39,178 bases of DNA from Solirubrobacteraceae bacterium (lineage in GTDB: Bacteria; Actinomycetota; Thermoleophilia; Solirubrobacterales; Solirubrobacteraceae), in the NCBI GenBank assembly GCA_030655275.1, contig JAURVW010000746.1, positions 1-39,178 on the forward strand. Reading direction: 5' to 3'. The position numbers and the translations under genes are program-made. Numbering within the stretch: position 1 is the first letter of the stretch; each line of letters begins with the position of its first letter. The notes under the pieces were generated by a model. The model searched no databases and had not been told where the DNA came from. It was given only the letters and a program-made list of their open reading frames with translations. Below, in pieces: positions 1 to 39,178 of this stretch.

Positions 1-222
1 CCGCGCAACATGGGCGCCCGCGCGCACATGTTCCCGCGCCTCACGCAGATGCTCCAGGAGAAGGACCTGCGCCTCGGGTACATCGGTCGTCCGGAGCGTG
101 CCAGCCCGGGCGAGGGCTACCCGGCCGCCCACCTCACAGAGCAGAACCGGATCATCGAGACGGCGCTCGACACGGGCATCGCGGTGTCGCCGCACCCGCG
201 CCGTTCGCCGGGTCGCCGCTAG
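1..222 (+). CDS. 3' end of an unidentified CDS entering from the left edge (partial)
   Basis: Frame 1 is open from nt 1 to TAG 220-222 with strong G/C third-position bias, and is followed by the hairpin at 269-307. No family is recognisable from the 73 C-terminal residues. Confidence 0.4.
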   Translation, partial: PRNMGARAHMFPRLTQMLQEKDLRLGYIGRPERASPGEGYPAAHLTEQNRIIETALDTGIAVSPHPRRSPGRR

Positions 223-268
223 GTCGACGGTCAACCAGGGCGGCTCCCGGGCCGCCCGACCGGGTCTC

Positions 269-307
269 GAAACGCCCCCGTCGCTCGTCGAGCGGCGGGG
301 GCGTTTC
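269..307 (+). terminator. Stem-loop downstream of the partial CDS (intrinsic-terminator-like)
   Basis: GAAACGCCCCCGTCGCTC / GAGCGGCGGGGGCGTTTC forms an 18-bp stem (one G-T wobble) around the loop GTC. The downstream T-tract is weak (TTTCCCGTTC). Confidence 0.5.
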
Positions 308-541
308 CCGTTCAGCCGGCCACCGCCGGCCTCTCCCCACCCCAGACCGGGCTTGACCGTGTTAACGGACGGTCTGTCTCATCTCTCCGGAAAACGGCTC
401 AGTGACCATGTACGACCACGTGCAAAAGACCCCGAGCGCCCTGATCTTTGGCCGTTTCGGGCTTCGGCGCGAAGCGGAAGCCGATTTATGAACTGACCGC
501 GTTCGACCGATCGGGCGCGCCGCAACGCTCGAGTTTCTCCT

Positions 542-547
542 TACCGT
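542..547 (+). promoter_or_regulatory. -10-like hexamer TACCGT, 7 nt before ATG 555 (leaderless arrangement)
   Basis: TAnnnT hexamer at the same fixed 6-7 nt offset seen at 15 genes in this window. Confidence 0.45.
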
Positions 548-554
548 TCCTTCC

Positions 555-698
555 ATGTTGTACGGACTCGTCGTTCTCCTCCTCGTCATCGCCGTGGCGC
601 TCTTCCTCGCGAAGGTCGCCGTCGGTGGCGGCATCATCGGCATCATCGCCCTGATCCTCCTCGTGTGGGTCGTGATGAACGCCCCCAAGCGCGTCTAG
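555..698 (+). CDS. Small hydrophobic membrane protein, 47 aa (below the ORF-track cutoff)
   Basis: Hand translation gives MLYGLVVLLLVIAVALFLAKVAVGGGIIGIIALILLVWVVMNAPKRV. It has G/C-rich third positions, a -10-like box 7 nt upstream, and a paralogue immediately downstream. Confidence 0.55.
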   Translation: MLYGLVVLLLVIAVALFLAKVAVGGGIIGIIALILLVWVVMNAPKRV

Positions 699-734
699 CG
701 CCTGGCGCCTCAGGCGCCAGCGTCTCCCCCGCGA

Positions 735-740
735 TAGCGT
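735..740 (+). promoter_or_regulatory. -10-like hexamer TAGCGT, 6 nt before ATG 747
   Basis: TAGCGT-GGGGAG-ATG. The spacer could alternatively act as a Shine-Dalgarno sequence. Confidence 0.4.
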
Positions 741-746
741 GGGGAG

Positions 747-884
747 ATGATCTACCCCGTCATCGTGCTGCTCGTGGTGATCGCCGTCGTCCTGGCGATC
801 GCCGGAGCGGTCGTGGCGGGCGGGATCGTCGCGCTCGTCGCGGTCGGTCTGCTGATCTACGGCCTGGCGAACTCGCCGACGTAG
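747..884 (+). CDS. Small hydrophobic membrane protein, 45 aa, paralogue of 555-698
   Basis: Hand translation gives MIYPVIVLLVVIAVVLAIAGAVVAGGIVALVAVGLLIYGLANSPT. It shares the N-terminal pattern M-x-Y-x-x-x-V-L-L-x-V-I-A-V-x-L with the upstream mini-ORF. Confidence 0.55.
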   Translation: MIYPVIVLLVVIAVVLAIAGAVVAGGIVALVAVGLLIYGLANSPT

Positions 885-951
885 GTCCAACCTCGGGTGG
901 GCGCGCGGTGGCGCTGCGTCCGACGCCCCGCCGCCGGCAGCTGCCGGCCCC

Positions 952-3267
952 TCAGCTCGGGTTCGGCTCCGCGCGCGAGCGCTCGACGCCCGGCCCACCG
1001 CCGAACGGCTGCCCGCCGGCCTGGCTCATGAGCCGGATCGTGCCGAGGCGGCGCTGCTCCTCGCACCACACGAGGAACGCATCCGCGTCGAGCGGGACGG
1101 CGTAGTGGAAGCCCTGGCCCACGCTGCAGCCCATCATCGAGAGCATCTCGACCACCTCGGGCGACTCGATGCCCTCGGCGACGGTGCGCATCCCAAGGTT
1201 GCGGGCGAGGTCGAGGATCGACCACACGATCACGCGGTCGTCCTCGTCGGAGGCGATGTCGCGCACGAACGAGCGGTCGATCTTGAGCTCGTTGCAGTTG
1301 AGGTACTTCAGGTGCGCGAGCGAGGAGTAGCCGGTGCCGAAGTCGTCGAGCGAGAAGCCGATGCCGAGCGCGTTGATGGCCTTGATCACCTCGGCCGTGC
1401 GGGACGGGTCGGCCATGGCCATGTCCTCGGTGATCTCCAGCTCCAAAGAGGAGCCGGAGAGCCCGTGGCGATCCAGGAGCTGGGAGAGGCGGACCGGCAG
1501 GGTGGTGTCGACGAGATTCTGGGGTGAGAGGTTCACGGCGACCGAGAGCGCGAACCCGTGGGAGCGCCAGCGCTGCACCTCCTTGAGCGCGGCCCCGAGC
1601 ACCCACGTGGTGAGCTGCCCCATCTGCCCGGTGCGCTCGGCGACGGACAGGAAACGGTCCGGGGTGAGCAGGCCCTCGATCGGATGCTGCCAGCGCACGA
1701 GGGCCTCGGCGCCGGTCGCCAGGCCGGTCGCGAGATCGATCTTGGGCTGGAAGAACACGCGTAGCTCGTCGCGCTCGATCCCTTCGCGCAGCTGGGCGGC
1801 GAACACGAGCCGTTCGCGGCTGCGCAGATCGCGGGAGGGGTCGTAGATGAGCATCGAGAGGCCCTTCTCCTTGGCCTCCTGCGACGCGATCTCGGCCCGC
1901 TGCAGCAGCTCGGCGACGCTCTGCCCGTGCGCCGGGAAGAAGACCAGGCCGACCCGCACCTGCACGGCGAGCGACACGCCGTCGACCTGCAGCGGCGCCT
2001 CGACGCGTTCGATCAGGGCCTCGAGCGCGCGGCGGGCGTCACGCTCGCTGCCGTGCGACCGCAGGACCACCGCGAAGGTGCCACCGGCGAGGCGCACGGG
2101 CACGTCGGTGCCGGCGTGGTTGGAGAGCCGGGCGGCGAACTCGCGCAGCACCTCGTCGCCGACGCGGTGCCCGAGCGTCTCGTTGATCTCGTGCAGGTTG
2201 GTGAGATCCAGGACCGCGAGCGCGACCGGCATGTTGCGGTGCCCGGCGAACGCCAGCTCACGTTCGAGGACGGTCTCGAGCTCGTAACGGTCCGGAAGGC
2301 CCGTGAGACGGTCGATGCCGCCGAGCTCGGACGGGTCGGTGCGGGTGCTCGCGCCCGCCGGCGTGACCGACCGGCCGAACGCCAGCATCAGGACCACGAT
2401 CGCGAGGCCGTCGGCGACGGCGCCCGCACCGCGGATGGCACTGCCGTGGTAGGCCAGGACCCCGATCGCCAGCCCGACGACGAGGACCATCGTGAAGAGC
2501 GAGACCCGTCGGCGATCCGGCGCCGGCATGCCGTGGTCGCCGATGATCGTTCCGCCGAGGAGCAGGAGCAGCGCCGGCAGCTGCAGCAGCGGCGACGGAT
2601 CCAGAGTTACGCCCTCGATGCCCTCGATCTGTGCGCCGAGGAACAGCACGGCGCCGATCACCATCAGGGCGACGCCGCCCGAGGGCCGCCAGCCCTGGGA
2701 GATCATGAGGCTCACCGCCGCGGCGATCGGCATGAGCGAGATCACGAGCATCACCTGGCCGCGGAAGTCGAGACCGGCGATGTCGTCGCCGAGGGGCACG
2801 AAGAGCAACAGGGCCGCGGCGAGCGCGAAGACGAGCGCGGAGGCCTCGATCCGGTTGGTGCCGTCGTACGGGCGACGGCCCCCGGCGATGAGGATGGCCA
2901 CGTAGACCAGGAACCCGGCGGCGATCTGGGTGGTCTCCGCCAACGGACGGGACACGCCGAACCAGGCGACGGGCGCGAGCGTGAGGGCCGCGACAAGGGT
3001 TGCGGGCGACCATCGGTGGACGCCGAGCGACACGCGCGACCGAAGCACCGAACTGATCAGGATCAGCGTGACGCCCGGGACGAGCGCGGCGAGCAGACCC
3101 CGCGGCGCACGCGGGAGCAGGTCCTCCCAGCCGACGAGCGCGAACAGCCCGGCCACGAGGAGGCCGCCCGCGAGCGCAAACAGCCACCGGAGTGGTTGGG
3201 GGTGAAACACGGGGGACGGCCGCACGCCCGGTTCTTCGGATGAACCGGTTGTTGGTGAACTGACCAT
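952..3267 (-). CDS. Membrane-anchored GGDEF(degenerate)/EAL c-di-GMP phosphodiesterase-type signalling protein
   Basis: ORF 952..3636 is trimmed to ATG 3267 because its upstream part overlaps nucS. The N-terminal ~370 aa carry multiple hydrophobic segments. The GGDEF-domain region has RLAGGTFAV in place of GGDEF. EAL signatures EALVRW, ELEITE, DDFGTGYSSL, KIDRSF and AEGIE are present. Confidence 0.9.
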   Translation of the reverse strand: MVSSPTTGSSEEPGVRPSPVFHPQPLRWLFALAGGLLVAGLFALVGWEDLLPRAPRGLLAALVPGVTLILISSVLRSRVSLGVHRWSPATLVAALTLAPVAWFGVSRPLAETTQIAAGFLVYVAILIAGGRRPYDGTNRIEASALVFALAAALLLFVPLGDDIAGLDFRGQVMLVISLMPIAAAVSLMISQGWRPSGGVALMVIGAVLFLGAQIEGIEGVTLDPSPLLQLPALLLLLGGTIIGDHGMPAPDRRRVSLFTMVLVVGLAIGVLAYHGSAIRGAGAVADGLAIVVLMLAFGRSVTPAGASTRTDPSELGGIDRLTGLPDRYELETVLERELAFAGHRNMPVALAVLDLTNLHEINETLGHRVGDEVLREFAARLSNHAGTDVPVRLAGGTFAVVLRSHGSERDARRALEALIERVEAPLQVDGVSLAVQVRVGLVFFPAHGQSVAELLQRAEIASQEAKEKGLSMLIYDPSRDLRSRERLVFAAQLREGIERDELRVFFQPKIDLATGLATGAEALVRWQHPIEGLLTPDRFLSVAERTGQMGQLTTWVLGAALKEVQRWRSHGFALSVAVNLSPQNLVDTTLPVRLSQLLDRHGLSGSSLELEITEDMAMADPSRTAEVIKAINALGIGFSLDDFGTGYSSLAHLKYLNCNELKIDRSFVRDIASDEDDRVIVWSILDLARNLGMRTVAEGIESPEVVEMLSMMGCSVGQGFHYAVPLDADAFLVWCEEQRRLGTIRLMSQAGGQPFGGGPGVERSRAEPNPS

Positions 3268-3316
3268 GGACGAAGGGGTGGACGCAGGCTCGATCAATGA
3301 TCGCGCCCGGGTCCCG

Positions 3317-3991
3317 TCATCCGAAGAGCGTGAGGTCGGGGTCGCGCTCACCGCGGACGACGGCCAGGTCGACCTCGACCCAGTCGATGCCGCGGCTGGC
3401 GGCGAGCGTGCGGGCCTGGGGCGCGATCTTCTGCGCGACGAGGATGCCGCGGCAGTTCGCGAGGGTGGTGTCGGTGCGCATGCGCTCGAGGTAACGCGAG
3501 AGCTGCTCGACCGCGTCGATCGTCCCGATGCGCTTGATCTCGACGGCGACCCAGCCGTCCTCCTCGTCGCGGCACATGAGGTCGACGGGGCCGATGTCGG
3601 TGGGCCACTCGCGGCGCACGAGGCGCAGGCCCTCACCGCAGAACTCCGGCGCGGCGGCGAGCGCTTCCTGGAGGTCCTTCTCGACGCCGTCCTTCTCGAG
3701 CGCGGCGGCCTCGCCCATGTCGTGGAGCACGTCGCTGACGATCTCCTCGATCACGATCTCGAGCTGGTCGTCGCCGCCCACCTTGCGCACCTGCATGCGC
3801 GTGACGGGCTCGCCCTCGAACTCGACGATCGTCGGCGGGGTCATCCAGTTCTGGGGCTTGTAGCCGCCGGTGTCGGCGTGGACCATCACCGAGCCGTCGC
3901 TCTTGATCATCAGGAGACGAAGCGCCGTCGGGAGGACGGCGGTCACGCGGCCCGAGTAGCGGACCTCACAGCGGGCAACGATCAGACGCAC
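3317..3991 (-). CDS. nucS: Endonuclease NucS (EndoMS, mismatch-specific)
   Basis: VRLIVARCEVRYSGRVTAVLP...GSVMVHAD...YKPQNWM...GPVDLMCRD..WVAVEIKR is typical NucS. The start is GTG 3991, with TACCCT 7 nt upstream. The rest of the listed 402-aa ORF is a spurious extension. Confidence 0.9.
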   Translation of the reverse strand: MRLIVARCEVRYSGRVTAVLPTALRLLMIKSDGSVMVHADTGGYKPQNWMTPPTIVEFEGEPVTRMQVRKVGGDDQLEIVIEEIVSDVLHDMGEAAALEKDGVEKDLQEALAAAPEFCGEGLRLVRREWPTDIGPVDLMCRDEEDGWVAVEIKRIGTIDAVEQLSRYLERMRTDTTLANCRGILVAQKIAPQARTLAASRGIDWVEVDLAVVRGERDPDLTLFG

Positions 3992-3998
3992 AGGCGAA

Positions 3999-4004
3999 AG
4001 GGTA
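3999..4004 (-). promoter_or_regulatory. -10-like hexamer TACCCT (minus strand), 7 nt before nucS GTG
   Basis: The minus strand reads TACCCT-TTCGCCT-GTG. Confidence 0.5.
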
Positions 4005-4079
4005 GAGGGGGACGGTCCCCGGGCACCCGGCCCCGAGACCTCTGCGCGGCACCGTACTCCTCGGCACCCCGTCGGCGCA

Positions 4080-5633
4080 GTGCGGAGCGTGAGCGCGGTC
4101 ACATTCGTGGCGCCGAGGGGCATCCTCATGGCGCCGGGAAACGCGCCAGCCCGCGGGGTCACCCGAGCCACGGGGCGGATACTCGTGGTGATGTTCGCGC
4201 CTGCCGTCCCACCGACCACACCGTCGGCCGTGCCCCCGCCGCCCGCACTCGTGCGAACCATCGGGCCGAGCACCACCGGCTCGACGGCACTCGACGGCGG
4301 GGCCGAGGTGGCGGCCGTCGCGAGCGCGTTCCCGGTCGCGGCGCTCCGCGCGGATGGCCTCTTCGTCACGCTCGTCGACGGCGCCTCTGCGGCTCGGGGA
4401 TTGGCGATGCTGTCGATCGACGCGTGGGCGACGCCCACCAGCACGGCCATCCGGGCCTCATCGGTCCAGGGGACGCGCGGATTCACCGACGTGTCGTCGT
4501 TCGCGCCCGGCCAGGCGGGCGGCATCGACGGCTACGACTGGCACGTCATCGAACGTAAGCGCTCGGCCTCGGCGCCGGCGGCCACCCGCCTGATCGCCCT
4601 CGATGACTCCGGGCACATCCATCTGATGTCGTCGCTTCCGCCGACGGCCGCCGGCGCGCAGGTGGTCCCGACGGGCCGCGGCATGCGGGTCGTGACGACG
4701 AAGGCGCCCGCCACCGTGATGACGGACTCCGGTCGCGAGATCGCTTCCATCCGCGGGTTCAGGGTGGCGTCGTCGATCGGCCTGTCCGACGGCTCGCTGC
4801 TGCTCGCAGGGACGCGACGCACCGCAGGCGGCGGTTCGAGCACCGCTGCTCCCACATCGATGCGCAAGATCTCACGCTCGGGCACCGTCAGCGCATGGCA
4901 CCCGGGGTTCACGGTCAGCTCGCAGCAGGCGATCACGCCGCTTCACGCAACCCCGCGCGGCATTGTGTATCTGGCGGCCCAGGCGAACCCGCCGAGTGGC
5001 GATACGCCGCCGGCGAACGAGCCGGCCCTGATCCTCAGGACGACCACGCGGCACACGATCCGCGTCACGGCCTCCCAGCTCGGCGTCGCCCGGTCGCCCG
5101 CCTGCTCGGCCCCCGGCACCACCTATCGGCTCGTCGCGATCGCCGGTCCCGCGGGCGCACCGATCGCCCGGCTGGACTGCATCTCCGGACCGGTCGGGGC
5201 GCAGGTCGCGCAGCAGTCCACGCTCATCGGGTTGAGCGACAAGCTGCAGCCGCGCTGGGTACGCGACCTCACGCCTCCATCGCTCGCCGACGTGGCCGTC
5301 GGTCCGCAGGGCACGCTCGTCTCGCTGAGTGCGGAGGGCACCCTCTCCTCCGCCACCGTGAGCGACGCGCTCCCCACCCCGCGCGGCTCGGTGCTCTCGG
5401 TCCACGCCGGCGAGGGCGGCCCGCCGTTCACGCGCCTGCGCTGCGACCACGCCGAGGGCCGGATCTGCAACGGGATCGCCGAGCTCTCGGCCGGCGGCAA
5501 GGTGATCGCCAGCGCGCGGTACGCCATGCGGGCACGCCCCGGCCGCGCCGCGGCCGTCGTAATCCGACACTTCGCGGGTGCCCCGAGCAAGCCACGTGGG
5601 CGCCTGTCGGTTCGCCTTCGCACGGCAACGTAG
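4080..5633 (+). CDS. Hypothetical Ala/Thr/Ser/Gly-rich protein (start uncertain; ATG 4128 has GAGGGG 7 nt upstream)
   Basis: This is the only frame here with a protein-like translation and a G/C3 bias. I recognise no motif. All overlapping ORFs are Arg-rich shadows. Confidence 0.5.
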   Translation: MRSVSAVTFVAPRGILMAPGNAPARGVTRATGRILVVMFAPAVPPTTPSAVPPPPALVRTIGPSTTGSTALDGGAEVAAVASAFPVAALRADGLFVTLVDGASAARGLAMLSIDAWATPTSTAIRASSVQGTRGFTDVSSFAPGQAGGIDGYDWHVIERKRSASAPAATRLIALDDSGHIHLMSSLPPTAAGAQVVPTGRGMRVVTTKAPATVMTDSGREIASIRGFRVASSIGLSDGSLLLAGTRRTAGGGSSTAAPTSMRKISRSGTVSAWHPGFTVSSQQAITPLHATPRGIVYLAAQANPPSGDTPPANEPALILRTTTRHTIRVTASQLGVARSPACSAPGTTYRLVAIAGPAGAPIARLDCISGPVGAQVAQQSTLIGLSDKLQPRWVRDLTPPSLADVAVGPQGTLVSLSAEGTLSSATVSDALPTPRGSVLSVHAGEGGPPFTRLRCDHAEGRICNGIAELSAGGKVIASARYAMRARPGRAAAVVIRHFAGAPSKPRGRLSVRLRTAT

Positions 5634-5755
5634 CCCGGAGGTCTTGATCGCCTTCGCGACCGTCGACTCGTCGACTGGGGCGGCGGCGCCCAGAGCGTGA
5701 GCGCGATCGGATTCCGGTGCGAAGGACGCGTCCTCACGGCGCCTTGGACGGTTTG

Positions 5756-5761
5756 TAGGGT
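5756..5761 (+). promoter_or_regulatory. -10-like hexamer TAGGGT, 6 nt before ATG 5768
   Basis: TAGGGT-GACCCG-ATG. Confidence 0.5.
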
Positions 5762-5767
5762 GACCCG

Positions 5768-6529
5768 ATGTCGTCTCGTCCGAGGTTTCCCAGCGCACCG
5801 GCGTGGTACCGCCCGCTGCTGCAGCTCGAGGACCAGGTGCTGCTGCGTCTGCGCGACCGCCTCCCGACGCAGGCCCACCTCCACGGCGACGACGAGGCCA
5901 CGGCCGACTACGCCGAGAACGAGCGCCTCGGCATCCGGTCGGCCGAGCGGATTGTGCCTGGCGCCAACGCGTCGCCGTACATGGTCCAGCACGTCGGCCG
6001 GTACCTGTGGGCCATGGATGCAGCCAGGGGGAAGCACGTGATCGACCTCGGCTGCGGCGACGGATACGGCACGTTTTTGCTGTCGTGGGTGGCCGCGAGC
6101 GCCGTCGGGATCGACCTCTCGGCCTCGGCGATCACCGCCGCCCGGGAGCAGTACTCCGGCCACCACGCGGGACCGCAGTACCGCGAGGGCGACCTCACGA
6201 AGGCCGACCAGCTTCCGGGCTCGGCCGACCTCGCCACCTGCTTCGAGGTGCTCGAGCACGTGCCGCAGGCCCAGCTCGTGCTCGAGACCGCGGCCCAGCG
6301 CGTGCCGCGGCTGCTCATGTCGGTGCCGAACCCGCTCGCCGGCGGCTCCCACATCAATCCCCACCACGTCGTCGACTGGCCGCTGTCGAAGTGGAAACGC
6401 GTGGCGCGGTCGGCCGGTGCCGAGTCGATCACGGCCCACCACCAGTCCTTGCGGGGCTACCGCGTGCAGCGACGCGCCGCCCCGTGGCATGCCTTCTGGC
6501 TGCTCGACATCCGCTTCTCACCGCGCTAG
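5768..6529 (+). CDS. Class I SAM-dependent methyltransferase
   Basis: Motif I VIDLGCGDGYG is present, followed by the post-I and motif II-like segments (AVGIDLS, ADLATCFEVLEHV). Confidence 0.8.
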   Translation: MSSRPRFPSAPAWYRPLLQLEDQVLLRLRDRLPTQAHLHGDDEATADYAENERLGIRSAERIVPGANASPYMVQHVGRYLWAMDAARGKHVIDLGCGDGYGTFLLSWVAASAVGIDLSASAITAAREQYSGHHAGPQYREGDLTKADQLPGSADLATCFEVLEHVPQAQLVLETAAQRVPRLLMSVPNPLAGGSHINPHHVVDWPLSKWKRVARSAGAESITAHHQSLRGYRVQRRAAPWHAFWLLDIRFSPR

Positions 6530-6613
6530 CCCGATCGCCGGAGGTTCGGGCGGACGGGGCACATTGGCCCGGGCGCCCCGGGGCCCGGGCATCCCACGGC
6601 CCGAGCGGCCTGA

Positions 6614-7855
6614 TCAGGCCGGGAGTTCTCGCGGCGCGATCGACAGGAGACGCTCGCGGAGATGCGCGAGGTCGTCGCCCGCTCCGCGCGCCTCGGCGAA
6701 GGCGCAGGCGTTGAGCGCCTCGCTCACGAGATCGGTGCGGGCCAACGCGTGGGCCAGCCGCGACCAGGCCTCGGCCGAGTCGGGGTCGACGACGGTCGCC
6801 TGCTCGGCGGCCGCGACGGCCGCTCCGACGTTGCCTGCCAGCTGGTGGGCGAGCGCGAGATCGAGCAGGCCTTCGACGGTCGCGCCCAGCGCGCGGGCCC
6901 GCTCGAGTGCCTCGATGGCACCGGCACGGTCGAAGCGGGCCAGGCGCAGTCGGCCGACGCGCTCCCAGCCGCTGGCATCGCCGGGCGCCTGCTCGGCCGC
7001 GAGGACGGCGGCGCCGAGCGCGAGATCGGTCGCCCCCATCGCCTCGTAGATGCGCGAGGCGTACCGCTGCGGTGCGGGACGGCCCGGCTCGGCGCGGATC
7101 CAGTCGCGGACGGCGCGCCCGGCCGCCTCGAGCTTGCCCGCCTGCCAGAAGGCGAACGTGATCAGGCGCAGCACGACGGGGTTGCGCGGCTGCGCGTCGC
7201 GGGCATAGGTGAGGCGCTGCGCGGCGACCTCGAAGTCGTTCTCGGCCAGCGCGTGGCGAGCCGCCGTCATGAACCGTTCCACGCGCTCGGCGGCCGGGTC
7301 GGGACGGGAGAAGTCGACGAACTGCAGCGAGCCGGCGGGCACGGTGCGGATGCTCTCCTGGAAGCGGACGCGGGCCCACTGCTGCACGTTGTCGCCGTCG
7401 CCGGTGAAGTAGATGCCGTCGACGGTGCCGACGCCCCACTCGGGATACGACAGGCAGCGCGCGTAGCGGTGGACCACCGAGTGATCCGGCATGCGGCTGC
7501 CGAAGGGGTCGTTCTTCTGCGTGTGCTCGCGGGCGGCCTCGGCCCGCTGCTGGGCCTCGTAGTTCCGACGACCCTCCTCGGCGCGAGCGCGGCGCGCGGC
7601 CTGCCCCGCGACCCGCACGGCGTTCGCGGAGACGCTGCCGCCGCGCGAACCCTCCGCGAGCTGCTCGAGCTGGTCGGCCGCCTCGTTGATCGCTTTGAGG
7701 TGGCGCTCGTGCTCGTGCTCCTTGCCGATCGGCGCGAGATCCGGGTGCCAGCGCTTGGCCATCGTGCGCCGCGCGGTCTGCACCGACTTCTTGTCGAAGG
7801 GCGGCGCGAGCTCGAGCAGCAGGACGAGCTGTTCGATGTCGACGACGGCGGACAC
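6614..7855 (-). CDS. J-domain protein with Tudor/SH3-like middle segment and C-terminal TPR-like repeats
   Basis: The J-domain-like segment ends in KRWHPDLAP (HPD motif). The segment PEWGVGTVDGIYFTGDGDNVQQWARVRF resembles the DUF3553/PcrA-C-terminal-like fold. The C-terminus is Ala/Leu-rich and TPR-like. The start is GTG 7855, with TACGCT 6 nt upstream. Confidence 0.75.
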   Translation of the reverse strand: MSAVVDIEQLVLLLELAPPFDKKSVQTARRTMAKRWHPDLAPIGKEHEHERHLKAINEAADQLEQLAEGSRGGSVSANAVRVAGQAARRARAEEGRRNYEAQQRAEAAREHTQKNDPFGSRMPDHSVVHRYARCLSYPEWGVGTVDGIYFTGDGDNVQQWARVRFQESIRTVPAGSLQFVDFSRPDPAAERVERFMTAARHALAENDFEVAAQRLTYARDAQPRNPVVLRLITFAFWQAGKLEAAGRAVRDWIRAEPGRPAPQRYASRIYEAMGATDLALGAAVLAAEQAPGDASGWERVGRLRLARFDRAGAIEALERARALGATVEGLLDLALAHQLAGNVGAAVAAAEQATVVDPDSAEAWSRLAHALARTDLVSEALNACAFAEARGAGDDLAHLRERLLSIAPRELPA

Positions 7856-7861
7856 CCTCTC

Positions 7862-7867
7862 AGCGTA
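7862..7867 (-). promoter_or_regulatory. -10-like hexamer TACGCT (minus strand), 6 nt before GTG 7855
   Basis: The minus strand reads TACGCT-GAGAGG-GTG. Confidence 0.5.
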
Positions 7868-8045
7868 CCACCGGCCCCGAGGCGGTCCCACCGGTCTGGC
7901 CGATTTCGCAAGGGCCCGTTCACACCTGCAGGCGCAGGCGCCGCCGGACTGCCCGGGTCCTTCACCCAGGAAGAGCAGCTGGCGCCATCGCACCCCAATG
8001 GGAGTCCAGTCCCTTGCATTTGCCCATTGCACCGGCCGATAGCTC

Positions 8046-9938
8046 GTGAAGATGCCGGCCGCCCCCCTCTCCTTCGCATCGGTCGCTCGCGTCGCCCGTG
8101 CCGGACTCCTGGCCCTCGCCTTCGCCGGCGCCGCGGTCTCCTCCGCGCAGGCCGAGACCATCGAGGCTCCGTCGGCAGCCAGCTTCCGCGACTCGATCGG
8201 CGTCGGCACGCACTTCGACTTCGGGGGCTACGCCTACCAGCAGGACTCGGTCGCGAACCTGCAGTCCGCGCTGCGCGGCCTCGGCATCCGCCACCTGCGC
8301 GACCACGGCTGCTTCAACACCGAGGCCATCTGCTCCGGCGTGCGCAGCCGGATCGCCGCGATGGGCGACACGTTCGGCGAGAACGGCCCGAAGGTGGGCG
8401 TCGATCTCATCGCCGCACCGCTCGCCGCCAAGCCGTCCGCCCGGGCCGACCGCGACGCCGAGATCCTGCGCACGCTGCGCGGCATCCGCGACAGCCCGGT
8501 CGCTGGCATGACCGAGGGCCTCGAGATGGTCAACGAGCCCGACCTGAGGGGCGGCGACTGGGCGGCCCAGGCCCTCGCCGACGCAAACACCATCAACCGC
8601 CTCCTCGCGACCCCGGAGTTCGCCGGGCTGCGCTCGATCCCGCGGCTCGCCCCCGCGATGGGCCGGCCGACCTCGAGCCCCGAGCTCGTGAACGCCGGTT
8701 GGACGAAGGGCCTCGCCGACATCGCCAACGCCCATCCGTATCCGATGCCGTACGACACGCCCGAGAGGACCGGCATCACGAACGCCTGCACCACCGGCCG
8801 CACGGTGATGGACTGCGCGACCGACCTCGCCGGTTCCAGCAAGACCATCGCGACGGAGGCCGGCTACTCGACGGCCGGCAACGTCTTCAAGGCCGACTGG
8901 GTCTCGCCCGAGGCCCAGGCCACCTACACGCTGCGGATGCTGCTCCACAACTTCGCGGCTGGCGTGCCGCGCACCTACCTTTACGAGCTGCTCAACCTCG
9001 AGGTACAGCAGCTCGCCCGCAACCACGGCTACGGCCTGCTGCAGGTCAAGGACACCCCGGCCGGCAAGGCGGTCGGTGCGCCCAAGCCCGTCTACCACGC
9101 GATCGCGAACCTCAACAAGCGCATCGGCGACCTCGGTGCTCCCGCGATGCCGGGCTCGATCGACCTGAGCCTCACCGACGCCTCCAGCGGCGCCGCGCTC
9201 CCCGCCTCGCAGATCGAGAAGGTCGTCCTGCGCCGCGCCGACGGCACGTACGTGCTCGCCGTCTGGCAGCCCGTGAAGGTGTGGCAGCACACCACGTCCG
9301 GCGGCAACTACTCCACCCGGGACCTCGCGGCGACGCCCAGGAACGTGACGGTCTCGCTCGACGCCTCACGCGGCACCTGGGACGTTCGTCGCTTCACCCC
9401 GGTCACCGTTCCGGCCGACGGCGACGACTTCCGCCAAGCCTACGCCGGCGTCGGCGCCGTCACGTTCGCCGTCGACGAGGACGTCACGCTGCTCGAGCTC
9501 ACCCCGCCGGACCCGCTCGTCGGGCCGACCGCCCCGTCCGGCAGCCTGCCGGGGTCGACGGTGCCGGAGAACGCGCTCCCGGGCACGACGATCGTGCAGC
9601 CAGTCACGCTTGCGCCGCTTCCGGCCGCCGACAGCGGGGCGGCCAACGCCCCGGCCGCCGTCACAACACCGCGTACCGACGCACCACGTCCCGCAGCGGC
9701 GTCTCGAACAGCAGCGCCAGCAAGCCTGCTTCCAGATCGTGACCGAGCTGCCGAAGCTCGAGAAAGAGCGAGTCGTCTCGGGCGTGCGCGTATTCGAGCG
9801 CGTCGAGCCTATGCCGCGTGTCTGGATCGGCGAGTCGCGACAGCACAGCGTCGTATGCGCGCAAGGAGCGCACGCCTTCATCCATCGCGTCCCACGAAAG
9901 AAATGCGTGCGCGATGCGGTCGGTTGCTGGCGCGCTGA
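8046..9938 (+). CDS. Secreted glycoside-hydrolase-like (clan GH-A TIM-barrel-like) protein
   Basis: The N-terminal signal peptide is ...LLALAFAGAAVSSAQAE. NEP (MVNEPDL) and TEAGYS resemble the acid/base and nucleophile strands of clan GH-A. The last ~92 aa are Arg-rich and encoded antisense to the next gene. The start could be GTG 8046 or ATG 8052. Confidence 0.6.
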   Translation: MKMPAAPLSFASVARVARAGLLALAFAGAAVSSAQAETIEAPSAASFRDSIGVGTHFDFGGYAYQQDSVANLQSALRGLGIRHLRDHGCFNTEAICSGVRSRIAAMGDTFGENGPKVGVDLIAAPLAAKPSARADRDAEILRTLRGIRDSPVAGMTEGLEMVNEPDLRGGDWAAQALADANTINRLLATPEFAGLRSIPRLAPAMGRPTSSPELVNAGWTKGLADIANAHPYPMPYDTPERTGITNACTTGRTVMDCATDLAGSSKTIATEAGYSTAGNVFKADWVSPEAQATYTLRMLLHNFAAGVPRTYLYELLNLEVQQLARNHGYGLLQVKDTPAGKAVGAPKPVYHAIANLNKRIGDLGAPAMPGSIDLSLTDASSGAALPASQIEKVVLRRADGTYVLAVWQPVKVWQHTTSGGNYSTRDLAATPRNVTVSLDASRGTWDVRRFTPVTVPADGDDFRQAYAGVGAVTFAVDEDVTLLELTPPDPLVGPTAPSGSLPGSTVPENALPGTTIVQPVTLAPLPAADSGAANAPAAVTTPRTDAPRPAAASRTAAPASLLPDRDRAAEARERASRLGRARIRARRAYAACLDRRVATAQRRMRARSARLHPSRPTKEMRARCGRLLAR

Positions 9939-10740
9939 ACTGGTCGAGCAGGTAGCCGGTCATCTCGTCGGCCGGCAGGTTGCGACAGGCGAGGATCGGC
10001 AGCAGCCCGCCCATGAAGAGCACCTTGCGGGCGGTGCGGAGTTTGACGTTGCGCACGGCCCACTTGCGGTCGTTCTGCTCGCGCCGCTTGCCCTCGAAGT
10101 CGACGGCGATCGTGCGCCAGTAGCGGATCAGGTCGTTGAGCAGGAACCGCGGCGGGCGGTAGTCGCGCGTGCGGCCGACGACGTACGTCTCGACGAGTCT
10201 CTCCAGCGCCGTGCGGTGGTGCTCGGGGCCCGTCGCGGCGACCGACTCCAGCAGCAGGAGCATCCGCCGGGTGAGGTTCTGGTTCGAGTCGTCCTCGAGG
10301 CCGATCCGGCCGGCGAGGCCCTCCACGTGCACGGCCGTCCCGAAGGTGCCCTGCGTGCCGGGCTCGGAGCCGTGGCGGCGCATGATCTCGTCGAGCGCGT
10401 GGAGATCCGGCGCGAGCGGGTCACCCTCGAAATCGCTGTCGAGGGCGAGCTGCCCGTAGGAGACGACCGTGTCGCCGTCGTGCGGCCGACGCTCCTCGGA
10501 GGCGTCGACGAGCAGCCAGTCCAGGTCGCTCACGCCGGTCACCTCGGCCCGGCCCCAGGAGCCGAGAAGCACGAGGCTGGTCTGGGCCGGCAGGCGCATC
10601 TCGCTGAGGTCGCGGCGCAGGTCGATGAGGCCTCGCTCGCTGCGGTCGCGGGCTTCCAGGAGCGCCGGAAAGCTCGTCGTGCTGCGGGTGGCCAGCTGCG
10701 CCAGCGCGCCCGCGGGCGCCGTGAGAGGGCCGTCCTCCAT
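9661..10740 (-). CDS. Pol-beta-superfamily nucleotidyltransferase domain protein with helical C-terminal domain
   Basis: LLGSWGRAEVTGVSDLDWLLV matches the GS-x(9-10)-DxD NTase signature (GlnD/DUF294-like). A helical C-terminal region follows (LIRYWRTIAVDFEGKRR...KLRTARKVL). Confidence 0.7.
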   Translation of the reverse strand: MEDGPLTAPAGALAQLATRSTTSFPALLEARDRSERGLIDLRRDLSEMRLPAQTSLVLLGSWGRAEVTGVSDLDWLLVDASEERRPHDGDTVVSYGQLALDSDFEGDPLAPDLHALDEIMRRHGSEPGTQGTFGTAVHVEGLAGRIGLEDDSNQNLTRRMLLLLESVAATGPEHHRTALERLVETYVVGRTRDYRPPRFLLNDLIRYWRTIAVDFEGKRREQNDRKWAVRNVKLRTARKVLFMGGLLPILACRNLPADEMTGYLLDQFSAPATDRIAHAFLSWDAMDEGVRSLRAYDAVLSRLADPDTRHRLDALEYAHARDDSLFLELRQLGHDLEAGLLALLFETPLRDVVRRYAVL

Positions 10741-10805
10741 GCCCGTGAGCCTGTCAAAGGGGCGCGGGCGGCGGTGGACCGGAGCCTGCAGCGATACTTC
10801 TCGGC

Positions 10806-11258
10806 GTGAAGCCGGTCCACCCGATCCGCCACCTGGTGCGGGCCCGCGACCTCGCCGACCTGCGGTACGCGACCGGGGTCGACGTCGAAGCGATGGCCGC
10901 CGCGGCCGGCCTCTCGAAGGCCCATTTCAGCCGCGAGTTCAAGCGGGCCTTCGGCGAGACCCCGCACCAGTACCTGCTCACGCGACGACTCGAGCGCGCG
11001 GCGGCGCTGCTGCGGTCGACCGACCGTTCGGTGGCGACGATCTGCCTTGACGTGGGTCTCACGAGTGTCGGCTCGTTCACGAGCAGTTTCACCAGGGCGT
11101 TCGGAAAGTCACCCATGGCCTATCGGGCCTCGTTCCCGCCTGGCTCGGCCGTGTGGCGGGTTCCGCCGTGCATGGTGCGGCAGGTCGCGCGGCCGGTCCC
11201 CATGAGGCCGGCCGTGGTCCCGGGGATGATCCCGGCGCCCAAGCCGCGCGGGGACTGA
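10806..11258 (+). CDS. AraC-family HTH transcriptional regulator (short)
   Basis: LSKAHFSREFKRAFGETPHQYLLTRRLERAAALL....ICLDVGLTSVGSFTSSFTRAFGKSP is a double-HTH AraC signature. GTG start. Confidence 0.8.
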   Translation: MKPVHPIRHLVRARDLADLRYATGVDVEAMAAAAGLSKAHFSREFKRAFGETPHQYLLTRRLERAAALLRSTDRSVATICLDVGLTSVGSFTSSFTRAFGKSPMAYRASFPPGSAVWRVPPCMVRQVARPVPMRPAVVPGMIPAPKPRGD

Positions 11259-11426
11259 GTCCGGCAAAGGCTGGCGACGCGCGACGCGCATGAGACCGCC
11301 TTGGACCGCCGGGCGCTCGGGTCGCGTGAGGACAGCAGGAATCGAGAAGACAGGGGCGCGGGGCCCGCGTACCTTCTGCCGCACGGCGTCTCGCCTTCTC
11401 TCCACCTCCCGAAAGGAACGTCCCCC

Positions 11427-11846
11427 ATGATGAAGCTCTCCACCGTCCAGGTCTGGGTCCACGACCAGCAGGAGGCCCTCGATTGGTGGACCGGCAAGCT
11501 CGGCTTCGAGGTGCGTCAGGACCTCACCGTCGCCGAGATGGACGACTTCCGCTGGCTCTCGGTCGGCCCGGTCGGCCAGCCCGACGTGGCCATCGTGCTC
11601 ATGGCGATCCCTGGCGGCCCGGTGTTCTCCGATGAGACGGTCGGCCAGATCGAGGCCCTGCTCGCCAAGGGCGCCTCCGGCGGCCTCTTCTTCACCACCG
11701 ACGACATCAACGCGCGATACGCAGAGCTCAAGGAGGCCGGCGTCGAGTTCACGCAGGAACTCACCCAGATGCCCTACGGCATCGACTGCGGCTTCCGCGA
11801 CCCCTCGGGCAACCACTACCGCCTGGCGCAGCTCGGCGCGGCCTAG
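11427..11846 (+). CDS. VOC (glyoxalase/bleomycin-resistance) family protein
   Basis: The start is MMKLSTVQVWVHDQQEALDWWTGKLGF, and the C-terminus has PYGIDCGFRDPSGNHYRL. GAAAGGAAC lies upstream of ATG 11427. The listed TTG 11301 start is rejected. Confidence 0.85.
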   Translation: MMKLSTVQVWVHDQQEALDWWTGKLGFEVRQDLTVAEMDDFRWLSVGPVGQPDVAIVLMAIPGGPVFSDETVGQIEALLAKGASGGLFFTTDDINARYAELKEAGVEFTQELTQMPYGIDCGFRDPSGNHYRLAQLGAA

Positions 11847-11920
11847 GCGAGCCGGCGGTCGAACGTCAGGATTCGCCCCTCAGCGGGGGCGACGATCGAC
11901 GTTCGGCCCGGTTCCGACGC

Positions 11921-12002
11921 GCACGACGGCAGGCCCGAGCGAGCCGCTAGGCGAGCGCCGTGCACGACGGCGGGCCCGAGCGAGCCGCTAGGCGAGCGGC
12001 GC
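11921..12002. repeat. 41-bp tandem duplication spanning the stop codon of the 11988..12689 gene
   Basis: GCACGACGGC(A/G)GGCCCGAGCGAGCCGCTAGGCGAGCG occurs at 11921-11957 and 11962-11998, with one mismatch in 37 nt. Confidence 0.7.
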
Positions 12003-12689
12003 TTCGAGGATCCAGGGCACGTCGCGGCAGCGCTCGAGGAGCGGGCGGATCCGCTCCTCGTCCTGGGCGTTGAGGGCGACGTGGTGATGGGCCGCGTCCA
12101 GCGCGGAGACGTGCAAATGCCGAAGGCGATCGCCGAAGCGGTCGAGGATCGCGTGGCCCTCGGCGAGGGTCGGGTCGATCGCGTAGGCGTGGGCGACGTC
12201 GAAGCAGAGCCCAGCTTCCGGGAGCTGCTCGAAGTGCGGGGCGAGCGAGTCGGCAGTGCGGCCGTCCTGTTTGCGCGGATCCATGTTCTCGATCACGAGC
12301 GCGCGGCCGAGCAGAGCCCAGGCGGCGTGGTCCTCGATCACGTCGGGGTGCAGCACGATCGCGTCGACCCGCTCGGACACCTGCGCCAACAAGGCGACGA
12401 GCTCGGGCTCGGGGAGCGCGCGGGCCTTGCTCGGCGCGTGCAGCGAAAGGAAGTCGAAGGGCAGCGACGGGCGCTGCACGAGCCACTCGATCAGCGCGGG
12501 AAGCTCGGGCTCCGAGAGCGCGGCGAGCTCGACGGCCCCTGCGAACTGCCGCTTCGCGCGGCCTGCAAGCACGGGCCACTCGGGCGCTTCGCCAGCGGCC
12601 CGCTGGTCAGCCGCCAGCCAGCCCGTCGAAGCACCGACGGGGTAGTGCGCCATCACGGGGCGCTCGCTGCTGAGGGACTGGAGGCTCAT
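11988..12689 (-). CDS. Sugar phosphate isomerase/epimerase-like (xylose-isomerase-like TIM barrel) protein
   Basis: The length and pattern fit this family: LHAP.., VIENM, CFDVAHA, HLHVS. The assignment is from general resemblance only. Confidence 0.6.
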   Translation of the reverse strand: MSLQSLSSERPVMAHYPVGASTGWLAADQRAAGEAPEWPVLAGRAKRQFAGAVELAALSEPELPALIEWLVQRPSLPFDFLSLHAPSKARALPEPELVALLAQVSERVDAIVLHPDVIEDHAAWALLGRALVIENMDPRKQDGRTADSLAPHFEQLPEAGLCFDVAHAYAIDPTLAEGHAILDRFGDRLRHLHVSALDAAHHHVALNAQDEERIRPLLERCRDVPWILEAPLA

Positions 12690-12805
12690 GCGGGGTGAGC
12701 GACCGTACCAACGCCGCGCGACGGCGTGCAGGGTTTCGTGCGCCGACCCCGACGGAATCCCGGAACGCGCAGAGAGTTCTTGCGCGTGCCGGGTCCGTCA
12801 GGCGG

Positions 12806-12997
12806 TCAGCCGTCCTCGCCGGCCGCCTCGAACTCCTCTTCGGGCACCTCGACGGCGTTGCCGCCGGCGTCGTCACCCTGCTGGGAATCGAGGCCCTCCG
12901 GGACGTCGTTGCCCTCGCTGGTTTCCGTGCCGCCGTCTGGCGTCTCGGACTCCGGAGCGGGGTCGTAGTCGTGGCGTTCTTCCTCTGGTGTCTCCAT
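12806..12997 (-). CDS. Highly acidic 63-aa hypothetical protein
   Basis: METPEEERHDYDPAPESETPDGG...EEEFEAAGEDG has 23 of 63 residues D/E. G/C3 bias is good. TAGCGT lies 7 nt upstream of ATG 12997. Confidence 0.5.
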   Translation of the reverse strand: METPEEERHDYDPAPESETPDGGTETSEGNDVPEGLDSQQGDDAGGNAVEVPEEEFEAAGEDG

Positions 12998-13004
12998 GGA
13001 GCCG

Positions 13005-13010
13005 ACGCTA
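13005..13010 (-). promoter_or_regulatory. -10-like hexamer TAGCGT (minus strand), 7 nt before ATG 12997
   Basis: The minus strand reads TAGCGT-CGGCTCC-ATG. It overlaps a plus-strand TACGGT at 13009-13014. Confidence 0.45.
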
Positions 13011-13553
13011 CGGTCGCGTTCGTTCCTGTCGGACCGCGCCGAAGGGCGTCCCTGGGCACCGCGGCGACCACGCTCGGCGTCAGGGCGACCGAGGCCGTCC
13101 AGCACGGGTTGTCGGATCCGAAACGGTTCGATACGGTCGTCGGGCTATGTCTCTGGCCTTGCCCAAAACCATGAATCGCTCCGAGCCCACGTGCTCGCGC
13201 GGCTTCGTGCGGCGAGACCCGAGCTGGCACCCCCTGCAGCAGCAGGCCTAGCCACCCCGGGCCTCTCGCGCCCGACTCCGCCCGTCGACACCGGCCGCTG
13301 CCCACCAGCGCTACCGAGGGTCGACCGAGCACCGTCCTCGCCGCTCGACGTCCGAGCTCGAACGGCACACCGCGCTCTGCGGCTCGCCCGATGAGCGCAG
13401 AGGCACCCAGACTCCGCGCCGTCGCTCGCCAGACGAGCGCCGGGGAGCACCGACCTTGGCCCGACACCGGCACCTGCCGGCCTGGGGCCCGTCCCGCCGC
13501 CGGGCGCCCCGATGCGTCCGCCGGCTCCAATCCAGAAGCAGAAACACGAACCC

Positions 13554-14885
13554 ATGAACGATGCCCTGAACGAAGCACACCTCACCATCCTCGGCGACCA
13601 CGAGCCGCGCACGATCGAGCAGCTCACGCGCTGCGCGGCGGCGGAGCCCGGCGCCCGCGGCGTGCTATGCGCCGACGGCCACGTCGGCTACAGCCAGCCG
13701 ATCGGCGGCGTCGTCGCCTACCGCGACCACATCTCGCCGTCCGGCGTCGGCTACGACATCGGCTGCGGCAACACCGCCGTGCGCCTCGACCTCAAGGCCG
13801 ACGCGCTGCGGGCCGACCTGCCGCGCGTGATGGACGAGATCGTCGAGCGCATCTCGTTCGGCGTCGGGCGCTCCAACGGGCAGCCGGTCGACCACGACGT
13901 GATCGAGGCCATCTCCGACGCCGACTTCGCGCCCCAGCGCAAGCTGGTGCAGAAGGCGGCGGCGCAGCTGGGCACGGTCGGCGCGGGCAACCACTACGTC
14001 GACCTCTTCAGCGATGAGTCCGGCGACGTGTGGATCGGCGTGCACTTCGGCTCGCGAGGCTTCGGTCACGCCACGGCCAGCGGGTTCCTCTCGCTGATCG
14101 ACGGCGGCGGGTTCGACGAGCGCGGCAAGGACGGCGAGATGGACTCGCCGCCGAAGCTGCTCGCGATCGACTCCGACCTGGGCCAGGCATACATCAGCGC
14201 GATGACCCTCGCGGGCGACTACGCCCGTGCCGGTCGCGGCGTGGTCGTCGACGAGGTGCGCTCGATCCTGGGGGCCGAGGAGGTCGACCGGGTCGAGAAC
14301 CACCACAACTACGCGTGGCGTGAGGAGCACGGCGGCGACGCCTACTGGGTGGTGCGCAAGGGCGCGACGCCGGCCTTCCCGGGTCAGCGTGGGTTCGTGG
14401 GCGCGACCATGGGCGAGGACGCCGTGATCCTGGAGGGCATCGAGGGCGACGCGGCCGCGGCTGCGCTGCACTCGACGGTCCACGGGGCCGGGCGCCTGAT
14501 GTCGCGCACGAAGGCGGCCGGCAAGACCCGTTGGGTTCCGAGCTGCACCATGCGCGACTGCGGGTTCTGGATGACCGGGCAGGAGGCCGCGGAGATCCGT
14601 GACCGCGGAGGCCGTCCCGAGTGCCCGCACCACCCGGGGCGTGGACTCAAGAAGGGGCCGGTCCTCGTGAGCCGTGGAGCCATCGACTACACCGCCGTGC
14701 GCAAGGAGCTCGCGGCGGCGGGGATCGAGCTACGCGGCGGCGCGGCCGACGAGGCACCGCTGGCCTACAAGCGCCTCGACGAGATGCTCGGGCACCACGC
14801 GGACTCCGTCCGGATCCTGCACCGCCTCACGCCGATGGGCGTGGCGATGGCCGGAGCCGACGTCAAGGACCCGTACAAGGACTAG
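13554..14885 (+). CDS. rtcB: RNA-splicing ligase RtcB
   Basis: RtcB signatures are present: CADGHVGYS, GVGYDIGCGN, GAGNHYVDLF, HFGSRGFGH, NHHNYAW, HGAGR. The start is ambiguous (ATG 13554 preferred, ATG 13512 possible). Confidence 0.9.
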   Translation: MNDALNEAHLTILGDHEPRTIEQLTRCAAAEPGARGVLCADGHVGYSQPIGGVVAYRDHISPSGVGYDIGCGNTAVRLDLKADALRADLPRVMDEIVERISFGVGRSNGQPVDHDVIEAISDADFAPQRKLVQKAAAQLGTVGAGNHYVDLFSDESGDVWIGVHFGSRGFGHATASGFLSLIDGGGFDERGKDGEMDSPPKLLAIDSDLGQAYISAMTLAGDYARAGRGVVVDEVRSILGAEEVDRVENHHNYAWREEHGGDAYWVVRKGATPAFPGQRGFVGATMGEDAVILEGIEGDAAAAALHSTVHGAGRLMSRTKAAGKTRWVPSCTMRDCGFWMTGQEAAEIRDRGGRPECPHHPGRGLKKGPVLVSRGAIDYTAVRKELAAAGIELRGGAADEAPLAYKRLDEMLGHHADSVRILHRLTPMGVAMAGADVKDPYKD

Positions 14886-14897
14886 GTCCCGCGATAC

Positions 14898-14946
14898 GAG
14901 GCCGGGGAGAAGAGCGCCCAAAGAGGGCCGAAATCTCCCCGGCCTC
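14898..14946 (+). terminator. Stem-loop after rtcB
   Basis: GAGGCCGGGGAGA / TCTCCCCGGCCTC is a 13-bp perfect inverted repeat. Its 23-nt interior itself contains a GCCC/GGGC pairing. Confidence 0.45.
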
Positions 14947-15080
14947 TCTCGCGTCGATCGGCCAGGTGGCGTCAGCGAGGGCATCCGGGCCCACCGAGCC
15001 GCCGCGAGGTCTTGCTGCACGGGAGCGACCTCGGCACGTGTGCGCGGCCCCGGTCTGGCGGCGCCCGCGCCGCACCCAGC

Positions 15081-15086
15081 TAGCGT
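15081..15086 (+). promoter_or_regulatory. -10-like hexamer TAGCGT, 7 nt before sppA ATG
   Basis: TAGCGT-GGGGCGC-ATG. Confidence 0.5.
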
Positions 15087-15093
15087 GGGGCGC

Positions 15094-16890
15094 ATGGCTT
15101 CCGCGCCCGTCCTCCTCGAGCTCGACCTCGCCGCCGGGCTGCTCGAAGCGCCTCCCGGCGACCCGATCGCCGCGTTCCGCGCGCGTAACACGCCGGTGCT
15201 GGCCGATCTGGTGGAGCGCCTGCGCGACGCCGCGAAGAGCAACGAGGTCGCCGGCCTGATCGCGCATGTCGGCGCCGAGCACCTGGCCCACTCGCAGATC
15301 CACGAGCTCGGCGCGGCCGTCGAGGCGTTCGCGAAGTCCGGTAAGCCGACGGTGTGCTGGAGCGAGGCGTTCGGCGAGTCGTTCGACGGCACGCACGGCT
15401 ACCACCTGGCCTCCTACTTCGACGAGATCTGGGTGCAGCCGTCCGGCGGCGTGGCGCTCGTCGGCCTCTCCACCGGCGGGATGTTCCTGCGCGAAGGCCT
15501 CGACAAGGTCGGCCTCCAGCCCGAGGTCCGCGCGCGCAAGGAGTACAAGAACGCGCCCGACATGTTCCTGCGCGAGTCCATGGGCGACGCCCAGCGCGAA
15601 GCCCTCCAGCGACTCATCGACTCGCTCTCCGAGCACCTCGTGTCGACCGTCGCGCGGCGCCGCGGTATGGCCGAAGCCGACGTCGTTGACGCGATCGCCG
15701 CCGCCCCGCTCACCTCCGAGGAGGCCCTCGACCGCCGGCTCGTCGACCACCTCGGCTACCGCGACCAGGTGTACACCGCACTGCGCCGCCGCATCGCGGG
15801 CAAGGGCCACGAGACCACGCCCGAGTCCGATCTTCCCGAGGTCACGCTGCGGTTCGTGCACCGCTGGGCGCCGCCGAAGGCCGAGGTCGCGCGCGAGAAG
15901 CTCCGCACCGAGGCCGGCCGGGTCGCCGCGAAGGCACTGCGCCGCGCGAAGCCAGGCGTCGTGGCCGTGGTCGGCGTCGACGGCGGGATCACGCTCGGGC
16001 GCGGCGGCGGCTCACCGCTCGGTGGCTCCGGCACGGGATCCGACAGCGTCTGCGCCGCGCTCCGCCAGGCCGCGGAGGCCGAGGACGTCGCCGCCGTCGT
16101 CGTGCGGATCGACAGTCCCGGCGGCTCCTACGTCGCCTCCGACGCCATCCATCGCGAGGTGCTGCGCCTGCGCGAGAACGGCAAGCCGGTCGTCGCCTCG
16201 ATGGCCTCCGTCGCCGCCTCCGGGGGCTATTTCGTCGCCATGGGGGCGGACGAGATCTTCGCCCTGCCCGGCACGATCACCGGCTCGATCGGCGTGTTCG
16301 CCGGCAAGGTGGTCGTGACGAAGGCGCTCGCCAAGGCCGGCGTCGCCCGCGAGACCCTCGAGACCGGCCCGCAGGCGACCATGTGGTCGCCCGATCGCCC
16401 GTTCGACAAGGACGAGCTCGTGCGCCTCGACGCGTGGCTCGACGAGGTCTACGCCGACTTCACGGAGAAGGCCGCCGAGGGTCGCGACATGCCGGTCACG
16501 CAGCTCGAGCCTTTGGCCCGCGGCCGCATCTGGACCGGCAGCGACGCCCTCGAGCGCGGGCTCGTCGACCGCCTCGGCGGCTTCGAGGACGCCGTCTCCC
16601 GCGCCTCCGAGCTCGCCGGACTGAAGCGCGACGCCGTCACCACGCGCCGCTACCCGCACGCCTCCATGTTCGCCAAGCTCCGCGCGCCGCAGCACAGCGA
16701 CGCGGTCGCCGCCGGCATCGCGGGCCGCACACTCCCCGGCTCGATCGCAGCCGCGGTCCTGGGCCTCCGGCCCGGCGCGGCCGGCGGCGTCCTGGCGGCC
16801 GGTCCCGAGCTGGTGCTCACCGAGCTGAGCGCCTCCCTCGGCCTCACCGCCGGCGCGCTCCAGCTGCCACCCGGCCTCCTGCGCCGATAG
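15094..16890 (+). CDS. sppA: Signal peptide peptidase SppA, 67K (two-domain) type
   Basis: The S49 family pattern is duplicated. RIDSPGGSYVASD (Ser nucleophile region) and SVAASGGYFVAMGAD are present. The listed ORF start 14674 overlaps rtcB and is rejected. Confidence 0.85.
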   Translation: MASAPVLLELDLAAGLLEAPPGDPIAAFRARNTPVLADLVERLRDAAKSNEVAGLIAHVGAEHLAHSQIHELGAAVEAFAKSGKPTVCWSEAFGESFDGTHGYHLASYFDEIWVQPSGGVALVGLSTGGMFLREGLDKVGLQPEVRARKEYKNAPDMFLRESMGDAQREALQRLIDSLSEHLVSTVARRRGMAEADVVDAIAAAPLTSEEALDRRLVDHLGYRDQVYTALRRRIAGKGHETTPESDLPEVTLRFVHRWAPPKAEVAREKLRTEAGRVAAKALRRAKPGVVAVVGVDGGITLGRGGGSPLGGSGTGSDSVCAALRQAAEAEDVAAVVVRIDSPGGSYVASDAIHREVLRLRENGKPVVASMASVAASGGYFVAMGADEIFALPGTITGSIGVFAGKVVVTKALAKAGVARETLETGPQATMWSPDRPFDKDELVRLDAWLDEVYADFTEKAAEGRDMPVTQLEPLARGRIWTGSDALERGLVDRLGGFEDAVSRASELAGLKRDAVTTRRYPHASMFAKLRAPQHSDAVAAGIAGRTLPGSIAAAVLGLRPGAAGGVLAAGPELVLTELSASLGLTAGALQLPPGLLRR

Positions 16891-16976
16891 ACGCACCGGC
16901 AGCACCCCCGAACGGCCCCTGAGCAGGGCCGACGAGCCTCACACCAGCAGGCACCGGCGAAACCGACGGAGCACGG

Positions 16977-16982
16977 TACCCT
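16977..16982 (+). promoter_or_regulatory. -10-like hexamer TACCCT, 6 nt before ettA GTG
   Basis: TACCCT-GAACAC-GTG. Confidence 0.5.
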
Positions 16983-16988
16983 GAACAC

Positions 16989-18641
16989 GTGGCTCCGACT
17001 TTCGTTTTCCAGATGCACAAGTTCAGCAAGGTGCATCCGCCGGACACCACCGTGCTCAAGGACCTCACGCTGTCGTTCCTCTACGGGGCGAAGATCGGCG
17101 TGCTCGGCCCCAACGGCGCGGGCAAGTCCACGATCCTCAAGGTGATGGCCGGGATCGACCAGGACTTCCGCGGCGACGCCAACCTCACGGCGGGTGTGTC
17201 GGTCGGCTACCTCGAGCAGGAGCCCGAGCTCGACGAGACCAAGGACGTCCGCGGCAACGTGGAGGACGGCCTCGCCGAGATCCGCGACCTCATGGCCCGC
17301 TTCAACGAGCTCGCCGCGAACTACTCCGAGGAGACGGCCGACGAGTTCGCCAAGCTCCAGGACCAGATCGAGGCCGTCGACGGCTGGAACCTCGACCAGA
17401 AGCTCGACCAGGCCATGGACGCCCTCCGCTGCCCGCCCGGCGACTCGTCGGTGGCCGGCCTGTCCGGCGGCGAGAAGCGCCGCGTCGCGCTGGCCCGCCT
17501 GCTCCTCTCGGCCCCCGACCTCCTCCTGCTGGACGAGCCGACCAACCATCTCGACGCCGAGTCCGTCTCCTGGCTCGAGCAGCACCTCGCCGACTACGCC
17601 GGCACCGTCGTCGCGGTCACCCATGACCGGTACTTCCTCGACAACGTCGCGAACTGGATCCTCGAGCTCGACCGCGGCAACGGCTACCCGTACGAGGGCA
17701 ACTACACCACGTACCTCGAGGCCAAGGCCAAGCGCATGGCCGCCGAGCAGCGCACCGACAAGAACCGCCAGCGCGCGATCGACAACGAGCTCGAGTGGGT
17801 CCGCAAGACCCCGAAGGGTCGCCAGACCAAGTCGAAGGCCCGCCTGAAGAACTTCCAGGAGCTCGTCGACCAGCAGGAGAACGTCCAGCTCGACGACGTG
17901 AAGATCCACATCCCCGTCGCCGATCGTCTCGGCAACGAGGTGATCGAGCTCTCGCACGTGCAGAAGGCCTACGGCGACAAGCTCCTGTTCGACGACCTCT
18001 CCTTCAAGCTGCCGCCCGGCGGCATCGTCGGCATCATCGGCCCGAACGGCGCGGGCAAGACCACGCTCTTCAAGCTCATGACCGGCAACGAGCAGCCCGA
18101 TGCCGGCGAGATCAAGACCGGCCCGACGGTGAAGACCTCGTTCGTCGACCAGTCCCGCGACTCACTCGATCCCGAGCTGTCGGTGTGGCAGACGATCTCC
18201 GGCGGCCTCGATCAGATGATCGTCGGCAAGCAGGTCATCAACTCCCGCCAGTACTGCTCGACGTTCAACTTCAAGGGCGCTCGCCAGCAGCAGAAGGTCG
18301 GCACGCTCTCCGGTGGTCAGCGCAACCGCCTGCACCTCGCGAAGCAGCTCGCCGAGGGCGGCAACCTGCTCCTGCTCGATGAGCCGACCAACGACCTCGA
18401 CACCGAGACGCTCCGCGCGCTCGAGGACGCGATCCTCAACTTCGCCGGCTGCGCGGTGATCATCTCCCATGATCGCTTCTTCCTCGACAAGGTCTGCACC
18501 CACGTGCTCGCCTTCCGCGGCAACTCCGAGACCGTCTGGTTCGAAGGCAACTTCCAGGCCTACGAGGAGTACCGCGAGGACGTGCTCGGCGAGGACATCA
18601 CCCGCCCCCACCGCATCGCCTACAAGAAGCTCGCCCGGTAG
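16989..18641 (+). CDS. ettA: Energy-dependent translational throttle protein EttA (ABC-F ATPase)
   Basis: The N-terminus FVFQMHKFSKVHPPDTTVLKDLTLSFLYGAKIGVLGPNGAGKST is typical of EttA. There are two Walker A motifs (GPNGAGKS/T), two LSGG signatures and a ~550 aa length. Confidence 0.93.
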   Translation: MAPTFVFQMHKFSKVHPPDTTVLKDLTLSFLYGAKIGVLGPNGAGKSTILKVMAGIDQDFRGDANLTAGVSVGYLEQEPELDETKDVRGNVEDGLAEIRDLMARFNELAANYSEETADEFAKLQDQIEAVDGWNLDQKLDQAMDALRCPPGDSSVAGLSGGEKRRVALARLLLSAPDLLLLDEPTNHLDAESVSWLEQHLADYAGTVVAVTHDRYFLDNVANWILELDRGNGYPYEGNYTTYLEAKAKRMAAEQRTDKNRQRAIDNELEWVRKTPKGRQTKSKARLKNFQELVDQQENVQLDDVKIHIPVADRLGNEVIELSHVQKAYGDKLLFDDLSFKLPPGGIVGIIGPNGAGKTTLFKLMTGNEQPDAGEIKTGPTVKTSFVDQSRDSLDPELSVWQTISGGLDQMIVGKQVINSRQYCSTFNFKGARQQQKVGTLSGGQRNRLHLAKQLAEGGNLLLLDEPTNDLDTETLRALEDAILNFAGCAVIISHDRFFLDKVCTHVLAFRGNSETVWFEGNFQAYEEYREDVLGEDITRPHRIAYKKLAR

Positions 18642-18757
18642 CGCCTTCGTGGCGATCTTCGCCCGCCCCGCGAACGACCCGTACCCAGTACTCGGCCGTC
18701 CGCGAGGCGGGCGATCTCATCCTCGACCGCGCCACCGGGACTAGTTTGGTGAGGGAG

Positions 18758-20047
18758 ATGAGCTCCGTCGCCGCTGCCGCCCCGTACTCCAGCCCGCTGG
18801 CTGCGTCGCTCGCGGAGGACGTGCTCGCGCGGCTCGACCGCTACGCGCGGATCGACACGCAGGCCGGTCGCGGGGAGCGGGCGCAGTCGCCGTCGACACC
18901 CGGGCAGCTCGACCTGTCGCGACTGCTCGTCGCGGAGCTGCTGGAGATCGGGCTCTCCGACGCAGTGCTCGACGACCACGGGTACGTGACGGCGACGCTG
19001 GGCGCCTCCGAGGGGCTGCCGCCCGAGACCAGGACGATCGGGTTCATCGCGCACGTCGATGTGTCGCCCGACGCGCCCGCGGAGGGCGTCCGGCCGATCG
19101 TGCACCGGGCCTACGACGGCGGCATCATCACGCTGCCGAACGGCGGGACGGTCCTCGATCCCGAGCGGATGCCGGCGCTGGCACGCAAGGTGGGCCACGA
19201 CCTGATCACGAGCAGCGGCGACACGTTGCTCGGCGCCGACGACAAGGCCGGCGTGGCCGAGATCATGGCCGCCGTCGCCCATCTGGCTGCGCATCCGGAG
19301 CTCCCGCGCCCGACGATCCGGGTCTGCTTCACCCCGGACGAGGAGATCGGCGAGGGCGCGACCCTCTTCGACATCGACGCCTTTGGCGCGTACTGCGCCT
19401 ACACGATGGATGGCAGCGAGATCGGTGAGTTGCAGGACGAGACGTTCACGGCCGCCGAGGTCGTCATCGAGGTGACGGGCGTCGACGTGCACCCCGGCTT
19501 CGCGACGGGCAAGCTCGTAAACGCTGCGACGGTCGCCTCCCACATCGTCGCCGCCCTCCCCACCGACCGCCTCACCCCGACGACCACCTCGGGGCGCGAG
19601 GGGTTCGTCCACGTCTTCGAGGTGAGCGGCGACGCCGGCCACGCGAAGGTCGCGACGATCGTGCGCGACTTCGACGACGACCTGCTCGCCGGCCACGTCG
19701 CCTTCGTCCGCGAGACGGCCGAGCGCATCGCGGCGGACTGGCCGGGCGCGACGGTCGCGATCAAGGACCGTCGCCAGTACCCCAACATGCGTGACCACCT
19801 GAAGCCGTTTCCGGACGTGGTCGCCAAGGCCGAAGCGGCAATCGCGGCCGAGGGCCTCACGCCGAAGCGCACCTCGATCCGTGGCGGCACCGACGGCTCC
19901 GTCCTCTCCGCGCGCGGCCTGCCGACGCCGAACATCTTCACCGGCGGCCATGAGTTCCACTCGGTGCGCGAATGGGCGTCGGTCCACGACATGGCCTCGG
20001 CCGCCGCCGTGATCGTCCACCTCGCCGAAGCGTGGACGAAGCCCTAA
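18758..20047 (+). CDS. pepT: Peptidase T (M20B tripeptide aminopeptidase)
   Basis: LDRYARIDTQ, FIAHVDVSPD, LGADDKAGVAEIM, CFTPDEEIG and TGGHEFHS fit PepT. The start could be ATG 18758 or TTG 18746. Confidence 0.88.
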   Translation: MSSVAAAAPYSSPLAASLAEDVLARLDRYARIDTQAGRGERAQSPSTPGQLDLSRLLVAELLEIGLSDAVLDDHGYVTATLGASEGLPPETRTIGFIAHVDVSPDAPAEGVRPIVHRAYDGGIITLPNGGTVLDPERMPALARKVGHDLITSSGDTLLGADDKAGVAEIMAAVAHLAAHPELPRPTIRVCFTPDEEIGEGATLFDIDAFGAYCAYTMDGSEIGELQDETFTAAEVVIEVTGVDVHPGFATGKLVNAATVASHIVAALPTDRLTPTTTSGREGFVHVFEVSGDAGHAKVATIVRDFDDDLLAGHVAFVRETAERIAADWPGATVAIKDRRQYPNMRDHLKPFPDVVAKAEAAIAAEGLTPKRTSIRGGTDGSVLSARGLPTPNIFTGGHEFHSVREWASVHDMASAAAVIVHLAEAWTKP

Positions 20048-20057
20048 AGGGCGTGAA

Positions 20058-20095
20058 CGGCCATTTTGTCCGGTCTTGGCGGAGGAAAATGGCCG
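20058..20095. terminator. Stem-loop between convergent pepT and the 20132 gene
   Basis: CGGCCATTTT / AAAATGGCCG forms a 10-bp stem with an 18-nt loop. A second hairpin (GGCCTGCTGGC...GCCAGCTCAGGCC) follows and overlaps the stop codon at 20132. Confidence 0.4.
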
Positions 20096-20131
20096 CTCAG
20101 CGAAATGAGGCCTGCTGGCGCCGAAGCCAGC

Positions 20132-21013
20132 TCAGGCCGTCGCCAGCTCGCCCTGCGCAGCCAGCGCCTCGACGGCCGGCAGCATCCGGCGCCGCAGCGC
20201 GTTCCCGCGCTCACCGAAAGCTCGCTGGCGCTCGGCGTAGTCCCGCCGACCATCGGCCGTCTCGATGCAGACCGGCTCGTACCCGAGGGCGCTGAGGTCG
20301 TAGGGCGAGGCGCGCATGTCGAGCTCGCGGATCTCGCAGGCGAGGGAGAAGGCGTCGGCGGTGAGGTCGCTCGGGAGCCCGGGCGCGAGCTTGAGTGCCC
20401 AGCGGTAGAGGTCCATGCCCGCGTGGAGGCAGCCGGGCTGCTCGAAGTCCTCCTGGGTGTCGCGGGTCGGCGAGAGCTCGTTGCGAGGTAGCGCCTCGGG
20501 CGTGAAGAAGCGGGTCGCGTCGAAGTGGGTGCACCGCAGCGTGCCCTCGTCGATCACGGCGTCGGTCGCCTCGGGGGCGAGCCGCAGCGGCCACGAGCCG
20601 TGACGTCGGTCGGCCGTACCGCGGTAGACCATCGCCCACTCGTGCAGGCCGAAGCAGCCCGTCTGGATCGGCCGCTCGAGCGTGCGCGCGAGGATGCGGC
20701 GCGCGAAGGCGATGCCGGTCGCACGGGCCGCGGCGAAGGAGACGCCGTCGAGGATCACTCCGTCGCCCTCGACCCGCATGTGGGCCCACTCGGCGCGCTC
20801 GGTGTGCGCGGCGCCCTCGAGGAGAACCCCCGGCCCGGGATGCCAGCGGCGCAGCTTGCCCGGCGTGTGGCCGTAGTAGTCGAAGAGGAAGTCGAGCACC
20901 GGGTGGCGGTCTCCGCGGCGCCGCCACGCGAGGTACTCGGCCGTCATCGCGTCGATGCGCTCAGCGTGGGCGGCCTCGCGCGCCCGCCAGTCGTGTTCGG
21001 CGAGCCGCTGCAC
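20132..21013 (-). CDS. Conserved actinobacterial protein of the family I recall being annotated as 3-methyladenine DNA glycosylase (function unverified)
   Basis: HPVLDFLFDYYGHTPGKLRRWHPG, GLHEWAMVYR, CTHFDATRFFT, EQPGCLHAGMDLYRW and RELDMRASPYDL are present. The start is GTG 21013, with TACGGT 6 nt upstream. The family label comes from memory, not a search. Confidence 0.6.
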   Translation of the reverse strand: MQRLAEHDWRAREAAHAERIDAMTAEYLAWRRRGDRHPVLDFLFDYYGHTPGKLRRWHPGPGVLLEGAAHTERAEWAHMRVEGDGVILDGVSFAAARATGIAFARRILARTLERPIQTGCFGLHEWAMVYRGTADRRHGSWPLRLAPEATDAVIDEGTLRCTHFDATRFFTPEALPRNELSPTRDTQEDFEQPGCLHAGMDLYRWALKLAPGLPSDLTADAFSLACEIRELDMRASPYDLSALGYEPVCIETADGRRDYAERQRAFGERGNALRRRMLPAVEALAAQGELATA

Positions 21014-21019
21014 CCAGAA

Positions 21020-21025
21020 ACCGTA
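21020..21025 (-). promoter_or_regulatory. -10-like hexamer TACGGT (minus strand), 6 nt before GTG 21013
   Basis: The minus strand reads TACGGT-TTCTGG-GTG. Confidence 0.5.
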
Positions 21026-21213
21026 CCGCCGAGCAGCGATCGGCGAGCGGCTTGATCGTAGGAGCGGCACGAAGATGGGAGCGGCACGACGATGGGATCG
21101 GCGCGCGGATCGCGCCCGTCTGCGCCCGCCGCGCGTCGGCCCTGCAGCGGCGCGACCTGGCTCGACGGTCCGCTGACCTTGCTGGCTTCGGCGCGAGGTG
21201 CGACCGTGCAGCG

Positions 21214-22071
21214 ATGGCCGCCTCACCGCGCATCGAGCTCGTGCGCCGGCGCGTCGCCTGCGAGGCACTCGCCCATCCGAGTGGCCTGTCGGGTCCCGGC
21301 ATCACCTTCGTCTCGAGCCCGGGCGACGGCGGAACCTACGACCCCGCGACCGGCGACGGCTGGAACCAGGAGCTTCCGGGTACGAACCTCGAACTCGTGA
21401 TCGAGCTCGACGGCCACTGGGATCTGCAGATCGACGGCCGGAGTCATCGGACGACCGCGTTTGCCGCCGGGCTCGTGGTGGGTCCGGCGCGCTCACGGGC
21501 GCTTGGGCCGGTCCGGCTCGTCCAGCTCTGCCTTGACCCACTCGCGGCGCCGGCCGTCTTCGGCGTCCCGGCCGGCGAGCTGTCGGCGTCGGCCGTCGAC
21601 CTGGACGCACTGCTCGGACGGGACGGCGACGAGCTGCGAGCTCGACTCGACGACGCCTTCACCGATGGCGACCCGGTTGCCGTCGCCGAGCGTTGGGTTC
21701 GCGAACGCGTCCGCCGACCCGACACCCAGCCGGCCGAAGGAGCCGTCGTCCCCGCCGACGTGCGCCTGGCCTGCGCCCTCCTGCGCGCCAGCGGCGGCAC
21801 GCTGCGCGTCGAGACACTGGCCCGGGAGCTGCGCTGCAGCCGTCGCCATCTCGCCCGACGCTTCGCCGAGTTCGTCGGGGTGTCGCCGAGCGCATATGCC
21901 CGCCTCCTGCGGTTCGAGCGCGCGACGGGCGCGCTGCGCGACCAGCCGATGCAGCCGCTCGGCTCCCTCGCTGCCGAGACGGGCTACGCCGACCACGCGC
22001 ACATGACCCGTGACTTCCGTGTCCTGGCCGGCGCCACGCCGACGGCGGTGGCGGCGCGCTTCTTCGCCTGA
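21214..22071 (+). CDS. AraC-family transcriptional regulator with N-terminal sensor domain
   Basis: The C-terminal region RHLARRFAEFVGVSPSAYARLLRFERA....ETGYADHAHMTRDFRVLAGATP is an AraC HTH. The start at ATG 21214 is chosen to avoid the divergent promoter region. Confidence 0.75.
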   Translation: MAASPRIELVRRRVACEALAHPSGLSGPGITFVSSPGDGGTYDPATGDGWNQELPGTNLELVIELDGHWDLQIDGRSHRTTAFAAGLVVGPARSRALGPVRLVQLCLDPLAAPAVFGVPAGELSASAVDLDALLGRDGDELRARLDDAFTDGDPVAVAERWVRERVRRPDTQPAEGAVVPADVRLACALLRASGGTLRVETLARELRCSRRHLARRFAEFVGVSPSAYARLLRFERATGALRDQPMQPLGSLAAETGYADHAHMTRDFRVLAGATPTAVAARFFA

Positions 22072-22191
22072 GCTGGCGGACGCCTCGCGGTTCGCGGCTC
22101 AGGACCGCCGTCCGCTTCGCCCCCGCCTACATTCCGCCGAATGCCGGGTCGGCCAGTCCCCTCCGTTCAAGACGGGGCCGCCGCCCGGGCG

Positions 22192-22197
22192 TACGCT
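22192..22197 (+). promoter_or_regulatory. -10-like hexamer TACGCT, 6 nt before ATG 22204
   Basis: TACGCT-CGCCGC-ATG. Confidence 0.5.
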
Positions 22198-22203
22198 CGC
22201 CGC

Positions 22204-22587
22204 ATGAGCACCCAAGAGGCCATCACCGTCCTGCGACTGCGCGAGCGCGCGACCCTCGACTGGCTCGAGCGCGCCTTCGGGTTCGCGCTCAGCGAGGTGA
22301 CCGAGGGAGACGATGGTGGCCTCGCCCACGCGCAGCTGCGGTGGGGCGACAGCTGGCTGATGGCGTCGACGGGCGGCCGCATCGACCAACCCACCGGGGC
22401 CGCCTCGGTGTATCTGACCGTCGCGGACGATGAGGACGTCGACGCGGCGTATACCCGGGCGATGGCCGAGCCCGGCGCGGTGTCGGTGCTCGAGCCGGAA
22501 GACATGCCGTACGGCGGCCGCAATGCCTCGATCGCCGACCCCGATGGCAACGTGTGGAGCGTCGGCAGCTACCACCCGCGGAGCTGA
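22204..22587 (+). CDS. VOC (glyoxalase-like) family protein
   Basis: The ~127 aa length, WLERAFGF near the N-terminus and PYGGRNASIADPDGNVWSV near the C-terminus fit the family. Confidence 0.8.
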   Translation: MSTQEAITVLRLRERATLDWLERAFGFALSEVTEGDDGGLAHAQLRWGDSWLMASTGGRIDQPTGAASVYLTVADDEDVDAAYTRAMAEPGAVSVLEPEDMPYGGRNASIADPDGNVWSVGSYHPRS

Positions 22588-22727
22588 GCCGGCCCGCGCC
22601 GGCCGGCACGCCGCCCTGCGCGAACTCGACCACGCCGGATACCGACGAGATCCGATCCGATCACCAGGTCGCCTACCGACGCCCGAAATCGCTTGCGTGG
22701 CCAGCGCGGACATGGGAGCGTGGCCGC

Positions 22728-25700
22728 GTGCCGATCGCCCGCCCACGGTCCGTCTTCCTCGCCGCCCTCGCCGCGGCCCTGACCTGCTGGGCCGCGCCCC
22801 CGGCAGGCGCGGCCGGCGTGGTGCTCGACACCTTCGGCGACGACCCGTCGATCGGCGTCGACGCCTCCGGCACCGGGCACCTCGCCTGGTACACCCAGAC
22901 GGGCGCACAGTTCCCCTACAACCACGTGCTCGTCTACTGCCGCCTGCCCCGCGGCGCCGAAACCTGCGCGAGGCGCACCAACCTCCCCACGCCCGGCAAC
23001 CTCGACACCTTCAACCAGACCCAGGTCGTCGTCGACGACACGTCGGGGAAGCTCTATCTCCTCGCCTCGCTCGCCGGCGACAACGTGACGAAGGGCGGCA
23101 CGTGGGCGTGGACGTCCACCAACGGCGGGGAGTCGTTCGGCGCACCCGTCCGGATCTCGAACGGCCTGAACCTCTCCGATGCCGTCCTGGGCCCTGGCCC
23201 GTTCGCGATCAGCACCGTCGGGGAGATCCCGTCGCGGTACCACGCCGACGCGCTCGATGGCAGCACCGCGACCGCCGAGGCGATCAACCTCAGTGCCGGG
23301 CTGAAGCCGGGGACCGACTACTTCTACTCGACGGTCGGGATGCTCAACAGCACCACGCCGTTCGTCGTCCTGAACTCGGGCGCCGGCGACACGGTCATGC
23401 GACGCTTCGACCCGGCAGCGCAGTCGGGCGCGAACGTCGTCGGCAACTGGCTCCCCGCCCAACAGCTCGCCACGGCCGAGGGCGATCCGCGCGCCGCGAG
23501 CGGCCCGTCCGGGTCGTTCGTCGCGACCGATTCCACGCCGAGCTACCCAACCCCGGCCGATGCGCTCCTCGTGCGCAGGATCGGTGAGGACGGCACCATC
23601 GGCGCCCCGCAGGACATCATCGCCGGCACGGGCAACGACGCCGAGGATCTCGATCTCGCCCAGGATGCCGGCGGCCGCGTGCACGCGGTCTACAACGACA
23701 TCGACCACGGCATCCGGCTCACCTACCAGTGGTCCAAGCGCGGGGAGACCTGGGGCACGCCGCAGGTGATCGACGACCCCGGCGCCGGCTATTCCTACAA
23801 CGAGCTCGGCGTGGGCCCGGACGGCGGCGGCTGGGTGGTCAACGAGAAGAAGTCGTCCGCCAACGGCGCCTTCGGCCCGATCCACGTCGTCGCGCTCGAC
23901 GCGAAGGGATCATCGGATCCGCCGGCCCCGACCCCGGCTCCTGGGGCACCCCCGACCCCCGTCCCGACCGCCACCCCGCTCGCCTGCCCGCTCGCCATCG
24001 CCGTCTCGCCGTCCGCCGACGCCGTGGTGCGGTCCGGCCCCTGCTTCACCGACCTCGGCAAGGGCGTGTATCGCTCGGCCGGCACGGTGCGGCTCGCGGG
24101 CATCGACTTCGTCCCGCCGAAGGGCGGCGGCACGCTCACCGTCGACACGAAGGCGCACACGGTCGAGACGACCGGCGGCGACTACGAGACCCGGGCCGGC
24201 GCCGTCGTCCTGAGCCGGGGCAAGATCCTCTGGGACCTCGATCAGATCACGAAGATCGAGGACCTCGGCAAGTTCGGCGTCTCGCTGCTCGGCCTGAAAC
24301 TCGCCGGCACCGCCGACCTGAGCTTCAAGGACAAGTCCGCCTCCATCCACGTCTGGATGGAGCTGCCCTCGCCGCTCGACAAGGTTCGCGCCGACACCAC
24401 CGTACGGACGACGATGAACGACGGCCTGCGCCTCGACGACGTGCACCTCACGGCGAAGTCCATCCCGATCGGGCCGCTCTTCGTCAACGACTTCGACCTG
24501 CTCTTCAGTGGCGGCACGAACCGGTTCGTCGGCGAGGCCAGCGTCACGCTGCCGCCAGCCGCGCCCGGCAAGGAGGCATCGATCAAGGGCGCCTTCGCCC
24601 TCGAGGACGGCAAGCTGACGAAGCTCGCGATCGATGTCGGGACGGGCGTCCCGCCCCTGCCGCTGCCGCTCTTCCCGACCCCGCCGATCCTGCTCACGCA
24701 GGTCGGCATCGGACTCACGAACGACGAGGAGGGCTTTAGGCTCGGCGGGGGCGTCGTGCTGTCGCTCGGACCGCAGCTCGCCGGCTCCTCCGCCCTCAGC
24801 ATCCGCGCCCTGCCGAGCGAAGGCCACGGCGCGTACGTGTTCGTGCCCAAGAGCGGCAAGTACGCGCAGATCGGCGCCTCCGGCACGCTGAGTCTCGTCG
24901 ATCTCGAACTCGCCTACGGCAGCGTCAGCGTGCGCACCGACGGGCCGATCACGTTCTCGGGCGGCACCACCCTCGACCTCGGCTTGGCGGACATCGCCTT
25001 CACCGGCGGCGGCGGGATCAACCTGGGCAACGGCGACTTCTACGGCACGATGAAGGGCTCGCTCTCGGCGGGCTCCAAGGACTTCGTCGCGGCGTCGGCC
25101 TCGGCCAGCGCGATCATCTCGTCGATCGGCTTTGCGGCCTGCGGGACGGCCTCCGGCACGCTCTTCGGGGTCGACATCATCGATGCCGAGATCGGGTTCG
25201 AGAAGCCCTGGGGCGGCGACTCCGACGTCGGCTTCTGCAACCTCGACGCCTACAAGCCCGCATCGCTGAGCGGTTCGGGTGCGCGGGCCCGGCGTCTGCA
25301 GGCCGGTGGTCCGCAGACCATCACGCTCGGGGAGGGCACCCACGGGCTCCTCGTCAGAGGCGCGAGTGCCGCGCCGGGCTTCACCCTGACGGGCCCCGGC
25401 GGCCGCACGCTCACCGTGTCGCCCGGCGGCACGGGCCCGGCGGCGGCTCCGCGCATCCTCGCGCTGCCCACCGGCACCGGCGCCGTCGCCGTGAAGATCG
25501 ACGACGCGGCCGGCAGCTGGACGATCACTCCGGCCGCCACCGGCGCCGCGATCACCGACGTCCAGGTCGCCGGAGAACGACCAGAGCCGAAGGCCAAGGC
25601 GACGGTCGCCAAGGGCGCGTGGGCGAAGCGCAAGGCGCGAGTGCAGGTGTCCGACCTCGGCGACCAGACGCTCACGGTGCGCGAGTTGCTGCCCGACGGT

Positions 25701-26201
25701 TCTGCCCACGAGCTCGGCACGGTGCGGAAGTCCGGCACCACGACGCTGAGCTTCACGCCGGCCCACGCCGCCGGCGGACGTCGCACGCTCGAGGCCGTCG
25801 TCGCGGTCGGCACGCGGCAGGTCGAGGTGATCGGGCTCGGTTCGTACGTCGCGCCATCACCACAGAAGCTCACCGCTCCTCGCAAGGTCACCCTGAAGCG
25901 CACGAAGACGCAGGTCTCGGCCTCGTGGACGAAGGTCGCCGGCGCGGCGGGCTACCGCGTGTCGGTGAAGGGCGACGACGGTCGTCTCCAGCTCCTGCCG
26001 GTGGCTGGCAAGACGACAAAGCTGGTGATCCCCGGCGTCACGACCGACGACCGCATCGACGTGTCGGTCGTCGCCGTCGACCGACTCGGAGCCGCCGGTC
26101 CGAAGCGCGCGGCGACCAGCAAGGGCAAGCCCGTCCCGAAGGTGAAGACGGGCGCGACGAAGACCAAGCCGAAGAAGAAGACGACGGCGAAGAAGAAGTA
26201 G
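22728..26201 (+). CDS. Large secreted multidomain protein (BNR/Asp-box region, Pro-rich linker, beta-rich middle, FN3-like domain, Lys-rich tail)
   Basis: GTG 22728 has GGGAG 9 nt upstream. The signal peptide is VPIARPRSVFLAALAAALTCWAAPPAGAAG. There is an Asp-box-like WTSTNGGESFG and a linker PPAPTPAPGAPPTPVPTATP. The FN3-like segment is VSASWTKVAGAAGYRVSV...VSVVAVDRLG. The tail is KPKKKTTAKKK. Confidence 0.7.
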   Translation: MPIARPRSVFLAALAAALTCWAAPPAGAAGVVLDTFGDDPSIGVDASGTGHLAWYTQTGAQFPYNHVLVYCRLPRGAETCARRTNLPTPGNLDTFNQTQVVVDDTSGKLYLLASLAGDNVTKGGTWAWTSTNGGESFGAPVRISNGLNLSDAVLGPGPFAISTVGEIPSRYHADALDGSTATAEAINLSAGLKPGTDYFYSTVGMLNSTTPFVVLNSGAGDTVMRRFDPAAQSGANVVGNWLPAQQLATAEGDPRAASGPSGSFVATDSTPSYPTPADALLVRRIGEDGTIGAPQDIIAGTGNDAEDLDLAQDAGGRVHAVYNDIDHGIRLTYQWSKRGETWGTPQVIDDPGAGYSYNELGVGPDGGGWVVNEKKSSANGAFGPIHVVALDAKGSSDPPAPTPAPGAPPTPVPTATPLACPLAIAVSPSADAVVRSGPCFTDLGKGVYRSAGTVRLAGIDFVPPKGGGTLTVDTKAHTVETTGGDYETRAGAVVLSRGKILWDLDQITKIEDLGKFGVSLLGLKLAGTADLSFKDKSASIHVWMELPSPLDKVRADTTVRTTMNDGLRLDDVHLTAKSIPIGPLFVNDFDLLFSGGTNRFVGEASVTLPPAAPGKEASIKGAFALEDGKLTKLAIDVGTGVPPLPLPLFPTPPILLTQVGIGLTNDEEGFRLGGGVVLSLGPQLAGSSALSIRALPSEGHGAYVFVPKSGKYAQIGASGTLSLVDLELAYGSVSVRTDGPITFSGGTTLDLGLADIAFTGGGGINLGNGDFYGTMKGSLSAGSKDFVAASASASAIISSIGFAACGTASGTLFGVDIIDAEIGFEKPWGGDSDVGFCNLDAYKPASLSGSGARARRLQAGGPQTITLGEGTHGLLVRGASAAPGFTLTGPGGRTLTVSPGGTGPAAAPRILALPTGTGAVAVKIDDAAGSWTITPAATGAAITDVQVAGERPEPKAKATVAKGAWAKRKARVQVSDLGDQTLTVRELLPDGSAHELGTVRKSGTTTLSFTPAHAAGGRRTLEAVVAVGTRQVEVIGLGSYVAPSPQKLTAPRKVTLKRTKTQVSASWTKVAGAAGYRVSVKGDDGRLQLLPVAGKTTKLVIPGVTTDDRIDVSVVAVDRLGAAGPKRAATSKGKPVPKVKTGATKTKPKKKTTAKKK

Positions 26202-26208
26202 CCGAGGG

Positions 26209-26230
26209 GCCGCGGGCGCAGGCCCGCGGC
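26209..26230. terminator. Hairpin between convergent genes
   Basis: GCCGCGGGC-GCAG-GCCCGCGGC is a 9-bp perfect stem lying between stop 26201 (+) and stop 26239 (-). Confidence 0.5.
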
Positions 26231-26238
26231 GGAGGGCC

Positions 26239-26685
26239 TCAGCCCTCGATGCGCTTCTTGAGTTCGCCGGCGCGCGGGTTCACGAGCATCGCGCGCAGCG
26301 CCATCTCGACCGGCCCGCGGATCACGAGGCCGAGCTTGCGGCCCGGGTCGGCGACGAGCGCGTAGGTGGCCTTCGTGCGGTTCTCGTCGAGCGACTCGAG
26401 GGTCCAGGACCCGTCGATCGCGCTCATGTCGCCCTTCTCCTGCGACCACGAGAGCTTGTTCGGGCCCGCGTAGGTGAACCGCTGGCGCGACTTGAGGTCA
26501 CGCACCTTTCCGTCGGCGACGACGTCGACCACGGTTGCGCGGCCGTCGGCGTCGGTCTCGACGGCCGCCATGCTCTTCATGCCGCCCTGCCACTCGGCGG
26601 CGCCGAGGACGTTCTCGAGCTCCGCCCAGACGGTCGCGATCGGCGCGTCGATCTCGACGCTGGACTCACCGGTCAGTTTTCCCAT
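26239..26685 (-). CDS. SRPBCC (polyketide cyclase/START-like) family protein
   Basis: The ~148 aa length and the N-terminus GESSVEIDAPIATVWAELENV fit this fold. The start is ATG 26685, with TATGGT 6 nt upstream. Confidence 0.7.
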   Translation of the reverse strand: MGKLTGESSVEIDAPIATVWAELENVLGAAEWQGGMKSMAAVETDADGRATVVDVVADGKVRDLKSRQRFTYAGPNKLSWSQEKGDMSAIDGSWTLESLDENRTKATYALVADPGRKLGLVIRGPVEMALRAMLVNPRAGELKKRIEG

Positions 26686-26691
26686 CGGCGG

Positions 26692-26697
26692 ACCATA
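26692..26697 (-). promoter_or_regulatory. -10-like hexamer TATGGT (minus strand), 6 nt before ATG 26685
   Basis: The minus strand reads TATGGT-CCGCCG-ATG. Confidence 0.5.
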
Positions 26698-26765
26698 TCC
26701 TGCGGGCCACCGGCGGACGCCTCCCTCGAGCCGGTCGTCCCGGGCCGCGACGGGCGCGGCCCGAC

Positions 26766-26771
26766 TAGCCT
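26766..26771 (+). promoter_or_regulatory. -10-like hexamer TAGCCT, 7 nt before ATG 26779
   Basis: TAGCCT-CGAGGGC-ATG. Confidence 0.5.
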
Positions 26772-26778
26772 CGAGGGC

Positions 26779-27198
26779 ATGTGGGTGCAGCGGCAGCTCC
26801 AGCTCGCGCCGCGGCCGCGCGGCTTCCATCTGATCACTCGCGACGTGCTCGCCGGTGTCCCCGAGCTGACCGAGGTACGCACGGGCCTGCTGCACGTGTT
26901 CATCCTGCACACGAGCGCGTCGCTCACGATCAACGAGTCGGCTTCACCGGACGTGCGCGTGGACCTCGAAACCTCGCTCGACCGCCTCGCGCCGGAGGAC
27001 CACCCGTCGTACACGCACACCGATGAGGGGTCCGACGACATGCCCGCGCACGTGAAGGCGTCGTTGCTGGGTCCGTCGCTCACGATCCCCGTGTCGGGCG
27101 GCCGGCTGGTGCTGGGCACCTGGCAGGGCATCCAGCTCGCCGAGCACCGCGACCACGGCGGCCCCCGGTCGCTCGTCCTGACCCTCCACGGCGAATAG
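26779..27198 (+). CDS. yjbQ: YjbQ/UPF0047 family protein (secondary thiamine-phosphate synthase-type)
   Basis: RGFHLITRDV, GLLHVFILHTSASLTINE, DDMPAHVKASLLG and GRLVLGTWQGIQLAEHR are characteristic of UPF0047. Confidence 0.9.
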   Translation: MWVQRQLQLAPRPRGFHLITRDVLAGVPELTEVRTGLLHVFILHTSASLTINESASPDVRVDLETSLDRLAPEDHPSYTHTDEGSDDMPAHVKASLLGPSLTIPVSGGRLVLGTWQGIQLAEHRDHGGPRSLVLTLHGE

Positions 27199-27268
27199 CC
27201 ACCGCCCGGGCCGGCTCGGCGCGCTGGCCGCGCGGAGAAGTCGGCTCCGCATCGAGGCGCGATGGCGC

Positions 27269-27274
27269 TAGCGT
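27269..27274 (+). promoter_or_regulatory. -10-like hexamer TAGCGT, 10 nt before ATG 27285
   Basis: The listed GTG 27273 start lies inside this hexamer, so ATG 27285 is preferred. The offset is longer than the 6-7 nt class. Confidence 0.35.
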
Positions 27275-27284
27275 GAACGCCATC

Positions 27285-28130
27285 ATGGCGACCGTCACCG
27301 TCACGCACTTCACCGATCCGGGTTGCCCGTTCGCCTACAGTGCCGAGCCTCAGATCAAGCGCCTGCAGTGGCGTTACGGCTCGCAGCTGGAATGGAAGAC
27401 CCGCCTCGTCGGCCTGGCCGCAAGCCGCGAGGAGTACATCGCGAAGGGCTTCACGCCCGAGATGATGGCCGGGGGCTACGCCAACCTCGAGGGCCAGATC
27501 GGCATGCCCTTCGACCTGTCGCCCCGATCCGCCATCGCAGCGACCATGCCGGCCTGCCGCGAGGTGGTCGCCGCGCGCGTGCACGGCGGCGAGGCCGTCG
27601 GCGCCGCGCTCCTGCGCCAGCTGCGTCTCCAGGCGATGGTCTCGGGCAACCTGCTCGACGAGCTCCACACCCTCCGCGAGGCCTCGCACGCCGCCGGCAT
27701 CGACAGCCACGAGCTCGACGGCTGGGCCGCGTCGCCGGAGACCGAAGCCGCCCTCGCGGCCGACATGGCGGCCGCACGCCACCCCAACCCGGCCGCGTTG
27801 CACCTCACCAACAAGCTCGCCCGGTGGGAGGGCGGCTGGCGCTACACGTGCCCGTCACTCGAGCTCGAGGCGCGCGGCGAGGTCGCCGCGATCGCGGGCT
27901 TCGTGCCGGCGACGGCCTACGACGTGGTGTTCGCCAACCTCGCCCCGGATCTCGAGCGGGCCGAGCCCGCGACCGAGCCACTCGCCGTGCTCGAGTGGGC
28001 CGGCGAGCCCCTGGCGACGGCCGAGGTCGCTGCGATCATGGAGATCGACCGCGACGAGGCCCGCTCCAAGCTGACCGAGGCCGGCGCCACCGAGCAGTCG
28101 TCCGGCACCGACGCCCTCTGGGTGATCTGA
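27285..28130 (+). CDS. DsbA-like thioredoxin-fold protein (single-Cys CPFA motif)
   Basis: The N-terminal VTHFTDPGCPFAYS is positioned like the CxxC of DsbA/HCCA-isomerase-like proteins, but the second Cys is Ala. Confidence 0.65.
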   Translation: MATVTVTHFTDPGCPFAYSAEPQIKRLQWRYGSQLEWKTRLVGLAASREEYIAKGFTPEMMAGGYANLEGQIGMPFDLSPRSAIAATMPACREVVAARVHGGEAVGAALLRQLRLQAMVSGNLLDELHTLREASHAAGIDSHELDGWAASPETEAALAADMAAARHPNPAALHLTNKLARWEGGWRYTCPSLELEARGEVAAIAGFVPATAYDVVFANLAPDLERAEPATEPLAVLEWAGEPLATAEVAAIMEIDRDEARSKLTEAGATEQSSGTDALWVI

Positions 28131-28205
28131 GCGCCACCACAAAAAGTGGTCAGCCTCATCCGCCAAGGGGTCGATTGCAGCGGGACACCGCAACCTTCAC
28201 CTGTG

Positions 28206-28211
28206 TAGCGT
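28206..28211 (+). promoter_or_regulatory. Possible -10 hexamer TAGCGT for the leadered secreted-protein gene
   Basis: It matches the TAnnnT class, lies ~85 nt upstream of ATG 28295, and has no good -35. Confidence 0.3.
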
Positions 28212-28294
28212 GTCTCAAGTCACGGAAGGCCCAGCGCAACAATGCGCTCGGCTTGAGGCCTCGCCCAACATCCCTGAAAACGGAGTCCACCTTC

Positions 28295-29056
28295 ATGCGT
28301 CCCCTTTCCCGTCTCATCGCGCTCGGCGCCATGTCCGCGCTCGTCGCGGCGCCGTCCGCGATGGCCGCCAACAGCGCCACCGCCTCGCTCTCGCCCAACA
28401 AGGGTGGCACCGTCACCCAGGCCGCCCCGGTGAAGTTCAAGGTCAAGGCCCTCCTGCCGGACACCCCGTCGGACACGTCCGGCAACAACCGCCTGCTCGC
28501 CATCCAGGCGAAGCTCCCGGTGCCGTTGCTGTTCAACACCCTTCCGTTCTCGCAGTGCAACACGGTGTCGTTCCCGACGTCGAAGTCCTGCCCGTCGTCG
28601 ACGAAGCTCGGTACGGCCACGATCCTCGCCGACGGTGGCCCGAGCGTCGGTGAGATCACCGCGAAGGCGACCCTCTACTTCGGCACGGGCTTCACCGTCC
28701 TGGCGAACGTGACCGTCGACAAGCCGGCCATCATCAACGAGGGCGTCGTCGGTTCGCTGCGCTCCTCCGGCACCACCGGGTACGGCCTGGAGATGTACAT
28801 CCCGGTCCCGCAGAGCCTCTCGATGCCGCTGCAGGATCTCTACCCGACGGTCAAGTCGGTCGACGCCGACTTCGCGCCGCCGAGCAAGAAGGTCAAGGTC
28901 GGCAAGGAGCGCATCACGGTCCCGCTCGCCGGTCTCGGTACGTGCCCGTCCAGCAAGAAGCTGAACTTCCAGGTCAACGCGCTCTACACCGACGCGACCG
29001 GCGTGACGATCACCAAGAACGACAGCGCTTCCACCACGGCGAAGTGCAAGAAGTAA
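28295..29056 (+). CDS. Secreted hypothetical protein, 253 aa
   Basis: GGAG lies 9 nt upstream of ATG 28295. The signal peptide is MRPLSRLIALGAMSALVAAPSAMAAN. G/C-ending codon bias is strong. The C-terminus is TTAKCKK, and a strong terminator follows. The N-terminal 324 aa of the listed 577-aa ORF are a shadow over the DsbA-like gene. Confidence 0.7.
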   Translation: MRPLSRLIALGAMSALVAAPSAMAANSATASLSPNKGGTVTQAAPVKFKVKALLPDTPSDTSGNNRLLAIQAKLPVPLLFNTLPFSQCNTVSFPTSKSCPSSTKLGTATILADGGPSVGEITAKATLYFGTGFTVLANVTVDKPAIINEGVVGSLRSSGTTGYGLEMYIPVPQSLSMPLQDLYPTVKSVDADFAPPSKKVKVGKERITVPLAGLGTCPSSKKLNFQVNALYTDATGVTITKNDSASTTAKCKK

Positions 29057-29101
29057 CCCAGGTCCTCTGACCTGCGTCCGTCCGCCACGCACGGGCGTAC
29101 C

Positions 29102-29136
29102 GAGGGGCCGGTCGCGACGTTCGCGACCGGCCCCTC
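29102..29136 (+). terminator. Intrinsic terminator
   Basis: GAGGGGCCGGTCGCGA-CGT-TCGCGACCGGCCCCTC is a 16-bp perfect stem followed by GTCGTTTG. Confidence 0.7.
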
Positions 29137-29208
29137 GTCGTTTGACTGGAGCATGACCTACGCGCCTGGCGGGCGAGCAGGGGAAATCCGCGGTACGGTC
29201 GGCATTCG

Positions 29209-30192
29209 ATGCTCCTGCTCGCCCTGCTCGTCCTCCTGGCCGCCGTCGTGGTCGGGCTCACCCTCTGGGGCTACGGCGCGTGGAAGCCCCTGCCGACCCC
29301 GGACCCGCCCGGCGGCACGATCTCCGTCGGTGAGCATCACCACCTCCACGTGACCGAGATGCCCGGCGAGGACCCGCCCGTCGTGTTCATCCACGGTCTC
29401 CCTGGCTCCATCCGCGACTGGGACGGGGTGCAGCCCCTCCTCGGCGACCGCCATCGCATCGCGATCGACCGCCCCGGCTTCGCCGACACCGGCGGCTCGG
29501 CGATGACGATGCGCGAGCAGGCCGACGTGATCGCCGATGGCCTGCGGGCGCTCTCCATCGAGCGCGCGCTGCTCGTCGGCCACTCCTACGGCGGCACCGT
29601 GGCACTCGCCGTCGCCCGCCGCCACCCCGAGCTCGTCGGCGGCATCGTGCTCGGTGCCCCGATGGGCGGCGGCCGAGGCATGCCGCTCGCGATGCGTAAC
29701 GAGGCCCGCGCCCTCCTGCTCGTGACGGTCCCGGGCATCGGCGACCTGATCCGTCGCACGGTCGGCTGGGGCATCACGAAGCTCGTCGTCCGCCAGGCGT
29801 TCGTCCGGGCCTTCTCCCCCACGCCCGTCGCCCCGAGCTACGCCGCCTATGCCTACGGTCAGACGCTGCGCGTCGACACCCTCCGATCGCTCTACGCCAA
29901 CCGCGTCGACTTCAACCGCGACTTCGGCTGGCTCGACCGCCACCTGGAGGAGGTCACGGTGCCCGTCGGCATCGTGCGCGCGATGGACGACGCCATGGTC
30001 GGCAGCTGGTCGGCCGTCGGCCTGCGGGACTACCTGCCGAACGTCGTCTCGTTCCAGGAGTGCGACGGCGGCCACATGATCCCGATCACGCGGCCCGAGA
30101 CCATCGCCGAGGCGATCGGCGCCGTCACGGCCGCGATGGAGCATCCCGATGCGTCATCCGGCCGGCGTGGCGGCGACGACCTCCTGCGGTAG
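29209..30192 (+). CDS. Alpha/beta hydrolase with N-terminal membrane anchor
   Basis: The N-terminus MLLLALLVLLAAVVVGLTLW is hydrophobic. VVFIHGLPGS (HG) and the nucleophile elbow GHSYGG are present. TACGGT lies 9 nt upstream of the ATG. Confidence 0.85.
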   Translation: MLLLALLVLLAAVVVGLTLWGYGAWKPLPTPDPPGGTISVGEHHHLHVTEMPGEDPPVVFIHGLPGSIRDWDGVQPLLGDRHRIAIDRPGFADTGGSAMTMREQADVIADGLRALSIERALLVGHSYGGTVALAVARRHPELVGGIVLGAPMGGGRGMPLAMRNEARALLLVTVPGIGDLIRRTVGWGITKLVVRQAFVRAFSPTPVAPSYAAYAYGQTLRVDTLRSLYANRVDFNRDFGWLDRHLEEVTVPVGIVRAMDDAMVGSWSAVGLRDYLPNVVSFQECDGGHMIPITRPETIAEAIGAVTAAMEHPDASSGRRGGDDLLR

Positions 30193-30257
30193 CTCCGCGC
30201 GCGCTCAGCCGCCGGGCACGGTCAGCTGCGACGCGCGCGGCCGGGGACCGAACCCGG

Positions 30258-30944
30258 TCAGCTCGCGGCGAAGGCTGCGAGGGCCGTCGAGACCTCGGTC
30301 GCGGTGTCGGCGATCACGTCGGCCTCCCCGAGCGCATCGCGCTCGTAGGCACCGGTCGTCACGGCGATGACGGAGGCTCCCGCGGCGCGGGCGCAGGCGA
30401 TGTCGTGCGGGGTGTCGCCCACCACGACCGTGCGCTCCGACGGCCAGCGGTGCGCCCAGCCATGGAGCACGGCTGCCCGCTCCTGTGCGACGGGCACGAG
30501 CCGGTTGCGGTCCTCGGCGTCCGAACCGTAGGCGCCGACCCACGGCAGCAGCGGCCGGGCCAGTCCGGCAGCCGTGAGCTTGCGATGGGCGATCGATTCG
30601 AGGTTGCCGGTCACGAGCCCCAGCTGGAGGCCCGCGTCGCGGCTGAGTTCGTCGAGCAGGGTGGGGATGCCCGGCAGGACGGTCTCGCTGAGGTCGTCGG
30701 GGCAGAGCTCCTCGTACCGTGCGGCGGCGATCGCCAGCAGCCACTCCATGTCGCGGTCGATCTGCTCGTCCGTGAATCCGGCGCCGAGGAGCAGGCTGCG
30801 CACGATGCGGCGATCGGTCAGGCCGGCGGCGTCGACCTTCGACAGCTCGATCGGGCCGTGCACCTCGTGGATCGCCGCGACCACGCACTCGGCGTGGACG
30901 CGCGAGGCGCGCCACACGAGCGTGCCGTCGATGTCCAGGAGCAC
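30258..30944 (-). CDS. HAD-superfamily hydrolase (subfamily IA-like)
   Basis: Motif I is LLDIDGTLV and motif III/IV is VVVGDTPHDIACARAAG. GTG start. Confidence 0.85.
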   Translation of the reverse strand: MLLDIDGTLVWRASRVHAECVVAAIHEVHGPIELSKVDAAGLTDRRIVRSLLLGAGFTDEQIDRDMEWLLAIAAARYEELCPDDLSETVLPGIPTLLDELSRDAGLQLGLVTGNLESIAHRKLTAAGLARPLLPWVGAYGSDAEDRNRLVPVAQERAAVLHGWAHRWPSERTVVVGDTPHDIACARAAGASVIAVTTGAYERDALGEADVIADTATEVSTALAAFAAS

Positions 30945-31044
30945 GAGGAGACCGGGTGGTGTCTCCGGGGTACTCAGCGTGGACTCCGGGTGGTCGGGCC
31001 GGAGGCGGTCATCGCACCCCGGCTGGCTGGCGAACGACGACCAT

Positions 31045-32109
31045 CTAGCCCCGGCGCACGTCGAAGTCGGCGCCGACCTTGAGTGCGAACGCGGCCACGA
31101 GGGCGACGGTCGACTCGAGGTCGCGCAGGTCGATCGTCTCGACCGGCGAGTGCATGTAGCGGAGCGGGATCGACACGAGGCCGGTCGCGTTGCAGCCGCG
31201 CTGGAGGTGGACGGCGTCGGCGTCGGTCGAGGTGCCGCGGGTCGCGACGGCGATCGTGTAGTCGATGCCCTCGGCCTCGGCGACCTCCACGAGGAGGTCG
31301 GAGATCGCCGGGTGGATGTTCGCGCCGCGCTCGATCACCACGCCGCTGCCGAGATGATGGGAGCCGAGCTCCTTCTCCTCGATGCCGGGCGAGTCCGTCG
31401 CATGCGTGACGTCGATGACGATCGCGATCGCCGGGTGCACGGCGTAGGCGGAGGTGGTGGAGCCGCCGAAGGTGATCTCCTCCTGCGTCGCGCCGATCGC
31501 GACGACCTCGCCTGCGGCGCCACCGGCCTGGGAGACGCGGCGCGCGGCCTCGACCGCGACGTACGAACCGAGGCGGTTGTCCATCGCGCGGGAGGCGACG
31601 CGCTCGCCCAGCAGCTCGATCGGATCGCCGGCGATCACGGCGACGTCGCCGATGCGCACCGTCTTCTTGGCCTCGTCGCCGTCGGCCGCGCCGATGTCGA
31701 TGTGGAGCTGCGTGAGCTTGGGGGCCTTGCCGCGCTCGTCGGCCTCCATCAGGTGGATGGCCTTCTTGCCGACGACGCCGATCACGACGCCCGCCTTGGT
31801 CTGGAGCGCGACGCGCTGGCCGACGAGGATCACCGGATCCCAGCCTCCGACCGGACCGAACCAGAGAAAGCCCTTCTCGTCGATGTGCGTGACGATCAGG
31901 CCGATCTCGTCGATGTGCCCGACGAAGGCGATGCGCGGGGCACCCTCGGCCGTGCCGGGGACGCGGGCTTGGACGGAGCCGGCGACGTCGATGACGACCT
32001 CGTCGGTGAACTCGCGGGCGATCGAGGCGAAGGCTGCGGCCGGCGCCCGCTCATGCCCCGACGGCCCAACGGCGTCGAGAAGGGTCTTGAGACTGGCGGG
32101 AACGGTCAT
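31045..32109 (-). CDS. M42 family metallopeptidase (glutamyl aminopeptidase / FrvX-like)
   Basis: LLDAVGPSGHE, FVGHIDEIGLIVTHIDEKGFLWF and GKKAIHLM fit M42. The start is ambiguous (ATG 32109, 32118 or 32142). Confidence 0.85.
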   Translation of the reverse strand: MTVPASLKTLLDAVGPSGHERAPAAAFASIAREFTDEVVIDVAGSVQARVPGTAEGAPRIAFVGHIDEIGLIVTHIDEKGFLWFGPVGGWDPVILVGQRVALQTKAGVVIGVVGKKAIHLMEADERGKAPKLTQLHIDIGAADGDEAKKTVRIGDVAVIAGDPIELLGERVASRAMDNRLGSYVAVEAARRVSQAGGAAGEVVAIGATQEEITFGGSTTSAYAVHPAIAIVIDVTHATDSPGIEEKELGSHHLGSGVVIERGANIHPAISDLLVEVAEAEGIDYTIAVATRGTSTDADAVHLQRGCNATGLVSIPLRYMHSPVETIDLRDLESTVALVAAFALKVGADFDVRRG

Positions 32110-32247
32110 CCCGGCCATTCTGTCACCGCGGCTCCGCGGCATGGGGCGGTGAACGCACGCGCCCCGGTCGCGGGCTCGTGATCACCGGCGCCAGCGGGCG
32201 TCCGGCCACGGCCGACGTCGGTCCATGCGTTCCCCCGAACCATGGAG

Positions 32248-33339
32248 CTAGTGCGGGTTGGGCGGCGGGTCGTCGCGCCGCACCTGCTTGGAGAGCGATG
32301 CCGTCTGCAGGCCCCAGAGCACCCAGCCGAGTGAGGCGCCGCGAGCACCGCGAACCGCCCCGGAGGCCGCGCTCCGGGCGGGGCGCAGGTCGGCGGCCGT
32401 GAGCAGCTCGAGCACCGTGGCCGGGCCACCTGGCGCGAGGGCATCCGGGTGGATGTGGCGACGAGGCTGGGGGCTGTCGTCGTCGATGAGGTCGTCGTCG
32501 TGCTCGCGCTCGCGGGCCGTGGGCGGGGCCAGTGGCAGCGCACCGGCGGCTTCGGCGGTGGCTCGGACGGTCTCGGCGACCTGGGCGCGCCGGGCGGCGC
32601 GCTGGGCGATCAGGTCGCCGACGGCGCGGGCGGAGATCATCCAGGCGGCGGCATCGTCGCGCGAGCGGGTGCGAATCGGCCCGAGGACGAGCGCCTCGAC
32701 CTGGATGCCGTGGCCGGCCTCCTCGACCGCCATCACCTGCGCCGCCATGAGCTCGCCGGCCGCGGCGACGGAGACGGCTCCGGCGCCGGGCACCGGATAG
32801 CGCGCGGCGGCGCCGTTGATCTGCACGTACATCGCGCCCGGGCGGCCGCGCATGAGCGGGACGAAGGCGGCGGCGGCGAGCTGGTGCGCGCGCAGGGCGC
32901 CGTCGATGATGGAGTCCCACGTGTCGATCTCGAGGTCGGCGAGGGCGTCGGTCTGCACCCACCCTCCGAGCGCGACGACGACGAGGTCCGGGCGGCCGAT
33001 GAGGCGGGAGAGCTCGGCGGCGACGTCGTGTGCGCCGTCGGGCATCTCGGAGATGTCGCCCACGAGCGGGACGAGCTTCTCGGTCGGAACGCCCGCGGCC
33101 TCGAGGCGGTCGGCCAGGACGGAGAGGCGCTCACCCGAGCGCGATGGCACCGCCACCCGCGCGCCGGCGATCAGGAGGCCCGCGACGATTCCCTCGCCGA
33201 CCTCGCCCGTGCCACCGCAGACAACGGCGACCTTGCCGTCGAGCCTCGGCGTCTCGTCGAGCTCGGCCGCGGAGCTGGAGGTCCGGGCGCGCACTGCCCG
33301 GGCAGCACGGCGGACCAGTCCTGGAGCGCGGTCGAACAC
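32248..33339 (-). CDS. Atypical SDR / NAD(P)-binding Rossmann-fold protein with ~120-aa C-terminal extension
   Basis: GKVAVVCGGTGEVGEG has the GxxGxxG motif. I see no YxxxK. The preferred start is GTG 33339, with TAGGCT 7 nt upstream. The listed start 33387 remains possible. Confidence 0.65.
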   Translation of the reverse strand: MFDRAPGLVRRAARAVRARTSSSAAELDETPRLDGKVAVVCGGTGEVGEGIVAGLLIAGARVAVPSRSGERLSVLADRLEAAGVPTEKLVPLVGDISEMPDGAHDVAAELSRLIGRPDLVVVALGGWVQTDALADLEIDTWDSIIDGALRAHQLAAAAFVPLMRGRPGAMYVQINGAAARYPVPGAGAVSVAAAGELMAAQVMAVEEAGHGIQVEALVLGPIRTRSRDDAAAWMISARAVGDLIAQRAARRAQVAETVRATAEAAGALPLAPPTAREREHDDDLIDDDSPQPRRHIHPDALAPGGPATVLELLTAADLRPARSAASGAVRGARGASLGWVLWGLQTASLSKQVRRDDPPPNPH

Positions 33340-33346
33340 CACCCGG

Positions 33347-33352
33347 AGCCTA
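33347..33352 (-). promoter_or_regulatory. -10-like hexamer TAGGCT (minus strand), 7 nt before GTG 33339
   Basis: The minus strand reads TAGGCT-CCGGGTG-GTG. Confidence 0.4.
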
Positions 33353-33607
33353 GACGGTGTTCGCGCCCAAACGTTGCCTGCCTCCACGCCACCATCACGC
33401 CGTCATCACGCAGCGCGTCGCCGGGGAGGAGACAGGGTCGACAGTGTGTCGAAGGCAGGAGCGGGTTCATCCGAACCGGAGCGGCCGAACTGCACCGGAA
33501 GCGGGTGGACCGGAGCCGGGCGTTCGGCGCGGTGATCCGCTAGGAGGGCACGGACACACCGCGCCGAGCGCCCTCTCCGCGTGTCCCAACACGACGAGGA
33601 GAACGCA

Positions 33608-33649
33608 AGGCGGGCGAACGAAGGCCTGCTCACCTTCGCTCACCCGCCT
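33608..33649 (-). terminator. Imperfect stem-loop in the long spacer (possible distal terminator of the hydratase gene)
   Basis: AGGCGGG..CGAAGG / CCTTCG..CCCGCCT pair. On the minus strand the stem is followed by TGCGTTCTCC. Confidence 0.3.
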
Positions 33650-33841
33650 CACACATCACGCACCAGTGATGCACCGTTCGGAGGTGGAGCGACCCCGAAC
33701 CGCGCCTGCTCGGCATACGGTCCGGGGCTCTCAGTCGCTCGATATGGATGATGGCGGGCCGGGCGTTCCCCGCTGTTGTCCCGTTGGCCAAGATGTCGGC
33801 CGGATCGGTTGTCCAGCGGGCCGAGGGGCGGCGCCGAAGCG

Positions 33842-34627
33842 CTAGCCCTGGGCCGCTGCGGCGTCCGCCACGTGATCGAGGATCTCGCGCTGGAGGCGCT
33901 CCTCGGTGGCGAGACGCTGCTCGTCGGTCGCCTCCCAGACCTCGTCGAAGAGCTGCTTGGCGCGCGTCACCGCCAGCGGCGACTTCGAGGCGATCTCGGT
34001 CGCGAGGGCCAGGGCCTCGGCGGCGGGATCCTCCGCGGTTCGGGTCACGAGTCCGAGCTGGGCGGCCTCCGTGCCCGTGACGTTGCGGCCGGTGAGCGTG
34101 AGTTCCTTGGCGTGGTCGATCCCGATGAGCTTGGGGAGTGCGGGCGTGATGGCCATGTCGGGGATGAGGCCCCAGCGGATCTCGGCGATCGCGAGCTTGG
34201 CATCGGGGGCGGCGATGCGGATGTCGGCGCCGAGGGCGATCTGGAGGCCGCCGCCGAGCACGTTGCCGTGGAGCGCAGCGATCACCGGGACCGGCACGGC
34301 CTTCCAGTGGTAGCTCACCCGCTGCACGAGGTTGGCGATGTCGCCGGCGTCCTTCTCCAGGAGCGCGGTGGTCGAGCCGGCGAAGTCGGCGCCGTCACCG
34401 ATGATCGCCTGGATGTCGAGGCCCGAGCAGAAGCTCTTGCCCTCGCCGCGCAGGACGACCGCGCTGATCTCGCCGGCCTCGGCGAGGGCGCGGATCTCAC
34501 GCGTGGCGGCGTCGATCGCGTCGAACATCGGCCGGTCGAGCGCGTTGTGCTTCTCGGGCCGCGTGAGCACGACCACGGCGACGCGCCCCTCCGCTTCGCG
34601 ATCGATCCGAACCCGCTGCTCGCTCAT
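33842..34627 (-). CDS. Enoyl-CoA hydratase/isomerase (crotonase) family protein
   Basis: LTRPEKHNAL, GEGKSFCSGLDI, LHGNVLGGGLQIALGADIRIA and EIRWGLIPD fit the family. The start is ATG 34627, with TACGCT 6 nt upstream. Confidence 0.9.
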   Translation of the reverse strand: MSEQRVRIDREAEGRVAVVVLTRPEKHNALDRPMFDAIDAATREIRALAEAGEISAVVLRGEGKSFCSGLDIQAIIGDGADFAGSTTALLEKDAGDIANLVQRVSYHWKAVPVPVIAALHGNVLGGGLQIALGADIRIAAPDAKLAIAEIRWGLIPDMAITPALPKLIGIDHAKELTLTGRNVTGTEAAQLGLVTRTAEDPAAEALALATEIASKSPLAVTRAKQLFDEVWEATDEQRLATEERLQREILDHVADAAAAQG

Positions 34628-34633
34628 GCACAG

Positions 34634-34639
34634 AGCGTA
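34634..34639 (-). promoter_or_regulatory. -10-like hexamer TACGCT (minus strand), 6 nt before ATG 34627
   Basis: The minus strand reads TACGCT-CTGTGC-ATG. Confidence 0.5.
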
Positions 34640-34648
34640 CGCGCCGGC

Positions 34649-34674
34649 TGCGCAGTTTCGCTGCGAACTGCGCA
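34649..34674. promoter_or_regulatory. 9-8-9 inverted repeat, candidate operator in the divergent promoter region
   Basis: TGCGCAGTT-TCGCTGCG-AACTGCGCA has perfect 9-bp arms. It sits where the -35 of the hydratase promoter would lie. Confidence 0.4.
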
Positions 34675-34708
34675 ACTCTGCCTGGATGTCGAGCCCAGAC
34701 TGCAGGGC

Positions 34709-35986
34709 ATGCAGACGCTTGGCATCGACCTGTCGACCGACCCGAAGAAGGTCTGGACCTGTGAGATTGACTGGAGCGAGTCGCCGCCGAAGGTGATCTC
34801 GCTCGAGCAGCTCAGTCAGGTCCGCGACCCACTCCTGCCGCCGGGTGCCGGGGAGGAGATCGAGGTCACGCGCGGGTCCGGCCCGCCGGTGATGTCGCGG
34901 GTGGTGCGCAACGGGCGGCCGCTGCCGGGCATCCGGACGGAGGCGAGCCTGATCGCCGAGCTCGTCGAGCGAATCACTGCATTCGCGCCGAGCGCGGAGC
35001 GGGTGGTCGGCCTGGGCGCGCCGCTGGGCTGGCCCGTCCCCTTCGTGGAGGCGATCTCGGACTGGGACGAGGGCGACCTGCAGGGCTTCCGCAAGCGGCC
35101 CGATCTGCGGCTCCGCACGACCGATCGTTTTCTGCAGCTCGTGGCGCGGGTCACGCCGATGAGCGTGAGCACCGACCGCACCGGCTCGACGGCGATGCTG
35201 CTCGCCGAGGTCCTGTCCCGCTCTGCCCGGCGACTCGACCGGCCGGCGTTCGACCGCTGTGGCGCGACCGACGGCATCGCTGAGGTCAATCCGGCGGCGG
35301 CGCTCCGGGCCTGGGCCGACGTGGCCGGTGAGCCGATCGCGTTCGGGAGCTACAAGGGCTGGCGGGTGCCGCGGGAGACGATCGTGCTGAAGTTCGTGCA
35401 GGCGGGGCTCGAGATCACGCCGCGGCAGGGGGAGGCGATGTGCGAGTCCTCCGACGCCCTGGATGCGTTCGTGTGCGCGCTCGTGGCGAGAGCCGTCGCG
35501 CTCGAGCAGACGATCACGCCGTCGGGCACGATCGACGCCGACGAGCTCGTGCCCCGCCCCTCCGGCGGCGCCGACTCCGTCGAGGCCTTCACCCAGCGAC
35601 TCGACGCCGCTCGCGCCCTGCAGGTCGAGGCCGTGCGGACGGGCGCGAGCGAGGGCTGGATCCACGTGCCGCGACGGGGCCCACTGTCGACGGCGCTCGA
35701 CACCACCCCGGGCTCGGCGACGTGGGAGCCGCCGCAGTCGTGGGACCCGGCCTGGGAGGACCCCACGCTCACGCCGCCGGACTGGGCTTACGAGAACGGC
35801 TTCGACGACGAGGGCGACGAGTTCGGTGCGCCTCCGCTCAGCCCGGCGGACCGGATCGCGCTCGAGACGCTTCAGGCGAGGGCGCGCGACGCCGGCTGGG
35901 CGAGGGCGACGGCGATGGCGCGTGGGGCCGGCGTGGGGCCGGCCCCCGCATTCGACGACGACCTCTTCTCGGTGTCGGTTCCGTGA
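34709..35986 (+). CDS. DUF429-like (RNase-H-fold) protein with acidic/Trp-rich C-terminal extension
   Basis: The N-terminal MQTLGIDLS and the later SSDALDAFVCALVARA resemble the DUF429 pattern. Only the part from ATG 34709 onward is credible, because the upstream 311 codons of the listed ORF are antisense to the hydratase gene. Confidence 0.6.
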   Translation: MQTLGIDLSTDPKKVWTCEIDWSESPPKVISLEQLSQVRDPLLPPGAGEEIEVTRGSGPPVMSRVVRNGRPLPGIRTEASLIAELVERITAFAPSAERVVGLGAPLGWPVPFVEAISDWDEGDLQGFRKRPDLRLRTTDRFLQLVARVTPMSVSTDRTGSTAMLLAEVLSRSARRLDRPAFDRCGATDGIAEVNPAAALRAWADVAGEPIAFGSYKGWRVPRETIVLKFVQAGLEITPRQGEAMCESSDALDAFVCALVARAVALEQTITPSGTIDADELVPRPSGGADSVEAFTQRLDAARALQVEAVRTGASEGWIHVPRRGPLSTALDTTPGSATWEPPQSWDPAWEDPTLTPPDWAYENGFDDEGDEFGAPPLSPADRIALETLQARARDAGWARATAMARGAGVGPAPAFDDDLFSVSVP

Positions 35987-36073
35987 CTCCCCACGGAATG
36001 CTCATCGGCCACGTCCGGGTGCCGCGCGGCATTGCGCGGCGGGGGGCGCCGCACGGAGGGCGGCGCCGGGAGC

Positions 36074-36472
36074 TCAGCGGAAGCCGGGCGGCGGCACCGA
36101 CGTGCGGCGCTGCTCGGGAGCCCGGCGCGTGTCGGCCTCGGCCGGCGAGCGGAAACGGTTGCCGGGGACGGTCGGCTGACGGTGGTCCTCGGCCGGTGCG
36201 TGCGCCGCAGCCTGGGCGGCGAGAAAGGCGAGCGGGTCTTCCGTCACCACGCGCAGGGCGGAGGACGGGGAGTTCTCGTCGATCTTCGGCGGCAGCGGCG
36301 GCACGTACGGCGTGAACGGCACGTGGGGCCCGCCCGCGCCGTACGAACCGGGAGGCACGTAGGCCTCCGCGGCACGGGGCAGCGGGGAGACCGGAACGAG
36401 CGCTGGAGCGACTGCCGACAGGGAGGCGTTCGCGCCAGAGCGCGTCGGCGGATGGTGACGGTCTCGACTCAT
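36074..36472 (-). CDS. Proline-rich hypothetical protein, 132 aa
   Basis: ATG 36472 has GGAG 7 nt upstream. The sequence is low-complexity and Pro/Ala-rich, with no recognisable motif. Confidence 0.4.
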   Translation of the reverse strand: MSRDRHHPPTRSGANASLSAVAPALVPVSPLPRAAEAYVPPGSYGAGGPHVPFTPYVPPLPPKIDENSPSSALRVVTEDPLAFLAAQAAAHAPAEDHRQPTVPGNRFRSPAEADTRRAPEQRRTSVPPPGFR

Positions 36473-36712
36473 GGTCGACTCCACGTTAGACCACGTCCGG
36501 GTCCAGCGCCAGGAGTTGAGCATCCCCCGACAAAAGGTATGAAGGGCGCGCTTGGGCAGTGGACGGCCAACCATCGAAAAGACCCGTGTCCATTGTGGTT
36601 TCTGGACGCCGTGAGGTGGCCGCCGAGCCTGTTGAGCATCGACCGTCCAGAGGCCCGTCTGGCCCGTTGCCGATCGAGGGCTCGGCCTCGGGGAACTGCC
36701 TGCGCAGACCAG

Positions 36713-37537
36713 TCAGACCGGCTGGTCGTGCGGACACCACCAGAGTGTCCGGCCAGCCAGCGGTTCAGAACTCACGGGGCCACCGCAGGTGTAGCAGCGC
36801 ACTCGCTTGTAGACGCACTTGCCCTTGGCGCGCGGTATCCGACGACGCGCCGCGGAGGTGCGCGGGGCGTCGGGGATCGTGACGATCATCCCGTCTCCCA
36901 ACCCCTGCTTGAGTTGGGCCTGCATCCGCACCCAGAGGGCCAGGCCCTCATCCTCGCTCAGCGAGTTGGCCGCGCGGTGCGGATGCATGCGCTCGGCATG
37001 GAGCGCCTCGGCCCGGTAGACGTTGCCGATCCCGGCGACGACGCTCTGGTCCATCAACGCCTCCGCGATCGAGATCTTCCGGCGCGAGAGGGCGGCCAGG
37101 AAAAGCGCGGGATCGCCGTCGCGGCGCAGCGGGTCGGGCCCCAGTCGCGCGAGCAGCTTGGCCTCGACGGGCGGCGGCAGCAGCTCGCAGATGGTCGCGC
37201 CGCTGAGGTCGATGGTCCACGCCTCTCCGACCATGCGCAAGCGCTTCTGGCCGGTCGGATCGCGCGGCGGCGAGGCCTGACGGAAGAACTTGCCGAAGAG
37301 ACCGAGATGCACGTGGAGCGTGCGCTGGTCGGCCTTGCGCACGCGGCCCTCGGTCGCCGGCGCGAACCGGTAGAGCAGGTGCTTGCCATGGGCGTCGATC
37401 CGCCGGAGCACGAGGCCGTCGAGCTCGGCGGCCGTATCGGCCGACCGGCCCTGGGGCGACGTCACCGCGACCGGCGCACCGCCGAGGTCGCGCATCTGAT
37501 CGCGGGCGGCGGCATGGATGGTGTGTCCCTCGGGCAC
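36713..37537 (-). CDS. nei: Fpg/Nei-family DNA glycosylase (endonuclease VIII-like)
   Basis: The N-terminus is (M)PEGHT. The H2TH motif is LMDQSVVAGIGNVYRAEALH. The C-terminal zinc finger is CYTCGGPV...WWCPHDQ. The start is GTG 37537, with TAGGCT 6 nt upstream. Confidence 0.9.
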   Translation of the reverse strand: MPEGHTIHAAARDQMRDLGGAPVAVTSPQGRSADTAAELDGLVLRRIDAHGKHLLYRFAPATEGRVRKADQRTLHVHLGLFGKFFRQASPPRDPTGQKRLRMVGEAWTIDLSGATICELLPPPVEAKLLARLGPDPLRRDGDPALFLAALSRRKISIAEALMDQSVVAGIGNVYRAEALHAERMHPHRAANSLSEDEGLALWVRMQAQLKQGLGDGMIVTIPDAPRTSAARRRIPRAKGKCVYKRVRCYTCGGPVSSEPLAGRTLWWCPHDQPV

Positions 37538-37543
37538 TGCTTG

Positions 37544-37549
37544 AGCCTA
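37544..37549 (-). promoter_or_regulatory. -10-like hexamer TAGGCT (minus strand), 6 nt before nei GTG
   Basis: The minus strand reads TAGGCT-CAAGCA-GTG. Confidence 0.5.
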
Positions 37550-37763
37550 CGAAGCAACGTGGCGTCGGGCTCACGACGTCGCCTCGATCCCATCGCCCCG
37601 GGCCCACGACCGGGACCGAGATCCGATCGTCCTCGCTCGCGTTGCGCCTTCACCTCCCGTTCCCTTCGCTGAACGGCGTCGTCGAGGACCCTGCCGCCCG
37701 GTCGCTCCACGCGGTACTGAGCGAAACCACAACGACGGAAATGCGCCTGGAATGTCGAAACGC

Positions 37764-37793
37764 TTGTTTGACCAGATTCCGGTGTTGTACCTT
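37764..37793 (+). promoter_or_regulatory. Promoter-like element TTGTTT-18 nt-TACCTT in a locally AT-richer patch
   Basis: The -10 fits the TAnnnT class used at 15 genes here. No ORF follows. It would drive the candidate ncRNA. Confidence 0.3.
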
Positions 37794-38031
37794 TGTCGTG
37801 TGACAGGGATCGCCCCGGTTCTTGTCACTTGCCATCAATAATCTTCCCGGCCTGGCTTCCTCCCCCCGGACCAGCGCTCTTCCAACTCCACCGGCCAAGA
37901 CGCTTGCGTCGGCCACCGGGGGAGACGGGGACTCGGGCGTAGCGGCAGGATCGCTGCTGCGCCCGACAACCGTCACAGCAGCCCGTCGCACGACTCCCCG
38001 ATGTCTTCGGGGAAATGGCGACGAGCTGTGG

Positions 38032-38189
38032 TCCGTCTGTCCCGAGACGGATCTGTCCCGACACTCGAAACACCCCGTTCCCCGGTCCCGCGGCGGAACG
38101 CGTCCCAGATCCCAGCCCGCTCCTGGTCCCGCAGGAGCATCGTCCCGAATACCGCTCCCTGGTCCCGCAGGCGAGCACCGTCCCAATAC
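38032..38189 (+). repeat. Four degenerate tandem units (35-46 nt) of hairpin with GTCCCG loop plus GTCCC(G/A) linker
   Basis: Loops lie at 38039, 38085, 38126 and 38162. Linker motifs lie at 38055, 38102, 38142 and 38180. Stems are CCGTCT/AGACGG, TTCCCCG/CGGCGGA (one mismatch), GCTCCTG/CAGGAGC and GCTCCCTG/CAGG(c)GAGC. Confidence 0.8.
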
Positions 38190-38240
38190 AAACGGACCAC
38201 GGTCCCGGTAGCGCTCAGCTACCGGGACCGTGGTCCGTTT
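38190..38240. terminator. Bidirectional intrinsic terminator (23-bp perfect stem)
   Basis: AAACGGACCACGGTCCCGGTAGC-GCTCA-GCTACCGGGACCGTGGTCCGTTT. T-rich runs flank it on both strands. It lies 41 nt past the permease stop codon. Confidence 0.75.
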
Positions 38241-38280
38241 CGTTCGTGGGCGGCGTTCTTGCCGTTGCGGCCGTTCCTTT

Positions 38281-39178
38281 CTAGACGGCTTCGAGGGCGG
38301 GCAGGGATGGGGCGAGGTCGTCGGCGTTCGCCTCGGCGTCGGGAAGGATATGGCCCTGCGCCTTCACGGCGCCGTAGACGACGGCACCGACGACCGCGAT
38401 CACCGCCATCGAGATGAGGCAGCCCCACTCGACGTACCAGGAGAGACCGAGCTCCCGGGGCCAGGCGATGTTGACGATCTCGAACGCCAGCCAGGCCACC
38501 GCGAGGGCATTGATCGTGGTGCCGTACTTGCCGAGCTTGATGCCGACCTCCCCGCCGGTGGGCGACGGGTCGAAGCCCTCCCGCACCCGCAGGATCAGGA
38601 GCGCGACGAGCGGCAGGAAGAACGAGACGTAGAAGCCGACCGTCGCCAGGCCGATGAGCGTGTCGTAGAACTTCAGCGACACCGCGACGACCAGCAGGAC
38701 GGCGGCGATGCCTGACGTCACGAAGATCGCGTTGATCGGCAGGTGCTCGCGGCCCGAGAGCTTGCCGAGCGTGGCGGAGGCCGGCAGGACCTTGTCGCGG
38801 GAGAGCGCGAAGACGACGCGCGACACCGCGGCCTGCACCGCGACCAGACCGGCCGTGAAGCCGGTGCAGACGACGATGAACATCGGCGTGACGATCCAGG
38901 AGCCGAAGGCGGACTCGAGGGTCATGGCGATCGGGTCGACGACGTTGCCGGCGGCGATGGCGCCGAGGTCCGGGATGGCCAGGACGAGCGCCAGGCCGGC
39001 GTACATCACGATCGAGGCAACGAAGACCAGCGAGAAGATGAGCGCCTTCGGGACGTTGACCCGCGGGTTCTCGACCTCCTCGGCCACGGCGCCCGCCGTC
39101 TCGAAGCCGATGAACGCCCAGCCGACGAGCGAGACGGCGACGAGGAACCCGCCGAAGGTGTAGCCGCTGCCGCCGTCC
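38281..39178 (-). CDS. APC-superfamily amino acid permease, C-terminal part (5' end outside the window)
   Basis: The frame stays open to the window edge. FIGFETAGAVAEEVENPRVNVPKALI is the typical APC motif, and several hydrophobic helices follow. The listed GTG 39087 is internal. Confidence 0.85.
   Translation of the reverse strand, partial: DGGSGYTFGGFLVAVSLVGWAFIGFETAGAVAEEVENPRVNVPKALIFSLVFVASIVMYAGLALVLAIPDLGAIAAGNVVDPIAMTLESAFGSWIVTPMFIVVCTGFTAGLVAVQAAVSRVVFALSRDKVLPASATLGKLSGREHLPINAIFVTSGIAAVLLVVAVSLKFYDTLIGLATVGFYVSFFLPLVALLILRVREGFDPSPTGGEVGIKLGKYGTTINALAVAWLAFEIVNIAWPRELGLSWYVEWGCLISMAVIAVVGAVVYGAVKAQGHILPDAEANADDLAPSLPALEAV

Follow-up and report, generated by a model that had tools for sequence, protein, structure and literature searches.

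The spacer between nei and a permease gene in the window (the whole 39,178-nt stretch of DNA that was analysed) very probably contains a true + strand gene for a conserved non-coding RNA. We read positions 37764-38250 (+) as an independently transcribed, structured non-coding RNA gene whose product acts in trans by base-pairing, and give this complete reading a probability of about 0.4. The RNA looks like a previously undescribed one, and its host like a member of a rarely sampled soil actinobacterial lineage. The element is conserved in sequence and structure, its strand is marked by several features, and the copy number of its 3' units changes in a modular way between relatives. Its predicted size is about 445 nt in the window and about 210-360 nt in relatives. 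The gene is divergent from nei, a leaderless DNA-repair gene, and convergent with the permease gene, with which it has a bidirectional terminator in common. Many other genes of the host also look leaderless. Two parts can be distinguished in the RNA. Its conserved 5' domain combines an unpaired CUUCC and a CCCCCC-loop hairpin with a nested hairpin and a near-invariant core that has GGGAC in an internal loop; its 3' module displays GUCCC(G/A) in loops and linkers. A first-pass annotation of this DNA had proposed an undescribed + strand small RNA running from a promoter at 37764 to a terminator near 38245, and the homologues, the Rfam search and the repeat checks support that proposal. It had centred on an array of hairpins; the array is real, but its four-hairpin form is lineage-specific and the strongest constraint lies on the core at 37925-37974.

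Promoter and conserved 5' domain

The promoter-like element (37764-37793, +) consists of a -35 box TTGTTT (37764-37769), an 18-nt spacer and a -10 box TACCTT (37788-37793), exactly as first annotated, and would place the transcription start near 37800. The element of the window falls below the threshold of a simple consensus scan, and it aligns with better promoter matches in the homologues. These are TTGACG-17-TATCGT in L082 and L087 (that of L082 was also picked up by the consensus scan), TTGATG-17-TAACGT in L083 and, in the two partial copies, TTGGTC-17-TAGCAT (L089) and TTGCCA-16-TACCAT (L092). All six copies thus carry a promoter-like -35/-10 pair on the + strand at the same aligned position, with the sigma-70-like consensus TTGnnn, 16-18 nt, TAnCnT.

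Fold and alignment place a 5' hairpin at 37800-37828 (+; GUGACAGGG...CUUGUCAC), which is common to the window and L089 and missing in L082, L087 and L083. It is followed by a CUUCC motif at 37843-37847 (+), unpaired in the folds and lying just 5' of hairpin H1. The motif has this place in five of the six copies; L083 reads CUUUCC there and has CUUCC further 5'. H1 (37850-37877, +) is a variable-stem hairpin with a C-rich loop (CUUCCUCCCCCCGGA, 37856-37870). Its stem is CUGG/CCAG in the window, CUGGU/ACCAG in L089, UGGCU/AGCCA in L092 and GCCGG/CCGGC or GUCGG/CCGGC in L082, L083 and L087, and its loop holds a run of 5-6 C in all six copies.

Hairpin H2 (37886-37924, +) has an outer helix CUCCACC(GG)/(CC)GGGGGAG around an inner hairpin GACGC-UU-GCGUC. 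Among the six sequences the inner helix shows changes on both sides in 4 of 7 pairs, with 95% of cells paired. It adjoins the core H3, about 50 nt long (37925-37974, +), which has a 14-bp stem UCGGGCGUAGCGGC/GCUGCUGCGCCCGA with loop AGGAUC and a base ACGG/CCGU flanking the internal loop GGAC/CAA, where GGGAC forms the complement of GUCCC. The pairing of CGGGCG with CGCCCG, suggested from the letters of the window, is real (arms 37933-37946 and 37953-37966) and is the most conserved part of the element. H3 is almost invariant in the six sequences, while the adjoining nei proteins are only 74-80% identical to that of the window. Two of its invariant pairs are U·G and G·U, and one further pair varies as AU, GC and GU. 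Of the six cores, only that of L089, a copy whose 3' part is missing, departs from GGGAC and reads GGGGCC. The core is present once in the window when up to 3 mismatches are allowed.

The GUCCC module and the terminator

A connector of variable sequence (37979-38028, +) leads to the 3' module. The hairpin at 37996-38012, noted earlier as a possible pairing, folds as CCCCGA-UGUCU-UCGGGG within a stem formed by 37979-37989 and 38018-38028, and the connector sequence is not conserved in homologues. GTCCC starts nine times on the + strand, at 38039, 38055, 38085, 38102, 38126, 38142, 38162, 38180 and 38202: hexaloops of the hairpins account for four copies, linkers for another four and the 23-bp terminator stem for one. 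A recount returned exactly the 7 GTCCCG and 2 GTCCCA of the first-pass annotation, whose rough guess of well below one copy by chance agrees with a computed expectation of 0.18 for the 181-nt stretch. This expectation rests on a background of 77 copies on both strands in the 37.8 kb outside the locus, and the nine copies seen correspond to a Poisson P of about 6e-13. In 5000 dinucleotide shuffles of the same stretch the mean was 1.9 GTCCC and the maximum was 8.

The minimum-free-energy fold contains the four hairpins with a 6-nt GUCCCG loop that had been proposed earlier, with a fold z-score of -7.45 for the + strand and -5.30 for the - strand. When the full-length RNA of the window is folded, GUCCC is fully unpaired in 7 of its 9 copies; in the homologues the loop copy is always unpaired. 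Unit 1 (38028-38069, +) comprises a hairpin at 38031-38052, with a core stem at 38033-38050 and loop GUCCCG, and a linker with GUCCCG at 38055. At 38028 begins a 9-nt GUGGUCCGU which is able to pair with the 5' arm of the terminator (38192-38200). By position and loop motif, the unit 1 hairpin is the counterpart of the single hairpin of the homologues: its loop context CUGUCCCGAG is identical in L082 and appears as UUGUCCCGAA in L087 and as CCUGUCCCAACC in L083, and all four stems differ. Unit 2 (38070-38116, +) has a hairpin at 38078-38097 with loop GUCCCG and one bulge, followed by the linker GUCCCA at 38102. Units 3 and 4 (38117-38189, +) have hairpins at 38119-38138 and 38154-38176 and linkers GUCCCG (38142) and GUCCCA (38180), and together they form a tandem repeat of period 36 with 2.0 copies and 87% matches.

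The changed stems had been taken as selection on RNA structure rather than plain duplication. Where unit 2 and the homologues are compared, the stem changes are indeed compensatory (units 2 and 4 differ by two double-sided stem changes, U-A to C-G and C-G to U-A), but units 3 and 4 are a plain recent duplication. Judged from sequence, the four units of the window appear to have arisen through multiplication by tandem duplication, partly by the recent 36-nt one, with the stems staying paired.

The module is closed by a bidirectional intrinsic terminator (38190-38250, both strands) with a perfect 23-bp stem (38190-38212/38218-38240) and a 5-nt loop, flanked by the tails UUUCGUUCGU (+) and UUUGUAUU (-). 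Inside this stem, at 38202, lies the ninth GUCCCG. The terminator had been called perfect, and indeed the 23-nt inverted repeat is 100% complementary with T-rich tails on both strands; the stem-loop at 38190-38240 and the T-rich tail (TTTCGTTCGT on +, TTTGTATT on -) have the make-up of a Rho-independent terminator. Matches of this hairpin to microRNAs were dismissed as an artefact, because any long perfect hairpin gives them.

Homologues and covariation

Five other metagenome contigs carry a homologous element; it has the same position and strand as in the window and is divergent from nei. With the window this makes six copies, of which L082, L083 and L087 are 3'-complete and L089 and L092 are cut off by the contig end. 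L083 derives from the metagenome-assembled genome GCA_039207175.1. The three 3'-complete homologues each have one GUCCC-loop hairpin, compared with four in the window; the stem of this hairpin differs in every genome and the loop keeps (U)GUCCC(G/A)A. In both H1 and the GUCCC hairpin the stem is wholly different from one genome to the next and the loop is retained. A covariance model built from H2 and H3 of the four full copies gave these 98-103 bits; the two partial copies, left out of its construction, reached 52-57 bits, and nothing else exceeded 25 bits in 706 kb. Paired cells amounted to 95.4%, against 35-56% when the partners were slid by 1-3 columns. Both-sided changes were seen in five pairs, a number reached by 4 of 500 shuffles, and the covariation score was reached by none of 500; these counts come from an alignment fitted to the model, and their power is modest because the sequences number no more than six and all come from a single narrow, uncultured clade. 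The homologous spacers, whose comparison had been proposed with the first-pass annotation, therefore keep the promoter position, the stem pairing with compensatory changes and the loop motif.

Outside these contigs the element was not seen. Species-representative genomes with nei offered only relatives of at most 58% identity, in which there was neither a GTCCC cluster nor a match to the covariance model. The RNA is absent from L088 (nei 73% identical) and from Svornostia abyssi, where nei (59% identical) sits in a purine operon, and a scan of viral contigs found nothing. A pattern scan with the core ends, in a metagenome collection evidently without the samples that contain L082 and L087, gave three matches, which lie inside ORFs without the hairpin and were put down to chance. 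The P0002 and P0011 contigs end 39-67 nt upstream of nei. Beside the RNA, L082 and L083 have permeases with only 26% identity to that of the window, thus not orthologous, and the element therefore follows nei and not the permease. The sole close relative of the permease, in L090, is accompanied by neither nei nor the RNA. The permease is thus no useful anchor.

Known families, coding potential and repeats

Rfam gave no match in the window, in 37500-38320 or in the homologues L082, L083 and L087, so that the window and its homologues fall into no existing Rfam family. A tRNA or tmRNA was rejected, as was a K-turn motif on reading the sequence. An ANTAR target, formed by tandem hairpins with A and G at hexaloop positions 1 and 4, was also rejected, since the loops read GUCCCG or CGGGAC and no Rfam match was found. 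The spacer had been described as containing no credible ORF. ORFs of up to 178 aa do exist there, but the three that were scanned (89, 129 and 178 aa) have no Pfam match and no spacer frame shows coding-like third-position GC. A protein database search with the 129-aa spurious ORF across the RNA returned no relatives. The coding reading was dropped on these grounds and on indels that are not multiples of three.

Within the sequences covered, a dispersed, REP-like repeat was likewise rejected: the core occurs once in the window, and in 706 kb the covariance model finds only the six syntenic copies. The hairpin unit, whose dispersal had been named as a possible objection, is not dispersed in the 39-kb window or in about 0.7 Mb of related loci. 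GTCCC-loop hairpins elsewhere occur at background rate, mostly with 5-6 bp, and those of the window lie mostly inside coding-like ORFs. In L001-L080 no 200-nt stretch has more than 5 GTCCC. Very improbably, there would be no RNA gene at all, and the spacer would hold either a gene for a small protein or a DNA-level element, for example a nei operator palindrome accompanied by a local tandem repeat or a REP-like cluster of terminators. The core is indeed an imperfect palindrome between divergent promoters, and one frame is open through it in all copies, as is common at 71% GC. However, the wobbles are kept as G·T and not perfected, AU, GC and GU replace each other at one pair, stems change in a compensatory manner around fixed loops, and 220-390 nt separate the core from the nei start. 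Neither the window nor the related loci hold other copies, and the protein version has against it the frame-shifting indels and the want of protein homologues and of Pfam matches for the scanned ORFs.

Strand of the transcript

The + strand, chosen at first from the order of array and terminator, is supported by G·U pairs, by the conserved promoter and by the terminator position. The two invariant G·U pairs of the core fit only the + strand because they become A·C mismatches on the - strand, and the outer stems of the hairpins in L087, L083 and the window contain further G·U pairs. Along the RNA, C is more frequent than G (GC skew -0.17 to -0.29). It is quite improbable that the functional transcript is instead the - strand, as a permease 3' UTR or read-through product in which the GGA of CGGGAC loops binds a CsrA-type protein. 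Each - strand loop does read CGGGAC and would fit a hexaloop with central GGA, the hairpin comes 10-40 nt after the permease stop codon in L083, L087 and L082, and the fold is good there too (z-score -5.3). In the window, however, the array would lie downstream of the permease terminator, as the first-pass annotation had objected; a strong 23-bp terminator is confirmed there. Moreover, the G·U pairs of the core and of the hairpin stems turn into mismatches, no - strand promoter appeared in the scan while the + strand promoter is conserved, and the adjoining permeases are not orthologous (26% identity), the element tracking nei.

Proposed mode of action

Most likely, the element encodes a trans-acting RNA that uses exposed C-rich motifs against G-rich mRNA sites, as 6C RNA and RoxS do. 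Transcription, action in trans, base-pairing and targets are what we infer from its make-up. The repeated motifs GUCCCG, CCCCCC and CUUCC would pair in short G-C-rich duplexes with GGGAC or Shine-Dalgarno-like G-rich sites of mRNAs. Such pairing would lower translation or stability of the mRNA and, like that of 6C RNA in mycobacteria, need no chaperone; more copies of the motif would give more capacity or avidity. No conserved target emerged. The nei mRNA was considered as one and rejected: the one GGGACA near the nei start, at codons 4-5 in the window and L081, is lost synonymously in L082, L083 and L087.

Some features do not favour base-pairing. With just 5-6 invariant nucleotides the motif would suit protein binding equally, the core stem is near-invariant beyond the needs of pairing, pointing to recognition by a protein or another partner, and every GUCCC is complementary to the GGGAC of the core, so that the motif could act within the molecule. 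The main rival is a protein-titrating sponge, which we consider somewhat unlikely. Here GUCCC(G/A) would bind a putative RNA-binding regulator, the core would recruit or stabilise the complex and the copy number would set the capacity. The same short motif in loop and linker, in 1 to 4 hairpins among close relatives, is typical of sponge RNAs, the 5-6 invariant nucleotides include G and U and are more specific than mere C-richness, and core conservation beyond pairing would also fit. However, no candidate protein is encoded beside the RNA, relatives with a single loop would titrate very little, and we know of no RNA-binding protein that recognises GUCCC. A related and rather unlikely proposal is a new type of modular decoy RNA, in which an invariant core is joined to an expandable GUCCCG cassette that titrates either an RNA-binding regulator or GGGAC-bearing RNAs. 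If true, a regulatory logic like that of CsrB would here work through a new motif, in a lineage in which neither CsrA nor Hfq is known to be used, and the class Thermoleophilia would gain its first described riboregulator.

It is improbable that GUCCC serves within or between copies of the RNA, its loops and linkers competing, through docking of loops or alternative pairing, for the single GGGAC of the core; the array would so tune the conformation, stability or multimerisation of the core as the functional part. GGGAC is found in 5 of 6 cores, and in the folds of L082, L087 and L083 it is paired with a GUCCC that directly follows the core; in the window the flanking copy is mutated to GUCAC and distal copies are more numerous. 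The possible pairing of GUGGUCCGU at 38028 with the terminator arm 38192-38200 also fits. But the L089 core reads GGGGCC, a 5-bp contact is weak, and a one-site interaction needs no nine copies.

Significance

Riboregulation in deep-branching Actinomycetota (Thermoleophilia, Solirubrobacterales) has to our knowledge hardly been studied, and the best ten literature matches held nothing relevant. The element would add a conserved RNA family in which a fixed core is combined with a module displaying a short motif, with a copy number that differs between close relatives. This modular design lets one ask how tandem duplication raises the capacity of a regulatory RNA, and the combination of a short invariant motif with its complement in the core leads to hypotheses that can be tested by mutation. 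All six known copies stem from uncultured organisms, which limits their practical value for now.

Comparison with known RNAs

The spacer RNA resembles Ms1 and 6S RNA as an abundant-type structured RNA of a few hundred nucleotides with a housekeeping-type promoter in Actinobacteria. It differs from them in folding into several hairpins without a rod-like fold and central bubble, and it matches no Rfam family. The Ms1 gene is neighboured by a HAD-IB hydrolase and an oxidoreductase (PMC9130861). These neighbours were not seen around the RNA, which is flanked by nei and the permease gene.

The likenesses to CsrB and to RsaE/RoxS drawn in the first-pass annotation remain analogies. CsrB and RsmX/Y/Z are sponge RNAs with a short motif in loops and linkers and a variable copy number. 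With these and with CrcZ the spacer RNA has in common one short motif in loops and linkers, a changing copy number and growth by tandem duplication. In contrast to them, its + strand motif is GUCCC and not GGA or CA-rich, there is no Rfam match, and the relatives have just one loop copy. The GGA-in-loops pattern of CsrB/RsmZ is not found on the + strand, and GGA is repeated only on the disfavoured - strand. In RsaE/RoxS-type RNAs of Firmicutes, UCCC motifs pair with Shine-Dalgarno regions. These RNAs likewise carry several unpaired UCCC or C-rich motifs over loops and linkers, comparable to the 7 of 9 unpaired GUCCC here. However, they belong to another phylum and have no structure in common with the spacer RNA, whose motif has an invariant G and U before CCC, and their covariance model had no match in the window or the homologues. 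Shine-Dalgarno targeting may be less general here because many host genes look leaderless.

Closest to the base-pairing reading is 6C RNA (RF01066; B11 in mycobacteria), the loops of which pair with G-rich mRNA sites without a chaperone (PMC6486639). Searches with its model found nothing, whether in the window (gathering score), in 37500-38320 (E ≤ 10) or in L082, L083 and L087 (E ≤ 5), and loops with a C run are confined to H1 (5-6 C, six copies), the other loops being GUCCCG or AGGAUC. Both are stand-alone RNAs of high-GC Gram-positive bacteria with several hairpins and C-rich loops, H1 here having CCCCC(C). Unlike 6C RNA, the spacer RNA was found only in a narrow Solirubrobacterales-related clade, is much longer (210-445 nt), repeats GUCCC(G/A) instead of a C6 run and is built on a near-invariant core hairpin that is not C-rich.

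Results

The host was absent from the species-representative genomes, among which the best nei matches (54-58% identity) came from Patulibacter and Solirubrobacteraceae; closer relatives of this Fpg/Nei glycosylase gene, metagenomic and 72-86% identical, were found in the protein database. Three metagenome contigs (L082, L083 and L087) carry a full homologue of the candidate RNA gene (window 37764-38250, +) upstream of nei and on the opposite strand, and in two others (L089 and L092) the contig runs out after the 5' two-thirds of the element. With the window's own, six copies are known, all from uncultured organisms. The block common to the homologues was not the hairpin array but ~60 nt at window ~37917-37974 (GGGRGAGACGGGGACUCGGGCGURGCGGCAGGAYCGCUGCYGCGYCCGACAACCGUC), almost invariant although the adjoining nei proteins share no more than 74-80% identity with that of the window. 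Core variants were GGGGCC in L089 and GGGACA in L092, against GGGGAC in the other copies. L089 1-79 (-) and L092 1-79 (-) come from two strains in the same sequencing run (SRR24994259), and both stop within the core hairpin at exactly the same base, where the assembly probably broke in sequence common to both strains.

The promoter-like TTGTTT-18-TACCTT (+) proposed in the first-pass annotation had aligned matches in all five homologues: TTGACG-17-TATCGT in L082 and L087, TTGATG-17-TAACGT in L083, TTGGTC-17-TAGCAT in L089 and TTGCCA-16-TACCAT in L092. An unpaired CUUCC lies between it and hairpin H1, whose loop holds a run of 5-6 C in every copy and whose stem varies by genome. In H2, an outer helix (CUCCNCC/GGGRGAG) encloses an inner hairpin that reads GACGC/GCGUC, GGUGGCG/CGCUGCC, GGCGACG/CGUCGCC or GGCAC/GUGCC according to genome. 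The core hairpin H3 (37925-37974) has a 14-bp stem, the loop AGGAYC, a short base, and GGGAC in an internal loop. The 3' part is variable, with one hairpin of unrelated stem and conserved loop in each full homologue: GGCCAGCU-GUCCCG-AGCUGGCC in L082, GGCUGGUU-GUCCCG-AACCAGCC in L087 and CUUCGACCGG-CCUGUCCCAA-CCGGUCGAAG in L083. In the relatives GUCCCG also lies directly 3' of the core, able to pair with its GGGAC, and L082 has one further linker copy. A GUCCC-presenting hairpin is thus ancestral, and the four-unit array is restricted to the window's lineage.

Within 38030-38210 (+) of the window, GTCCC occurs nine times (38039, 38055, 38085, 38102, 38126, 38142, 38162, 38180 and 38202), seven times as GTCCCG and twice as GTCCCA, in hexaloop and linker by turns at spacings of 16-18 nt and 20-30 nt. 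The window background predicts 0.18 copies (Poisson P ~6e-13), and 5000 shuffles of the stretch itself averaged 1.9, with nine copies in none. All four array hairpins (38028-38189), the first being CCGUCU-GUCCCG-AGACGG, were present in the minimum-free-energy fold (z-score -7.45), and the array ends in a perfect 23-bp hairpin followed on either strand by a T-rich tail. Motif counts and layout, the four GTCCCG hexaloops, the excess over chance and the terminator were all as first annotated. The claim that stem differences reflect selection and not plain duplication stood in part: unit 2 differs from units 3/4 by two changes, each on both stem sides with pairing preserved, but a recent tandem duplication of 36 nt (87% matches) produced units 3 and 4. 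GTGGTCCGT stands before unit 1 (38028-38036) and again in the terminator 3' arm (38230-38238); the former copy is perfectly complementary to the 5' arm (38192-38200), and an alternative 9-bp helix closing the whole array and competing with the terminator is possible. Between nei and the RNA promoter, GACCGGGACCGAGATCC (37608-37624, +) shares 82% identity with the terminator 3' arm (38220-38236) and may be what is left of an older hairpin copy. An isolated 9-bp hairpin whose loop contains GUCCCG, GGTTGCGGT-GTCCCG-CTGCAATC (~28165-28195, -), sits in the last codons of ORF 28156-28674 and may be a chance occurrence.

A covariance model built from H2 and H3 of the four full copies scored 98-103 bits on these and 52-57 bits on the two truncated copies, which had been left out of model building. 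No other sequence exceeded 25 bits in the 706 kb searched (88 sources, including the remainder of the window and 80 nei loci from other Actinomycetota), so that only six syntenic copies were found where a dispersed repeat had been considered. In the six-sequence alignment 95.4% of cells were paired, against 35-56% with partners slid. The compensatory changes that had been sought in syntenic spacers appeared at five pairs, each altered in both partners (four in the H2 inner helix), and 0/500 shuffles reached the covariation score; since the model guided the fitting of this alignment, which is only six rows deep, the test is supportive, not decisive. No Rfam family reached its gathering score anywhere in the window, as the first-pass annotation had anticipated, and at E<=10 the locus gave only microRNA-type matches on the terminator hairpin, which were dismissed because any long perfect hairpin produces them. 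The tRNA/tmRNA scan found none. The spacer had been described as devoid of a credible ORF; in agreement, three spacer ORFs gave no Pfam match and no spacer frame had coding-like third-position GC.

On one side of the spacer lies nei (36713-37537, -), on the other an APC-family permease represented by its C-terminal part (38281-39087, -). The latter shares 26% identity with the permeases adjoining the RNA in L082 (3907-5457) and L083 (1086-2654), and its only close relative (L090, 73%) has a DUF429 gene directly next to it and neither nei nor the RNA. On the nei side the genes keep one order (hypothetical gene, DUF429 as identified in the homologue loci, enoyl-CoA hydratase, short-chain dehydrogenase, M42 peptidase). 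The differing permeases and the retained nei-side order indicate that the RNA moves together with nei, the two forming a divergent pair; the permease mismatch and L090 further indicate that the RNA-nei-hypothetical block behaves as an insertion/deletion unit. More distant nei loci, L088 (73% identity) and Svornostia abyssi (59%), lacked the RNA. A TAGGCT -10-like hexamer (37549 to 37544, -) ends six bases before the nei GTG start at 37537, 'gagcctacg' upstream of nei is the same in L082, L087 and L089 with variants in L083 and L092, and nei appears leaderless. Guanidine-I riboswitches (RF00442; 83-84 bits, gathering score 63) were detected in L082 (3621-3729, -) and L083 (817-925, -) upstream of a DUF1989 gene, followed in L082 by a carboxyltransferase gene, in an operon divergent from the permease that adjoins the RNA. 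On the contig (ENA ERZ1305449) of P0007, a nei relative, the 1.4-kb nei-permease spacer is occupied by a 297-aa ORF call on the RNA strand without Pfam match, which may be a spurious call across a lengthened form of this RNA.

Discussion

The comparison gives good evidence that the RNA gene is real, and the analysis shows the element to be conserved, structured, non-coding and single-copy, with a promoter, a terminator and a motif-display module of changing copy number. The + strand transcript proposed at first is favoured. In the core one pair is always U·G and one always G·U, a further pair occurs as AU, GC and GU, outer stem pairs of the GUCCC hairpin are G·U in L087, L083 and the window, the promoter is kept on the + strand, the RNA is richer in C than in G, and on the - strand the array would come after a strong terminator. 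A CsrA-type reading of the - strand fits these data poorly and is improbable; a DNA-level or coding element fits poorly too, and we give it very little credence.

The conserved unpaired motifs (CUUCC, CCCCCC and GUCCCG) are all pyrimidine- and C-rich, the hallmark of small RNAs whose pairing targets are G-rich or Shine-Dalgarno-like sites in mRNAs. Our first-ranked reading (probability about 0.4) is a small RNA of this kind, whose exposed motifs would pair with such sites. The main rival, clearly less probable, is a protein sponge: the invariant motif is short, it recurs in loop and linker, its copy number varies, and the core sequence is conserved beyond pairing needs. Since each GUCCC is complementary to the core GGGAC, the motif could instead act within the molecule, which we consider unlikely. 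The element resembles 6C and RoxS in its exposed C-rich motifs, and its reiterated modular layout recalls CsrB/Rsm. Membership in 6C, RsaE/RoxS, CsrB/Rsm, ANTAR, Ms1 or 6S was rejected, as model matches failed and defining motifs or neighbour genes were absent. We classify it as a small-RNA family that is new but built on a familiar design logic.
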